41,786 bases of DNA. Origin: Bacteriovoracaceae bacterium (GTDB lineage: Bacteria; Bdellovibrionota; Bacteriovoracia; Bacteriovoracales; Bacteriovoracaceae). The notes beneath the pieces are model-generated. The model saw only the letters and a list, made by a program, of their open reading frames with translations. It was not told where the DNA came from and searched no databases. The position numbers were made by a program, and so were the translations under genes. Location: positions 1-41,786 of the forward strand of contig JABIHA010000044.1 in NCBI GenBank assembly GCA_018649885.1. The letters run 5' to 3'. Shown in pieces: positions 1-41,786 of this stretch (its first letter is position 1; each line of letters opens with the position of its first letter).

Positions 1-95
1 CCCGTGAAGCAAATAATTTTTCCTACAGAGATGTCGAGATCAACACTCTTTAGATTGTTGACTGTAGCTCCGCGAATTTTAATGATTTCATTCAA
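1..95 (-). CDS. uvrA: Excinuclease ABC subunit A, 5' end only (runs off the window; not in ORF track)
   Basis: Manual translation from TTG at 95 gives (M)NEIIKIRGATVNNLKSVDLDISVGKIICFTG, matching the UvrA N-terminus pattern IRGAxxxNLKxxDLDI...xxTG before Walker A. An in-frame TGA at 101-99 bounds the start. Confidence 0.8.
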   Translation of the reverse strand, partial: MNEIIKIRGATVNNLKSVDLDISVGKIICFT

Positions 96-106
96 TATTC
101 ACACCC

Positions 107-134
107 AAAAAAAAACCTCTCCAAAAGGAGAGGT
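107..134 (-). terminator. Rho-independent terminator of rplM-rpsI
   Basis: Minus strand ACCTCTCC-TTTT-GGAGAGGT followed by a T run, about 30 nt after the rpsI stop. Confidence 0.9.
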
Positions 135-163
135 CTATCAAATATGAAATATTATAGATGCTT

Positions 164-565
164 TTAACGTTTAGAGAACTGAAAGCTTTTACGTGCACCG
201 GCTAAACCGTATTTCTTTCTTTCAACTTTTCTTGAGTCTCTAGTAAGAAAACCTGCTTTTTTAAGCTCTGGTCTTGCAGCTGGATCTAGTTTTTCAAGAG
301 CTCTTGCAATACCGAGTCTTATAGCACCAGATTGGCCAGTTGTGCCTCCGCCATTTACGTTGACGTAGATATCAAACTTATCAGTTACTTTTAGAAGCTC
401 AAGTGGTTGATTTACCACGTAGCGACTAGTCGCTTTTGGAAAGTAATTTCTAAACTCACGTCTGTTAACAGAAATTTTACCTGTTCCTTTAACTAAATAA
501 ACACGAGCAACAGAAGATTTTCTTCTTCCAAGTGCTTGAACATCGTAAACTGTACCTTTTCCCAT
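164..565 (-). CDS. rpsI: 30S ribosomal protein uS9
   Basis: [42 protein letters not shown] and C-terminal QFSKR. Confidence 0.99.
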
Positions 566-588
566 AGTATTTTATCCTAACTATTAAA

Positions 589-1026
589 TTATAACGTCAA
601 TTCTACTGGTTTTTGAGCTTCATGTGAATGCTCAGAGCCTGCGAATACCTTTAATTTTGTTAATTGTTTTCTTCCGAGAGATCCCTTTGGAAGCATCCCC
701 TTAACTGCCATCATAACAATAGAAGTAGGCTCTTTTTCCATTTGAACTTTTGCAGTTCTCTCTTTAAGACCACCAATATGATTAGTGTGTCTGAAGTAGA
801 TTTTTTTATCCCATTTATTACCAGTAAAACGTACTTTTTCTGCGTTGGTAATAACGACATAGTCCCCAGAATCAGTGTTGGGGGTGAAAGTTGGAAGGTG
901 CTTTCCTCTTAATACATCAGCAACCTTAGTGGCCAAACGGCCGACAACCAAACCTGTAGCGTCGATAATATACCATTTCTTATCGGCTTCAGCTGGCTTT
1001 AATGTAAATGACTTATTCTGGTACAT
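589..1026 (-). CDS. rplM: 50S ribosomal protein uL13
   Basis: WYIIDA, GRLAT, LRGKH, GDYVVITNA, KGMLPK and AQKP motifs; upstream of rpsI. Confidence 0.99.
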   Translation of the reverse strand: MYQNKSFTLKPAEADKKWYIIDATGLVVGRLATKVADVLRGKHLPTFTPNTDSGDYVVITNAEKVRFTGNKWDKKIYFRHTNHIGGLKERTAKVQMEKEPTSIVMMAVKGMLPKGSLGRKQLTKLKVFAGSEHSHEAQKPVELTL

Positions 1027-1101
1027 CTTCTACCTCATGAAAATACACGGCAAACTTTAAACTTTGCCTAGCGAATTTTGTATAATTTCGCGAATCCTGC
1101 A

Positions 1102-1130
1102 CTTATATAAATGAGAGGGCCCTTCGTCAA
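1102..1130 (-). promoter_or_regulatory. Sigma70-type promoter of rplM-rpsI
   Basis: TTGACG (1130-1125), 17 nt spacer, TATAAG (1107-1102). Confidence 0.7.
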
Positions 1131-1196
1131 CTCTTTATTAATGGGGCGCTAGCGCAATTTGAGAGAGGATTGATGGAAAAAGGGGAGCTGCGCAGC

Positions 1197-4088
1197 TTAG
1201 AAGACCCCAATGGAAAAGTGAAATCTTCCGACGCCCTCTCCTAGGTCCGTTCTACGATTTAGTTTGAAGCCCCAGTTGAAGTCGACGGTGCCAACGGCAG
1301 TTAAATATTTAAAGGTTATCCCGGTAGATGTCCTCATTTTTTCAGGCCGAATTCCACCCAGATACACGCGCCCCGCATCAAGGAATAGCCCAACAACCAC
1401 GCTTTCCGACATTTGATACCTTGGCTCCACATTTACATTAAGAAAGTAGGCTTCATCTTGAATCAGGACATCAGAGATACTCTTAGCTTCGCCGATAAGC
1501 TTGTTTATTTCGCTTGCAGAGTAGCCACGGACTTGATCAATGCCACCCAATCTAAAACCTTTAATACTGGGGATATGTCCTTTGGTTTTTGGATCTCCAC
1601 TATCTGTATATTGAAGCTGTCCTGCACCGTTGTAGAGAAGGTCGTTTGCCATATTTTTTTGTTTTCCCAGTGAGACTGATGAGGCAAGCACATAATCATC
1701 AAAAACAGGTAGGTAGAAATAATTCCTGGAGACGATTTTATAGAAATGAATATTGGGGTAGGTATCATTTTGACTCAAGAATGCAGGGCTAGCATATTCG
1801 AGCGATAGCTTGAATAAAGCACCAAATGTTGGATAAACCTGAGAATTTCTCAAATCGAGGCTAAGGCCAGGATTAATTGAGCCAATTCGATATTCTCCTT
1901 CATCTTGCATGCTGGTGCCGTTGAATTGTTTGATTTGCTCAAGTTGATAACCAAGACTTGTACTAAATCGTTTGCCAAAATCTTTGGTAAAAACAGAGTT
2001 GATTTTTGTGACATAGGCATCAACTGAATAATACCTTTTTCTTGCATGGGTCATTGAGGAGTGGAAACTTACCGGCAAGTTAAAAGTATAGGGTTCTGAA
2101 AATGTAATTTTCCCAGAATATTCCAGAAATTTTTTCCCATCTCGCCTGGATGGCCCCGTCAGCTCATTACCAGAGAGATCTTTTTTCTTAGATTCGTCTA
2201 GGCCTTCATTATCAACCCTGTGATTAACCGCTCCATTAACCTTCACAGAGCGGTTCATACCTGTAAGGTTTGAGTATCCTGCACCAATAGAGAATTTAAA
2301 GCCAAGATCAGACCTATACCCAGGACCAAGTTCAATACTGCCGAAGTTTCTCTCTTTTAAATTAATCAAAATATCAGTGGCCGAGCTGCCTGTTGAGCTT
2401 CCAAGAGGCCTTACGTCTACAAGTGAGAACAATCCAAGTGAATTAATATTATCCCTTGTTTCATCAAGGTTTTGAGGTGTGATGACCTGACCTTTTGAAA
2501 TAGTAATCTCTCTATAGATGGCCTTATTTCTGGTTTTTCCATTTCCTGAAATAATAATATTTCTTAGCTTTAACTTTGGTCCTGAAATTAATTTGAAAAA
2601 CAAATCCACTGACTGATAGGTTGAATTGTAAACGACGAAGTCTTCTTCACCAGTACCTTCAAAACTTGCGTAGTAATAACCCTTATTTTTTAAATAAGTA
2701 ATGATTTTCTTTAAATCATCACCAAGGCCTATGGTGTTAATGGGAGCTTCAATTTTATTGGTTAGTAACTCTCTAATATTAATTTGATCACTTTCTTCTA
2801 TTCCAGAGAAATTCACTGAGTTAATAATCGCCTGTTTTCCCTCTTTAATTTTAAAAATTATGCTTGCTTCTCTTCCATCATCAGAAATCTGAATTAGTGG
2901 ATCTGAAATATTTACAAACACAAAACCCTTTTGTAAATAATTCCTTTCTAAAATCTTGGAAAACTTCTGGTAGTACTTTTTATCGAAGAAATCCCTACTG
3001 GCGAGTTCACTAGATTCACTCTCAAAAAAATCTTCTATCTCCTCATTTGAGAAAAATTTATTGCCCAAATAAGTCCTGAAGTTTACACGTCGTTTACGCC
3101 CTTCTTCTATTTCAAAGTAATAATAGGTCGTGTTACTTTCTTTATCAGTTCCTTCTCTTACAAAAGTCTTGATTATCGTATTGTATATTCCAATTTCTTC
3201 GTAATATTTATTTAGCTCTTGCTCAAATACAACAATGCTAAGATCTTGTTTGAATTTATTAACCACCTTTTTAATGGGTACAAGAAGCTCTTGCTTTCTA
3301 AAAAGTTTATTACCGAAAAATCCAAATACAAATCGTCTTCCCGATAAGATCTCAATCGATGGATGGATTTCATCCCCTCTTACACTGGCCATGCTAAGGC
3401 GCTCGATTTCGATGGAAGAATTCACATATCCTTTCTTAAAGAGATCATCCCTATAGGATTCAATCTCCGTTTTAATGGTAGGTAGATTAAGTCTACCCTT
3501 GTGAAACTTTTTCAATTTAGATTTGAGCTCTTCAATATAATTTGGATTATCTCCATGAATATCAAAGCCAGTGACAACAACAGGAGCACCAAGATCAAGT
3601 ATGAATTTTACATCAATAGAGTTTTCTAACTCCTTAACCTTGTACTTTACTTTGGCCCTGGGGTAACCGTGTTCGAAAAATATCTTATTAAGGTTGTCGA
3701 CACTTTTAGTTAGCTGTTCTTCTTCAAGGTAGCTCCCCTCAAGAGTGAAAAGCTGACTTCTGAGGAAAGAAGAATTTAAATCCTGAAACCCTGTGATTGC
3801 AACATTCGAAATCGTTTTCCTTAAATCAACTTGTAAATCTACCTCATATTTGGATCCGTATGTATAAACTTTATATGAAAACCGTGAAATACTATCGTTA
3901 AAAAGAATAGTTTTAAGGCCATTTCTAAGATCATTTAAATTCTCGTAATTGATTAATAAATTTTCTGTATTTACATGAAAGTCATCACACAATTTTTTGG
4001 GGCTACAATTTAAATTTATTTTTGATAGCTCTACCACTCCATAGGCTGGAGTTGCGAGCAAAATGGAAATGAAAAATAATATTCTCAT
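1197..4088 (-). CDS. Omp85-family (TamA/BamA-like) outer membrane protein with multiple POTRA domains
   Basis: Signal peptide; repeated POTRA-like units (GNKLF, GNKFFS, GNGKTR, GY helices); barrel loop motif LGGIDQVRGY; C-terminal FHFSIGVF; start overlaps the TamB stop. Confidence 0.9.
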   Translation of the reverse strand: MRILFFISILLATPAYGVVELSKINLNCSPKKLCDDFHVNTENLLINYENLNDLRNGLKTILFNDSISRFSYKVYTYGSKYEVDLQVDLRKTISNVAITGFQDLNSSFLRSQLFTLEGSYLEEEQLTKSVDNLNKIFFEHGYPRAKVKYKVKELENSIDVKFILDLGAPVVVTGFDIHGDNPNYIEELKSKLKKFHKGRLNLPTIKTEIESYRDDLFKKGYVNSSIEIERLSMASVRGDEIHPSIEILSGRRFVFGFFGNKLFRKQELLVPIKKVVNKFKQDLSIVVFEQELNKYYEEIGIYNTIIKTFVREGTDKESNTTYYYFEIEEGRKRRVNFRTYLGNKFFSNEEIEDFFESESSELASRDFFDKKYYQKFSKILERNYLQKGFVFVNISDPLIQISDDGREASIIFKIKEGKQAIINSVNFSGIEESDQINIRELLTNKIEAPINTIGLGDDLKKIITYLKNKGYYYASFEGTGEEDFVVYNSTYQSVDLFFKLISGPKLKLRNIIISGNGKTRNKAIYREITISKGQVITPQNLDETRDNINSLGLFSLVDVRPLGSSTGSSATDILINLKERNFGSIELGPGYRSDLGFKFSIGAGYSNLTGMNRSVKVNGAVNHRVDNEGLDESKKKDLSGNELTGPSRRDGKKFLEYSGKITFSEPYTFNLPVSFHSSMTHARKRYYSVDAYVTKINSVFTKDFGKRFSTSLGYQLEQIKQFNGTSMQDEGEYRIGSINPGLSLDLRNSQVYPTFGALFKLSLEYASPAFLSQNDTYPNIHFYKIVSRNYFYLPVFDDYVLASSVSLGKQKNMANDLLYNGAGQLQYTDSGDPKTKGHIPSIKGFRLGGIDQVRGYSASEINKLIGEAKSISDVLIQDEAYFLNVNVEPRYQMSESVVVGLFLDAGRVYLGGIRPEKMRTSTGITFKYLTAVGTVDFNWGFKLNRRTDLGEGVGRFHFSIGVF

Positions 4089-7000
4089 TTAAACGTCCAC
4101 CTCAATTTTAAATCGGCTCCATATGAAGAGTTCTGTACATTATCCCCGTCGCCGCCTTCTTCCTTTAGCTCATATACACCCTGAAGTGAGACATGGTTGT
4201 TGAGCCTATAATTTAAGTTCATTTCCTGTTGTGCAGCAAGACTTCCCCCGACTGTACTTGAAACTGAAAGGTCGATTGATTTTCCAAGCTTTCTTTGAAG
4301 TTTCACCTTGGTTGCTGAACGGTAACGATAAGAAGCAGACTCAGAGCTACTTCCAATCCTGCCCTTTATCATATTGCCCTCATCTTCAGAAAATTCTGGA
4401 GCAATGCTTACCTTTAGCCCTAGGCTCGACTTTAAATTCTCATTAAATTTAAATTTATCAAATAAAATAGATCCCAACCCTGAAGAGCTCAATGAATTTC
4501 TGTCACTTTCAGTTAGGTCCTGGGACAAACTACCTGTGTATCCAAATGCCAAGAGAGATACAATATCTCTTTGGGAGAGAGAGGGGTCACTCGTTAACAC
4601 CATATTAAAGTCTTTAGCTCGGCCACTTATCTCTACTCGAACCTTATAATCTGCGATTCTAGAATCACCACTGAAATAGATTTTGGGATTAACTTCCTCT
4701 TCCTTACCAAAAAACTGAACTTCTCCCTTAGACAATTGAAAATCATTTTGCTTAAAATGAAATTTTGATTTGGGAGAGTAGACAGAGAATATAGCATCAA
4801 GCTTTGGATTATTCATAGTTCCCACAACACTTCCAGACCCACCAAAAATAATATCACTTAGAGAATTTTTAACTCTAATAGTATTATTTGATGAAACTTT
4901 CATTTTGTATTCAAAAATCTCTTTTGTTTGAAGCTTTTTAACCTTTGGTCTAAACCTGGTATTTTTCACTGAACCTTCATCATCCTCAGCAAAATCTTCA
5001 ATCTCATCTTCTATAGAGGCTGAGTCAACTACAAAATTGCCCCCAAGAGTATAAGGAATAGTACTGCCAATCAAACTGCCTCGACCAGATACTACAAACT
5101 CTGACTTTTTGAAAAATGCCAATTTTGAGTTTTTGATTCCAAAATTAATATTAAAATCTGGAAAAGGAAATTTTAAAAGAATGCTTCCAAAGGCCTCAAT
5201 ATCTCCTCCTCCAAAAACTCCTTCCGCTTTTTCGATTAAAATTTTATCATTGAGAAGTGAGGTTGTAATGGCGAGAGGTCCTGCATAAGCAGGAAGGCCT
5301 TCAAAGTTGATAGAAATATCATCACCACTAGTCACACCTGACCAAGTAAGATCTTCCTTATCACCAGTTAGTTTTGAACCACCGTTTACTATTCCCTTTA
5401 CTCTAATTAACTTGGGATGAAATGTTTCTAGTATGCTGGCATCAAATCTGAACTTATTATCAACAGTAAAATTCTTTCCAAGCTCGCCTGCTCCTTTGCT
5501 AGAGATCCTATTTACACTTTGGTTTGATTTTAAATCCCATTTTTTAATAACACCTTTTTCTACAACAATGCTCTGGGGTTGATCAAACTTAATTCCAAAA
5601 TTTAATCTATGAAAAGAGAACTCATCAACCTGAAGATTTAAATCAAGAGAGCTAAGGTTATTAAAGTTAAACTTTGAATCAATTTTTCCCTTGAGCTCTC
5701 CTTTTATAGCGCTGTCATGAATATTATGATAGCTCACCATGCCCATCAGAGTCTTTAAATTGTCAAAATCAATTGTACTTTTTAAGTATGAGTTTCTGGC
5801 TTTGGAATGCTTACTTTCATTCCAATCAAGTCTAGAGTTGAATGAAATTCTCTTATCAAAGAAGGTTCCATCAAAAGTATAGATACTATTGAGAGAGCTT
5901 ACTTTTGCGACGGAGTTTCCAACCCTAAACCCTCCTACATGTCCTCTCGAAATATAAAATTTGGAGTCTGTTTTTAATTTTCCAATTTTACCACCGCCCT
6001 CAGACTGACCTGATATTGAGCCATCAAAGCCAAGTGGAAGAGTATTGTAGAACATATAGTCTTTGGGTCTAACTCCTCTCCAGTTAAACTTATAAGCCAT
6101 AAGCTCTGACTTGATGTCATAGGAGTAGTTTCCCTTGAGTCTCCCTGAATCTTTCCTTAAAACAATCTTTTTGAAATCTAAAACACCATTATGATAAGAA
6201 AAACCTGCATTGAGACTATCAAAATCTTCACCGTACCAGGAAATGCTACTTGTCCTCATTGAACCATCAACATTCACTTTTATTGGGTCAGCCGGTCCAG
6301 TTATTTTATACCTGGTTGAGTAATAAACATTTAAGTTTTTAGGCTTGTAACTTAAATTTTCAAGAAGGTTTGAGTAAATCACCAAAGAATCATTATAGGT
6401 TCCTGTTGAAAAATCAGCCGTTATATCAAGTTCGACTTCTTCTTGGTAATTAATCTCTCCCCATAATGAATAGCGTGACTGCCCTAACTCTCCTTGCAAA
6501 TCTCTTATGGCAAACAAATCTCCTGCTACATCAATTGAAAATTTCCCCGAAATACTTCCTAAGTTAAATCCCAAAATATTAGTATCTTTTAGTCTACCGT
6601 CGAGATCGATCATTAAGTTATCTTGGTCACCCTCAATAGAGAAATCGAGCACTCCTTTTCCCTTTAAATCCAAGCCTACAATAGGTCCAGTCTTAGAAAA
6701 ATCAACTTGAGCACCCGTTGACTTGAAGGATACAAGATCCTCCTCAATTGATCCCACTGCCACAATCTTTTGGCCACCGATCTCACCAGTAGCATTTATT
6801 GCAACTAAGTAGTTTTCAAAAATATCTAAATCTAGCTTAATCTCTTTAATAACTATTTGGGGAACATCAAAAACTGATTTCCCACCCTCGCTAAATTGGA
6901 GCTTTAAATTGTTTGCGATAACATCTCCAACACTTTCAATAAATATTATCTTATCGATAATCTTAATCTCTGCCTCACCTGAAATTCTTGTTTTAAGAGG

Positions 7001-8179
7001 GTCAAGCTGGTTAACATATTTCAGAAGATCATTCGTTCTATAGTCTTTTAAAATGGCCCTAAACGGGTTAGTTAAAATACTATTCGTTTTGAAGTCAAAT
7101 ATTTTGACAGAGTCTTTCAAGGAAACCCTACTATCATCCTTCTCTATTCTAATTTTATTAACAATTAAAACATCCTCATTCTTCGCTACATTTATGGATA
7201 AATTATCCGCATTAATGACGCTACTTTCAAACTCTTTGATATTTACCTTGAGTTGAATATTGGGATCTACTACTTCGTCAGAACTCTTTACTTCAAAAGT
7301 TAAAAGCCCACCGTCAGCATTGTAATCCTTGCTAAGTGTTGAAAGAATGCTGTGCTCCTCAATATCGATTACTCCCACTCCATCTAAAAAGTGAGTTAAT
7401 TGATCTTTTTTACTTAAGTCTCCTTTTAAATTCCCTTTTAGCTCGATAGATGAAAGTCCGGACAATATTTTGGCCCTATCCACAAAAATATCATCTTTAT
7501 TCCAACTACCTTCAAGCTCTATTCCATCAAGCTGGTTAAAATGACTACCTCCAATTCTCATATGTGGAATATTACGAATTCCCATATTTAATGAAATAGA
7601 TTTTTTCATTAAGCTAGAACTCAAATGTTCAATTGAAATTTCTGCACCTGCTGACAGAAGAGTCATTTTTTTGAGAGAAATATTATATATTGAAATTGGC
7701 AAATTCTCTTTTATTAAAGATCTAACATACTTATAGGTTATTTCGTTTTCTCCACCACTTTTACTCTTTGAAAAATAATCAAAATCAAGAGAACCGTTTT
7801 GAAGAAGACCTGAAGGCAATACTCCTTCAGCACTCAAGATGCCATCTTCAATTGAAACATCTTCCAAAGTTACTTTATTTAGAAAAAGATCAAAAATATT
7901 GAAGTAAAATGAGACCTCACTATTAAGACCACTAATGCTTACTCCGTCGGAGAAGTCGCCTTTATATTTTACACCTAGAAGTCTCACTCCAGGAGGGAAT
8001 GCTCTTAGCTCAACTTGATCAAAACTAAAATCTACTCCTATTTGAGATTTCACCTGTGAAGATACTTTTTCAGAAATAATTGAAACAACTCTTGGAGAGT
8101 GCAATACCTGCCAAAAAAGCCAGGTAGCTCCGCTTACAAATACCAAGAATAGGACAAGTATTTTATTTACCTTAGTCAC
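4085..8179 (-). CDS. tamB: Translocation/assembly module TamB-like protein (AsmA-like, C-terminal DUF490-like)
   Basis: N-terminal TM anchor; 1364 aa rich in beta strands; C-terminal LTSDPSLSQRDIVSLLAFG and GADLKLRWTFK; adjacent to Omp85. Confidence 0.88.
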   Translation of the reverse strand: MTKVNKILVLFLVFVSGATWLFWQVLHSPRVVSIISEKVSSQVKSQIGVDFSFDQVELRAFPPGVRLLGVKYKGDFSDGVSISGLNSEVSFYFNIFDLFLNKVTLEDVSIEDGILSAEGVLPSGLLQNGSLDFDYFSKSKSGGENEITYKYVRSLIKENLPISIYNISLKKMTLLSAGAEISIEHLSSSLMKKSISLNMGIRNIPHMRIGGSHFNQLDGIELEGSWNKDDIFVDRAKILSGLSSIELKGNLKGDLSKKDQLTHFLDGVGVIDIEEHSILSTLSKDYNADGGLLTFEVKSSDEVVDPNIQLKVNIKEFESSVINADNLSINVAKNEDVLIVNKIRIEKDDSRVSLKDSVKIFDFKTNSILTNPFRAILKDYRTNDLLKYVNQLDPLKTRISGEAEIKIIDKIIFIESVGDVIANNLKLQFSEGGKSVFDVPQIVIKEIKLDLDIFENYLVAINATGEIGGQKIVAVGSIEEDLVSFKSTGAQVDFSKTGPIVGLDLKGKGVLDFSIEGDQDNLMIDLDGRLKDTNILGFNLGSISGKFSIDVAGDLFAIRDLQGELGQSRYSLWGEINYQEEVELDITADFSTGTYNDSLVIYSNLLENLSYKPKNLNVYYSTRYKITGPADPIKVNVDGSMRTSSISWYGEDFDSLNAGFSYHNGVLDFKKIVLRKDSGRLKGNYSYDIKSELMAYKFNWRGVRPKDYMFYNTLPLGFDGSISGQSEGGGKIGKLKTDSKFYISRGHVGGFRVGNSVAKVSSLNSIYTFDGTFFDKRISFNSRLDWNESKHSKARNSYLKSTIDFDNLKTLMGMVSYHNIHDSAIKGELKGKIDSKFNFNNLSSLDLNLQVDEFSFHRLNFGIKFDQPQSIVVEKGVIKKWDLKSNQSVNRISSKGAGELGKNFTVDNKFRFDASILETFHPKLIRVKGIVNGGSKLTGDKEDLTWSGVTSGDDISINFEGLPAYAGPLAITTSLLNDKILIEKAEGVFGGGDIEAFGSILLKFPFPDFNINFGIKNSKLAFFKKSEFVVSGRGSLIGSTIPYTLGGNFVVDSASIEDEIEDFAEDDEGSVKNTRFRPKVKKLQTKEIFEYKMKVSSNNTIRVKNSLSDIIFGGSGSVVGTMNNPKLDAIFSVYSPKSKFHFKQNDFQLSKGEVQFFGKEEEVNPKIYFSGDSRIADYKVRVEISGRAKDFNMVLTSDPSLSQRDIVSLLAFGYTGSLSQDLTESDRNSLSSSGLGSILFDKFKFNENLKSSLGLKVSIAPEFSEDEGNMIKGRIGSSSESASYRYRSATKVKLQRKLGKSIDLSVSSTVGGSLAAQQEMNLNYRLNNHVSLQGVYELKEEGGDGDNVQNSSYGADLKLRWTFK

Positions 8180-9696
8180 CGTAGCCTATTTAACTCCTCA
8201 CTCACCCTTTTAACTCTTTTGTTTAGTCCTAGCTTTTTAAGTATCTCTACTTCAATTAAAAGAAGGGCATGTAGGGAATTTCTTTTAAGTGCTTTTTGCG
8301 TTTTATATACTTCGATTTTTGAAAGCGCTAACTTATAATCTTTTCTTTTAACATCTGACAATATTTTCAGATAATCCTTATCAAAATCTTGAGCATCATC
8401 AACCTTATCAAGAATTTCATATACCAAATCAAAATATTCAAGAAAGATAAAGCTTTGTACATACTCACGGTGAGAGGCAATAAACTCATCTTTTTCACCG
8501 GCCAGAAATAAATTAATCAATGTTTTTTCCTGACGCTTATCCCAAAGAGCTGTGTCCTCATCAGACTCAATGAAAGGAGACAAGTTATCTACAAGGCCTT
8601 GATAGATTTGTGAACCAGAGCGCTGGTCTTTTTCCATCTCGTCTTTAATTGAAAACCAGTGCTTCCTTGGCTCTGCTTTTCGCTCAACTACATCACAGGG
8701 CTTTGCGGTTTCAAATAAATCATCCGCTGAATCCTCTCCCAAAGACAAGAGCTTCGTTTGAATGATTTTGGTTTCATCAAACTCAATACTCTTCCTATCA
8801 CCCCTGATATTTTCTAATTTTTTATCCCACAACCTAAGATAGCTCTTCTTGATTGAAAACTCGTTCATATGTTCAAAAAACAAATCTAAGATATTTTTTG
8901 AGACTACTAGTTTTTTCTTTGCATAAAAGAACTCGAGGGCAAGTGAGCAGTTTTCAAAATCCTCAGGCCCAAGTGCAATACACTCAGAGATAATCTTAAG
9001 TTTTTCATAATCAGAGATTTCATTATTTGATAAGTAGAATATTAGATCGGTTTTACTATCCCGGAGACCATGGTCTACAACCCATTGGTAAATGGGATCT
9101 ACTGTCTCAGCGAACTCCCACTTTTTCATACCTAAACCCTTTCCAATCTTTTTAACTCCCCAACTTGAAAGACTTTTTATGCTTTTAAAACACCCCTCAT
9201 GGTCTCCAAGAATATAGTGAAGTTGGATCTTGTAGAAGTCACTTGAAGCAGTGGGGCCAAAGTGAAGTTCATATTTCTTAAGAAGCTCAAATCCAAGGAC
9301 CACCAATTTCCTTTTAATGCACCTATCTGCAGCTAACTTATAAACTTGTTCACCAAGCTCTATTTCACCCTCAGTAAAAGAGTCGTCCATAAATGTAATT
9401 AAAAACTTAGCAACAGACTGAAAAGGGCTAAGCAGATCTAAGTGATCAAAAATTTTCTTATTAATTTTGTATTCTTTTTTTCGATCACCTTGTTCTTTTA
9501 GAAACTTAGCGTAGCTGTGATAGGCAAGTATCAGTTCATTTTCTTTTTTCAGTTCTTTAAGTGAATAAATTAATTTTTCAAAATATTCATTTTTTTGATC
9601 AAAAGAAATTTCGCTTTCTAAAGTTTTAAGCAAAGCATGTGCTTCATTAAATTTTTGATTTTGAATTAACAATTGAGCATCATCAAGCTTGTTCAT
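8176..9696 (-). CDS. Alpha-helical TPR-like cytoplasmic protein; positional equivalent of Bd2492/SgmX
   Basis: No signal peptide; helical, charged sequence; stop overlaps the tamB start; lies between accC and tamB. Orthology inferred from synteny only. Confidence 0.55.
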   Translation of the reverse strand: MNKLDDAQLLIQNQKFNEAHALLKTLESEISFDQKNEYFEKLIYSLKELKKENELILAYHSYAKFLKEQGDRKKEYKINKKIFDHLDLLSPFQSVAKFLITFMDDSFTEGEIELGEQVYKLAADRCIKRKLVVLGFELLKKYELHFGPTASSDFYKIQLHYILGDHEGCFKSIKSLSSWGVKKIGKGLGMKKWEFAETVDPIYQWVVDHGLRDSKTDLIFYLSNNEISDYEKLKIISECIALGPEDFENCSLALEFFYAKKKLVVSKNILDLFFEHMNEFSIKKSYLRLWDKKLENIRGDRKSIEFDETKIIQTKLLSLGEDSADDLFETAKPCDVVERKAEPRKHWFSIKDEMEKDQRSGSQIYQGLVDNLSPFIESDEDTALWDKRQEKTLINLFLAGEKDEFIASHREYVQSFIFLEYFDLVYEILDKVDDAQDFDKDYLKILSDVKRKDYKLALSKIEVYKTQKALKRNSLHALLLIEVEILKKLGLNKRVKRVSEELNRLR

Positions 9697-9718
9697 TCAG
9701 TAGACCTTCCTAGTCCAG

Positions 9719-9743
9719 TAAAACCGATAAATTATTGGTTTTA
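9719..9743. repeat. 25-bp near-perfect palindrome between accC and the TPR-like gene
   Basis: TAAAACCGATAA-A-TTATTGGTTTTA; 11 of 12 arm positions are complementary. Confidence 0.7.
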
Positions 9744-9750
9744 TTAAATT

Positions 9751-11094
9751 TTAACGCAAATCTTTGGTTAGAAAGTCGGTGGCGTAATTATTTCCTATGA
9801 AGCTAGGATGCTCTAAAATTCTTTTGTGAAGACTTATATTGCTTGCGATTCCATCGAGGATCATTTCGTTAAGCGCTCTTTTCATTCGGGTAATACATTT
9901 TTCTCTATTTTCAGCCTTAACAATAATTTTCGCCAGCATTGAATCGTAATACGGTGAAATCCTGTAGCCTGAATAGATGAAATCATCAACCCTAACCCCA
10001 ATACCACCCGGCCGATAATATTGGTCAATCTTTCCAGGGCAAGGAAGAGAAGTCACAGGGTCTTCTGCGTTTATTCGACACTCCATAGTGTGCCCTGTGA
10101 ATTTAATATCACTTTGCTTATATTTTAATTTTCCACCCCAAGCCACTCTAATTTGCTCAGCTATTAAATCGATTCCTGTGCGCTCTTCAGTAATTGGGTG
10201 CTCAACCTGAATCCGGGTATTCATCTCCATGAAATAGAATTGTCCCGAATCTAGATCATATAGATACTCAACAGTGCCCACAGAATCATAACCAACATGC
10301 TTAGCTAGCTTAACAGCGGAGTCACATAATTTTTTTCTAGTTTTATCATCAATACATGGAGAAGGTGATTCTTCTAAGATTTTTTGAAACCTCCGTTGAA
10401 TCGTGCAGTCTCTTTCGCCCAGATGCAGAACTGTTCCGTGCTTATCAGCTGCAATTTGAACTTCTACATGCCTTGGGTTTGTAATATATTTTTCAATAAA
10501 AAGTGTTCCGTCTCCAAAAGCAGCCCGAGCTTCTTCTTGCAGTCTAACAACTGAGCTTATGAGATTATCAATCTCATCTACTCTTTGCATTCCTCTGCCA
10601 CCACCACCCGCAGAGGCCTTTATTAAAACAGGAAAACCCATTTCCTGAACATCTTTTATTATTTCTGCCTCATCTCGACCTAAAACTCTTATAGGCTCCA
10701 AAATAGGAACTCCCGCCTCTTTTGCGATAGTTTTTGACAAAATTTTATCACCCATTTTTTCAATGCAATCTACATTGGGTCCAATAAAGGTGATATTCCA
10801 AGTCTCACAGAGCTCTGCAAATTCTCTATTTTCAGATAAAAACCCAAAGCCTGGATGAATAGCATCAGCCTCAGTAATTTCAGCGGCACTTAAAATTGAA
10901 GGAATATTTAAATAACTTAGAGCAGACTTTGCAGGGCCAATACATACTGATTCATCAGCCAGCTTTACGTGGAGAGACTCTTCATCTTCTTCAGAGTGAA
11001 CACTAACTGTCTCAATCCCAAGCTCCTTACAGGTTCTCAGAACTCTAACAGCAATTTCGCCTCTATTAGCAATAAGAATCTTTCTAAAGCCCAC
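9751..11094 (-). CDS. accC: Acetyl-CoA carboxylase biotin carboxylase subunit
   Basis: ILIANRGEIA, HPGFGFLSEN, KASAGGGGRGM, EMNTRIQVEH, YDSMLAK; GTG start. Confidence 0.98.
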   Translation of the reverse strand: MGFRKILIANRGEIAVRVLRTCKELGIETVSVHSEEDEESLHVKLADESVCIGPAKSALSYLNIPSILSAAEITEADAIHPGFGFLSENREFAELCETWNITFIGPNVDCIEKMGDKILSKTIAKEAGVPILEPIRVLGRDEAEIIKDVQEMGFPVLIKASAGGGGRGMQRVDEIDNLISSVVRLQEEARAAFGDGTLFIEKYITNPRHVEVQIAADKHGTVLHLGERDCTIQRRFQKILEESPSPCIDDKTRKKLCDSAVKLAKHVGYDSVGTVEYLYDLDSGQFYFMEMNTRIQVEHPITEERTGIDLIAEQIRVAWGGKLKYKQSDIKFTGHTMECRINAEDPVTSLPCPGKIDQYYRPGGIGVRVDDFIYSGYRISPYYDSMLAKIIVKAENREKCITRMKRALNEMILDGIASNISLHKRILEHPSFIGNNYATDFLTKDLR

Positions 11095-11098
11095 TTTC

Positions 11099-11521
11099 TT
11101 AGTTCCTAATTTTGAAAAGAACTTGCCCGTACTCTACAAGGCTTTCATTTTCTGCACAGATTTCTACAATTTCGCCACTAGTTTCAGACTCAATTTCGTT
11201 CATGATCTTCATGGCCTCTAAAATACAAAGCACCTGGCCCTTAGAAACATTAGTGCCGACTTTCACATAGGGAGGCTCACCTGGAGCTCCTTGTAGGTAG
11301 AAGGTTCCCACAAATGGAGACTTAACTTCGTAGAAATTTTCGTCACTAGTAGCCGCCGCCTCTGCGCTTGCTGGAAGTGCATGTGCCATAGGCATAGCTT
11401 GAAAACTTCCCGCCCCAACTAGATCAACAGAGATTTTTTCATCTCCATTTTCATATTTTAATCTGGCCACGCCTTTTGACTGAGCTAGATCTATAAATTG
11501 TTCAAGTTTTTCTAAGTCCAT
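11099..11521 (-). CDS. accB: Biotin carboxyl carrier protein
   Basis: KSPFVGTFY and the EAMKIMNEI biotinylation motif. Confidence 0.98.
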   Translation of the reverse strand: MDLEKLEQFIDLAQSKGVARLKYENGDEKISVDLVGAGSFQAMPMAHALPASAEAAATSDENFYEVKSPFVGTFYLQGAPGEPPYVKVGTNVSKGQVLCILEAMKIMNEIESETSGEIVEICAENESLVEYGQVLFKIRN

Positions 11522-11535
11522 TATAGTTCCAAATT

Positions 11536-12102
11536 TTAGTTTTTTACTCTTTCGACGTAATCGCCAGTTCTAGAATCAATTTTTAAAACTTCACCTTCTT
11601 TAATAAAAAGAGGGACGTTAACCTGGAGATCTGTCTCCATAATTGCTTTTTTATTGCCACCAGAAGCCGTATCACCTTTAAGACCCGGATCTGTTTGCTT
11701 TACTTTTAAGCTCACAAAATTTGGAAGGTCTATGGCGATAGGTTTTTCATTGTGATAGAGAATATTGATTCTTATTCCCTCAATTAAATAGTTTTTAGCG
11801 TCCCCAACATAATTTTCACCAAGCGTAATGGTCTCGTAGCTGGTTTGATCCATAAAGTGAAAACCTTCATGATCACCATACATAAATTCCATTTCTTTAT
11901 CTTCTAAGTCTGGCTTATCTGCAGTATCCACACCGGCCTTAAAAGTTTTTTCTAAAACTTGTCCAGTCTCTAAATTTTTTAATCTAGTTCTAACGAAAGC
12001 CGAACCCTTTCCAGGATTCACATGTTGGAAATCTACAATTTGATAAACTTTTTTCTCAAGCTCAATTTTAAGACCTTTTCTAAAGTCTGTTGTCTGAAAC
12101 AT
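11536..12102 (-). CDS. efp: Translation elongation factor P (start revised to ATG 12102)
   Basis: MFQTTDFRKGLKI, HVNPGKGSAFVR (Lys-type loop), PGLKGDTA, VPLFI; AAGGA RBS before 12102. Confidence 0.97.
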   Translation of the reverse strand: MFQTTDFRKGLKIELEKKVYQIVDFQHVNPGKGSAFVRTRLKNLETGQVLEKTFKAGVDTADKPDLEDKEMEFMYGDHEGFHFMDQTSYETITLGENYVGDAKNYLIEGIRINILYHNEKPIAIDLPNFVSLKVKQTDPGLKGDTASGGNKKAIMETDLQVNVPLFIKEGEVLKIDSRTGDYVERVKN

Positions 12103-12112
12103 AATCGATTCC

Positions 12113-12547
12113 TTAGCATAGCTTAGACAATGCATAAGCTGCGTTGCCGTAAACGCTGTAATTGGGACCACACATTATCACGTCACATGCCCCCCCCGTC
12201 AATAATTCTTGGCGAGCACCCTCACGTTTAAAAACGTTGGAAATATGAACTTCGGCAATAGGAATTTTAAGAATTTTGAGAGCGTCAAATAAGGCCAAGC
12301 TAGTATGACTATAAGCACCTGGATTAATGATCAAGCCAACATACTCAGAATCCACTAACTCGTGAATTTTAGTGACTATTTCACCTTCTGAATTGGATTG
12401 AAACCAAGTCAGTTCAAGCTTAAATTTCTGCGCCTCAAGCTGAGTTTCACTTTCAATTTCAGCTAGAGTCTTGGCACCATAAACATCAGGTTCACGCACC
12501 CCGAGCATGTTAAGATTGGGGCCATTAATAATGAGAATTTTCGCCAC
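12113..12547 (-). CDS. aroQ: Type II 3-dehydroquinate dehydratase
   Basis: NGPNLNMLGVREPDVYG, QSNSEG, NPGAYSHTS, EVHISN; GTG start with GGGGG RBS. Confidence 0.96.
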   Translation of the reverse strand: MAKILIINGPNLNMLGVREPDVYGAKTLAEIESETQLEAQKFKLELTWFQSNSEGEIVTKIHELVDSEYVGLIINPGAYSHTSLALFDALKILKIPIAEVHISNVFKREGARQELLTGGACDVIMCGPNYSVYGNAAYALSKLC

Positions 12548-12560
12548 TTTTCCCCCTAAT

Positions 12561-13637
12561 TTATCTAAACTCTAGGGCCCTCGCCCTCAACTTATCTAAA
12601 AACGAGTCAAACTTGGCCCGGATCTCTGTCGCCACTAATTTCTTTGGATTTACTCTTTTATCGTAGGCTTCCATTAACTCTAGGTGACCTTCTTTAGCAG
12701 CCGGAGCCTTCATATCACCTTGGAGTCTTCTCACTTCTTCAAGCTTAGTAATGGATCTCTCATCACCTGGGTTGAGCTCAAGAATTTTCTCTAAAACCTC
12801 TATCGCCTTATCAAAATGTCTTTGATTGCAGTAAAGATCAACAAGAGTGTGGGTCACAACAGGTGGGCCCTCTTCTTCGATCAAAAGGCCTCTATCCTTT
12901 GAAGACGAGCCCATCTCAGCGGCTTGTTCGCCGAAACTTTCTTCTGGAATACTATCTAGCTCTTGAAATTCGAAGTCCGTTTCTTTTTCTGTTTGCTCTT
13001 CCTCAATTTGCTCAAGGTGAGCGCTGGTATGAACAATATCATCAAACTCGGGAGTAATTGGCCCACTTCCTATCTCCCAATCACTTTCACTGGCAGACGA
13101 TATCTCTTGTTCACTTTTTTCCGTAGACTTAAAATCAACTTGAACCCAATCGTCATCATCTGATTCAGCGGGCAGGCTCACTTGCTCAGGATCCCCTATC
13201 ATTTCATATTCACCAGAGATATCTCGTTCAAGAACGGCAACCTCAGTACTTACCGCCTCATCCCTAGGGTTTAAAAACATTAAGTACTTATAGGTCTCCA
13301 GTGCCTCATCAAAATGGCCCAGGTTCTTGCAAATTTCAGCAAAGAGTTTTTGAAGCCTAATATTTTCAAGATTTTCTGAAACAAAAGGACGGAGTGTACT
13401 GTAGGCAGCCTCATACTGTGATTTATCTGTATAGCAAGCGGCAAGACCCAAGTAGCCCATCATATAGGTAGGATGCAACTTAATGCCGTCCCTTAGAATT
13501 TTCAGTGATTCTTCGACCATCCCAATTTTTCGGTAGGCCTCAGCAAGAGGTGCAAAAACTCTAGACCCAGGATTATCCTTTAGGGCCTTCTCGTATTTTA
13601 ATAAGATGGGAGATCTATCCCGTTGTTTTTGTACCAT
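12561..13637 (-). CDS. TPR protein: N-terminal TPR array, long acidic linker, C-terminal TPR
   Basis: SRVFAPLAEAYRKIG-type TPR repeats; D/E-rich middle; C-terminal THTLVDLYCNQRHFDKAIEVLEKILELNP. Confidence 0.85.
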   Translation of the reverse strand: MVQKQRDRSPILLKYEKALKDNPGSRVFAPLAEAYRKIGMVEESLKILRDGIKLHPTYMMGYLGLAACYTDKSQYEAAYSTLRPFVSENLENIRLQKLFAEICKNLGHFDEALETYKYLMFLNPRDEAVSTEVAVLERDISGEYEMIGDPEQVSLPAESDDDDWVQVDFKSTEKSEQEISSASESDWEIGSGPITPEFDDIVHTSAHLEQIEEEQTEKETDFEFQELDSIPEESFGEQAAEMGSSSKDRGLLIEEEGPPVVTHTLVDLYCNQRHFDKAIEVLEKILELNPGDERSITKLEEVRRLQGDMKAPAAKEGHLELMEAYDKRVNPKKLVATEIRAKFDSFLDKLRARALEFR

Positions 13638-13643
13638 GTCTAA

Positions 13644-13652
13644 ACTATAGCA
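13644..13652 (-). promoter_or_regulatory. Extended -10 promoter of the TPR gene (probable leaderless mRNA)
   Basis: TG-c-TATAGT ends 6 nt before the ATG at 13637; no Shine-Dalgarno. Confidence 0.55.
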
Positions 13653-13685
13653 AAGTAGATGAAAATTCCGTAGCTAAATGTTTTG

Positions 13686-15506
13686 TTAAGCGTCGCCTTC
13701 ACGTTCTGAAAGGCCTGCAGCCTCTTGATTGATTACCCGCGGAGTAATAAAGATAATCAACTCACTTTTCTTTCTCGCCGGATTGAAAGGAGTCCTAAAA
13801 ATCCAGCCAAGAAGTGGAAGATCCTTTAAAAATGGCACCCCACTGTGAGACTCAGTCCTTGAATATTGATAGAGCCCACCTAAAACAATGGTTGAACCGT
13901 TATCTACTAGAACATTAGTTTTGATTTTTCTCTCATTCACATCAGGTGGAGCGTCAGCATCAGGTCTGGTACCTGTAAAACCCGATTTCGTCAGATCGAC
14001 GTCCATGATAATGGAGCCGTCATTCGTGACCTTAGGAGTAACCTTGAGGTCAATTGTAGCTGAGATTTGCTGCCATGACTGGATCGTCTCGCCGTCTTCA
14101 ACGGTAGTGACCTTAAAACTTGTGGTGTCATTATTGGTTAAGTTCGCTTCTTTATTATTTTGAGCAATTACCTTTGGTGAAGAAACGATTTTACCTTTTG
14201 ATTCACTTTCCATCAGTTGAAGGGTGAAATCGAGGTTCAGAAGTCTTTTGAAAACAGCAATGTTGAAGCCGAAGAAATTTCTTGTTGTATCACCAATTGT
14301 TGGAGCTGTTGAAAAAGTAAAGCCTGGTCCAGAATCAACATCTTCAGTGGCAGACCTAAGATTATTTATAGGGGTTATGGGATCATACCCAAATGAGAGA
14401 CCTTGTTGAAGGCCGATCTCTTGTCTAAACTCTTCATTGGCCTCAACCACTTTAGCTTCAATCAAAATTTGAGGTGTTTGAGTATCGAGAACTTCAATAA
14501 TTTTCTTCATTTTTTCAATAACATCAACAGTGTCTTTCACGATAATATTATTTGTCCTGGCATCCATCTTGATAGTTCCACGATCGCCCGTTTGATAATC
14601 TTTTAAAATATCAGATAGGTCTTTTAACTCCGAGAAACTAATAGGGAAAATTTTTGTCACAAGGGGTTCTAGTCTTTCATTGAGCTTTTCAGCTTCAACC
14701 TCAACCTTTTTCTCTTGGGTAGCCTTTTGAAGAGTTGTGATCATAAGTATATTGCCATTTTTATTGGCCACTAATTTACCTAAATCTAAAACTGTATCTA
14801 GTGCTTGGTCCCAGGGAACATTCACCATATTAAGGGTATATGGAGGAAGCTTTGTCACCTCGGAATCCCAGATAATATTAAAACCCGAAGAAATAGAAAT
14901 CATATTTAAAATTTCTGGGATCGTTACATTGTTAACCCTGAAAGATATTTTCTTCCCAATATATTTTTTGGCACCAGATTGAGTGAGGTTATCAAGAATA
15001 TCTTCAACAGACTCTGACTTAGGGATATGAACAAGTGCATTTTGCTGGCCTTGAGCCACTACTTTCTCAAGCGTTTTTCCATCAGTTACAGACTTATTAG
15101 AAAAAACTCCAAACCTGTTCTCGATAGCTAAAACTATTTTATTACCATCTGTTTTTAACATTGACCTGACATTGTCACGAAGTTGAATGGCTATTCTAAG
15201 ATCTTTTTTCTTACCAGGCTTTTTGTAAGGAGAAATAAAAACAACAGCACCTGAAAACTCCGATGTATCAAAAGGTCTTAGAATTTTACCATCAGCCGTC
15301 ACATCTTCTATATCAAGTATGATTTGTTTATCTTCAGTAACGTGAAACTTCTTGGCCTTGACACCTATTTTATCTAGTTCAATTTGAACGTAACTCGTCT
15401 CCCCTTTTTGGAAGAAATTAATATTTTTCATCTCAAAGGAGTGCGCAGAGAAAGCCATTAAGGATAGAAATACTAAGGCACTTGTTTGAAAAATTCCTTT
15501 TTTCAT
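13686..15506 (-). CDS. pilQ: Type IV pilus secretin PilQ
   Basis: Signal peptide; AMIN-like N-domain; NVPWDQALD, DARTNNIIV, PQILIEAKVVE, SSPKV, GVPFLKDLPLLGWIF, ELIIFITPRVI. Confidence 0.95.
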   Translation of the reverse strand: MKKGIFQTSALVFLSLMAFSAHSFEMKNINFFQKGETSYVQIELDKIGVKAKKFHVTEDKQIILDIEDVTADGKILRPFDTSEFSGAVVFISPYKKPGKKKDLRIAIQLRDNVRSMLKTDGNKIVLAIENRFGVFSNKSVTDGKTLEKVVAQGQQNALVHIPKSESVEDILDNLTQSGAKKYIGKKISFRVNNVTIPEILNMISISSGFNIIWDSEVTKLPPYTLNMVNVPWDQALDTVLDLGKLVANKNGNILMITTLQKATQEKKVEVEAEKLNERLEPLVTKIFPISFSELKDLSDILKDYQTGDRGTIKMDARTNNIIVKDTVDVIEKMKKIIEVLDTQTPQILIEAKVVEANEEFRQEIGLQQGLSFGYDPITPINNLRSATEDVDSGPGFTFSTAPTIGDTTRNFFGFNIAVFKRLLNLDFTLQLMESESKGKIVSSPKVIAQNNKEANLTNNDTTSFKVTTVEDGETIQSWQQISATIDLKVTPKVTNDGSIIMDVDLTKSGFTGTRPDADAPPDVNERKIKTNVLVDNGSTIVLGGLYQYSRTESHSGVPFLKDLPLLGWIFRTPFNPARKKSELIIFITPRVINQEAAGLSEREGDA

Positions 15507-15602
15507 CGATGTCCCCTCATGGAACGAGTAAAATATTTGAAAGACGGTCCCACACTTATGATATCAGTAATTTGGAAATAAAAAAAGAATTTGTTTAGGG
15601 AG

Positions 15603-16064
15603 CTATTTTTGAGAAATTGGAATTACAGTTTCAAGATACTCTTCTTGACCATAAACGTTGACTATTCTTTCAACCAGTACAATTCCCGCAGGAAGAATGG
15701 CCTTTAATTCGGCGGCTTCAATCCCAAGCTTCATCCCCTCTTCTAAAATAAATGTCTCTTTCTTATCTCCGATCCGTGCGATAGCCTTTCTATTTTTCCC
15801 TACTAAAATTCCAATGATTTTAATTTCATTGAGCTTTACTTGCCCAATTTTTGGCACATTGCTATATTCATTGCCAATGACAATCCCCTTTCCTTCACCA
15901 CCTTTTTTGGTTACTCCTGTATTAATGGGAGCCCTAAAAGGATCGCGTAAACTAAAGGGGTTTTTCAGCTTACTTTTTCCTTTAAAAAAATTTTCAAGGC
16001 TTGGGGCAGATTTAGCTCCAAAAGAAAATAAAGACAATACTGTGATCGTTATGAAAAACCTCAT
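15603..16064 (-). CDS. pilP: Pilus assembly protein PilP-like
   Basis: Between pilO and pilQ; RDPF motif; LNEIKIIGILVG beta domain; signal peptide without a lipobox Cys. Confidence 0.8.
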   Translation of the reverse strand: MRFFITITVLSLFSFGAKSAPSLENFFKGKSKLKNPFSLRDPFRAPINTGVTKKGGEGKGIVIGNEYSNVPKIGQVKLNEIKIIGILVGKNRKAIARIGDKKETFILEEGMKLGIEAAELKAILPAGIVLVERIVNVYGQEEYLETVIPISQK

Positions 16065-16759
16065 CTTTTCTTTTTCCTTTTACCTTTTTTCTTTCTTCTC
16101 TTTTTCTTTGCCGCTTTCTGCAGCTCCTTTCTTTTACGGTCCTCAGTTGCTTTGAGTTGTTTTTCAACCTCTCTTTCAACTGACTTGGAGTCTTCTACAT
16201 GACGAGGGTTATAACGGTAAGCCTCAAGGTAAGCAGTCAGGTTAATCATGGTAAAACGCCCTCTTTGAGGCTCCTTTGGCGTTTCAATTGTCATTGCTTC
16301 TATATTGTAAAGCCGACTTAAAAGCTTAACTCGTTCGAAAAAAACTAAAAATTGTAAATGCGTTCCAATCGCTTTCATTTGGTATTGTTTCGAAATAAAA
16401 AAGCCATTTTCCTTTGCTTTTCCAGGTGTAAAGGTCGCATTTTTTATATTTAAAATATTGGCCTGTTTAGTAAAGGTATCTAGGATATCAGTATCAAGTA
16501 ACACTTCAGGAAGCTGTTTTTGAACAGTTTCGATTTGACTTGTTACTTCCCCTATTCTTTTTCGAAAAACCTCGATTTGATCTTGGACACTTTTAGATTT
16601 TTTAATAGAGCTCTTTAACTTTTTTATCTTCGATCTAATGGGAGGGATTCCCCCTTCAGCCTGCACGACTTTTTGCAATTCCTCCTCGTAACCCATATAA
16701 AGCCCATAACCTATATAGGCCATGAGTAATAAAGGTAGTAATTTTATTAAGGAGCCCAT
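16061..16759 (-). CDS. pilO: Pilus assembly protein PilO
   Basis: N-terminal TM and coiled coil; QLPE and GTHLQFLVFFERVKLLSRLYNI; operon position. Confidence 0.85.
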   Translation of the reverse strand: MGSLIKLLPLLLMAYIGYGLYMGYEEELQKVVQAEGGIPPIRSKIKKLKSSIKKSKSVQDQIEVFRKRIGEVTSQIETVQKQLPEVLLDTDILDTFTKQANILNIKNATFTPGKAKENGFFISKQYQMKAIGTHLQFLVFFERVKLLSRLYNIEAMTIETPKEPQRGRFTMINLTAYLEAYRYNPRHVEDSKSVEREVEKQLKATEDRKRKELQKAAKKKRRKKKGKRKKKR

Positions 16760-16761
16760 CT

Positions 16762-17361
16762 TTATTCAAACCTTGATACTTTTCCAAGTATCTTAAATGC
16801 TTCTGTTCTGGTTTGTGTTTCCTTGTCTATTTCTGTTTTAGTCCCATCAAGACGTAAATCTCTATTAAAGAAAATCGAACTTCTTAAACTCTCTAAAAAT
16901 ATTCCAATACTTTTATAGCTTAAGCTCTTTCCAATAATTTCAAAGTTTGTTCCTTTAAATGAAAGATTTGAAATCCACAAATCACTTGGTACATTTTTAG
17001 AAATATAGAGCATGATGCTTTGTGGGTTTTTCTTTTGAGCTAGAATTTTCCTGACAACATCTAGTCTGCTTTTCAGTTTTTTTTCTATAATCTGAAATTT
17101 TGAAATTTCTTTGTCTAACCCTCTTAACTTGGAATATTGAGACGTTAGCTTTTTTTTCTCCTTCGAGAGCACCTTTTGTTCTTCCGTCGCTGCTTTCATT
17201 CTTTCTTCGAGTAATAGATCAAAAATATGAGAGTTCCCATCCCACATGATAAAAAGAAGTAAGGGAGCAATAAACTTCCAGTTAATTTGTTTAATATCAA
17301 CACCCATAACAATGGTGTTAACTTGCTGCTTTTTCTTTTCAATGAGATTTACTTTTATCAT
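16762..17361 (-). CDS. pilN: Pilus assembly protein PilN
   Basis: MIKVNLI (INLL-type PilM-binding motif); TM; coiled coil; VPSDLWISNL. Confidence 0.9.
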   Translation of the reverse strand: MIKVNLIEKKKQQVNTIVMGVDIKQINWKFIAPLLLFIMWDGNSHIFDLLLEERMKAATEEQKVLSKEKKKLTSQYSKLRGLDKEISKFQIIEKKLKSRLDVVRKILAQKKNPQSIMLYISKNVPSDLWISNLSFKGTNFEIIGKSLSYKSIGIFLESLRSSIFFNRDLRLDGTKTEIDKETQTRTEAFKILGKVSRFE

Positions 17362-18458
17362 TAAAAATTTCTCGCGGCTAAGCCCATGGCCACTACTCCG
17401 TGGGTTGCTATTATTTCAATCGCTTCCTGACTAAAAGATCTTTTATTATAATCAATTTTCAAAAAGGGATCGAAAACATGGATTTTACAATTGAGAGTTG
17501 TTTCTAAACCTTCCTTTAACCCAGGGGTCATACAGGCACCACCCGTAAGAAAACATTTATCCACTTCGTCATCAGATGAGGCTGTTAGAAAAAATCCAAG
17601 TACCTTTCTAATTTCTGCAAAATATACGTCAAGACTACTTTGAATGATTTCTAATATTTCTTCAGGGTAATTTCCATTTTCATCGCCAAGTGTTTTTAGA
17701 TCTTCGGCTTCTACATAATTGAGACCCATTTGACGCTGAATTTCTTCAGTAATCATATAGCCACCGATATTGAGCTCTCTTGTAAAAACTAATACTCCAA
17801 ACTTGTAAACTGATACTTTAGTAGATTGGGCTCCAAACTCAATTAAAACATTATTGACACTGGCATCTTTTCCATTGAGTACAATGTGCTCAAATACATT
17901 TGCTGTAGCCAACAAATTGAGATCAACGACTTTCACCCGCAAGCCAATTTCTCCCAGAAGATCTTTGTAAGATTCAATCACATCTTCTCTGGCAGCAGCT
18001 ACAATGACATCCGTTCCCCCACCTTCATTTTCTCTAAGAATATCATAAGAAATAGCCGAATCATCGACACCAAAAGGGATATATTGTTCCGCCTCCCAAA
18101 ATACCTCATTTTCAATTTCTTCTTCTGAGTTGCCTGCAATTTGCAGCCTCTTTGCAATAGTATTGGGCCCAAATAATCCAAGACAAACATTGAGATTTTT
18201 AATTTTAGCTTTTTTCAAAGCTTCCTTAATGGCCTCTTTGATTTCATCAGGTTTTTGAATTTCGTCGTCAATAAGTGCGCCCTCAGGCAGCTCTTGCATG
18301 GCAAATTTTTGAAGTGCCCACTTGCTGCCTTTGGCTGCGAGCTCACAAACCTTAACTGAGCTTAGACCAATATCAATGCCCACTAAGTTCCTTGGACCAA
18401 TCTTCAGAGAATCCTTGATTAAAAAGGGAATTTCTTTTGCAAGAGAATTGAGATCCAT
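17361..18458 (-). CDS. pilM: Pilus assembly protein PilM (actin-like)
   Basis: VGIDIGLSSVKV, WEAEQYIPF, FLTGGAC, VAMGLAAR. Confidence 0.95.
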   Translation of the reverse strand: MDLNSLAKEIPFLIKDSLKIGPRNLVGIDIGLSSVKVCELAAKGSKWALQKFAMQELPEGALIDDEIQKPDEIKEAIKEALKKAKIKNLNVCLGLFGPNTIAKRLQIAGNSEEEIENEVFWEAEQYIPFGVDDSAISYDILRENEGGGTDVIVAAAREDVIESYKDLLGEIGLRVKVVDLNLLATANVFEHIVLNGKDASVNNVLIEFGAQSTKVSVYKFGVLVFTRELNIGGYMITEEIQRQMGLNYVEAEDLKTLGDENGNYPEEILEIIQSSLDVYFAEIRKVLGFFLTASSDDEVDKCFLTGGACMTPGLKEGLETTLNCKIHVFDPFLKIDYNKRSFSQEAIEIIATHGVVAMGLAARNF

Positions 18459-18510
18459 ATACCTATTACCCTAAAAGCACCTTCATGGTGCTGCACAGGG
18501 CACCTATTTA

Positions 18511-18540
18511 ATTATAGGAAGAATAGGCTCCAAAATACAA
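18511..18540 (-). promoter_or_regulatory. Sigma70-type promoter of pilMNOPQ
   Basis: TTGTAT (18540-18535), 18 nt spacer, TATAAT (18516-18511). Confidence 0.65.
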
Positions 18541-18556
18541 GGATATAACGCAGATC

Positions 18557-19348
18557 TTAGTATCTTCCCATTACGTACTCGACAAATTTTTGAAACTGAG
18601 ATGGGAAAAACATTTGGACCGACGCAGCTAAGATAATATAGGGTCCAAATGCAAGGCTTTCAGACTTTTTCATTCTTTTAAATAAAATAAGACTCCCACC
18701 CACAATAGCACCAATCCAGCAGCTCAAAAAAATATTATAAATGATCCCCTTAACCCCAAGAAAAAGGCCCAATATTCCAAAGAGTTTTATGTCTCCTCCA
18801 CCAAGACCAATCTGCCCCCTAAGCTTATAAAACAACCAGGTAATAGAAAGTGGCATAAGAAAACCAACCATGCCTCCAAGAGTGCTATGCACCCAACCAA
18901 ACCTCCAAATTGAAAAAGCCAAAAATACCAGTAACAAAAATATATTCAGCGAGTCAGGAAGAAGGCGATGTTTAATATCTATAAAAAGATGGCAAAGGAA
19001 CACACAAAATGTAGCAAAGTAAAAAAAGGAGCTTACAATACTTTCTACTTGAAAATCATTTGGAAAAAAGAAGTATCCAGCCCCGGCACATAAGAACTCT
19101 ACCAATGGGTACTGAAACGAAATCTTCTGTTTACACTTGTAGCAGCGTCCCTTTAAAAACAGAAAACTCAGCACTGGTATATTTAAAAACCAAGAAAGTT
19201 GAAATGAACAATTTGGACATTTGGATCTCGGAAATACTATATTTTGGCCAAGCGGTACTCTGTAAATAACAACATTTAAAAAACTACCAATCATAGAGGC
19301 AAAAATAACAAAATAGATTTTCAATACCAATAGTAATGTTGAACTCAA
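18557..19348 (-). CDS. pilD: Prepilin peptidase / N-methyltransferase
   Basis: GSFLNVVIYRVP; two CxxC (CPNC, CYKC); catalytic Asp motifs IDIKHRLLPD and GGGDIKL; FGPY. Confidence 0.97.
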   Translation of the reverse strand: MSSTLLLVLKIYFVIFASMIGSFLNVVIYRVPLGQNIVFPRSKCPNCSFQLSWFLNIPVLSFLFLKGRCYKCKQKISFQYPLVEFLCAGAGYFFFPNDFQVESIVSSFFYFATFCVFLCHLFIDIKHRLLPDSLNIFLLLVFLAFSIWRFGWVHSTLGGMVGFLMPLSITWLFYKLRGQIGLGGGDIKLFGILGLFLGVKGIIYNIFLSCWIGAIVGGSLILFKRMKKSESLAFGPYIILAASVQMFFPSQFQKFVEYVMGRY

Positions 19349-20109
19349 TCGAGGTTCTTCCTATTAAAAATAAGGGTTGAAACTAAAAAAAGAAAAAAAG
19401 AATAAAAAACAGCATATAAAAATGCCTGAATTAAAAAGCTGTCTGGCAAACTTTGCTCATAAAGTACATATGTCCTTAGATTGATTTTAGAAAAGTTTGG
19501 CAAGATAAACTCTATAAATTTAAGAAATGACTGCAATAAGGGTCGACTGACTGCAAAGGAAAGTGCTTTTGTTTCTCCTAGAGCATGACCAACAATATAG
19601 AAAAAAATTGTGAAAATGATTGAAAGCGTATTATTTGTAATAAGAGAGAAAAAAACTATGATTCCTAGGGCCATCATCGCTTCCAAGAAAATAAAAAGAA
19701 AGGTTGTGATCACTAACGTGTTAATTTCTCCCCCCAAAAAAGAGAAGAAACAAGTGGTGATCACACCAATAATAGAAATATTGATAAATAGTATTCCTCC
19801 CATCCCAATAATTCTTCCAACAATGAAAGCTTGCCTGCTAAGTGGTTTGGACAAAACCATATAGACTGTACGGTTTTCTATTTCTTTAGAAATTAATCCC
19901 ACCCCAAAGAAAGTAGCCATTCCGACTGAGGATAAGGATACAGCTCCTAATCCAAAATCAAGAGCAATCCGATGGGGTACTCCATAGGTGAATTCAGATG
20001 CTATATAAATTATTACAACTAGCCCAAGCCCTAGGAAGAGAGTATTGATAAGAACATTACTTTTGACTATCTCAACAAATGAGTACCTGGCTACAATTAA
20101 GGTTTTCAA
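19345..20109 (-). CDS. pilI: ABC transporter permease, PilI-like (Myxococcus nomenclature)
   Basis: About 6 TM helices; KEIENRTVYMVLSKPLSR ABC-2 motif; between the ABC ATPase and pilD. Confidence 0.8.
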   Translation of the reverse strand: MKTLIVARYSFVEIVKSNVLINTLFLGLGLVVIIYIASEFTYGVPHRIALDFGLGAVSLSSVGMATFFGVGLISKEIENRTVYMVLSKPLSRQAFIVGRIIGMGGILFINISIIGVITTCFFSFLGGEINTLVITTFLFIFLEAMMALGIIVFFSLITNNTLSIIFTIFFYIVGHALGETKALSFAVSRPLLQSFLKFIEFILPNFSKINLRTYVLYEQSLPDSFLIQAFLYAVFYSFFLFLVSTLIFNRKNLD

Positions 20110-21017
20110 AACTCTCCCACTTTATATATTACTTCTTCAAGCGTTGGCCTTTTCGGAGACAACTCCAGTATTGATATCTCACTTGCTAATAGGTTTCTAA
20201 TAGTTTTATTTTGATCAATTGTAAGAGTTGTAAACTTAAATTTTCCATCTCCAATTCCTGCAAATGAGTCGATTCCTATGGCGGTCAATTTCTCAGGAGA
20301 ACACTTGACCTTAAAAAGTACCTCGGACTTCATTTTAGACTTAATCAATTGATCAATTTGACCTTGATAAACAAGCTTTCCTTTTTCAATAAAAATTACT
20401 TGATCGCAAACTTCTTCAACATCAGAGATAATATGTGAAGAAAAAAACACTGTTTTTCCTAGGTCATTAATTTCTCTCATAGCATCTTTAAGCTCTTTCC
20501 TACCCACAGGGTCAAGACCAGATAGAGGCTCATCAAAGATAACCAATTGAGGATCGTGGATTAAAGAGATAACATAGCCAAGTCTTTGAAGCATTCCCTT
20601 ACTATAACCTCTTATCTTTCGATCGAACGCAAATCTAATTTTAAATCTTTCTCCCCACTTTGCAGATCTCTCCGCAATAGTTGATCTTTTTACTCCACAC
20701 AAGTCACCCATGTAATGAATAAATTCAAGTCCTGTTAGATGTGGATAAAAATATGGTCTTTCAGGTAAAAATCCAATATTGGAAACAATTTCATTCCAAG
20801 TAGACCCCAATGCCCTAGAATACTCAACCTCTCCACTGTTAGTGTTTATGAAGTTCATCAAAATTTTTAAAGATGTGGTCTTACCCGCGCCATTGGCGCC
20901 CAAAAAGCCCGTAATACAACCCTCTGGGATATTGAATGACAGAGAATCCAAAGCCAAAAAGCTTGGTTTCCAAAAATCCGGTTTAAATTCCTTAGTAATG
21001 TCTTTAAATGAAATCAT
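20106..21017 (-). CDS. pilH: ABC transporter ATP-binding protein, PilH-like (start revised to ATG 21017)
   Basis: Walker A GANGAGKTT; signature YSKGMLQR; Walker B VIFDEP; SSH. MISFKDITKEF is a typical start and removes the overlap with the + strand gene. Confidence 0.88.
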   Translation of the reverse strand: MISFKDITKEFKPDFWKPSFLALDSLSFNIPEGCITGFLGANGAGKTTSLKILMNFINTNSGEVEYSRALGSTWNEIVSNIGFLPERPYFYPHLTGLEFIHYMGDLCGVKRSTIAERSAKWGERFKIRFAFDRKIRGYSKGMLQRLGYVISLIHDPQLVIFDEPLSGLDPVGRKELKDAMREINDLGKTVFFSSHIISDVEEVCDQVIFIEKGKLVYQGQIDQLIKSKMKSEVLFKVKCSPEKLTAIGIDSFAGIGDGKFKFTTLTIDQNKTIRNLLASEISILELSPKRPTLEEVIYKVGEF

Positions 21018-21025
21018 TATCAAGT

Positions 21026-21054
21026 AGAATAGTATAAATACAAAGTTGTGACAA
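21026..21054 (-). promoter_or_regulatory. Sigma70-type promoter of pilH-pilI-pilD (probable leaderless or near-leaderless)
   Basis: TTGTCA (21054-21049), 17 nt spacer, TATTCT (21031-21026), then 8 nt to the ATG at 21017. Confidence 0.6.
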
Positions 21055-21056
21055 AA

Positions 21057-21881
21057 ATGATTTTTAAAACCTCGAAATTTTCTCAAGTAATATTAATTGT
21101 AGCAATCGCTTGCTGCTTTTTAATCCATGCTTTTTTAAACCAACACTCTACTCTTCCCCCCATTGATATCTCTATGCAAAAATCTGCTATTAATATCAAT
21201 CACGAGGCGCTAAAGCTATTTAGTATGGGACAAAAAAGATTAATAGTGGCTATTATGTGGATTAAAACATTGATTGATTCTGATCTTGAGCACTACAAAT
21301 CAAGAGATCTCAACTCTTGGATGTACTTAAGGTTCAAGTCAATTGTTGAGCTCGACCCACTCTTTTTACAGGCCTATCAATTTGGAGGTCAATATCTTTC
21401 CATCATTAAAGATGATGACTTAGGAGCTAAAGATATTTATGATCGCGGGTTAGAGCAATATTCAAAAAATCATAAGATCCTCGTCTATGGAGGACTTCAT
21501 TATTACTTTGAGCTAGATGACCCACAAGGAGCCTTAAAGTTTTGGAATCCACTAATTTTTCTCAACAAAGTGCCTTTTACTCTCAAAAGTTTAATCTCAA
21601 GAGTAAAAGCATCGAATGGGAGACTTGAAGACGCATACTCACTGATCTTAAAACTCTACAAAAGCACTCCCGAGGGTTCTGTCTTTAAGAAGAAATTTTC
21701 AGAAAACCTATATGCTATTAAATCTGAAATTGACTTGATTTGCTTAAATAGCCAGACAAACTCTATTCATTGTAATAAGAATGACTTTGATGGTGGGGCT
21801 TATCTTTATAATAAAACTGATGGAAAATATATTGCTAATAAAAAGTGGAAACCATTTAGGATTAAGACACGTGCCAAATAA
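21057..21881 (+). CDS. Membrane-anchored helical protein, PilG-like (Myxococcus/Bdellovibrio type); start 21048 GTG or 21057 ATG
   Basis: N-terminal TM; IVAIMWIKTLI and IVELDPLFLQAYQFGG TPR-like segment; occupies the pilG slot between pilA and pilH but is inverted. Confidence 0.6.
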   Translation: MIFKTSKFSQVILIVAIACCFLIHAFLNQHSTLPPIDISMQKSAININHEALKLFSMGQKRLIVAIMWIKTLIDSDLEHYKSRDLNSWMYLRFKSIVELDPLFLQAYQFGGQYLSIIKDDDLGAKDIYDRGLEQYSKNHKILVYGGLHYYFELDDPQGALKFWNPLIFLNKVPFTLKSLISRVKASNGRLEDAYSLILKLYKSTPEGSVFKKKFSENLYAIKSEIDLICLNSQTNSIHCNKNDFDGGAYLYNKTDGKYIANKKWKPFRIKTRAK

Positions 21882-21884
21882 TCG

Positions 21885-21909
21885 AAAAAGGAGAAGCCTA
21901 AGCTTCTCC
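21885..21909 (-). terminator. Rho-independent terminator of pilA, between convergent genes
   Basis: Minus strand GGAGAAGC-TTAG-GCTTCTCC-TTTTT. Confidence 0.85.
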
Positions 21910-21962
21910 CTATGACATATCTCTTAACCAGAAAGTGCTCCGTACTCTTTTTAAAATACTAA

Positions 21963-22541
21963 TTAATAACCAATTGAAGGATGCAAAATAACTTTGCTTT
22001 CGTTAATAGTCCATTGGTCATATTTTGCAGCTGCAACAACACTCGCATCTACAAACCCGCCTGCTCCTGATACATACTCTTCATAAAGTGAACCATCAGC
22101 ATCTGCATCATGTAACTTAGCAGTAGGTATTGGAGTCTCATCTGTAGGTACAGCTGCCCCACTAACTAACTTCCCGCCAATTCTGAAGGTTTCATTGGTC
22201 CCGACACATCCGCCAGTTCCCTTGGCCAGGTTCGCTGTAGCATTTTTAGCTGTATTAGTGCTGAATCCATATGTGTAATATGCGCTAGTATCAGTACCAT
22301 CTTCAAGTCCAAGAACTTCAAAACAATCTGAATAAGAATTGTATTCTGCCATGTACGATTCCTCAGCTGAATACATTGAAGCTAGAATAATTTTAGCTTC
22401 ACTTGTTTTAGCTTTAGCTTGGTATTTTTTAAAATTTGGAATTGCAACAGCTGCGAGCACACCAATAATCGCCACAACAACCATTAACTCCACGAGTGTG
22501 AACCCTTCCGAGCTCGAAAGACTTTTCTTGAAATTTTTCAT
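21963..22541 (-). CDS. pilA: Type IVa major pilin (start revised to ATG 22541; 192 aa prepilin)
   Basis: [37 protein letters not shown] class III signal; [19 protein letters not shown]; own terminator. Confidence 0.95.
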
Positions 22542-22674
22542 GTTCCTCTCCTTTGTTTCGTTAAAGATAGATTGAGACCACCTTTTAAACAAAATCGTTT
22601 CCAAGGATCGAGATATCATTTTTATCATTGAGAGATAAAAACTTGATCACTTTCCTTTCCGCATATTTTAAACC

Positions 22675-22702
22675 GAATCGGAATATCTCCAAGAAAAGTT
22701 TA
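22675..22702 (-). promoter_or_regulatory. Possible sigma28 (FliA)-type promoter of pilA
   Basis: TAAACTTT-N12-TCCGATTC versus consensus TAAAGTTT-N11-GCCGATAA. Confidence 0.4.
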
Positions 22703-22760
22703 ACTAAAATAATCAGGTATAAACAAAATTCAATGAAAACTAGTAGCTAACATATTGGAA

Positions 22761-23984
22761 TTATTCGCCAGCTCCACCTGCACTAACAAAAATCGGCATA
22801 TACATAGCAATCAGGATAAAACCAACGAATCCACCTAAAACGACCAGAATAAGTGGCTCTATCATAGTCGTCATCGTTTTAATGACTTCTCTTAATTCTC
22901 TTTCGAAGACATCAGCTATCTTTATCAACATTCCATCAACATTTCCGGTGCTCTCTCCAACTTTTATCATTTGGGCAACCATATCTGGAAAGTATTTAAT
23001 TCTCTGTAGGGGTTCAGTTAAAGTTTTTCCTTCAGTGACAGCTTTTCGAACACCTTTAAGGTCACTTGAAATAACTTCATTATCGATAGTTTGGATACAA
23101 ACATCTAGGGCATCTATTAAAGAGACACCTGAAGCCAGCATTGTTGCAAGCGTTCTGGTAAATGATGCAAGGTTCCCCTTAATCACAATCTGCCCAAAGA
23201 TAGGGGCTTTCATTATAATTTGGTCCCATACTGGTTTTGTTTGTGGGTTTTTCTTGAACTGTAAGAATCCTACAATTGCCCCAACCGTTCCTCCTATAAG
23301 GTACAAGATGTAATTTTGCATAAACTCAGAGATTTCCATTACTATTTGGGTTACTTGAGGAATTTCTTGACCATTACCCTCTAACATTTCAGCAAACTTA
23401 GGAACTACAAAGACCATCATTCCATAAATAACACAAATGCCCACAACAACAATTATTGAAGGGTAAGTCAAAGCACTTTTAATTTCACTTTTTATGGCCT
23501 CATTTTTATCCATGTACTCAACAAGTTTTTCTAGAATTTCATCCAAGATACCACCCGTCTCACCAGCGCGAACAAGATTGCAATAGAGTTTATCGAAACC
23601 TTGTTGTTCTTGCATCGCATCTGCTAGAGTTTTACCTCCGGCAACGCCAGAGTGGATATTTTTAATAGATTTTCTAAGAGAAGGGTTCTTTTCTTGTTTG
23701 TAGAGAATTTCTAAAGTTTGTAGTATTGGGACACCTGCGTTGGTCATAGTTGCAAGCTGTCTTGAAAAATTGACGAGCTCTTGGACACCAAAAGGTTTCG
23801 CCAGACCTTTTTCAACTAATAGCTCTCCAAGGTCAAGTTCTGTAAGTCCCGGGGGCGTTATGGCCGTAGGCCTTATCCCCTTGCCCCTAAGAACGCGGCG
23901 AACTTCTTTTTCACTTCGGCCTTCTTGGCGACCTTGCTTTCTTTTGCCTTCTTTATCGAATCCAACCCATTTGTAAGCAGGCAT
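22761..23984 (-). CDS. pilC: Type IV pilus platform protein PilC (GspF family)
   Basis: FSRQLATMTNAGVPI, AGETGGILD, IKSALTYP, VGESTGNVD, IEPL. Confidence 0.96.
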   Translation of the reverse strand: MPAYKWVGFDKEGKRKQGRQEGRSEKEVRRVLRGKGIRPTAITPPGLTELDLGELLVEKGLAKPFGVQELVNFSRQLATMTNAGVPILQTLEILYKQEKNPSLRKSIKNIHSGVAGGKTLADAMQEQQGFDKLYCNLVRAGETGGILDEILEKLVEYMDKNEAIKSEIKSALTYPSIIVVVGICVIYGMMVFVVPKFAEMLEGNGQEIPQVTQIVMEISEFMQNYILYLIGGTVGAIVGFLQFKKNPQTKPVWDQIIMKAPIFGQIVIKGNLASFTRTLATMLASGVSLIDALDVCIQTIDNEVISSDLKGVRKAVTEGKTLTEPLQRIKYFPDMVAQMIKVGESTGNVDGMLIKIADVFERELREVIKTMTTMIEPLILVVLGGFVGFILIAMYMPIFVSAGGAGE

Positions 23985-23987
23985 AAA

Positions 23988-25127
23988 TTAAAACCCGCCT
24001 TTTTTCTTACTAAGGCCAAGCATTTGAGCTAGCTCTTCAGGATTTGTAGCATGGGTCATTGCAGTGTCATTATCTATCAAGCCCTTGCTAACCGAGCGAA
24101 ATAAACTTTGATTCATGGTAATCATGCCAGTTGTATCTTGGCCCACTTGCATTTGTGAGTAAATTTGATGAATTTTATCTTCTCTAATTAAGTTTCTGAT
24201 GGCGGGTGTTGGTATCAAAATTTCTTGTGCTAGACACCTTCCAGGAGAAAAACTTTTTGGCAGAAGTTGTTGCGCCACAACCCCTTGTAAAACAAAAGAA
24301 AGAAGGGTCCTAATTTGGTCTTGTTGGTCAGCAGGAAAAACGTTGATGATCCTGTTAATAGTCTGCACACAAGAGTTGGTGTGGAGAGTTGCAAAAACGA
24401 CGTGACCAGTCTCAGCAACTGTCAGAGCAGCTTCAATTGTTTCAATATCTCGAAGCTCCCCTACCAAAACGATATCGGGGTCTTGTCTCAGAAGAGATTT
24501 AAGACCCTTGGCGAAGCTGAGAGTATCTGATCCAATTTCTCTTTGATTAACCACACAACCTTTGTGATTGTGAACAAACTCGATGGGGTCTTCCAGTGTG
24601 ATTATATGGCCGGTTTCATTGGTATTTAGTCTATCAATAAGAGACGCTAGAGTTGTCGATTTTCCTGAACCAGTAGGTCCCGTAACCAAAATGAGTCCAT
24701 TGGAAACATCTGTCATATTTAATAGTACATTGGGAAGACCGAGAGATTTGAAATCGGGAATTAAGTTTGGAATTGATCTAAAGACAGCGCTGAGACCGCC
24801 TTTTGAGAAAAAGACATTGGCCCTAAACCGAGAAAGTCCTTTAATTCCAAAAGAAAAATCTAGTTCAAAATTCTTTTCTAACTCGTCTGCCTGTTTTTCA
24901 TCAATAATGGGATAGACTAGGCGCTTAGTATCTTCTGGTCCCAGTACCCCCACCTTGATTCGGACCATTTCACCGTGAACTCTCATAGAGGGCTCATTGC
25001 CAACGCTTAGATGAAGATCCGAAGAGCCGTTATCAATCATCACTTTAAACAGCTGTTGAATCTTAATATCAGGATTAATTTTTTTGGTCTTGGTCAATGT
25101 ATGCGTGTGCGTTTTTTCTTCAGCCAC
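23988..25127 (-). CDS. pilT: Type IV pilus retraction ATPase
   Basis: GPTGSGKSTT, LRQDPD, TLHT and the PilT-specific AIRNLIRE. Confidence 0.97.
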   Translation of the reverse strand: MAEEKTHTHTLTKTKKINPDIKIQQLFKVMIDNGSSDLHLSVGNEPSMRVHGEMVRIKVGVLGPEDTKRLVYPIIDEKQADELEKNFELDFSFGIKGLSRFRANVFFSKGGLSAVFRSIPNLIPDFKSLGLPNVLLNMTDVSNGLILVTGPTGSGKSTTLASLIDRLNTNETGHIITLEDPIEFVHNHKGCVVNQREIGSDTLSFAKGLKSLLRQDPDIVLVGELRDIETIEAALTVAETGHVVFATLHTNSCVQTINRIINVFPADQQDQIRTLLSFVLQGVVAQQLLPKSFSPGRCLAQEILIPTPAIRNLIREDKIHQIYSQMQVGQDTTGMITMNQSLFRSVSKGLIDNDTAMTHATNPEELAQMLGLSKKKGGF

Positions 25128-25136
25128 CTTTACTCC

Positions 25137-26813
25137 CTAAACCACATCATCTGCACTAGATTTTGAAAGAGCTTCTTCAAGAGTTGTTACACCTTGAGCT
25201 ACCTTGGTCAGAGCACTCATTCGAAGCGTTTTCATTCCCTCTTTGATGGCCACTCTCTTGATTTCATCAGAGTTGGCCCCCTTAATAATTGCGTCTCTAA
25301 TAGCTGGACTGGCAGAGAGGACTTCATAAATGGCCACCCTTCCTTTGTATCCAGTTCCCGAGCACATATCGCAACCTTTTCCTTTAAATAACTTTATTTT
25401 ACCAGCAGAACTGGGTGCAATGCCAGCTTTTACTAGTTGATCTAAGGGAGCCTGTGTTGGCACCTTACAACTGGTGCAAATTCTTCGGCACAATCTTTGG
25501 GCCACAATGGTATTTAGTGAAGCTGTCACTAAAAATGGCTCTATTCCCATATTTAATAATCTTGTAATTGTTGAAGGTGCATCATTAGTGTGAAGAGTTG
25601 AGAGAACCAAGTGCCCTGTAAGAGCAGCTTCGATTGCGATTTCTCCAACTTCATAATCTCGAATTTCCCCAACCATGATAATATCTGGATCTTGTCTTAA
25701 AAATGCCTTAAGAGCGACTGGAAAAGTAAGGCCAGCATCTTTTCGAATGTTAACTTGATTAATTCCTTCAAGATTGAATTCAACAGGATCTTCTGCTGTA
25801 GAAATATTTGTATCTGGAGTGTTGAGCTCTGACAGAGATGAATATAGTGTTGTGGTTTTTCCCGAACCAGTAGGACCTGTTACCAGCACCATTCCATAAG
25901 GTTGATGAATACCGTGCTGGATAAACTCTAGCTGTTTTGGCTCAAGGCCTAGCTTGGTCATATCGAGTTCTAGATTTGATTGATCCAAAAGCCTTAGAAC
26001 TATCTTTTCACCAAATAGAGTTGGAAGAGAGGAAACCCTATAGTCAATGGGATTGCCACCGACCTTTAGTTTAATCCTTCCATCTTGTGGTTTTCTTTTT
26101 TCTGCAATATCCATTTGGGACATAATTTTAAATCTAGAGATCACTGGAAGCATCATCGCCTTCGGAGGGCTCATTACTTCAATGAGAGATCCATCCATAC
26201 GAAAGCGGATTCTAAATCTTCTTTCATATGGCTCAACGTGGATATCTGATGCCTTTTTTATAAATGCTTCTGCTAGAATTTTATTCACCATAGAAATAAT
26301 ATCATCACCAATATCTTCTTCTTTAATATCATTTTCTTTGGTTTCTGATCCTGCCCTTACCTCTTCAATACTTTCAAGAAGTTCATCAAGGCTTTCTTGA
26401 ATGGTGCCGTAGATACTTCGCCAAGCCGAAATCGTTGTAACAATGAGTTCAACCTTTGATCTTAAGGCCTTTTCCAAATCTGGCTTTATGTCAGAGATGG
26501 AAGCGTCGAAAGTGGCAAGGGTAAAGCTCGATGAGCTTTTTTGCATTGGTATAATTCGGTATTTTGTAATAACTGACTTTTTTAAAAGTGAGAGAATTTG
26601 TTGGGGAACCTTTGCGCCCTTTAGATCAATAAAATTTTCACCGTAATCTTTCGCCGTCATCGAGGCGAACTTCACTTCATCAAAGTGATCAAAATCAAGT
26701 AGATGAAATTCATCAACGACAGCGGGGTCTTTTTTTCCAAGGATAGTTCTTAGCTCTTTGAGCGTAACCATCCCAGTATTGGTGACCACATCTATGAATT
26801 CCTTGCGGAACAT
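25137..26813 (-). CDS. pilB: Type IV pilus assembly ATPase
   Basis: ASDIHVEP, PQDGRI, GPTGSGKTTT, RQDPDIIMVGEIRD, tetra-Cys Zn site, GYKGR. Confidence 0.96.
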   Translation of the reverse strand: MFRKEFIDVVTNTGMVTLKELRTILGKKDPAVVDEFHLLDFDHFDEVKFASMTAKDYGENFIDLKGAKVPQQILSLLKKSVITKYRIIPMQKSSSSFTLATFDASISDIKPDLEKALRSKVELIVTTISAWRSIYGTIQESLDELLESIEEVRAGSETKENDIKEEDIGDDIISMVNKILAEAFIKKASDIHVEPYERRFRIRFRMDGSLIEVMSPPKAMMLPVISRFKIMSQMDIAEKRKPQDGRIKLKVGGNPIDYRVSSLPTLFGEKIVLRLLDQSNLELDMTKLGLEPKQLEFIQHGIHQPYGMVLVTGPTGSGKTTTLYSSLSELNTPDTNISTAEDPVEFNLEGINQVNIRKDAGLTFPVALKAFLRQDPDIIMVGEIRDYEVGEIAIEAALTGHLVLSTLHTNDAPSTITRLLNMGIEPFLVTASLNTIVAQRLCRRICTSCKVPTQAPLDQLVKAGIAPSSAGKIKLFKGKGCDMCSGTGYKGRVAIYEVLSASPAIRDAIIKGANSDEIKRVAIKEGMKTLRMSALTKVAQGVTTLEEALSKSSADDVV

Positions 26814-26845
26814 AATTGTCCTTTTAAAAACACTACTTTAGAGAA

Positions 26846-26872
26846 TTTTCGGTACTTCATGACCAAACTTAA
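26846..26872 (-). promoter_or_regulatory. Sigma28 (FliA)-type promoter of pilB-pilT-pilC
   Basis: TTAAGTTT-N11-ACCGAAAA: 7/8 and 6/8 matches to TAAAGTTT-N11-GCCGATAA with exact spacing, 32 nt upstream of the ATG. Confidence 0.6.
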
Positions 26873-26914
26873 CGTTTTCCAGCTATTAGATTTAGGGAGA
26901 CCAAGAATTACCTG

Positions 26915-27601
26915 TTAACCGTTTATATTGGTAAAGAATTTGTAGGCGTGCTCGCCTTGGGAGTAGAGAAATTCAAAGCCATCAATATAACTTGAACTGC
27001 ATTTCAAGATTTTATCTTTTTGTTCAGGGCGGTTGTAGTTGTAGTCCCAGAAGATTGAGCCACTAGGGAGGGTAAACTCGAAGAGGTAATTTCTGGAAAT
27101 GCAGTTTATTAAAAATACTGGGTGGCATTTTTGAGTAAAAAAGTCGGAGTTTAGGTTTCCTGCCTTTCTTGAAACCACCTCAAAGCTAATTTTCTTTTCA
27201 CTCAGGTACTCTGCGGTCATCTTGGACATTGATCCATCACCTAGTAAAACGACGTGATCAAAAGAGTTTGTGAAGTATTTTGGAAAAAGTGAGCATAAGG
27301 CCAACCAATCAGTATTAGTGGCAAAAAATCCATCATCACTTTGGGCGATGGCATTTATGCAATCAAGCTTTTTCACAAGGGGGTCTTCAATTTGAACGTG
27401 GTCTAGGTAAACTCTTTTATAAGGTGCCGTTATGCTAAGTCCATCTAAATTGTTTTCAGAAAAAAGGGTTTCAATTTGAGGGATATCACCAGCTGTGGGG
27501 TAATCCAAAAGTTTGTAATTGACCGTACCGCCAGAAATCTTTTCATAAATTTCAGGTGATCTAGAGTGGGAAATGTCTTTTCCTAGTAGGGCTAGATTCA
27601 T
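26915..27601 (-). CDS. aroE: Shikimate dehydrogenase-like, short and divergent
   Basis: HSRSP, GLSITAPYK, NTD, DYNY and DGFEFLYSQG motifs. Confidence 0.8.
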   Translation of the reverse strand: MNLALLGKDISHSRSPEIYEKISGGTVNYKLLDYPTAGDIPQIETLFSENNLDGLSITAPYKRVYLDHVQIEDPLVKKLDCINAIAQSDDGFFATNTDWLALCSLFPKYFTNSFDHVVLLGDGSMSKMTAEYLSEKKISFEVVSRKAGNLNSDFFTQKCHPVFLINCISRNYLFEFTLPSGSIFWDYNYNRPEQKDKILKCSSSYIDGFEFLYSQGEHAYKFFTNING

Positions 27602-28527
27602 TATAGTCCAAAATATCTTTTTGCATGCACAACATCTTCTTTAATCTGGACAATGAGATCATTGACGCTATTAAATTTCTTTTCATCTCGCAGTTTTTTA
27701 ACAAAATCCACCATGATATTTTCACCATAAATATCTTTATCAAAATCTAATATATGAGTCTCAACACTTAGTGTTTCGCGGTGACCAAAGGTGGGATTTA
27801 GTCCAATATTTGTCAGACTACAATATTTCATTTCTTTATAGTTGGTTCTGGTAATGTAAACACCCCGCTCAGGAGTTATTCGTTTACTTGAAAAGGAAAT
27901 ATTAGCAGTGGGGAAGCCAATTTGTCGGCCTCTTCCCTCTCCCTTTACCACTCCTCCCGAGATGAAGTAATTTCGACCAAGGTATTTGTTGGCCGATTCA
28001 ATGTCACCTTCACACAATGAGTTTCTCACCATTGTTGAAGATATCACCTCTCCTTCAAGGGAGAACTCTGATTGTCTTTGCACTTCTACGTTTTTCTTAG
28101 CGCAGTAAGAACAGATTGAATCAAAGTTTCCTATCTTATTGGAACCAAAGACAAAGTCGTAACCAAGTATTAGTTGGGAAATTGTTGGTCCGCAAAAAAT
28201 ATCTTTTTCTAAAAAGTCCTCAGGTGTTGTTGTGCTGAAGTCTCTAGTAAAGGGCATCTCTATAATATAGTCAGCACCATGTGCCTCAAGTAGGCATCGC
28301 CTTTCATTGTAAGTATTTATAAGATAGGAGCTTTCAGAAGGTCTTAGTATTTCGTGGGGATGAGGGACAAAAGTCATCACTGCTACTTTTGTCTTATTTT
28401 TATCAGCACTGCTTTTCAGTAGTTTTAAAAGGTGCTGATGACCTAAGTGAAGGCCATCGAAATTTCCAATGGTCAAAGAGATTGCAACTGAATTATCAAT
28501 TTCATTTATGTGATTTACTATTTCCAT
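27601..28527 (-). CDS. ribF: Bifunctional riboflavin kinase / FAD synthetase
   Basis: IGNFDGLHLGH, GRQIGFPTAN, NIGLNPTF, VETHILDF, LRDEKKF. Confidence 0.97.
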   Translation of the reverse strand: MEIVNHINEIDNSVAISLTIGNFDGLHLGHQHLLKLLKSSADKNKTKVAVMTFVPHPHEILRPSESSYLINTYNERRCLLEAHGADYIIEMPFTRDFSTTTPEDFLEKDIFCGPTISQLILGYDFVFGSNKIGNFDSICSYCAKKNVEVQRQSEFSLEGEVISSTMVRNSLCEGDIESANKYLGRNYFISGGVVKGEGRGRQIGFPTANISFSSKRITPERGVYITRTNYKEMKYCSLTNIGLNPTFGHRETLSVETHILDFDKDIYGENIMVDFVKKLRDEKKFNSVNDLIVQIKEDVVHAKRYFGL

Positions 28528-30179
28528 TATTGTAAATTTGCATTGAACTCTTTGAAGTGTTTCCTATCAAATGAGATCTTTAGCTTTCCTCTTTTTTTAG
28601 TGAAGTGAGCCTGCTCTGCTTCAGCTACAACATTTTTAAAATAGCTTTTAGCCTCACTGCTAAGCTCGCTTTTGTCTACAATAGCGTCAAGGCAATTTTG
28701 GGAATTATTCTTATCTAGTAAATTAATCAATTGAAATACTTTTGAGTAAGTAAATCCGTGTTTTTTAATATCACTAACTAGAACATTGCGCCTTGAGTGC
28801 TCCCTTCCACTAGCAAATCTTTGATACATGACCAGAAGAAAAAGGGCAACGATAAAGACCAGAAGCAGCCGATTGAGTAACCGGATACGGCTTATTCCCA
28901 AAAATCGTGGATCTAAATCCGGAGCCACAACTCCGCTTCCTGAAAACTCTGCCTTAATTCCACTACTTTGATCACTCGAAAATGGCTTTTGATAGCGACT
29001 GCTACTAGCAACACCGCCACCTTTAAAAACCACAAGCTCAGGAACGGAAACAGCAACATCTACATATTTCTTTGAATCTGGATCAAAGTAAGAAAGCTGT
29101 AGATCTCTAGCATCTAATTTAAAAGGCTCTCTTCCAAGGAAGGTATATTGAAAAGTTTTTCTGCCCCTTGTGACATTTGAAACATCTAAATCACTTTTAG
29201 TATCAAATTCTTCCAAGCCTTGATGTGTAAAAATAGAAGGTGCATCAAGATTTTCAAGTGCCCCGCCTCCCTCAACTGTTAAAGTGGTCTCAATAGCTTC
29301 ATTTGTTAAAAATCTACTTTTAGGCACATCTAGTGAAAATTTGTGTAGACCTACAAGTCCTGTGAAATTTTTGGGAACATTTTCATCTGGCAGTGGAAGA
29401 ACGGTGATCTCCACCACTTGGCTTTTAAAAACTTTTTTCTTAACTCTTCTGCTGCCGAATCCAAAACCGAAGGAGCCAAATGGATCATTTCCCCTTCCCG
29501 CACTATACTGCATCTGAAGGCTGATAGGATCAATTTTTAGTTTTCCTGTTGTCTCGGGAAATAAATAAGCCGAGTAGAAAATAGTTCTTTTATAAACAAC
29601 TCCGTTATAGCTCACAGTTTGCGTTTGAGCAGATTTATCTTGAAACCTTTTTAGGAATTTACTTAGTTTGGGAAAGCGCTTAATTTCAGCCCGAATTACA
29701 TTATTATCTCGCTGATAGAGATAGTAGTTAACTAAAATTCCTTCACCTTTATATATCTCTGTCTTTGAAGACTCTGCCCGTACAAAAAATGGGGACTTCT
29801 GCCTGGCCTCTTTTACAACCTTAACTCTAACGTTTTTATGCTTTAATGTTTCGCCGTTTAAAACTGCCTGTATTTTTCTAATTGTGAAAGACTTTGAGCT
29901 GGGAGCAACAAGCTCATACTTATAGCTAATCTCCCTTGATGTTTCGAGTCTTCCATTTATATAAGTGGTCTTAAAAGTCACGCCTTGAGAGTTTCTCCCA
30001 ATAACATCAAGTCCTCCCGGATCAAATGATATATTGGGGTCTGTGCTGTCCTTTGATCTAATTTTTACATTTAAATAAAAGCTCTCACCAATCACAGGCT
30101 CATGCTCTGATAAGCTCACTTCTATATGGTCTGCAAAGGCTGCAGTTGATATAAAAAAAGCTAATAATAATTTAACCAT
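28527..30179 (-). CDS. batD: BatD-family exported Ig-like protein with C-terminal TM (start revised to ATG 30179)
   Basis: Signal MVKLLLAFFISTAAFA; repeated beta modules; TTYING, NFTGLVG and LSYFDP motifs; follows the VWA genes. Confidence 0.82.
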   Translation of the reverse strand: MVKLLLAFFISTAAFADHIEVSLSEHEPVIGESFYLNVKIRSKDSTDPNISFDPGGLDVIGRNSQGVTFKTTYINGRLETSREISYKYELVAPSSKSFTIRKIQAVLNGETLKHKNVRVKVVKEARQKSPFFVRAESSKTEIYKGEGILVNYYLYQRDNNVIRAEIKRFPKLSKFLKRFQDKSAQTQTVSYNGVVYKRTIFYSAYLFPETTGKLKIDPISLQMQYSAGRGNDPFGSFGFGFGSRRVKKKVFKSQVVEITVLPLPDENVPKNFTGLVGLHKFSLDVPKSRFLTNEAIETTLTVEGGGALENLDAPSIFTHQGLEEFDTKSDLDVSNVTRGRKTFQYTFLGREPFKLDARDLQLSYFDPDSKKYVDVAVSVPELVVFKGGGVASSSRYQKPFSSDQSSGIKAEFSGSGVVAPDLDPRFLGISRIRLLNRLLLVFIVALFLLVMYQRFASGREHSRRNVLVSDIKKHGFTYSKVFQLINLLDKNNSQNCLDAIVDKSELSSEAKSYFKNVVAEAEQAHFTKKRGKLKISFDRKHFKEFNANLQ

Positions 30180-30180
30180 C

Positions 30181-32079
30181 TCACCAATCCTTTTTGGCAT
30201 TTCCCTTAGTCTTTTGATTTGTATGCCTCTTGTCAGAGGTTGTTGTATCCATATATTGATTTTGAATCTTACGATCATCACTTAAAAGCTGTTTTAACTG
30301 AGCGGGAATTTTTTTCTTTCTCATGGGTTTCTGGCCCTGCTTCTTCTTTGCCGTCCTCTTTTTGGCCTTCTTCTCTTTGCCCTTTCCGTCCTGGTCCTTA
30401 TCTTTATCTTTATCGCCCTTTCCGTCCTGGTCCTTATCTTTATCTTTATCGCCCTTTTCACCCTTTTCTTTTTTTTCTTTTTCGCCTTTTCCCTGCTCTT
30501 TCGACTCACCCTCTTGGTCTTTTGAGTCTTGCTCTTTTTGCTGGTCGCCCTTGCCACCTTGGGAATCTTTTTGTTTTTTTTCTCCGCCCTCTTTTCCTTC
30601 GCCGTCTTTCTTATCGTCTTTTTGACCTTTTTGGTCCTGATCTTTTTGATCCTTTTTTTTCTTGTCCTCTTTTTCTTTCTCTTTTTTCTTTTTCTGATCT
30701 TGTTGCTTTTGATTTAAGGCCATCTTCACATTGTCTTTTAAAAGACTTTTTAGATCCTCACTTTCAAGTCTGTCGTAGAGATTCTTTGCCAGCGGAATTC
30801 CTTTTCTCAGATTTTTGCTAGCAAGAAGTGAAGTTGTGTAATTAAAGAGATCATTTGAGTTAAGATTTTCTAGATTTGTCCCACCCAAAGTTTCATCATA
30901 TAAAACAGCTGCCTCTTTAAATTTCTTGGCCCTTAATAAAAGCTCTCCTAGCTTCAACCTTTCACTTTTTGAAGCTTTCCCACTTTTCATTTTCTTTATT
31001 AACTCAAGAGGCAGCTTTGCCTGTTCCACTTGGATGGGCTTTGCTTGCTCACTTGCCATAGAAGGAGTTGAGAGAATGAATCCAAACAAAACAAAAGGTA
31101 CCGCAAAGCTTGGGGCCATACGAAAAAGTGTACCCAGAATAATTAAAGCAAGTGCAGGTAGTGTTAGGTACCCTATTAGGACTGGTTTAATTCTAATATC
31201 GCCCTTGGAGTATTTGATTTTATGAACACTATTAAAAAAACGAATGATTTCCTCTGTTGGTATGGAATATGAAGTGGCTATCCAGTAGCGAAAGTACTTA
31301 ATATCATCGGCCATCTTTTTAATAAGAGTTTCGCCTAGCTTAGAGACAATCTCCTTACCTTGAAATTTCTTATACCCCTTAAAATTTCCAGTAGATGTTC
31401 GAATTGGTATCGGTCCACCTTTGAGAGTCCCCACCCCCACAACTGAAACTGAAACGCCATCAGGAACATCAAGAGATAGCGGCGTTGAAGTTTCCTCAGA
31501 GTCTGTGAATACCAGCACATTACCGCTAATTTTTGCAAACTCAGTTTTGGAAGTTTTCAAATAACCTAAGCTTTCTTGAATCGCCATGCTTAGATTCGAT
31601 CCCCCACGGCCTAGTCGGAGAACCTTTAGGCTGGCAATTCTGGCATCAAGTAAATCAATATCGGTGGTAAAGGGAACTACTTGTTTTTGAAAATCAGAAA
31701 ATAAAACAACAGAAATCTGGTGACCATAGGCCCTTTTCACAAAATGCCTTGCCAGAAAGAGCACCTTTTCAAAGCGATTGGGTCTAACATCCTCAACTAA
31801 CATACTAGCAGACGTATCAATCAGAATAATCGTCTTTTGCTCAGGAATTTTTGATTCAATTTTAATTTCTTTTCCGCGCAAATCTAAAAGAGAAACCGCC
31901 AGTAGTGCCAAGCCAGAAAGAAATAAAAATGAAGCAATTTTGCTATAAGAGCTTCTTTCAAAAAACCAATGATCATTTACCCATTTGTAAAAAAGGTTTT
32001 CCTTCCTTACATATAGAAAAATAAATACCACAAGGGATATTAAAATATAGGGTAGTAAATGAAGTTTATCAAAGTTCAT
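30181..32079 (-). CDS. BatB-BatC-like fusion: VWA domain, TM, TPR, K/D/Q/E-rich linker
   Basis: MIDAS DTSASM; PNRF; FTDSE; GGPIP; C-terminal KDW typical of BatC. Confidence 0.82.
   Translation of the reverse strand: MNFDKLHLLPYILISLVVFIFLYVRKENLFYKWVNDHWFFERSSYSKIASFLFLSGLALLAVSLLDLRGKEIKIESKIPEQKTIILIDTSASMLVEDVRPNRFEKVLFLARHFVKRAYGHQISVVLFSDFQKQVVPFTTDIDLLDARIASLKVLRLGRGGSNLSMAIQESLGYLKTSKTEFAKISGNVLVFTDSEETSTPLSLDVPDGVSVSVVGVGTLKGGPIPIRTSTGNFKGYKKFQGKEIVSKLGETLIKKMADDIKYFRYWIATSYSIPTEEIIRFFNSVHKIKYSKGDIRIKPVLIGYLTLPALALIILGTLFRMAPSFAVPFVLFGFILSTPSMASEQAKPIQVEQAKLPLELIKKMKSGKASKSERLKLGELLLRAKKFKEAAVLYDETLGGTNLENLNSNDLFNYTTSLLASKNLRKGIPLAKNLYDRLESEDLKSLLKDNVKMALNQKQQDQKKKKEKEKEDKKKKDQKDQDQKGQKDDKKDGEGKEGGEKKQKDSQGGKGDQQKEQDSKDQEGESKEQGKGEKEKKEKGEKGDKDKDKDQDGKGDKDKDKDQDGKGKEKKAKKRTAKKKQGQKPMRKKKIPAQLKQLLSDDRKIQNQYMDTTTSDKRHTNQKTKGNAKKDW
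30379..30457. repeat. Perfect 36-bp tandem repeat (about 2.2 copies) encoding KGDKDKDKDQDG
   Basis: gccctttccgtcctggtccttatctttatctttatc at 30379-30414 and 30415-30450, then a partial copy. Confidence 0.95.
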
Positions 32080-33056
32080 ACTACTTCTTTTAGAGCAAGC
32101 TTTCTAAGAGACTCTGTCAAAATGAGGCCAATAACTCCGGCCAGAAGAAAGTTAAAAAATAGCTCTTGGTAAACAACTTGGTTATGTGTTTTGATCTTAG
32201 TTTTTTCAAGTTTGTTAATTGTATCAAGTACTGACTTGAGTGCCTTTTTGTCTCTTGCCACATAGGCCTTGGCGCCTGTTATATCTGCAATTTCTTTCAA
32301 CGTTTTTAAGTCGTAGCTGCCTCCGGGAAGATACTGGTACCTTTGGCCGAAAATTGAGTTAGTACCACCAATGGGCATCCTCGCCTTTTTATCTGAGCCC
32401 ATTCCGATGGTATACACCCGAACGCCTTGCTCCTTTGCTTGCTTAGCTGCTTCTATAGGAGTCAAATTGCCTACATTACTGACACCATCAGTTAGAAGAA
32501 CAACCACCTTACTCTTTGCTTCACTTAATGCTTCCCTGGCTACTGCAAGGCCTAAAGCGTCTCCTATATTTGTCCCACTTCCTAAGAAGCCAATCTTAAT
32601 TTGATCGATCACTTGATCAATTAGTGAAATATCAGTTGTTAAAGGAAGAAGGGTATAGGCCCTTTCAGAAAACATAATAATCCCGAGCCGATCGGCGGGT
32701 TTCATTTTAATGAATTCTCTAATCTTTTCTTTGGCGACTCCAAGCCTATTAGGTACAAAGTCCTCGGCCAGCATAGACTTCGAAACATCTACCACGAAAA
32801 ATATATCGTTTACTTCAATTTCATTTTCTGTGTATGATGTTGGCTTTCTAGGTTGCATCAGGGCAAAGCTTAACAGCCCCCAAGAAATCAGTCCCAATAG
32901 AAAAAGGCTCCACCTAGTAAAACTTCCCTTTCTAGATTTTTGGACGCTTTGTGGAAAATGCAGCTCAGGACGCTTAAAAATTTTAAAATACTCAATAGTC
33001 CATATAATGGCGCCCGCAATCCCTATAATGGCATAACCTACGTGCTTATACTCCAT
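32076..33056 (-). CDS. batA: BatA-like VWA domain membrane protein (start 33056 or 33062)
   Basis: MIDAS DVSKSM; PNRL; GTNIGDAL; LLTDG; YTIGMG; INKLEKT; GGAGA RBS fits 33056. Confidence 0.88.
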   Translation of the reverse strand: MEYKHVGYAIIGIAGAIIWTIEYFKIFKRPELHFPQSVQKSRKGSFTRWSLFLLGLISWGLLSFALMQPRKPTSYTENEIEVNDIFFVVDVSKSMLAEDFVPNRLGVAKEKIREFIKMKPADRLGIIMFSERAYTLLPLTTDISLIDQVIDQIKIGFLGSGTNIGDALGLAVAREALSEAKSKVVVLLTDGVSNVGNLTPIEAAKQAKEQGVRVYTIGMGSDKKARMPIGGTNSIFGQRYQYLPGGSYDLKTLKEIADITGAKAYVARDKKALKSVLDTINKLEKTKIKTHNQVVYQELFFNFLLAGVIGLILTESLRKLALKEVV

Positions 33057-33855
33057 CAACATTCTCCAGTAGCTCTGCCCTTAAGCTAGCTACTTCCTTT
33101 AACTCTTCATCAGTCCACTCTGGCTTATATTGAATTAATTCAACCTTTCGAATTAACAAGCGACTCTCTCCTTGTTTGAGAGAAATGGCGTCCCATTCTT
33201 TTCTATTTTTCACTAAATCTTCAAATTCTTTTCTTGTGTTGGCGTCTGCTATTTTTTTAGTCCAAACTCTTTGTCTTTCTTCTTCTTTTTTCTTATTTTT
33301 GTTTTTGAGATAGGTTTTTGAAAATATCAAATAGCCGATTACAAGAAGAAATAATCCAGCAAGGCCACCCATTATCCCATTTTTGTACCTTGCCCAAAGG
33401 CCCGCAGCCTTTGTGTAATTAGAATCAAGTATATTAAAAGCATTTGCCTTCAATTGCCTATCGCCAACACGTTCGATTCCTTGAAATGTGACAGGAATTA
33501 ACAATTTGTTTATTTCTAAAGTATGAAGCTCAGCATATAAAAAGGGCTTAGCAATCGTTAGATATATCTCAATGACCACCGCCTCACTATTATTAACTGA
33601 TCTTTCAATTTTCAAAACGCTTGAAACATAAAAAAATCCAAATATATCCTTGTCTTCTAAATCATTTTTTTTGAATACAATATCTTGAGGTGTTGGCCAA
33701 ATAGTTAGCCTCGCCCAAATTGTATCCCCAACCTCAAGTTTTCTGGAAGACTCAAGGTTTTCTAGTTTTCCTTGAATATGAGACGGAGTAATTTGAGCAA
33801 ATCCAGCCTGAAGAGTGCAAAGGGTAAAAAGTACTAATAAAAGTGGTTTCCTCAC
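33046..33855 (-). CDS. Bat-operon accessory exported/membrane protein
   Basis: Signal peptide, beta domain, single TM, charged tail; between DUF58 and BatA. Confidence 0.6.
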   Translation of the reverse strand: MRKPLLLVLFTLCTLQAGFAQITPSHIQGKLENLESSRKLEVGDTIWARLTIWPTPQDIVFKKNDLEDKDIFGFFYVSSVLKIERSVNNSEAVVIEIYLTIAKPFLYAELHTLEINKLLIPVTFQGIERVGDRQLKANAFNILDSNYTKAAGLWARYKNGIMGGLAGLFLLVIGYLIFSKTYLKNKNKKKEEERQRVWTKKIADANTRKEFEDLVKNRKEWDAISLKQGESRLLIRKVELIQYKPEWTDEELKEVASLRAELLENVDGV

Positions 33856-34706
33856 AGCATCTCCTTGATAAAATTTTCAAGATAGCGCTCCGTAAGTTTC
33901 AAAGGCTTTACCTTTCTTCCTAAAAGTTTTTTTAATTCATTGTGCTTAGTTTGAGCATCAATATTAAAAACCTTCTCCCCAGTTCCCTCAATGCCTGAGT
34001 TATAAGCGTAAACACTATAAGGCATCTTATCGTATTCATCGAGAGGTGAAATAAGTTGAAAGCAGTGAAGATTTTTTTTATAAAATAGATGCTTAATCTC
34101 TTCGATCGGTAGAAATGCATTAAAATCACTTAATAATACAATTTCTTTTTTCTTATGAAGATGTTTAAAAAGCATTTTTAGTTTTCGGTCAGAGTCATCA
34201 TATATAGTTTTCGAACTGGGTACAATTACTCTGCCTTCACTATCCAAAAGGTTCATCTTTTGGAGCTCAGCAACGAGCATAACAATTCCATCTTTTCCCG
34301 TTTTCATGGGAAGGGTATTGATTTTCTCACCGACGATAATAGGTTGAACGTAATCATTTGTTTCTTTGGTAATTAGAAATAGTAAGCAGCAAATTTCTAA
34401 GGCCATTTGAAGTTTAGAAACTCCTTTGTGGCCATATAGCATGGGAAGAGAGGCATCAATAACAACAATTATTTCTATATTACGCTCTTCTTCAAATGTT
34501 TTAATATATGGATTGCCTGTTCTGGCGAGAAGCTTCCAATCAATAAATCTTACGTCATCTCCGTGTGCATAAACTTGATGCTCTTTGAAGATTAATCCTG
34601 AACCTCGAAAGTGAGATTTAAGCATACCAATTGAATATGAATTGGAGTTTTTAAATAATTGAGATTGTATTCTTTGTGCAGCCTTCTCTACTGCTTTTAA
34701 ATCCAT
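33852..34706 (-). CDS. DUF58-domain protein (start revised to ATG 34706)
   Basis: FRGSGLIFKEHQVYAHGDDVRFIDWK, KTFEEER, DAS and LSDF; follows MoxR. Confidence 0.9.
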   Translation of the reverse strand: MDLKAVEKAAQRIQSQLFKNSNSYSIGMLKSHFRGSGLIFKEHQVYAHGDDVRFIDWKLLARTGNPYIKTFEEERNIEIIVVIDASLPMLYGHKGVSKLQMALEICCLLFLITKETNDYVQPIIVGEKINTLPMKTGKDGIVMLVAELQKMNLLDSEGRVIVPSSKTIYDDSDRKLKMLFKHLHKKKEIVLLSDFNAFLPIEEIKHLFYKKNLHCFQLISPLDEYDKMPYSVYAYNSGIEGTGEKVFNIDAQTKHNELKKLLGRKVKPLKLTERYLENFIKEML

Positions 34707-34710
34707 GGCG

Positions 34711-35661
34711 CTACACCACCGACTTTGCAATTTCCAGTGCGACACTCCGTCCAGTCATTTTATCAATCGAGGCTTCATAGGTAAGAAGAATTCTGTGTCC
34801 CATGACTTCCGGAATAACCGAAATTAAATGATCGGGAGTTACAAAATTCTTGCCTTCCATAAAGGCCTTAAATTTTGAGAGTCGATATAACCAAATAGAG
34901 GCACGCGGGCTTGCACCAGCGAGAACTGCACCCTCCATAGAACGGTAAAAATCTCGCGATCCAGGCCTTGTGGCGTGAACCATTCTCACTATCATGTCCT
35001 TAATTTTATCATCTACGTATATTTTTCCAATTTCATCTTTTAACTCTATGAGATCATCCGTTGATAATACTGGCTCAAGGGAATCAATATCACTTTTATT
35101 GAGATCTAAAATGCTTTTTTCTGCTTCAAAATCTGGGTAATCAATAGAGAGCTTCATCATGAAACGATCAAGTTGAGCTTCAGGTAAATTATATGTCCCT
35201 TCCTGCTCAATAGGGTTTTGGGTTGCAAGTACTACAAATGGTCTTGAAAGCTTATGAGTTGTATCTCCAATAGTCACTTGCCTTTCCGCCATGGCCTCCA
35301 GCAAAGCTGACTGAACCTTAGCAGGGGATCTGTTAATTTCATCTGCTAAAAGAATCTGTGTAAAGATTGGGCCAAATTTTGTAGTAAATTCATCCTTACT
35401 TTGATTATAAATCATCGTCCCAATCAAATCTGAAGGTAATAAATCGGGGGTGAACTGAACTCTTTTAAAAGCGAGGTCACACAATCGGCTCATAGTCCAA
35501 ACACTCAAAGTTTTTCCGAGTCCTGGCATACCCTCAATTAGTAGGTGTCCCTCGCAAACAAGGGAAGCAATAATCCCCTCAAGCATATTTGATTGTCCAA
35601 AGATTACTCCATTGGCCTTTGATAAGGTTTGAAGCACTCGCTCTCTTAATTCTTCACTCAT
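34711..35661 (-). CDS. moxR: MoxR-family AAA+ ATPase (start revised to ATG 35661)
   Basis: EGMPGLGKT, QFTPDLLPSD, LADEINR, ATQNPIEQEGTY, DRF, GASPRA. Confidence 0.95.
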   Translation of the reverse strand: MSEELRERVLQTLSKANGVIFGQSNMLEGIIASLVCEGHLLIEGMPGLGKTLSVWTMSRLCDLAFKRVQFTPDLLPSDLIGTMIYNQSKDEFTTKFGPIFTQILLADEINRSPAKVQSALLEAMAERQVTIGDTTHKLSRPFVVLATQNPIEQEGTYNLPEAQLDRFMMKLSIDYPDFEAEKSILDLNKSDIDSLEPVLSTDDLIELKDEIGKIYVDDKIKDMIVRMVHATRPGSRDFYRSMEGAVLAGASPRASIWLYRLSKFKAFMEGKNFVTPDHLISVIPEVMGHRILLTYEASIDKMTGRSVALEIAKSVV

Positions 35662-35662
35662 T

Positions 35663-36868
35663 TCAAGTCTCCACAAAATATATTAGATGCTTTATGTAAT
35701 TCGCTTTTGAGCTCAAACTTGTCACCGGGTGATCAAAACCCTGCATTCCAATGTCGAGAAGAGTGACTTTTTTACCCTCAAGAGTAGCCGCTCTTTGCAC
35801 CGTTTCATCTAGCTCAATAAGACTCACGCAACTAGTGCACGAACCAATGGAAATTATACCATTTGGCTGGGTAAGTTTCATCATTTTAGTATGTAGTTTT
35901 GAGTATCCTCTTAGGGCCGTTTTTTTATCTTTTTGGCTCTTTGCAAAAGCCGGAGGGTCACTGGCAATAATGTCATACTTTTCTCCGCGGTTAATCTCCT
36001 CGTCGAGCAAATTAAAAACATCACTACGAACAAAGCGCCCCCTGCCTGAGAACTCATTTTGTTCAATATGCCCTGAAACTACTGACTCGAAATTTCCTTG
36101 GTCAACAAATGTGACATCCAGGACGCCTGACCTAAGGAGGTGGAGGCCCCATGAACCCACATAGCAAAATAAATCGAGTCCTTTTTTCTTTGGGCCACCA
36201 AATTTATTTAAGAAATTTTCTAAAGACTGTCTATTTTCACGATGATCAAAATAATAACCTACTTTTTGGGCCAAGTTTGAGGGAATACTATAATTGAGTC
36301 CACATTCGCTAAACTCCAAATCACCTTTTTCTAACTCTTTTTCAAAACAAGGTAGGCCTTCAGCCTGCCTGTAGCGACTTTGGTCCCAAAAAAGTACTAT
36401 TGATTGAGGATATATTTCTGAAAGTGCAGTTTTAATAAATTCCCGATAACGGTCAATTCCTGCTGAATTTATTTGCAATAAAATCTTATCACCGTACTTA
36501 TCTGCAATTAGTCCAAATAGCCCATCCTCAACTCCATAGAATAACCTGTAAGAATTTTCCTCAGCAAGGAGCAGCTTCCTTTTACCTACGGCCCTTGTAA
36601 TCAAATTCTTAATAGTATTTTCTATAAAACTCTCACTCTCTTCCACCTGTACAGGAGTGAGATAGGCAGGGATAAGATTGAGAATCGGCTGATTATCCCT
36701 TGTTTGGGTATTTATAAATCCTAACCGGGTGATATTTTCACCTTGGACACTAACCCATTCTCCAGGAGTGAATGATCTGGATAGTTTTTCAATATCTTTT
36801 TCGTAGAAACTATTCACACCACGCCCAAGTTTCGACAAAACACCTTTTTTTAACTCAATAGTTTTCAA
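35663..36868 (-). CDS. Class I SAM-dependent rRNA methyltransferase, RlmI/RlmK-like
   Basis: QKVGYYFDHRENR, LDLFCYVGSWG, DPPAFAKS, SC, DHP; TTG start. Confidence 0.85.
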   Translation of the reverse strand: MKTIELKKGVLSKLGRGVNSFYEKDIEKLSRSFTPGEWVSVQGENITRLGFINTQTRDNQPILNLIPAYLTPVQVEESESFIENTIKNLITRAVGKRKLLLAEENSYRLFYGVEDGLFGLIADKYGDKILLQINSAGIDRYREFIKTALSEIYPQSIVLFWDQSRYRQAEGLPCFEKELEKGDLEFSECGLNYSIPSNLAQKVGYYFDHRENRQSLENFLNKFGGPKKKGLDLFCYVGSWGLHLLRSGVLDVTFVDQGNFESVVSGHIEQNEFSGRGRFVRSDVFNLLDEEINRGEKYDIIASDPPAFAKSQKDKKTALRGYSKLHTKMMKLTQPNGIISIGSCTSCVSLIELDETVQRAATLEGKKVTLLDIGMQGFDHPVTSLSSKANYIKHLIYFVET

Positions 36869-36895
36869 GTTCTACACCTTAAATAAATACAGCTG

Positions 36896-37723
36896 TTATT
36901 TTGACTGCCCAATCCTCGCCAGCTTTTGCTGGGCCTTACCTTTATTGATTTGATAATTTCGAAAATCGAGAGTGAATAAATTATTTCTTTTATACAATTT
37001 ATTTCTTTTCATAGGTTGCTTTAATTTTTGAGATGAATAAATATTTATTTCATCTGGAATCCAAAATCCATCTTTTTGCATATGCCTAATATAAATTTTC
37101 GTCTCTTCCTCTTGTCCCCTGCGAGAAATGACTTTTCTGGCTTCTTTTACATAGCTCATTTTTTTGCTTTTTTTGTTTCGACTGAGACTAATATAATATT
37201 CAGTGGCACCATTACTGGTCATTTTTGTGATTTTTTTCAGATCCGATTTTTTATCTAAGCTCAGCACGATCTCACTAATAAAATTTAATTCATCTTTAGG
37301 TACACAAACCACTCTTTTCTTACCCTTATCACTTCGATAGAAAAGATCAAACCCTGAAAGCTCATCTTCAAGCTTTCTTGGAAACAAGTACTCAAGTTTT
37401 TCTTCAATGATTTTTCTAAGATCTTCTTTTAGTTTAGGAAATCCTGTTGAAGGAATTCCTTTAATTTCAATATGCCTTTTCCCACTAGATACCCAATAGA
37501 CTTTAAAAACGAGGTTATTAATATCCCCAAATATAAGCGCGTCGTTAAGCTTTTTCCTAATTTGAGGAGCGTAAATATCAACAGCTAAATCTGTTAGCCC
37601 ATGATCTTGAGCTCGGTAGGTTGTTTGATCGATTGACCTGACAATGCCTAGGGCATTAACCTCGCCCGCACTACTTTGAGATAGAATAAATGTTGTTAGA
37701 AAAATTTTAACAAAAAAATTCAT
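36896..37723 (-). CDS. Exported hypothetical protein, possibly LolA-like fold
   Basis: Signal peptide; C-terminal DGFWIPDEI and FRNYQINKG resemble lipoprotein-sorting-like proteins. Confidence 0.5.
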   Translation of the reverse strand: MNFFVKIFLTTFILSQSSAGEVNALGIVRSIDQTTYRAQDHGLTDLAVDIYAPQIRKKLNDALIFGDINNLVFKVYWVSSGKRHIEIKGIPSTGFPKLKEDLRKIIEEKLEYLFPRKLEDELSGFDLFYRSDKGKKRVVCVPKDELNFISEIVLSLDKKSDLKKITKMTSNGATEYYISLSRNKKSKKMSYVKEARKVISRRGQEEETKIYIRHMQKDGFWIPDEINIYSSQKLKQPMKRNKLYKRNNLFTLDFRNYQINKGKAQQKLARIGQSK

Positions 37724-37736
37724 TGAGTTTCCGAAC

Positions 37737-39068
37737 CTAAGACAAATTTTGACTCCAGTCCTTATTATATACTACCTTCAAGTATTTCTCTTTCTTATAC
37801 CTCACTTTTCCAGCCGCTCCCTTCACTGCTTTTAGATTTTTAACCTGAGTAAACAAAACCGGTATCTCTAAAATTTCAAGGTTACTTTTATCCCTGAGGG
37901 CCGAGGCCACATCGGCCATGTCCTCACTGGTAAGCTCAGAAATACTTTCGACCTTTGCGATGCAGTGGCTACTTGGATATCCATCGAGATGAAACCAAAT
38001 ATTTTGAGCACTGGCCCATGAAGATCGCAATGCGTCGTTTGATTTTGCACTACTTCCAAAACCAAATTGAATTCCTTTGGCATTTCGGTAGGTCTCAAAC
38101 CCCCCTCCAGCTTTTTGAGTGCTTATAGCTTTTGGCGATCTGATATGTTTCCAAATGGGGGTCACTACCTTTTTAGCAGGCCTTGCAATTCCGCCGCGGG
38201 CCTTAAGCTCCTTCATCTGATCCAGCACCTCATCAAGCCTTACTTTTTGAAAAGACAGACCTTTTTTATATCTTTTCAATCGATCATAAATTTCACTTCT
38301 TCTTTTCTCATTGCTCCAATCTTTTTCAAACTTTACTTTCATTCCCTTAAACTCATAGCGAGTAGTATTCATAAAGTTTGCTGTATCAATGCCTTCATAT
38401 AAACCGAGGTAGTCTTTTAATCTCTTAACATCTTTAGAAATCTTTAAAAATTTCCTCTCTAAAAATTTTGACTGTGCCTTGGCCTGTACCTCTTCACAAG
38501 CTGTTCCATCATCTTCTAAAAATATCTCATCCGTAATAGCTAATTCTTCAAGCTTACTCTTTGTTCGCCTTCCCACCTCAGTAAATAAATCAAAAAATGG
38601 GGCTATTTCCTCTGAATACAACCTTACAGTTTCTTTAAAAAACCAAGATTTTCTGATCTGGTAATTTTCCATGTCACTTGATCTTGCCTCTAAGAAATAG
38701 TTTTCTCTACCACAATAAAATAGGTAAAAATCGAGATATTCATTTTGCCCATAAAGCTGGAACTCAATTATTCGATCATTTTCATCGCAAATGATTTTCT
38801 TTAACTTCTTACCCCTTACATGCTTTCTTAAATATTCTAGAAACTTATCTCGAATTCTCTGATTTGAAGGAATTCTTGTCTCGGACCTCCAAATCCCCTC
38901 AACACCACCACCACGGCCCAAGATTAGGAACAAGGTTTTCCCAGGAATCCTGATATGGAACTCTATGGATCTAGCCGTACTATAAATTTTTTGTACAATT
39001 CCACCCTCACCCAACATTTCATTAAGGGATTGAACTTGAGAGTATAAATGACTATGATTGAGAATCAT
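37737..39068 (-). CDS. rqcH: RqcH/Rqc2/FbpA-family NFACT protein (start revised to ATG 39068)
   Basis: NFACT-N pattern (LNEMLGEGGIVQKIY, FLEYLRKHVRG, NDRII); coiled coil; NFACT-R (GSSAKSNDAL, IWFHLDGYPSSH, TQVKNLK). Confidence 0.8.
   Translation of the reverse strand: MILNHSHLYSQVQSLNEMLGEGGIVQKIYSTARSIEFHIRIPGKTLFLILGRGGGVEGIWRSETRIPSNQRIRDKFLEYLRKHVRGKKLKKIICDENDRIIEFQLYGQNEYLDFYLFYCGRENYFLEARSSDMENYQIRKSWFFKETVRLYSEEIAPFFDLFTEVGRRTKSKLEELAITDEIFLEDDGTACEEVQAKAQSKFLERKFLKISKDVKRLKDYLGLYEGIDTANFMNTTRYEFKGMKVKFEKDWSNEKRRSEIYDRLKRYKKGLSFQKVRLDEVLDQMKELKARGGIARPAKKVVTPIWKHIRSPKAISTQKAGGGFETYRNAKGIQFGFGSSAKSNDALRSSWASAQNIWFHLDGYPSSHCIAKVESISELTSEDMADVASALRDKSNLEILEIPVLFTQVKNLKAVKGAAGKVRYKKEKYLKVVYNKDWSQNLS
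39030..39058 (+). promoter_or_regulatory. Sigma70-type promoter of mutS2, inside the rqcH coding sequence (probable leaderless)
   Basis: TTGAAC (39030-39035), 17 nt spacer, TATGAT (39053-39058), then 8 nt to the ATG at 39067. Confidence 0.55.
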
Positions 39069-41454
39069 GAAGCTTAACCTACTTGATTTTCCTGACAAAC
39101 AATTCTTTAGCTATATTGATTGGCCGTCTATCATTAATACTATTTCAAAAAATATGTATTTTGAACATTCAAGTTTTATTTTAGCCGGAGATTTAAGACA
39201 TCGCACCTCTGGTCAGATCAAAAGTTACTTTGAAACAATTAAATCAACAATTCTTTTCATTAACTCTGATTTATATGCCGCATTTAGAAATGATCTCAAC
39301 TTCATCGATTCACGAGTTCATTTTTACGAGTTAATTGAGAGAATCTCAAAAAGTAGTGAGCTCGGTATTGAGGAGATAAACTCTCTTGTTAATTTACTTG
39401 AGCTTTATCACCTAGTTAAGGGAAGATTCACTGAATCTCCCGTTCTTGCTGAAAGTATGATTGATCCCGAGACTTTCAAGTCTATTCACGCAAGACTAAT
39501 CAAACCTTTTCGGTACTTTGTCTCCAAAGAGGGGGACATTGAGTATGAAAAGCATCCCCTACTCAGACCTTTGTATCATGAGCTAAGAAGTCTCGATTCA
39601 AAGATTAAAAAAGAAATTAACTCTTTTTTAAAAGATCCGGACAAAAGTCGCGTTCTCCAGTTTAATAATTACGACATTATTAATGATATTTACGTCCTGC
39701 CCATAAGAAGTGATTCTTATAGTACCAGGATTGGCAAAATCATCGCAAAGTCAGAAACTGGACATACACTATATGTAGAACCTAATGCCATTCGCGAGCT
39801 TTCAAATATTCGAATGCAAAAGCTCTATGAGATTGAATTTGAAATTTCGAAAATTTGTCGTGAAATTTGTAGTGAAGTGTTTGAACTCATAGAAAGCATA
39901 AGATCTGTTTCAGTGTTCACCTATACTCTCGATACATTAGTCGCCAAAGCCCGATATATTGAAGAGCTGGCCTTGGTAGAGCCTGAGATTTCTGATACAC
40001 CCAAAATGAAGATTGAAGGGTTTTTTCATCCTATGATTGAAAATCCTGTTAAAAATGACCTGTGCTTTGACGACACTCATGCAGGGTTAATCATTTCTGG
40101 TCCCAACACTGGAGGGAAAACCGTCTCTCTCAAGGCGATTTCAGTTTGCCACCTTTTCATCAATTTTGGTCTCTTTGTTCCAGCAGACTACGCGTGCCTC
40201 TATCCATTTGAGAATATTTTCTACTTAAGCCATGACCAACAAAACTTGGCCCAAGGCTTGAGTTCTTTTTCTTCAGAAGTTAGAAATTACCTCGCTCTCG
40301 TTGACCAGCTGGGAGACTCAAATCTAATTGTTATTGATGAAATATTTAACTCCACAAGCTCCGATGAGGCGAGTGCACTGGCCGTTGGCCTGATTCATCA
40401 TATAGAGGAAATTTCAAATTCAAGGTTCATTATATCTACCCATCACAAATTACTTAAAACTCATTACCATCACGATAAGAGATTTCTCTCAGGCCATGTT
40501 GGCTACGATCAAAAAAATGAAGTTCCAAACTATAAATTAAATGTTGGAACCCCAGGGAGCTCATTCGCACTTAAAATTTTTGAAAAGATCTCAAAACCAT
40601 TTCCAGATCTTTATGGAATTGTAGGCCAGGCAAAAACTATTTTATCCGAAAACCTCATAAAATATGAAGAACTGCTTCAGTCAGTGACACAGAGAAATTT
40701 TGAGCTTGAAGAATTGTTACATGAAAACAAAGTCATAAACCAAGAGTTAATCAATCAAAAAAAAGAGCATGAGGGTGTTTTAAAATTACAAACCAGACAA
40801 TACTTTGAGAGATATAAAGACAAAGTCGATAGGTTAATAGAGAGATACAATGATTCAATTTCTCAAATAAAAGATGGCAAAGTCATTACTGTCAAAGAAG
40901 CCACGGTAAAATTCAAAGATCTAAAAAACGAATATTCAGACCTTGCAGATACGGCTTATGGTGAGAAAAAAGAACAAGTAAAAGATCTGGTCTCTGCCAG
41001 TGAAATCAAAGTTGGGGAACAGTATTTTTGTAAGCAAATTGGGAAGGTTGTAAAAGTTGTTAATTCCAATACAAGGAAAAAGATTGCCACCGTTCTACAT
41101 GGCAAAATCAAGGTTGGAGTTGGCTTTGATCAATTATTCTTAACTAGTACAAATATTAACAAAATTAAACCAAAGTTTGAATCATTCTACCCAGATACTG
41201 CACCTAATATGGATATTGATTGTAGAGGATTTAGACTGGAAGAATTTCAAAGAGTGGTAGAGAATTCCTTAAACGACCTAATTAATGAATCTGTCACACA
41301 CCTAGTGGTAATACATGGTCATGGTGATGGAATATTAAAAGGATGGCTGAGAAAGTATCTTCGAAAAAACCCGAAATTTTCATGGAGCGCCCCAGAAGGA
41401 TTTGCTGATGGTGCCACTCGAATAGAAATGAAAGCTGGTGGTGATAACTCTTAA
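39067..41454 (+). CDS. mutS2: MutS2 (RqcU-like) ATPase with KOW-like and C-terminal Smr domains
   Basis: SETGHTLYVEP; ISGPNTGGKT; LSSFS; IDE; STH; GTPGSSFA; coiled coil; Smr DCRG and IHGHGDG; no mismatch-binding domain. Confidence 0.92.
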   Translation: MKLNLLDFPDKQFFSYIDWPSIINTISKNMYFEHSSFILAGDLRHRTSGQIKSYFETIKSTILFINSDLYAAFRNDLNFIDSRVHFYELIERISKSSELGIEEINSLVNLLELYHLVKGRFTESPVLAESMIDPETFKSIHARLIKPFRYFVSKEGDIEYEKHPLLRPLYHELRSLDSKIKKEINSFLKDPDKSRVLQFNNYDIINDIYVLPIRSDSYSTRIGKIIAKSETGHTLYVEPNAIRELSNIRMQKLYEIEFEISKICREICSEVFELIESIRSVSVFTYTLDTLVAKARYIEELALVEPEISDTPKMKIEGFFHPMIENPVKNDLCFDDTHAGLIISGPNTGGKTVSLKAISVCHLFINFGLFVPADYACLYPFENIFYLSHDQQNLAQGLSSFSSEVRNYLALVDQLGDSNLIVIDEIFNSTSSDEASALAVGLIHHIEEISNSRFIISTHHKLLKTHYHHDKRFLSGHVGYDQKNEVPNYKLNVGTPGSSFALKIFEKISKPFPDLYGIVGQAKTILSENLIKYEELLQSVTQRNFELEELLHENKVINQELINQKKEHEGVLKLQTRQYFERYKDKVDRLIERYNDSISQIKDGKVITVKEATVKFKDLKNEYSDLADTAYGEKKEQVKDLVSASEIKVGEQYFCKQIGKVVKVVNSNTRKKIATVLHGKIKVGVGFDQLFLTSTNINKIKPKFESFYPDTAPNMDIDCRGFRLEEFQRVVENSLNDLINESVTHLVVIHGHGDGILKGWLRKYLRKNPKFSWSAPEGFADGATRIEMKAGGDNS

Positions 41455-41523
41455 TTTGTAAAAATTGGATTTCGAACTGACAGCGGCCTCAAAGAGGTTT
41501 TGATTTAACCTGATATGGGGCCC

Positions 41524-41748
41524 TTATACTTTGACTTGCCCGATTGTCACTTGCCCTTGCCCGAGAATTACTGGCAATTTGCCATATCCCTCTGCAAAAT
41601 TGAGCACAATAAATAAAAATTCTCTTTGCAATTGATCTTTAAACTCTCTTCTTCCTTTTGGAAGTTTTTGGATGATCGACTCTGAATGTGACAGAAAAAG
41701 AACAGACTTTTTGTAAATATCCATTTTCTCATGGTGTATTACTTTCAT
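41524..41748 (-). pseudogene. Truncated, decayed four-helix-bundle protein (23S rRNA IVP-like family)
   Basis: HEKMDIYKKS, LPK, KDQLQR and VLNFAEGYGK match the first half of the family; the ORF then runs into the left inverted repeat; AGAGG RBS intact. Confidence 0.72.
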
Positions 41749-41786
41749 TTTTTCCTCTTTTTTCGGGCAAGGGCAAGTGACAATCG
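41541..41786. repeat. Perfect inverted repeats of at least 24 bp flanking the four-helix-bundle gene
   Basis: cgattgtcacttgcccttgcccga (41541-41564) is the exact reverse complement of tcgggcaagggcaagtgacaatcg (41763-41786, cut by the window edge). Confidence 0.95.

What the first reader, a model, noticed from the sequence alone, without database searches (positions are those of the whole stretch)
37737..41454. RqcH and MutS2 encoded head-to-head with start codons sharing one CATG
Seen: the likely rqcH ATG (minus, 39068-39066) and mutS2 ATG (plus, 39067-39069) overlap inside the palindrome TCATGA, leaving no intergenic DNA. Each promoter must therefore lie in the other gene. A TTGAAC-17-TATGAT promoter for mutS2 is inside rqcH, and an AGGT RBS-like site for rqcH is inside mutS2. 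Known: in Bacillus subtilis MutS2 (RqcU) splits collided ribosomes and RqcH Ala-tails the resulting 50S-peptidyl-tRNA. Inference: two sequential ribosome-quality-control steps are locked into a bidirectional unit, possibly co-regulated by promoter interference or antisense overlap.
Basis: partly seen in the sequence, partly recalled or inferred. Interest (0 to 1): 0.72.

Follow-up and report, generated by a model that had tools for sequence, protein, structure and literature searches.

The report
Backward mutS2 locked against rqcH start
Two genes for consecutive steps of rescuing stalled ribosomes point away from each other and begin on the same four letters across most of a family of predatory bacteria, and each likely has its promoter written inside the other, so their messages would overlap and could dampen one another.

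Summary
The overlap is real. rqcH (minus, ATG 39068-39066) and mutS2 (plus, ATG 39067-39069) share CATG, and homologues fix both starts.

It is family-wide: 65 of 97 Bacteriovoracaceae loci holding both genes, in 32 of 50 genera. It is unique among 695 divergent pairs in this genome. The scan found it before in another genome (e1-7299424).

New here:
(1) In relatives mutS2 is a lone backward gene inside rlmE-pbp-lepB-[mutS2]-rqcH-...-rlmI-moxR-bat. Wherever mutS2 is gone (8 of 8 loci), lepB or pbp abuts rqcH.
(2) The AGGT ribosome site is not conserved. Modest sequence evidence favours a leaderless or short-leader mutS2 mRNA and an rqcH promoter 65-110 nt inside mutS2, so the rqcH leader would be antisense to the mutS2 start.
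(3) This RqcH is shortened (no HhH pair), and no RqcP/Hsp15 was found (0 of 20 genomes), so Ala-tailing is unproven.

Start-start overlaps, excludons and non-contiguous operons are known kinds. A conserved rqcH-mutS2 gene linkage was not found in the papers searched. No usable RNA data exist, so regulation is inferred.

The parts
39066..39069 (.). Shared CATG: minus ATG of rqcH (39068-39066) and plus ATG of mutS2 (39067-39069)
   Evidence: Sequence; kept in 65 of 97 family loci with both genes
37737..39068 (-). rqcH-like gene, 443 aa: NFACT-N, coiled coil with middle hairpin, NFACT-R. DR motif (D98-R99) and W358/H360 kept; HhH pair missing
39067..41454 (+). mutS2, 795 aa: MutS ATPase (Walker A 345-352, Walker B near 420-425) and C-terminal Smr domain (DCRG 718, HGHGDG 750)
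   Evidence: TIGR01069 over cut-off; Pfam MutS_V and Smr; motifs
39030..39058 (+). Predicted sigma-70-type promoter for mutS2 (TTGAAC-17-TATGAT) inside rqcH codons 4-13. The -10 ends 8 nt before the ATG, so the mRNA would have a leader of 0-3 nt
   Evidence: equivalent site conserved within genera; not measured
39137..39165 (-). Candidate rqcH-direction promoter (TTCAAA-17-TAGTAT) inside mutS2, -10 ending 68 nt before the rqcH ATG. A second candidate -10 (TAAAAT) lies at 39183-39178
   Evidence: family zone 65-110 nt favoured; predicted only
39077..39080 (-).
36896..37723 (-). 275-aa gene 13 nt after rqcH with a signal-peptide-like N-terminus; DUF3386/LolA-like look-alikes; follows rqcH in many relatives
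32076..36868 (-). Rest of the co-directional run led by rqcH: RlmI-like 23S rRNA methyltransferase, MoxR-type ATPase (name recalled), DUF58-like protein (name recalled), membrane protein, BatA-like vWA protein
41485..41499 (+). Weak terminator-like hairpin after mutS2
   Evidence: 5 found, 3.6 expected by chance; not found by my stricter script

Best explanation
mutS2 and a shortened rqcH share their start codons, and the junction is likely held in place because each gene's first codons carry the other's promoter, with mutS2 predicted to be read from a leaderless or nearly leaderless message and rqcH from a leader that begins about 65-110 bases inside mutS2.

Shown: the overlap; both starts; family-wide conservation; absence of Shine-Dalgarno signals; in relatives, mutS2 as a single backward gene between lepB (tail to tail) and rqcH (head to head) in an otherwise one-way gene run.

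Inferred: the promoter positions; that the rqcH leader is antisense to the first 60-100 nt of the mutS2 mRNA, including its AUG; that this gives excludon-like damping (polymerase interference, RNase III), felt mainly by mutS2 when the rqcH operon is strongly on and small at basal rates.

From established knowledge of B. subtilis: MutS2 splits collided ribosomes and RqcH acts on the resulting 50S-peptidyl-tRNA. Whether this RqcH still adds Ala tails is open.
For: Conservation: CATG in 32 of 50 genera. Where it slips, it mostly slips only to CATATG (15 loci, one genus) or a 9-nt gap (5 loci of one genus, plus one uncertain start).

No SD: mutS2 2 of 31, rqcH 4 of 31, genome 48% of 1297 genes. 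The genome has a leaderless class: TAnnnT 6 nt before ATG in 43 of 612 operon-first genes and 63 of 492 SD-less genes.

Within 14 genera, conserved promoter scores exceed synonymous shuffles only at 5-11 nt before mutS2 (z 2.65, 0 of 60 shuffles) and at 65-110 nt before rqcH (z 2.8, 1 of 60). The other 10 zones do not. In the two genera with shifted gaps the best mutS2 site is still 8-9 nt from the moved ATG; in g7 it is built from different codons.

Synonymous identity in rqcH codons 11-40 is 0.60-0.65 against 0.47-0.54 in neighbouring genes (p 0.033). In one genus a bidirectional terminator separates lepB from mutS2, so rqcH there needs an internal promoter (L139), and a conserved TATAAT sits 72 nt upstream. 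RNase III is present.
Against: Across genera (one genome each), synonymous shuffles explain the -10-like boxes: z 0.3-1.7; z 1.2 and 0.6 with the full promoter model. Copies that are no longer adjacent keep the same N-terminal residues (MNLNLL, MILNY), so the residues forming the -10 may be protein constraints.

The zones were chosen, and 12 zones were tested. The window's own -10 sits 8 nt from the ATG, whereas the genome's leaderless peak is at 6. Genera g20, g4 and g27 have their best mutS2 site 36-95 nt upstream. mutS2 shows no significant synonymous excess against controls (p 0.27), and rqcH against operon-first genes gives only p 0.062.

Short overlaps are generally labile and not enriched for interacting partners (10.64898/2026.09.10.750558). 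Basal bidirectional transcription in E. coli shows no interference (PMC12825309). No transcript data support any start.
Confidence: 0.5

Rival explanations
1. Non-contiguous operon: rqcH and its downstream genes are transcribed mainly from the upstream rlmE-pbp-lepB operon, reading through the whole of mutS2 on the antisense strand, so operon expression and mutS2 expression exclude each other.
For: lepB ends tail to tail with mutS2 (gap -17 to +32 nt) in 18 of 20 20-kb loci (5 of 6 genera), and within -12 to +15 nt in 13 of 18 further genera. In 8 of 8 loci (6 genera) without mutS2 at the site, lepB or pbp lies directly before rqcH on the same strand, -1 to 48 nt away where measured, with TAATG or ATGA stop-start overlaps in three. 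My script found no terminator at the lepB/mutS2 junction in 4 of 5 genera. mutS2 GC skew (-0.10 to +0.03) is low against this genome's long genes (median 0.09).
Against: The window's own genome has lost the link (lepB on C16, rlmE-pbp on C36) yet keeps CATG. One genus has a strong bidirectional terminator at the junction. Rho is present in 5 of 5 genomes and would be expected to stop 2.4 kb of untranslated RNA. The terminator script has low sensitivity, and the skew is confounded by replication strand. Non-contiguous operons cannot be predicted from sequence (PMC11034616).
Confidence: 0.2
2. Double leaderless pair: both mRNAs begin at or next to CATG, overlap by at most a few bases, and are made independently or are co-activated, without antisense pairing.
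For: TAnnnT lies 7 nt before the rqcH ATG in 14 of 31 genera and 6 or 8 nt before the mutS2 ATG in 14 and 9 of 31; this holds for about 10% of random gene starts read antisense. Neither gene has an SD. In g66 both proximal sites score best.
Against: With the full promoter model the proximal rqcH site scores poorly (mean 0.8; 1 of 31 at or above 6; z 0.9). Two loci appear to start rqcH with ATA or ATT at the same place (L014, L042; alternative GTG/TTG starts 18 nt upstream exist), which fits badly with leaderless initiation (recalled: it strongly prefers AUG). In one RNA library contigs run across the junction, though DNA cannot be excluded.
Confidence: 0.15
3. Frozen compaction: an old head-to-head neighbourship shrank until the starts overlapped. 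It persists only because almost any insertion destroys a start codon, and promoter positions drift with no regulatory meaning.
For: AT-type start-start overlaps are the default divergent overlap (73% of divergent overlaps; 10.64898/2026.09.10.750558). Adjacency was lost or loosened several times (6 genera apart, others at gaps of 15-133 nt; at least 3 changes for 'apart' on a poorly resolved tree). The best promoter sites differ between genera.
Against: The gap did change in some lineages yet mostly stayed within 10 nt. The two genes are also linked in other families in other ways: tandem in 10 of 10 genomes of one family, divergent at 19 and 44 nt in two others. That points to selection for linkage.
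Confidence: 0.15

Closest known systems
Bacillus subtilis RQC pathway: MutS2 (RqcU) splitting, then RqcH with RqcP or YlmH adding Ala tails (PMC10897456, PMC8373112, PMC11317155, 10.1101/2020.09.03.281279; passages read)
   Same: MutS2 equivalog over cut-off; RqcH fold; DR motif (24 of 29) and W/H of the DWH motif (29 of 29) kept; SmpB and an ArfB-like release factor also in the genome. The genes co-occur: all 35 sampled phylum genomes outside the family with NFACT-R have mutS2, as in the published 97% (PMC11633108).
   Different: Genes physically interlocked. RqcH is 443 aa against 570, without the HhH pair and apparently without the EIM glutamate. RqcP/Hsp15 not found in 0 of 20 family genomes, YlmH in 0 of 5.
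Start-start (AT/CATG) divergent overlaps and divergent excludons, e.g. E. coli queG-nnr (10.64898/2026.09.10.750558 Results part 1; PMC12288877 passages)
   Same: Same 2-bp AT overlap class; promoters inside the partner gene; 5' overlap predicted.
   Different: The partners are consecutive steps of one pathway. The overlap is stable across 32 genera, whereas short overlaps are reported as labile. No RNA evidence yet.
Non-contiguous operons, e.g. S. aureus menEC-01914-ytkD (PMC11034616 passages)
   Same: One backward gene inside a co-directional run, abutting both neighbours.
   Different: Read-through not shown; broken in the window's genome and blocked by a terminator in one genus.
Bidirectional promoters of E. 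coli (PMC12825309 passages)
   Same: Two polymerases compete for one short DNA stretch.
   Different: There the starts lie back to back (10, 18 or 23 bp apart) around overlapping -10 elements. Here they are predicted to face each other from inside coding sequence.

Membership tests
MutS2 (RqcU) | TIGR01069 equivalog score | tested here: met
   405.9 bits, cut-off 400
MutS2 (RqcU) | MutS ATPase with Walker A/B and C-terminal Smr domain; no mismatch-recognition domain | tested here: met
   MutS_V and Smr over cut-off, no MutS_I hit; motifs; a separate MutS1-like gene on C128
MutS2 (RqcU) | KOW domain before Smr | tested here: inconclusive
   No Pfam KOW hit at E 0.01; a beta-rich-looking stretch near 645-695 was not modelled
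MutS2 (RqcU) | Splits collided ribosomes | not testable with these tools
   Known for B. subtilis (PMC10897456)
RqcH/NEMF (NFACT) | NFACT-N, coiled coil with middle domain, NFACT-R in order | tested here: met
RqcH/NEMF (NFACT) | Two HhH motifs after NFACT-N | tested here: not met
   Profile positions 112-136 face B. subtilis 109-248; the model has one short helix and a disordered linker there
RqcH/NEMF (NFACT) | DR motif for tRNA-Ala binding | tested here: met
   D98 and R99, each 24 of 29; aligned to B. subtilis LDRI
RqcH/NEMF (NFACT) | EIM motif (E121) for tRNA binding | tested here: inconclusive
   No conserved Glu in columns 111-120; the strand reads F-[WY]-K-G. Equivalence to E121 is by eye, as the profile alignment stops at B. 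subtilis 109
RqcH/NEMF (NFACT) | DWH motif for 50S binding | tested here: met
   D 26 of 29 (N in the window), W and H 29 of 29
B. subtilis-type RQC elongation system | S4-domain cofactor RqcP, Hsp15 or YlmH in the genome | tested here: not met
   NF007673 0 of 20 family genomes while it rings in B. subtilis; PF17774 0 of 5; the only small S4 protein seen is YbcJ/YaaA-like. A divergent copy could be missed
B. subtilis-type RQC elongation system | Ala-tailing activity | not testable with these tools
   Needs biochemistry or proteomics
Start-start AT overlap | Both real ATG starts share AT | tested here: met
Divergent excludon | Overlapping 5' transcripts with antagonistic expression | tested here: inconclusive
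   Promoter prediction only; public RNA contigs uninformative
Non-contiguous operon | Backward gene flanked by co-directional operon genes | tested here: met
   In relatives; not in the window's genome
Non-contiguous operon | One transcript spanning the backward gene | not testable with these tools
   No raw or long RNA reads were offered

The most novel reading that the evidence does not exclude
Bacteriovoracaceae run a stripped ribosome quality-control module: an RqcH without HhH domains and without RqcP or YlmH. Its splitter MutS2 is encoded backwards inside the rqcH operon and translated from a leaderless mRNA. The antisense overlap and the 70S-dependence of leaderless initiation would then form a built-in switch that raises ribosome splitting when intact 70S ribosomes pile up or the growth operon (rlmE, pbp, lepB, rlmI) shuts down, for example between the attack and growth phases of the predator.
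Probability: 0.12. Interest if true: 0.8.

Novelty: new variant of a known kind. Interest (0 to 1): 0.5.

Why it matters
Little is known about how bacteria regulate the MutS2-RqcH rescue route. A 2014 survey found no conserved neighbourhood for bacterial NFACT genes (PMC4075521), and later work reports co-occurrence only (PMC11633108).

Here the two genes are linked in three layouts within one phylum: shared start, short divergent gap and tandem. That is genomic support that they act as a unit outside Firmicutes.

The locus gives one 200-bp stretch in culturable predators where leaderless translation, antisense overlap and polymerase interference can be tested on a ribosome-rescue pathway. The shortened RqcH without a detectable RqcP asks whether Ala-tailing can run with fewer parts. 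For annotation, the overlap leads gene callers to a shortened start (P0001).

Tried and rejected
Searches that gave nothing:
- The search for related loci in genome contigs found nothing with the single protein, and the alignment was too variable to use. Organism names therefore come only from homologue labels (Bacteriovoracales, Bacteriovoracaceae, Peredibacter, Halobacteriovoraceae).
- RNA: one run search with L035 gave 24 runs, all contigs, one on record as RNA. In X18, contigs 588-699 and 670-783 chain across the junction (CATG at 696-699), and one 151-nt record ends exactly at the rqcH ATG (697). Coverage is patchy, strains are mixed and DNA cannot be excluded, so neither observation is used as evidence.

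Ideas tested and dropped or downgraded:
- My first idea, two leaderless mRNAs: the cross-genus synonymous tests were negative. Kept as a rival only.
- The first profile of synonymous conservation had no control. With neighbouring genes as control, the generic effect in codons 2-10 accounts for much of it, and only rqcH keeps an excess.
- Downstream starts (Met18 for RqcH, Met30 for MutS2) rejected on homologue alignment and structure.
- The 87-aa S4 frame in two genomes is YbcJ/YaaA-like, not RqcP.
- The RqcH tree is poorly resolved (2 of 26 inner branches starred; the careful run did not finish), so the order of gains and losses is not established.
- Start-region folding energies do not differ much from the genome's.
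- No complex prediction was run, since MutS2 and RqcH act in sequence on the ribosome and no direct binding is claimed.
Full report
OBSERVATION. The window is the whole contig C79 of a 5.4-Mb, 92% complete genome. TCATGA lies at 39065-39070. The plus ATG at 39067 opens 795 codons and the minus ATG at 39068 opens 443. The plus protein is MutS2 (TIGR01069 405.9 bits, cut-off 400; MutS_V and Smr). The minus protein is RqcH-like: Pfam NFACT_N and NFACT-R_1 are below cut-off, but the family profile hits B. subtilis RqcH at E 1e-20, and the model (mean pLDDT 86.5) finds RqcH chains first in the PDB. Homologue labels place the family in Bacteriovoracaceae and kin. Both starts are fixed by homology: 25 of 31 genus representatives have a stop within 5 codons upstream of the mutS2 ATG, 28 of 31 have no other Met in 30 codons, and RqcH Met1 aligns in 23 of 29 rows.

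CONSERVATION. RqcH-like genes were found in 204 of 212 family genomes. I examined 110 loci: the 30 best and 80 stretches I picked to spread over genera, mostly from the 150 listed rows, so the set is not a random sample. Five were set aside: two lack the rqcH start and three are relocated mutS2 starts. Of the 105 left, 97 have mutS2 divergent from rqcH: 65 share CATG, 15 have CATATG (one genus), 6 a 9-nt gap and 11 other gaps from -21 to 133, some with uncertain starts. Eight have no mutS2 there (the cut part was reprinted). By genus, 32 of 50 show CATG, 44 adjacency and 6 none. Kin are not independent, but RqcH identity to the window is only 24-34%. In the window's genome, only this pair among 695 divergent neighbours shares CATG at credible starts (rough gene caller). 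Outside the family, all 35 sampled phylum genomes with an NFACT-R hit also have mutS2. Ten of ten genomes of one family have tandem rqcH-mutS2, two genomes are divergent with 19- and 44-nt gaps, one has two genes between, and 22 are unlinked. Four family genomes lack both genes (G012, G097-G099), and five have rqcH with no mutS2 found (G009, G020, G127, G146, G237).

In relatives mutS2 is the only backward gene in a long run: sigma-54 regulator, rlmE, a penicillin-binding-type protein, signal peptidase I (lepB), then mutS2 reversed, then rqcH, a DUF3386-like gene, an RlmI-like methyltransferase, MoxR-, DUF58- and Bat-type genes (the MoxR and DUF58 names are recalled). lepB meets mutS2 tail to tail in 18 of 20 20-kb loci (5 of 6 genera, gap -17 to +32; three of the 18 were read from size and neighbours because my motif label failed or a spurious frame intervened). 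It does so within -12 to +15 nt in 13 of 18 further genera; two have lepB 0.5 and 1.9 kb away and three show none. In all 8 loci without mutS2 at the site, lepB or pbp directly precedes rqcH on the same strand, three with stop-start overlap. This is the layout of a non-contiguous operon. Against read-through as a rule: the window's genome has lepB and rlmE-pbp on other contigs, one genus has a -17.9 kcal/mol bidirectional terminator at the junction, and Rho is present in 5 of 5 genomes.

HOW THE TWO GENES ARE LIKELY EXPRESSED. The AGGT site scores -4.3 kcal/mol here, but across 31 genera only 4 rqcH and 2 mutS2 starts reach -4.4, against 48% of 1297 genes and 6.6% of antisense controls. The genome has a leaderless class (TAnnnT 6 nt before ATG: 43 of 612 operon-first genes, against 6-36 at other spacings). 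TAnnnT lies 6 or 8 nt before mutS2 in 14 and 9 of 31 genera and 7 nt before rqcH in 14 of 31, but synonymous shuffles reproduce this (z 0.3-1.7), and separated copies keep the same residues. A full -35/-10 model across genera also gave no significant excess (z 1.2, 0.6). Within 14 genera, with a null that shares codons among members, two of twelve zones stood out: 5-11 nt before mutS2 (z 2.65, 0 of 60) and 65-110 nt before rqcH (z 2.8, 1 of 60). The zones were chosen, so this is modest. In the genera with gaps of 0 and 9 nt the best mutS2 site stays 8-9 nt from the ATG. Synonymous identity is raised over rqcH codons 11-40 (0.60-0.65 against 0.47-0.54; p 0.033 against all 47 control genes, 0.062 against 23 operon-first ones) but not significantly over mutS2 (p 0.27). 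In the window the matching rqcH-direction candidate is TTCAAA-17-TAGTAT at 39165-39137. The best reading is therefore asymmetric: mutS2 leaderless or nearly so, and rqcH with a leader that is antisense to the first 60-100 nt of mutS2. Inferred consequence: mutual damping, mostly of mutS2, by interference or RNase III (present); at basal rates it may be slight. Public RNA data could not test this.

IS THE PATHWAY THE B. SUBTILIS ONE? DR (24 of 29) and W/H of DWH (29 of 29) are kept; these motifs bind tRNA and the 50S in B. subtilis (10.1101/2020.09.03.281279, passages; PMC8373112, passages). About 115 residues covering the HhH pair are missing, and no conserved Glu was seen where EIM is expected (by eye). 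An Hsp15 model that rings in B. subtilis found nothing in 20 family genomes and two weak hits in 111 phylum genomes; YlmH_RBD found nothing in 5 of 5. SmpB and an ArfB-like factor are present. So the protein works like RqcH by fold and by two of three motifs, but it fails the HhH test, and Ala-tailing is not shown.

COMPARISON WITH PRINT. Divergent overlaps are 0.9% of short bacterial overlaps, 73% of them the AT start-start type, and short overlaps are described as labile (10.64898/2026.09.10.750558, abstract and Results part 1 of 2). queG-nnr is listed as a divergent excludon and part of a non-contiguous operon in E. coli (PMC12288877, passages); that it shares CATG I take from earlier scan notes, unchecked. 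Non-contiguous operons: PMC11034616, passages. Bidirectional promoters: PMC12825309, passages. Long divergent overlaps are usually mis-annotations: PMC2478687, passages. MutS2 function: PMC10897456, passages; 10.1101/2021.08.16.456513, passages. Cofactor distribution: PMC11317155, passages. Co-occurrence of 97%: PMC11633108, passages. No conserved neighbourhood for bacterial NFACT genes: PMC4075521, passages. No TSS map for Bacteriovorax: PMC11789641, passages. Searches listed no paper on rqcH-mutS2 adjacency. Cerullo et al. 2022 (recalled, not read) and supplements of the papers above, which I did not open, could mention it. The scan reported the same arrangement earlier in another genome (e1-7299424); a search for the lepB context in earlier notes returned nothing.

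VERDICT. A real, family-wide start-start overlap joining two steps of one rescue pathway, built from known kinds of parts. The backward-gene-in-an-operon context and the reduced RqcH are the additions; regulation is inferred. Interest 0.5.

Noticed in passing
G039, G048, G056, G241, G247, G253, G259, G265, G271, G276 (family f4); e.g. L114, L118: In another family of the phylum rqcH and mutS2 form a tandem rqcH-mutS2 pair in 10 of 10 sampled genomes.
   Followed up: partly
L111:1651-1675; L112:764-813; L113:1614-2900: Divergent rqcH/mutS2 in three more families, with gaps of 19 nt, 44 nt, and two inserted genes. In L111 a TAGGAT lies 6 nt before the rqcH ATG, as for a leaderless mRNA.
   Followed up: partly
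phylum sample: RqcP/Hsp15-like genes were nearly absent from 111 Bdellovibrionota genomes although 53 carry NFACT-R; a possible phylum-wide RqcP-free RQC.
   Followed up: partly
G000 genome-wide: A clear leaderless gene class (TAnAAT exactly 6 nt before ATG; 63 of 492 SD-less genes) in a Bacteriovoracaceae genome.
   Followed up: partly
L014 and L042, at the junction: rqcH appears to begin with ATA or ATT at the usual position (TATG, AATG instead of CATG); GTG/TTG starts 18 nt upstream are alternatives.
   Followed up: no
window 41524-41786 (minus): Contig-end fragment with a weak four-helix-bundle/23S rRNA IVP hit (PF05635, E 0.001) where relatives have lepB; it contains short repeats of a GGGCAAGTGACAA-like motif.
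   Followed up: no
window 36896-37723 (minus): Conserved 275-aa probable exported protein after rqcH, no Pfam hit; Atlas look-alikes are DUF3386 and lipoprotein-sorting-like folds.
   Followed up: partly
L139, between lepB and mutS2: Perfect bidirectional terminator hairpin (-17.9 kcal/mol) in the genus that has CATATG instead of CATG; only one locus of that genus was scanned.
   Followed up: no
G009, G020, G127, G146, G237: rqcH kept while no mutS2 was found, suggesting another splitter or another role for RqcH (G237 is 85% complete).
   Followed up: partly
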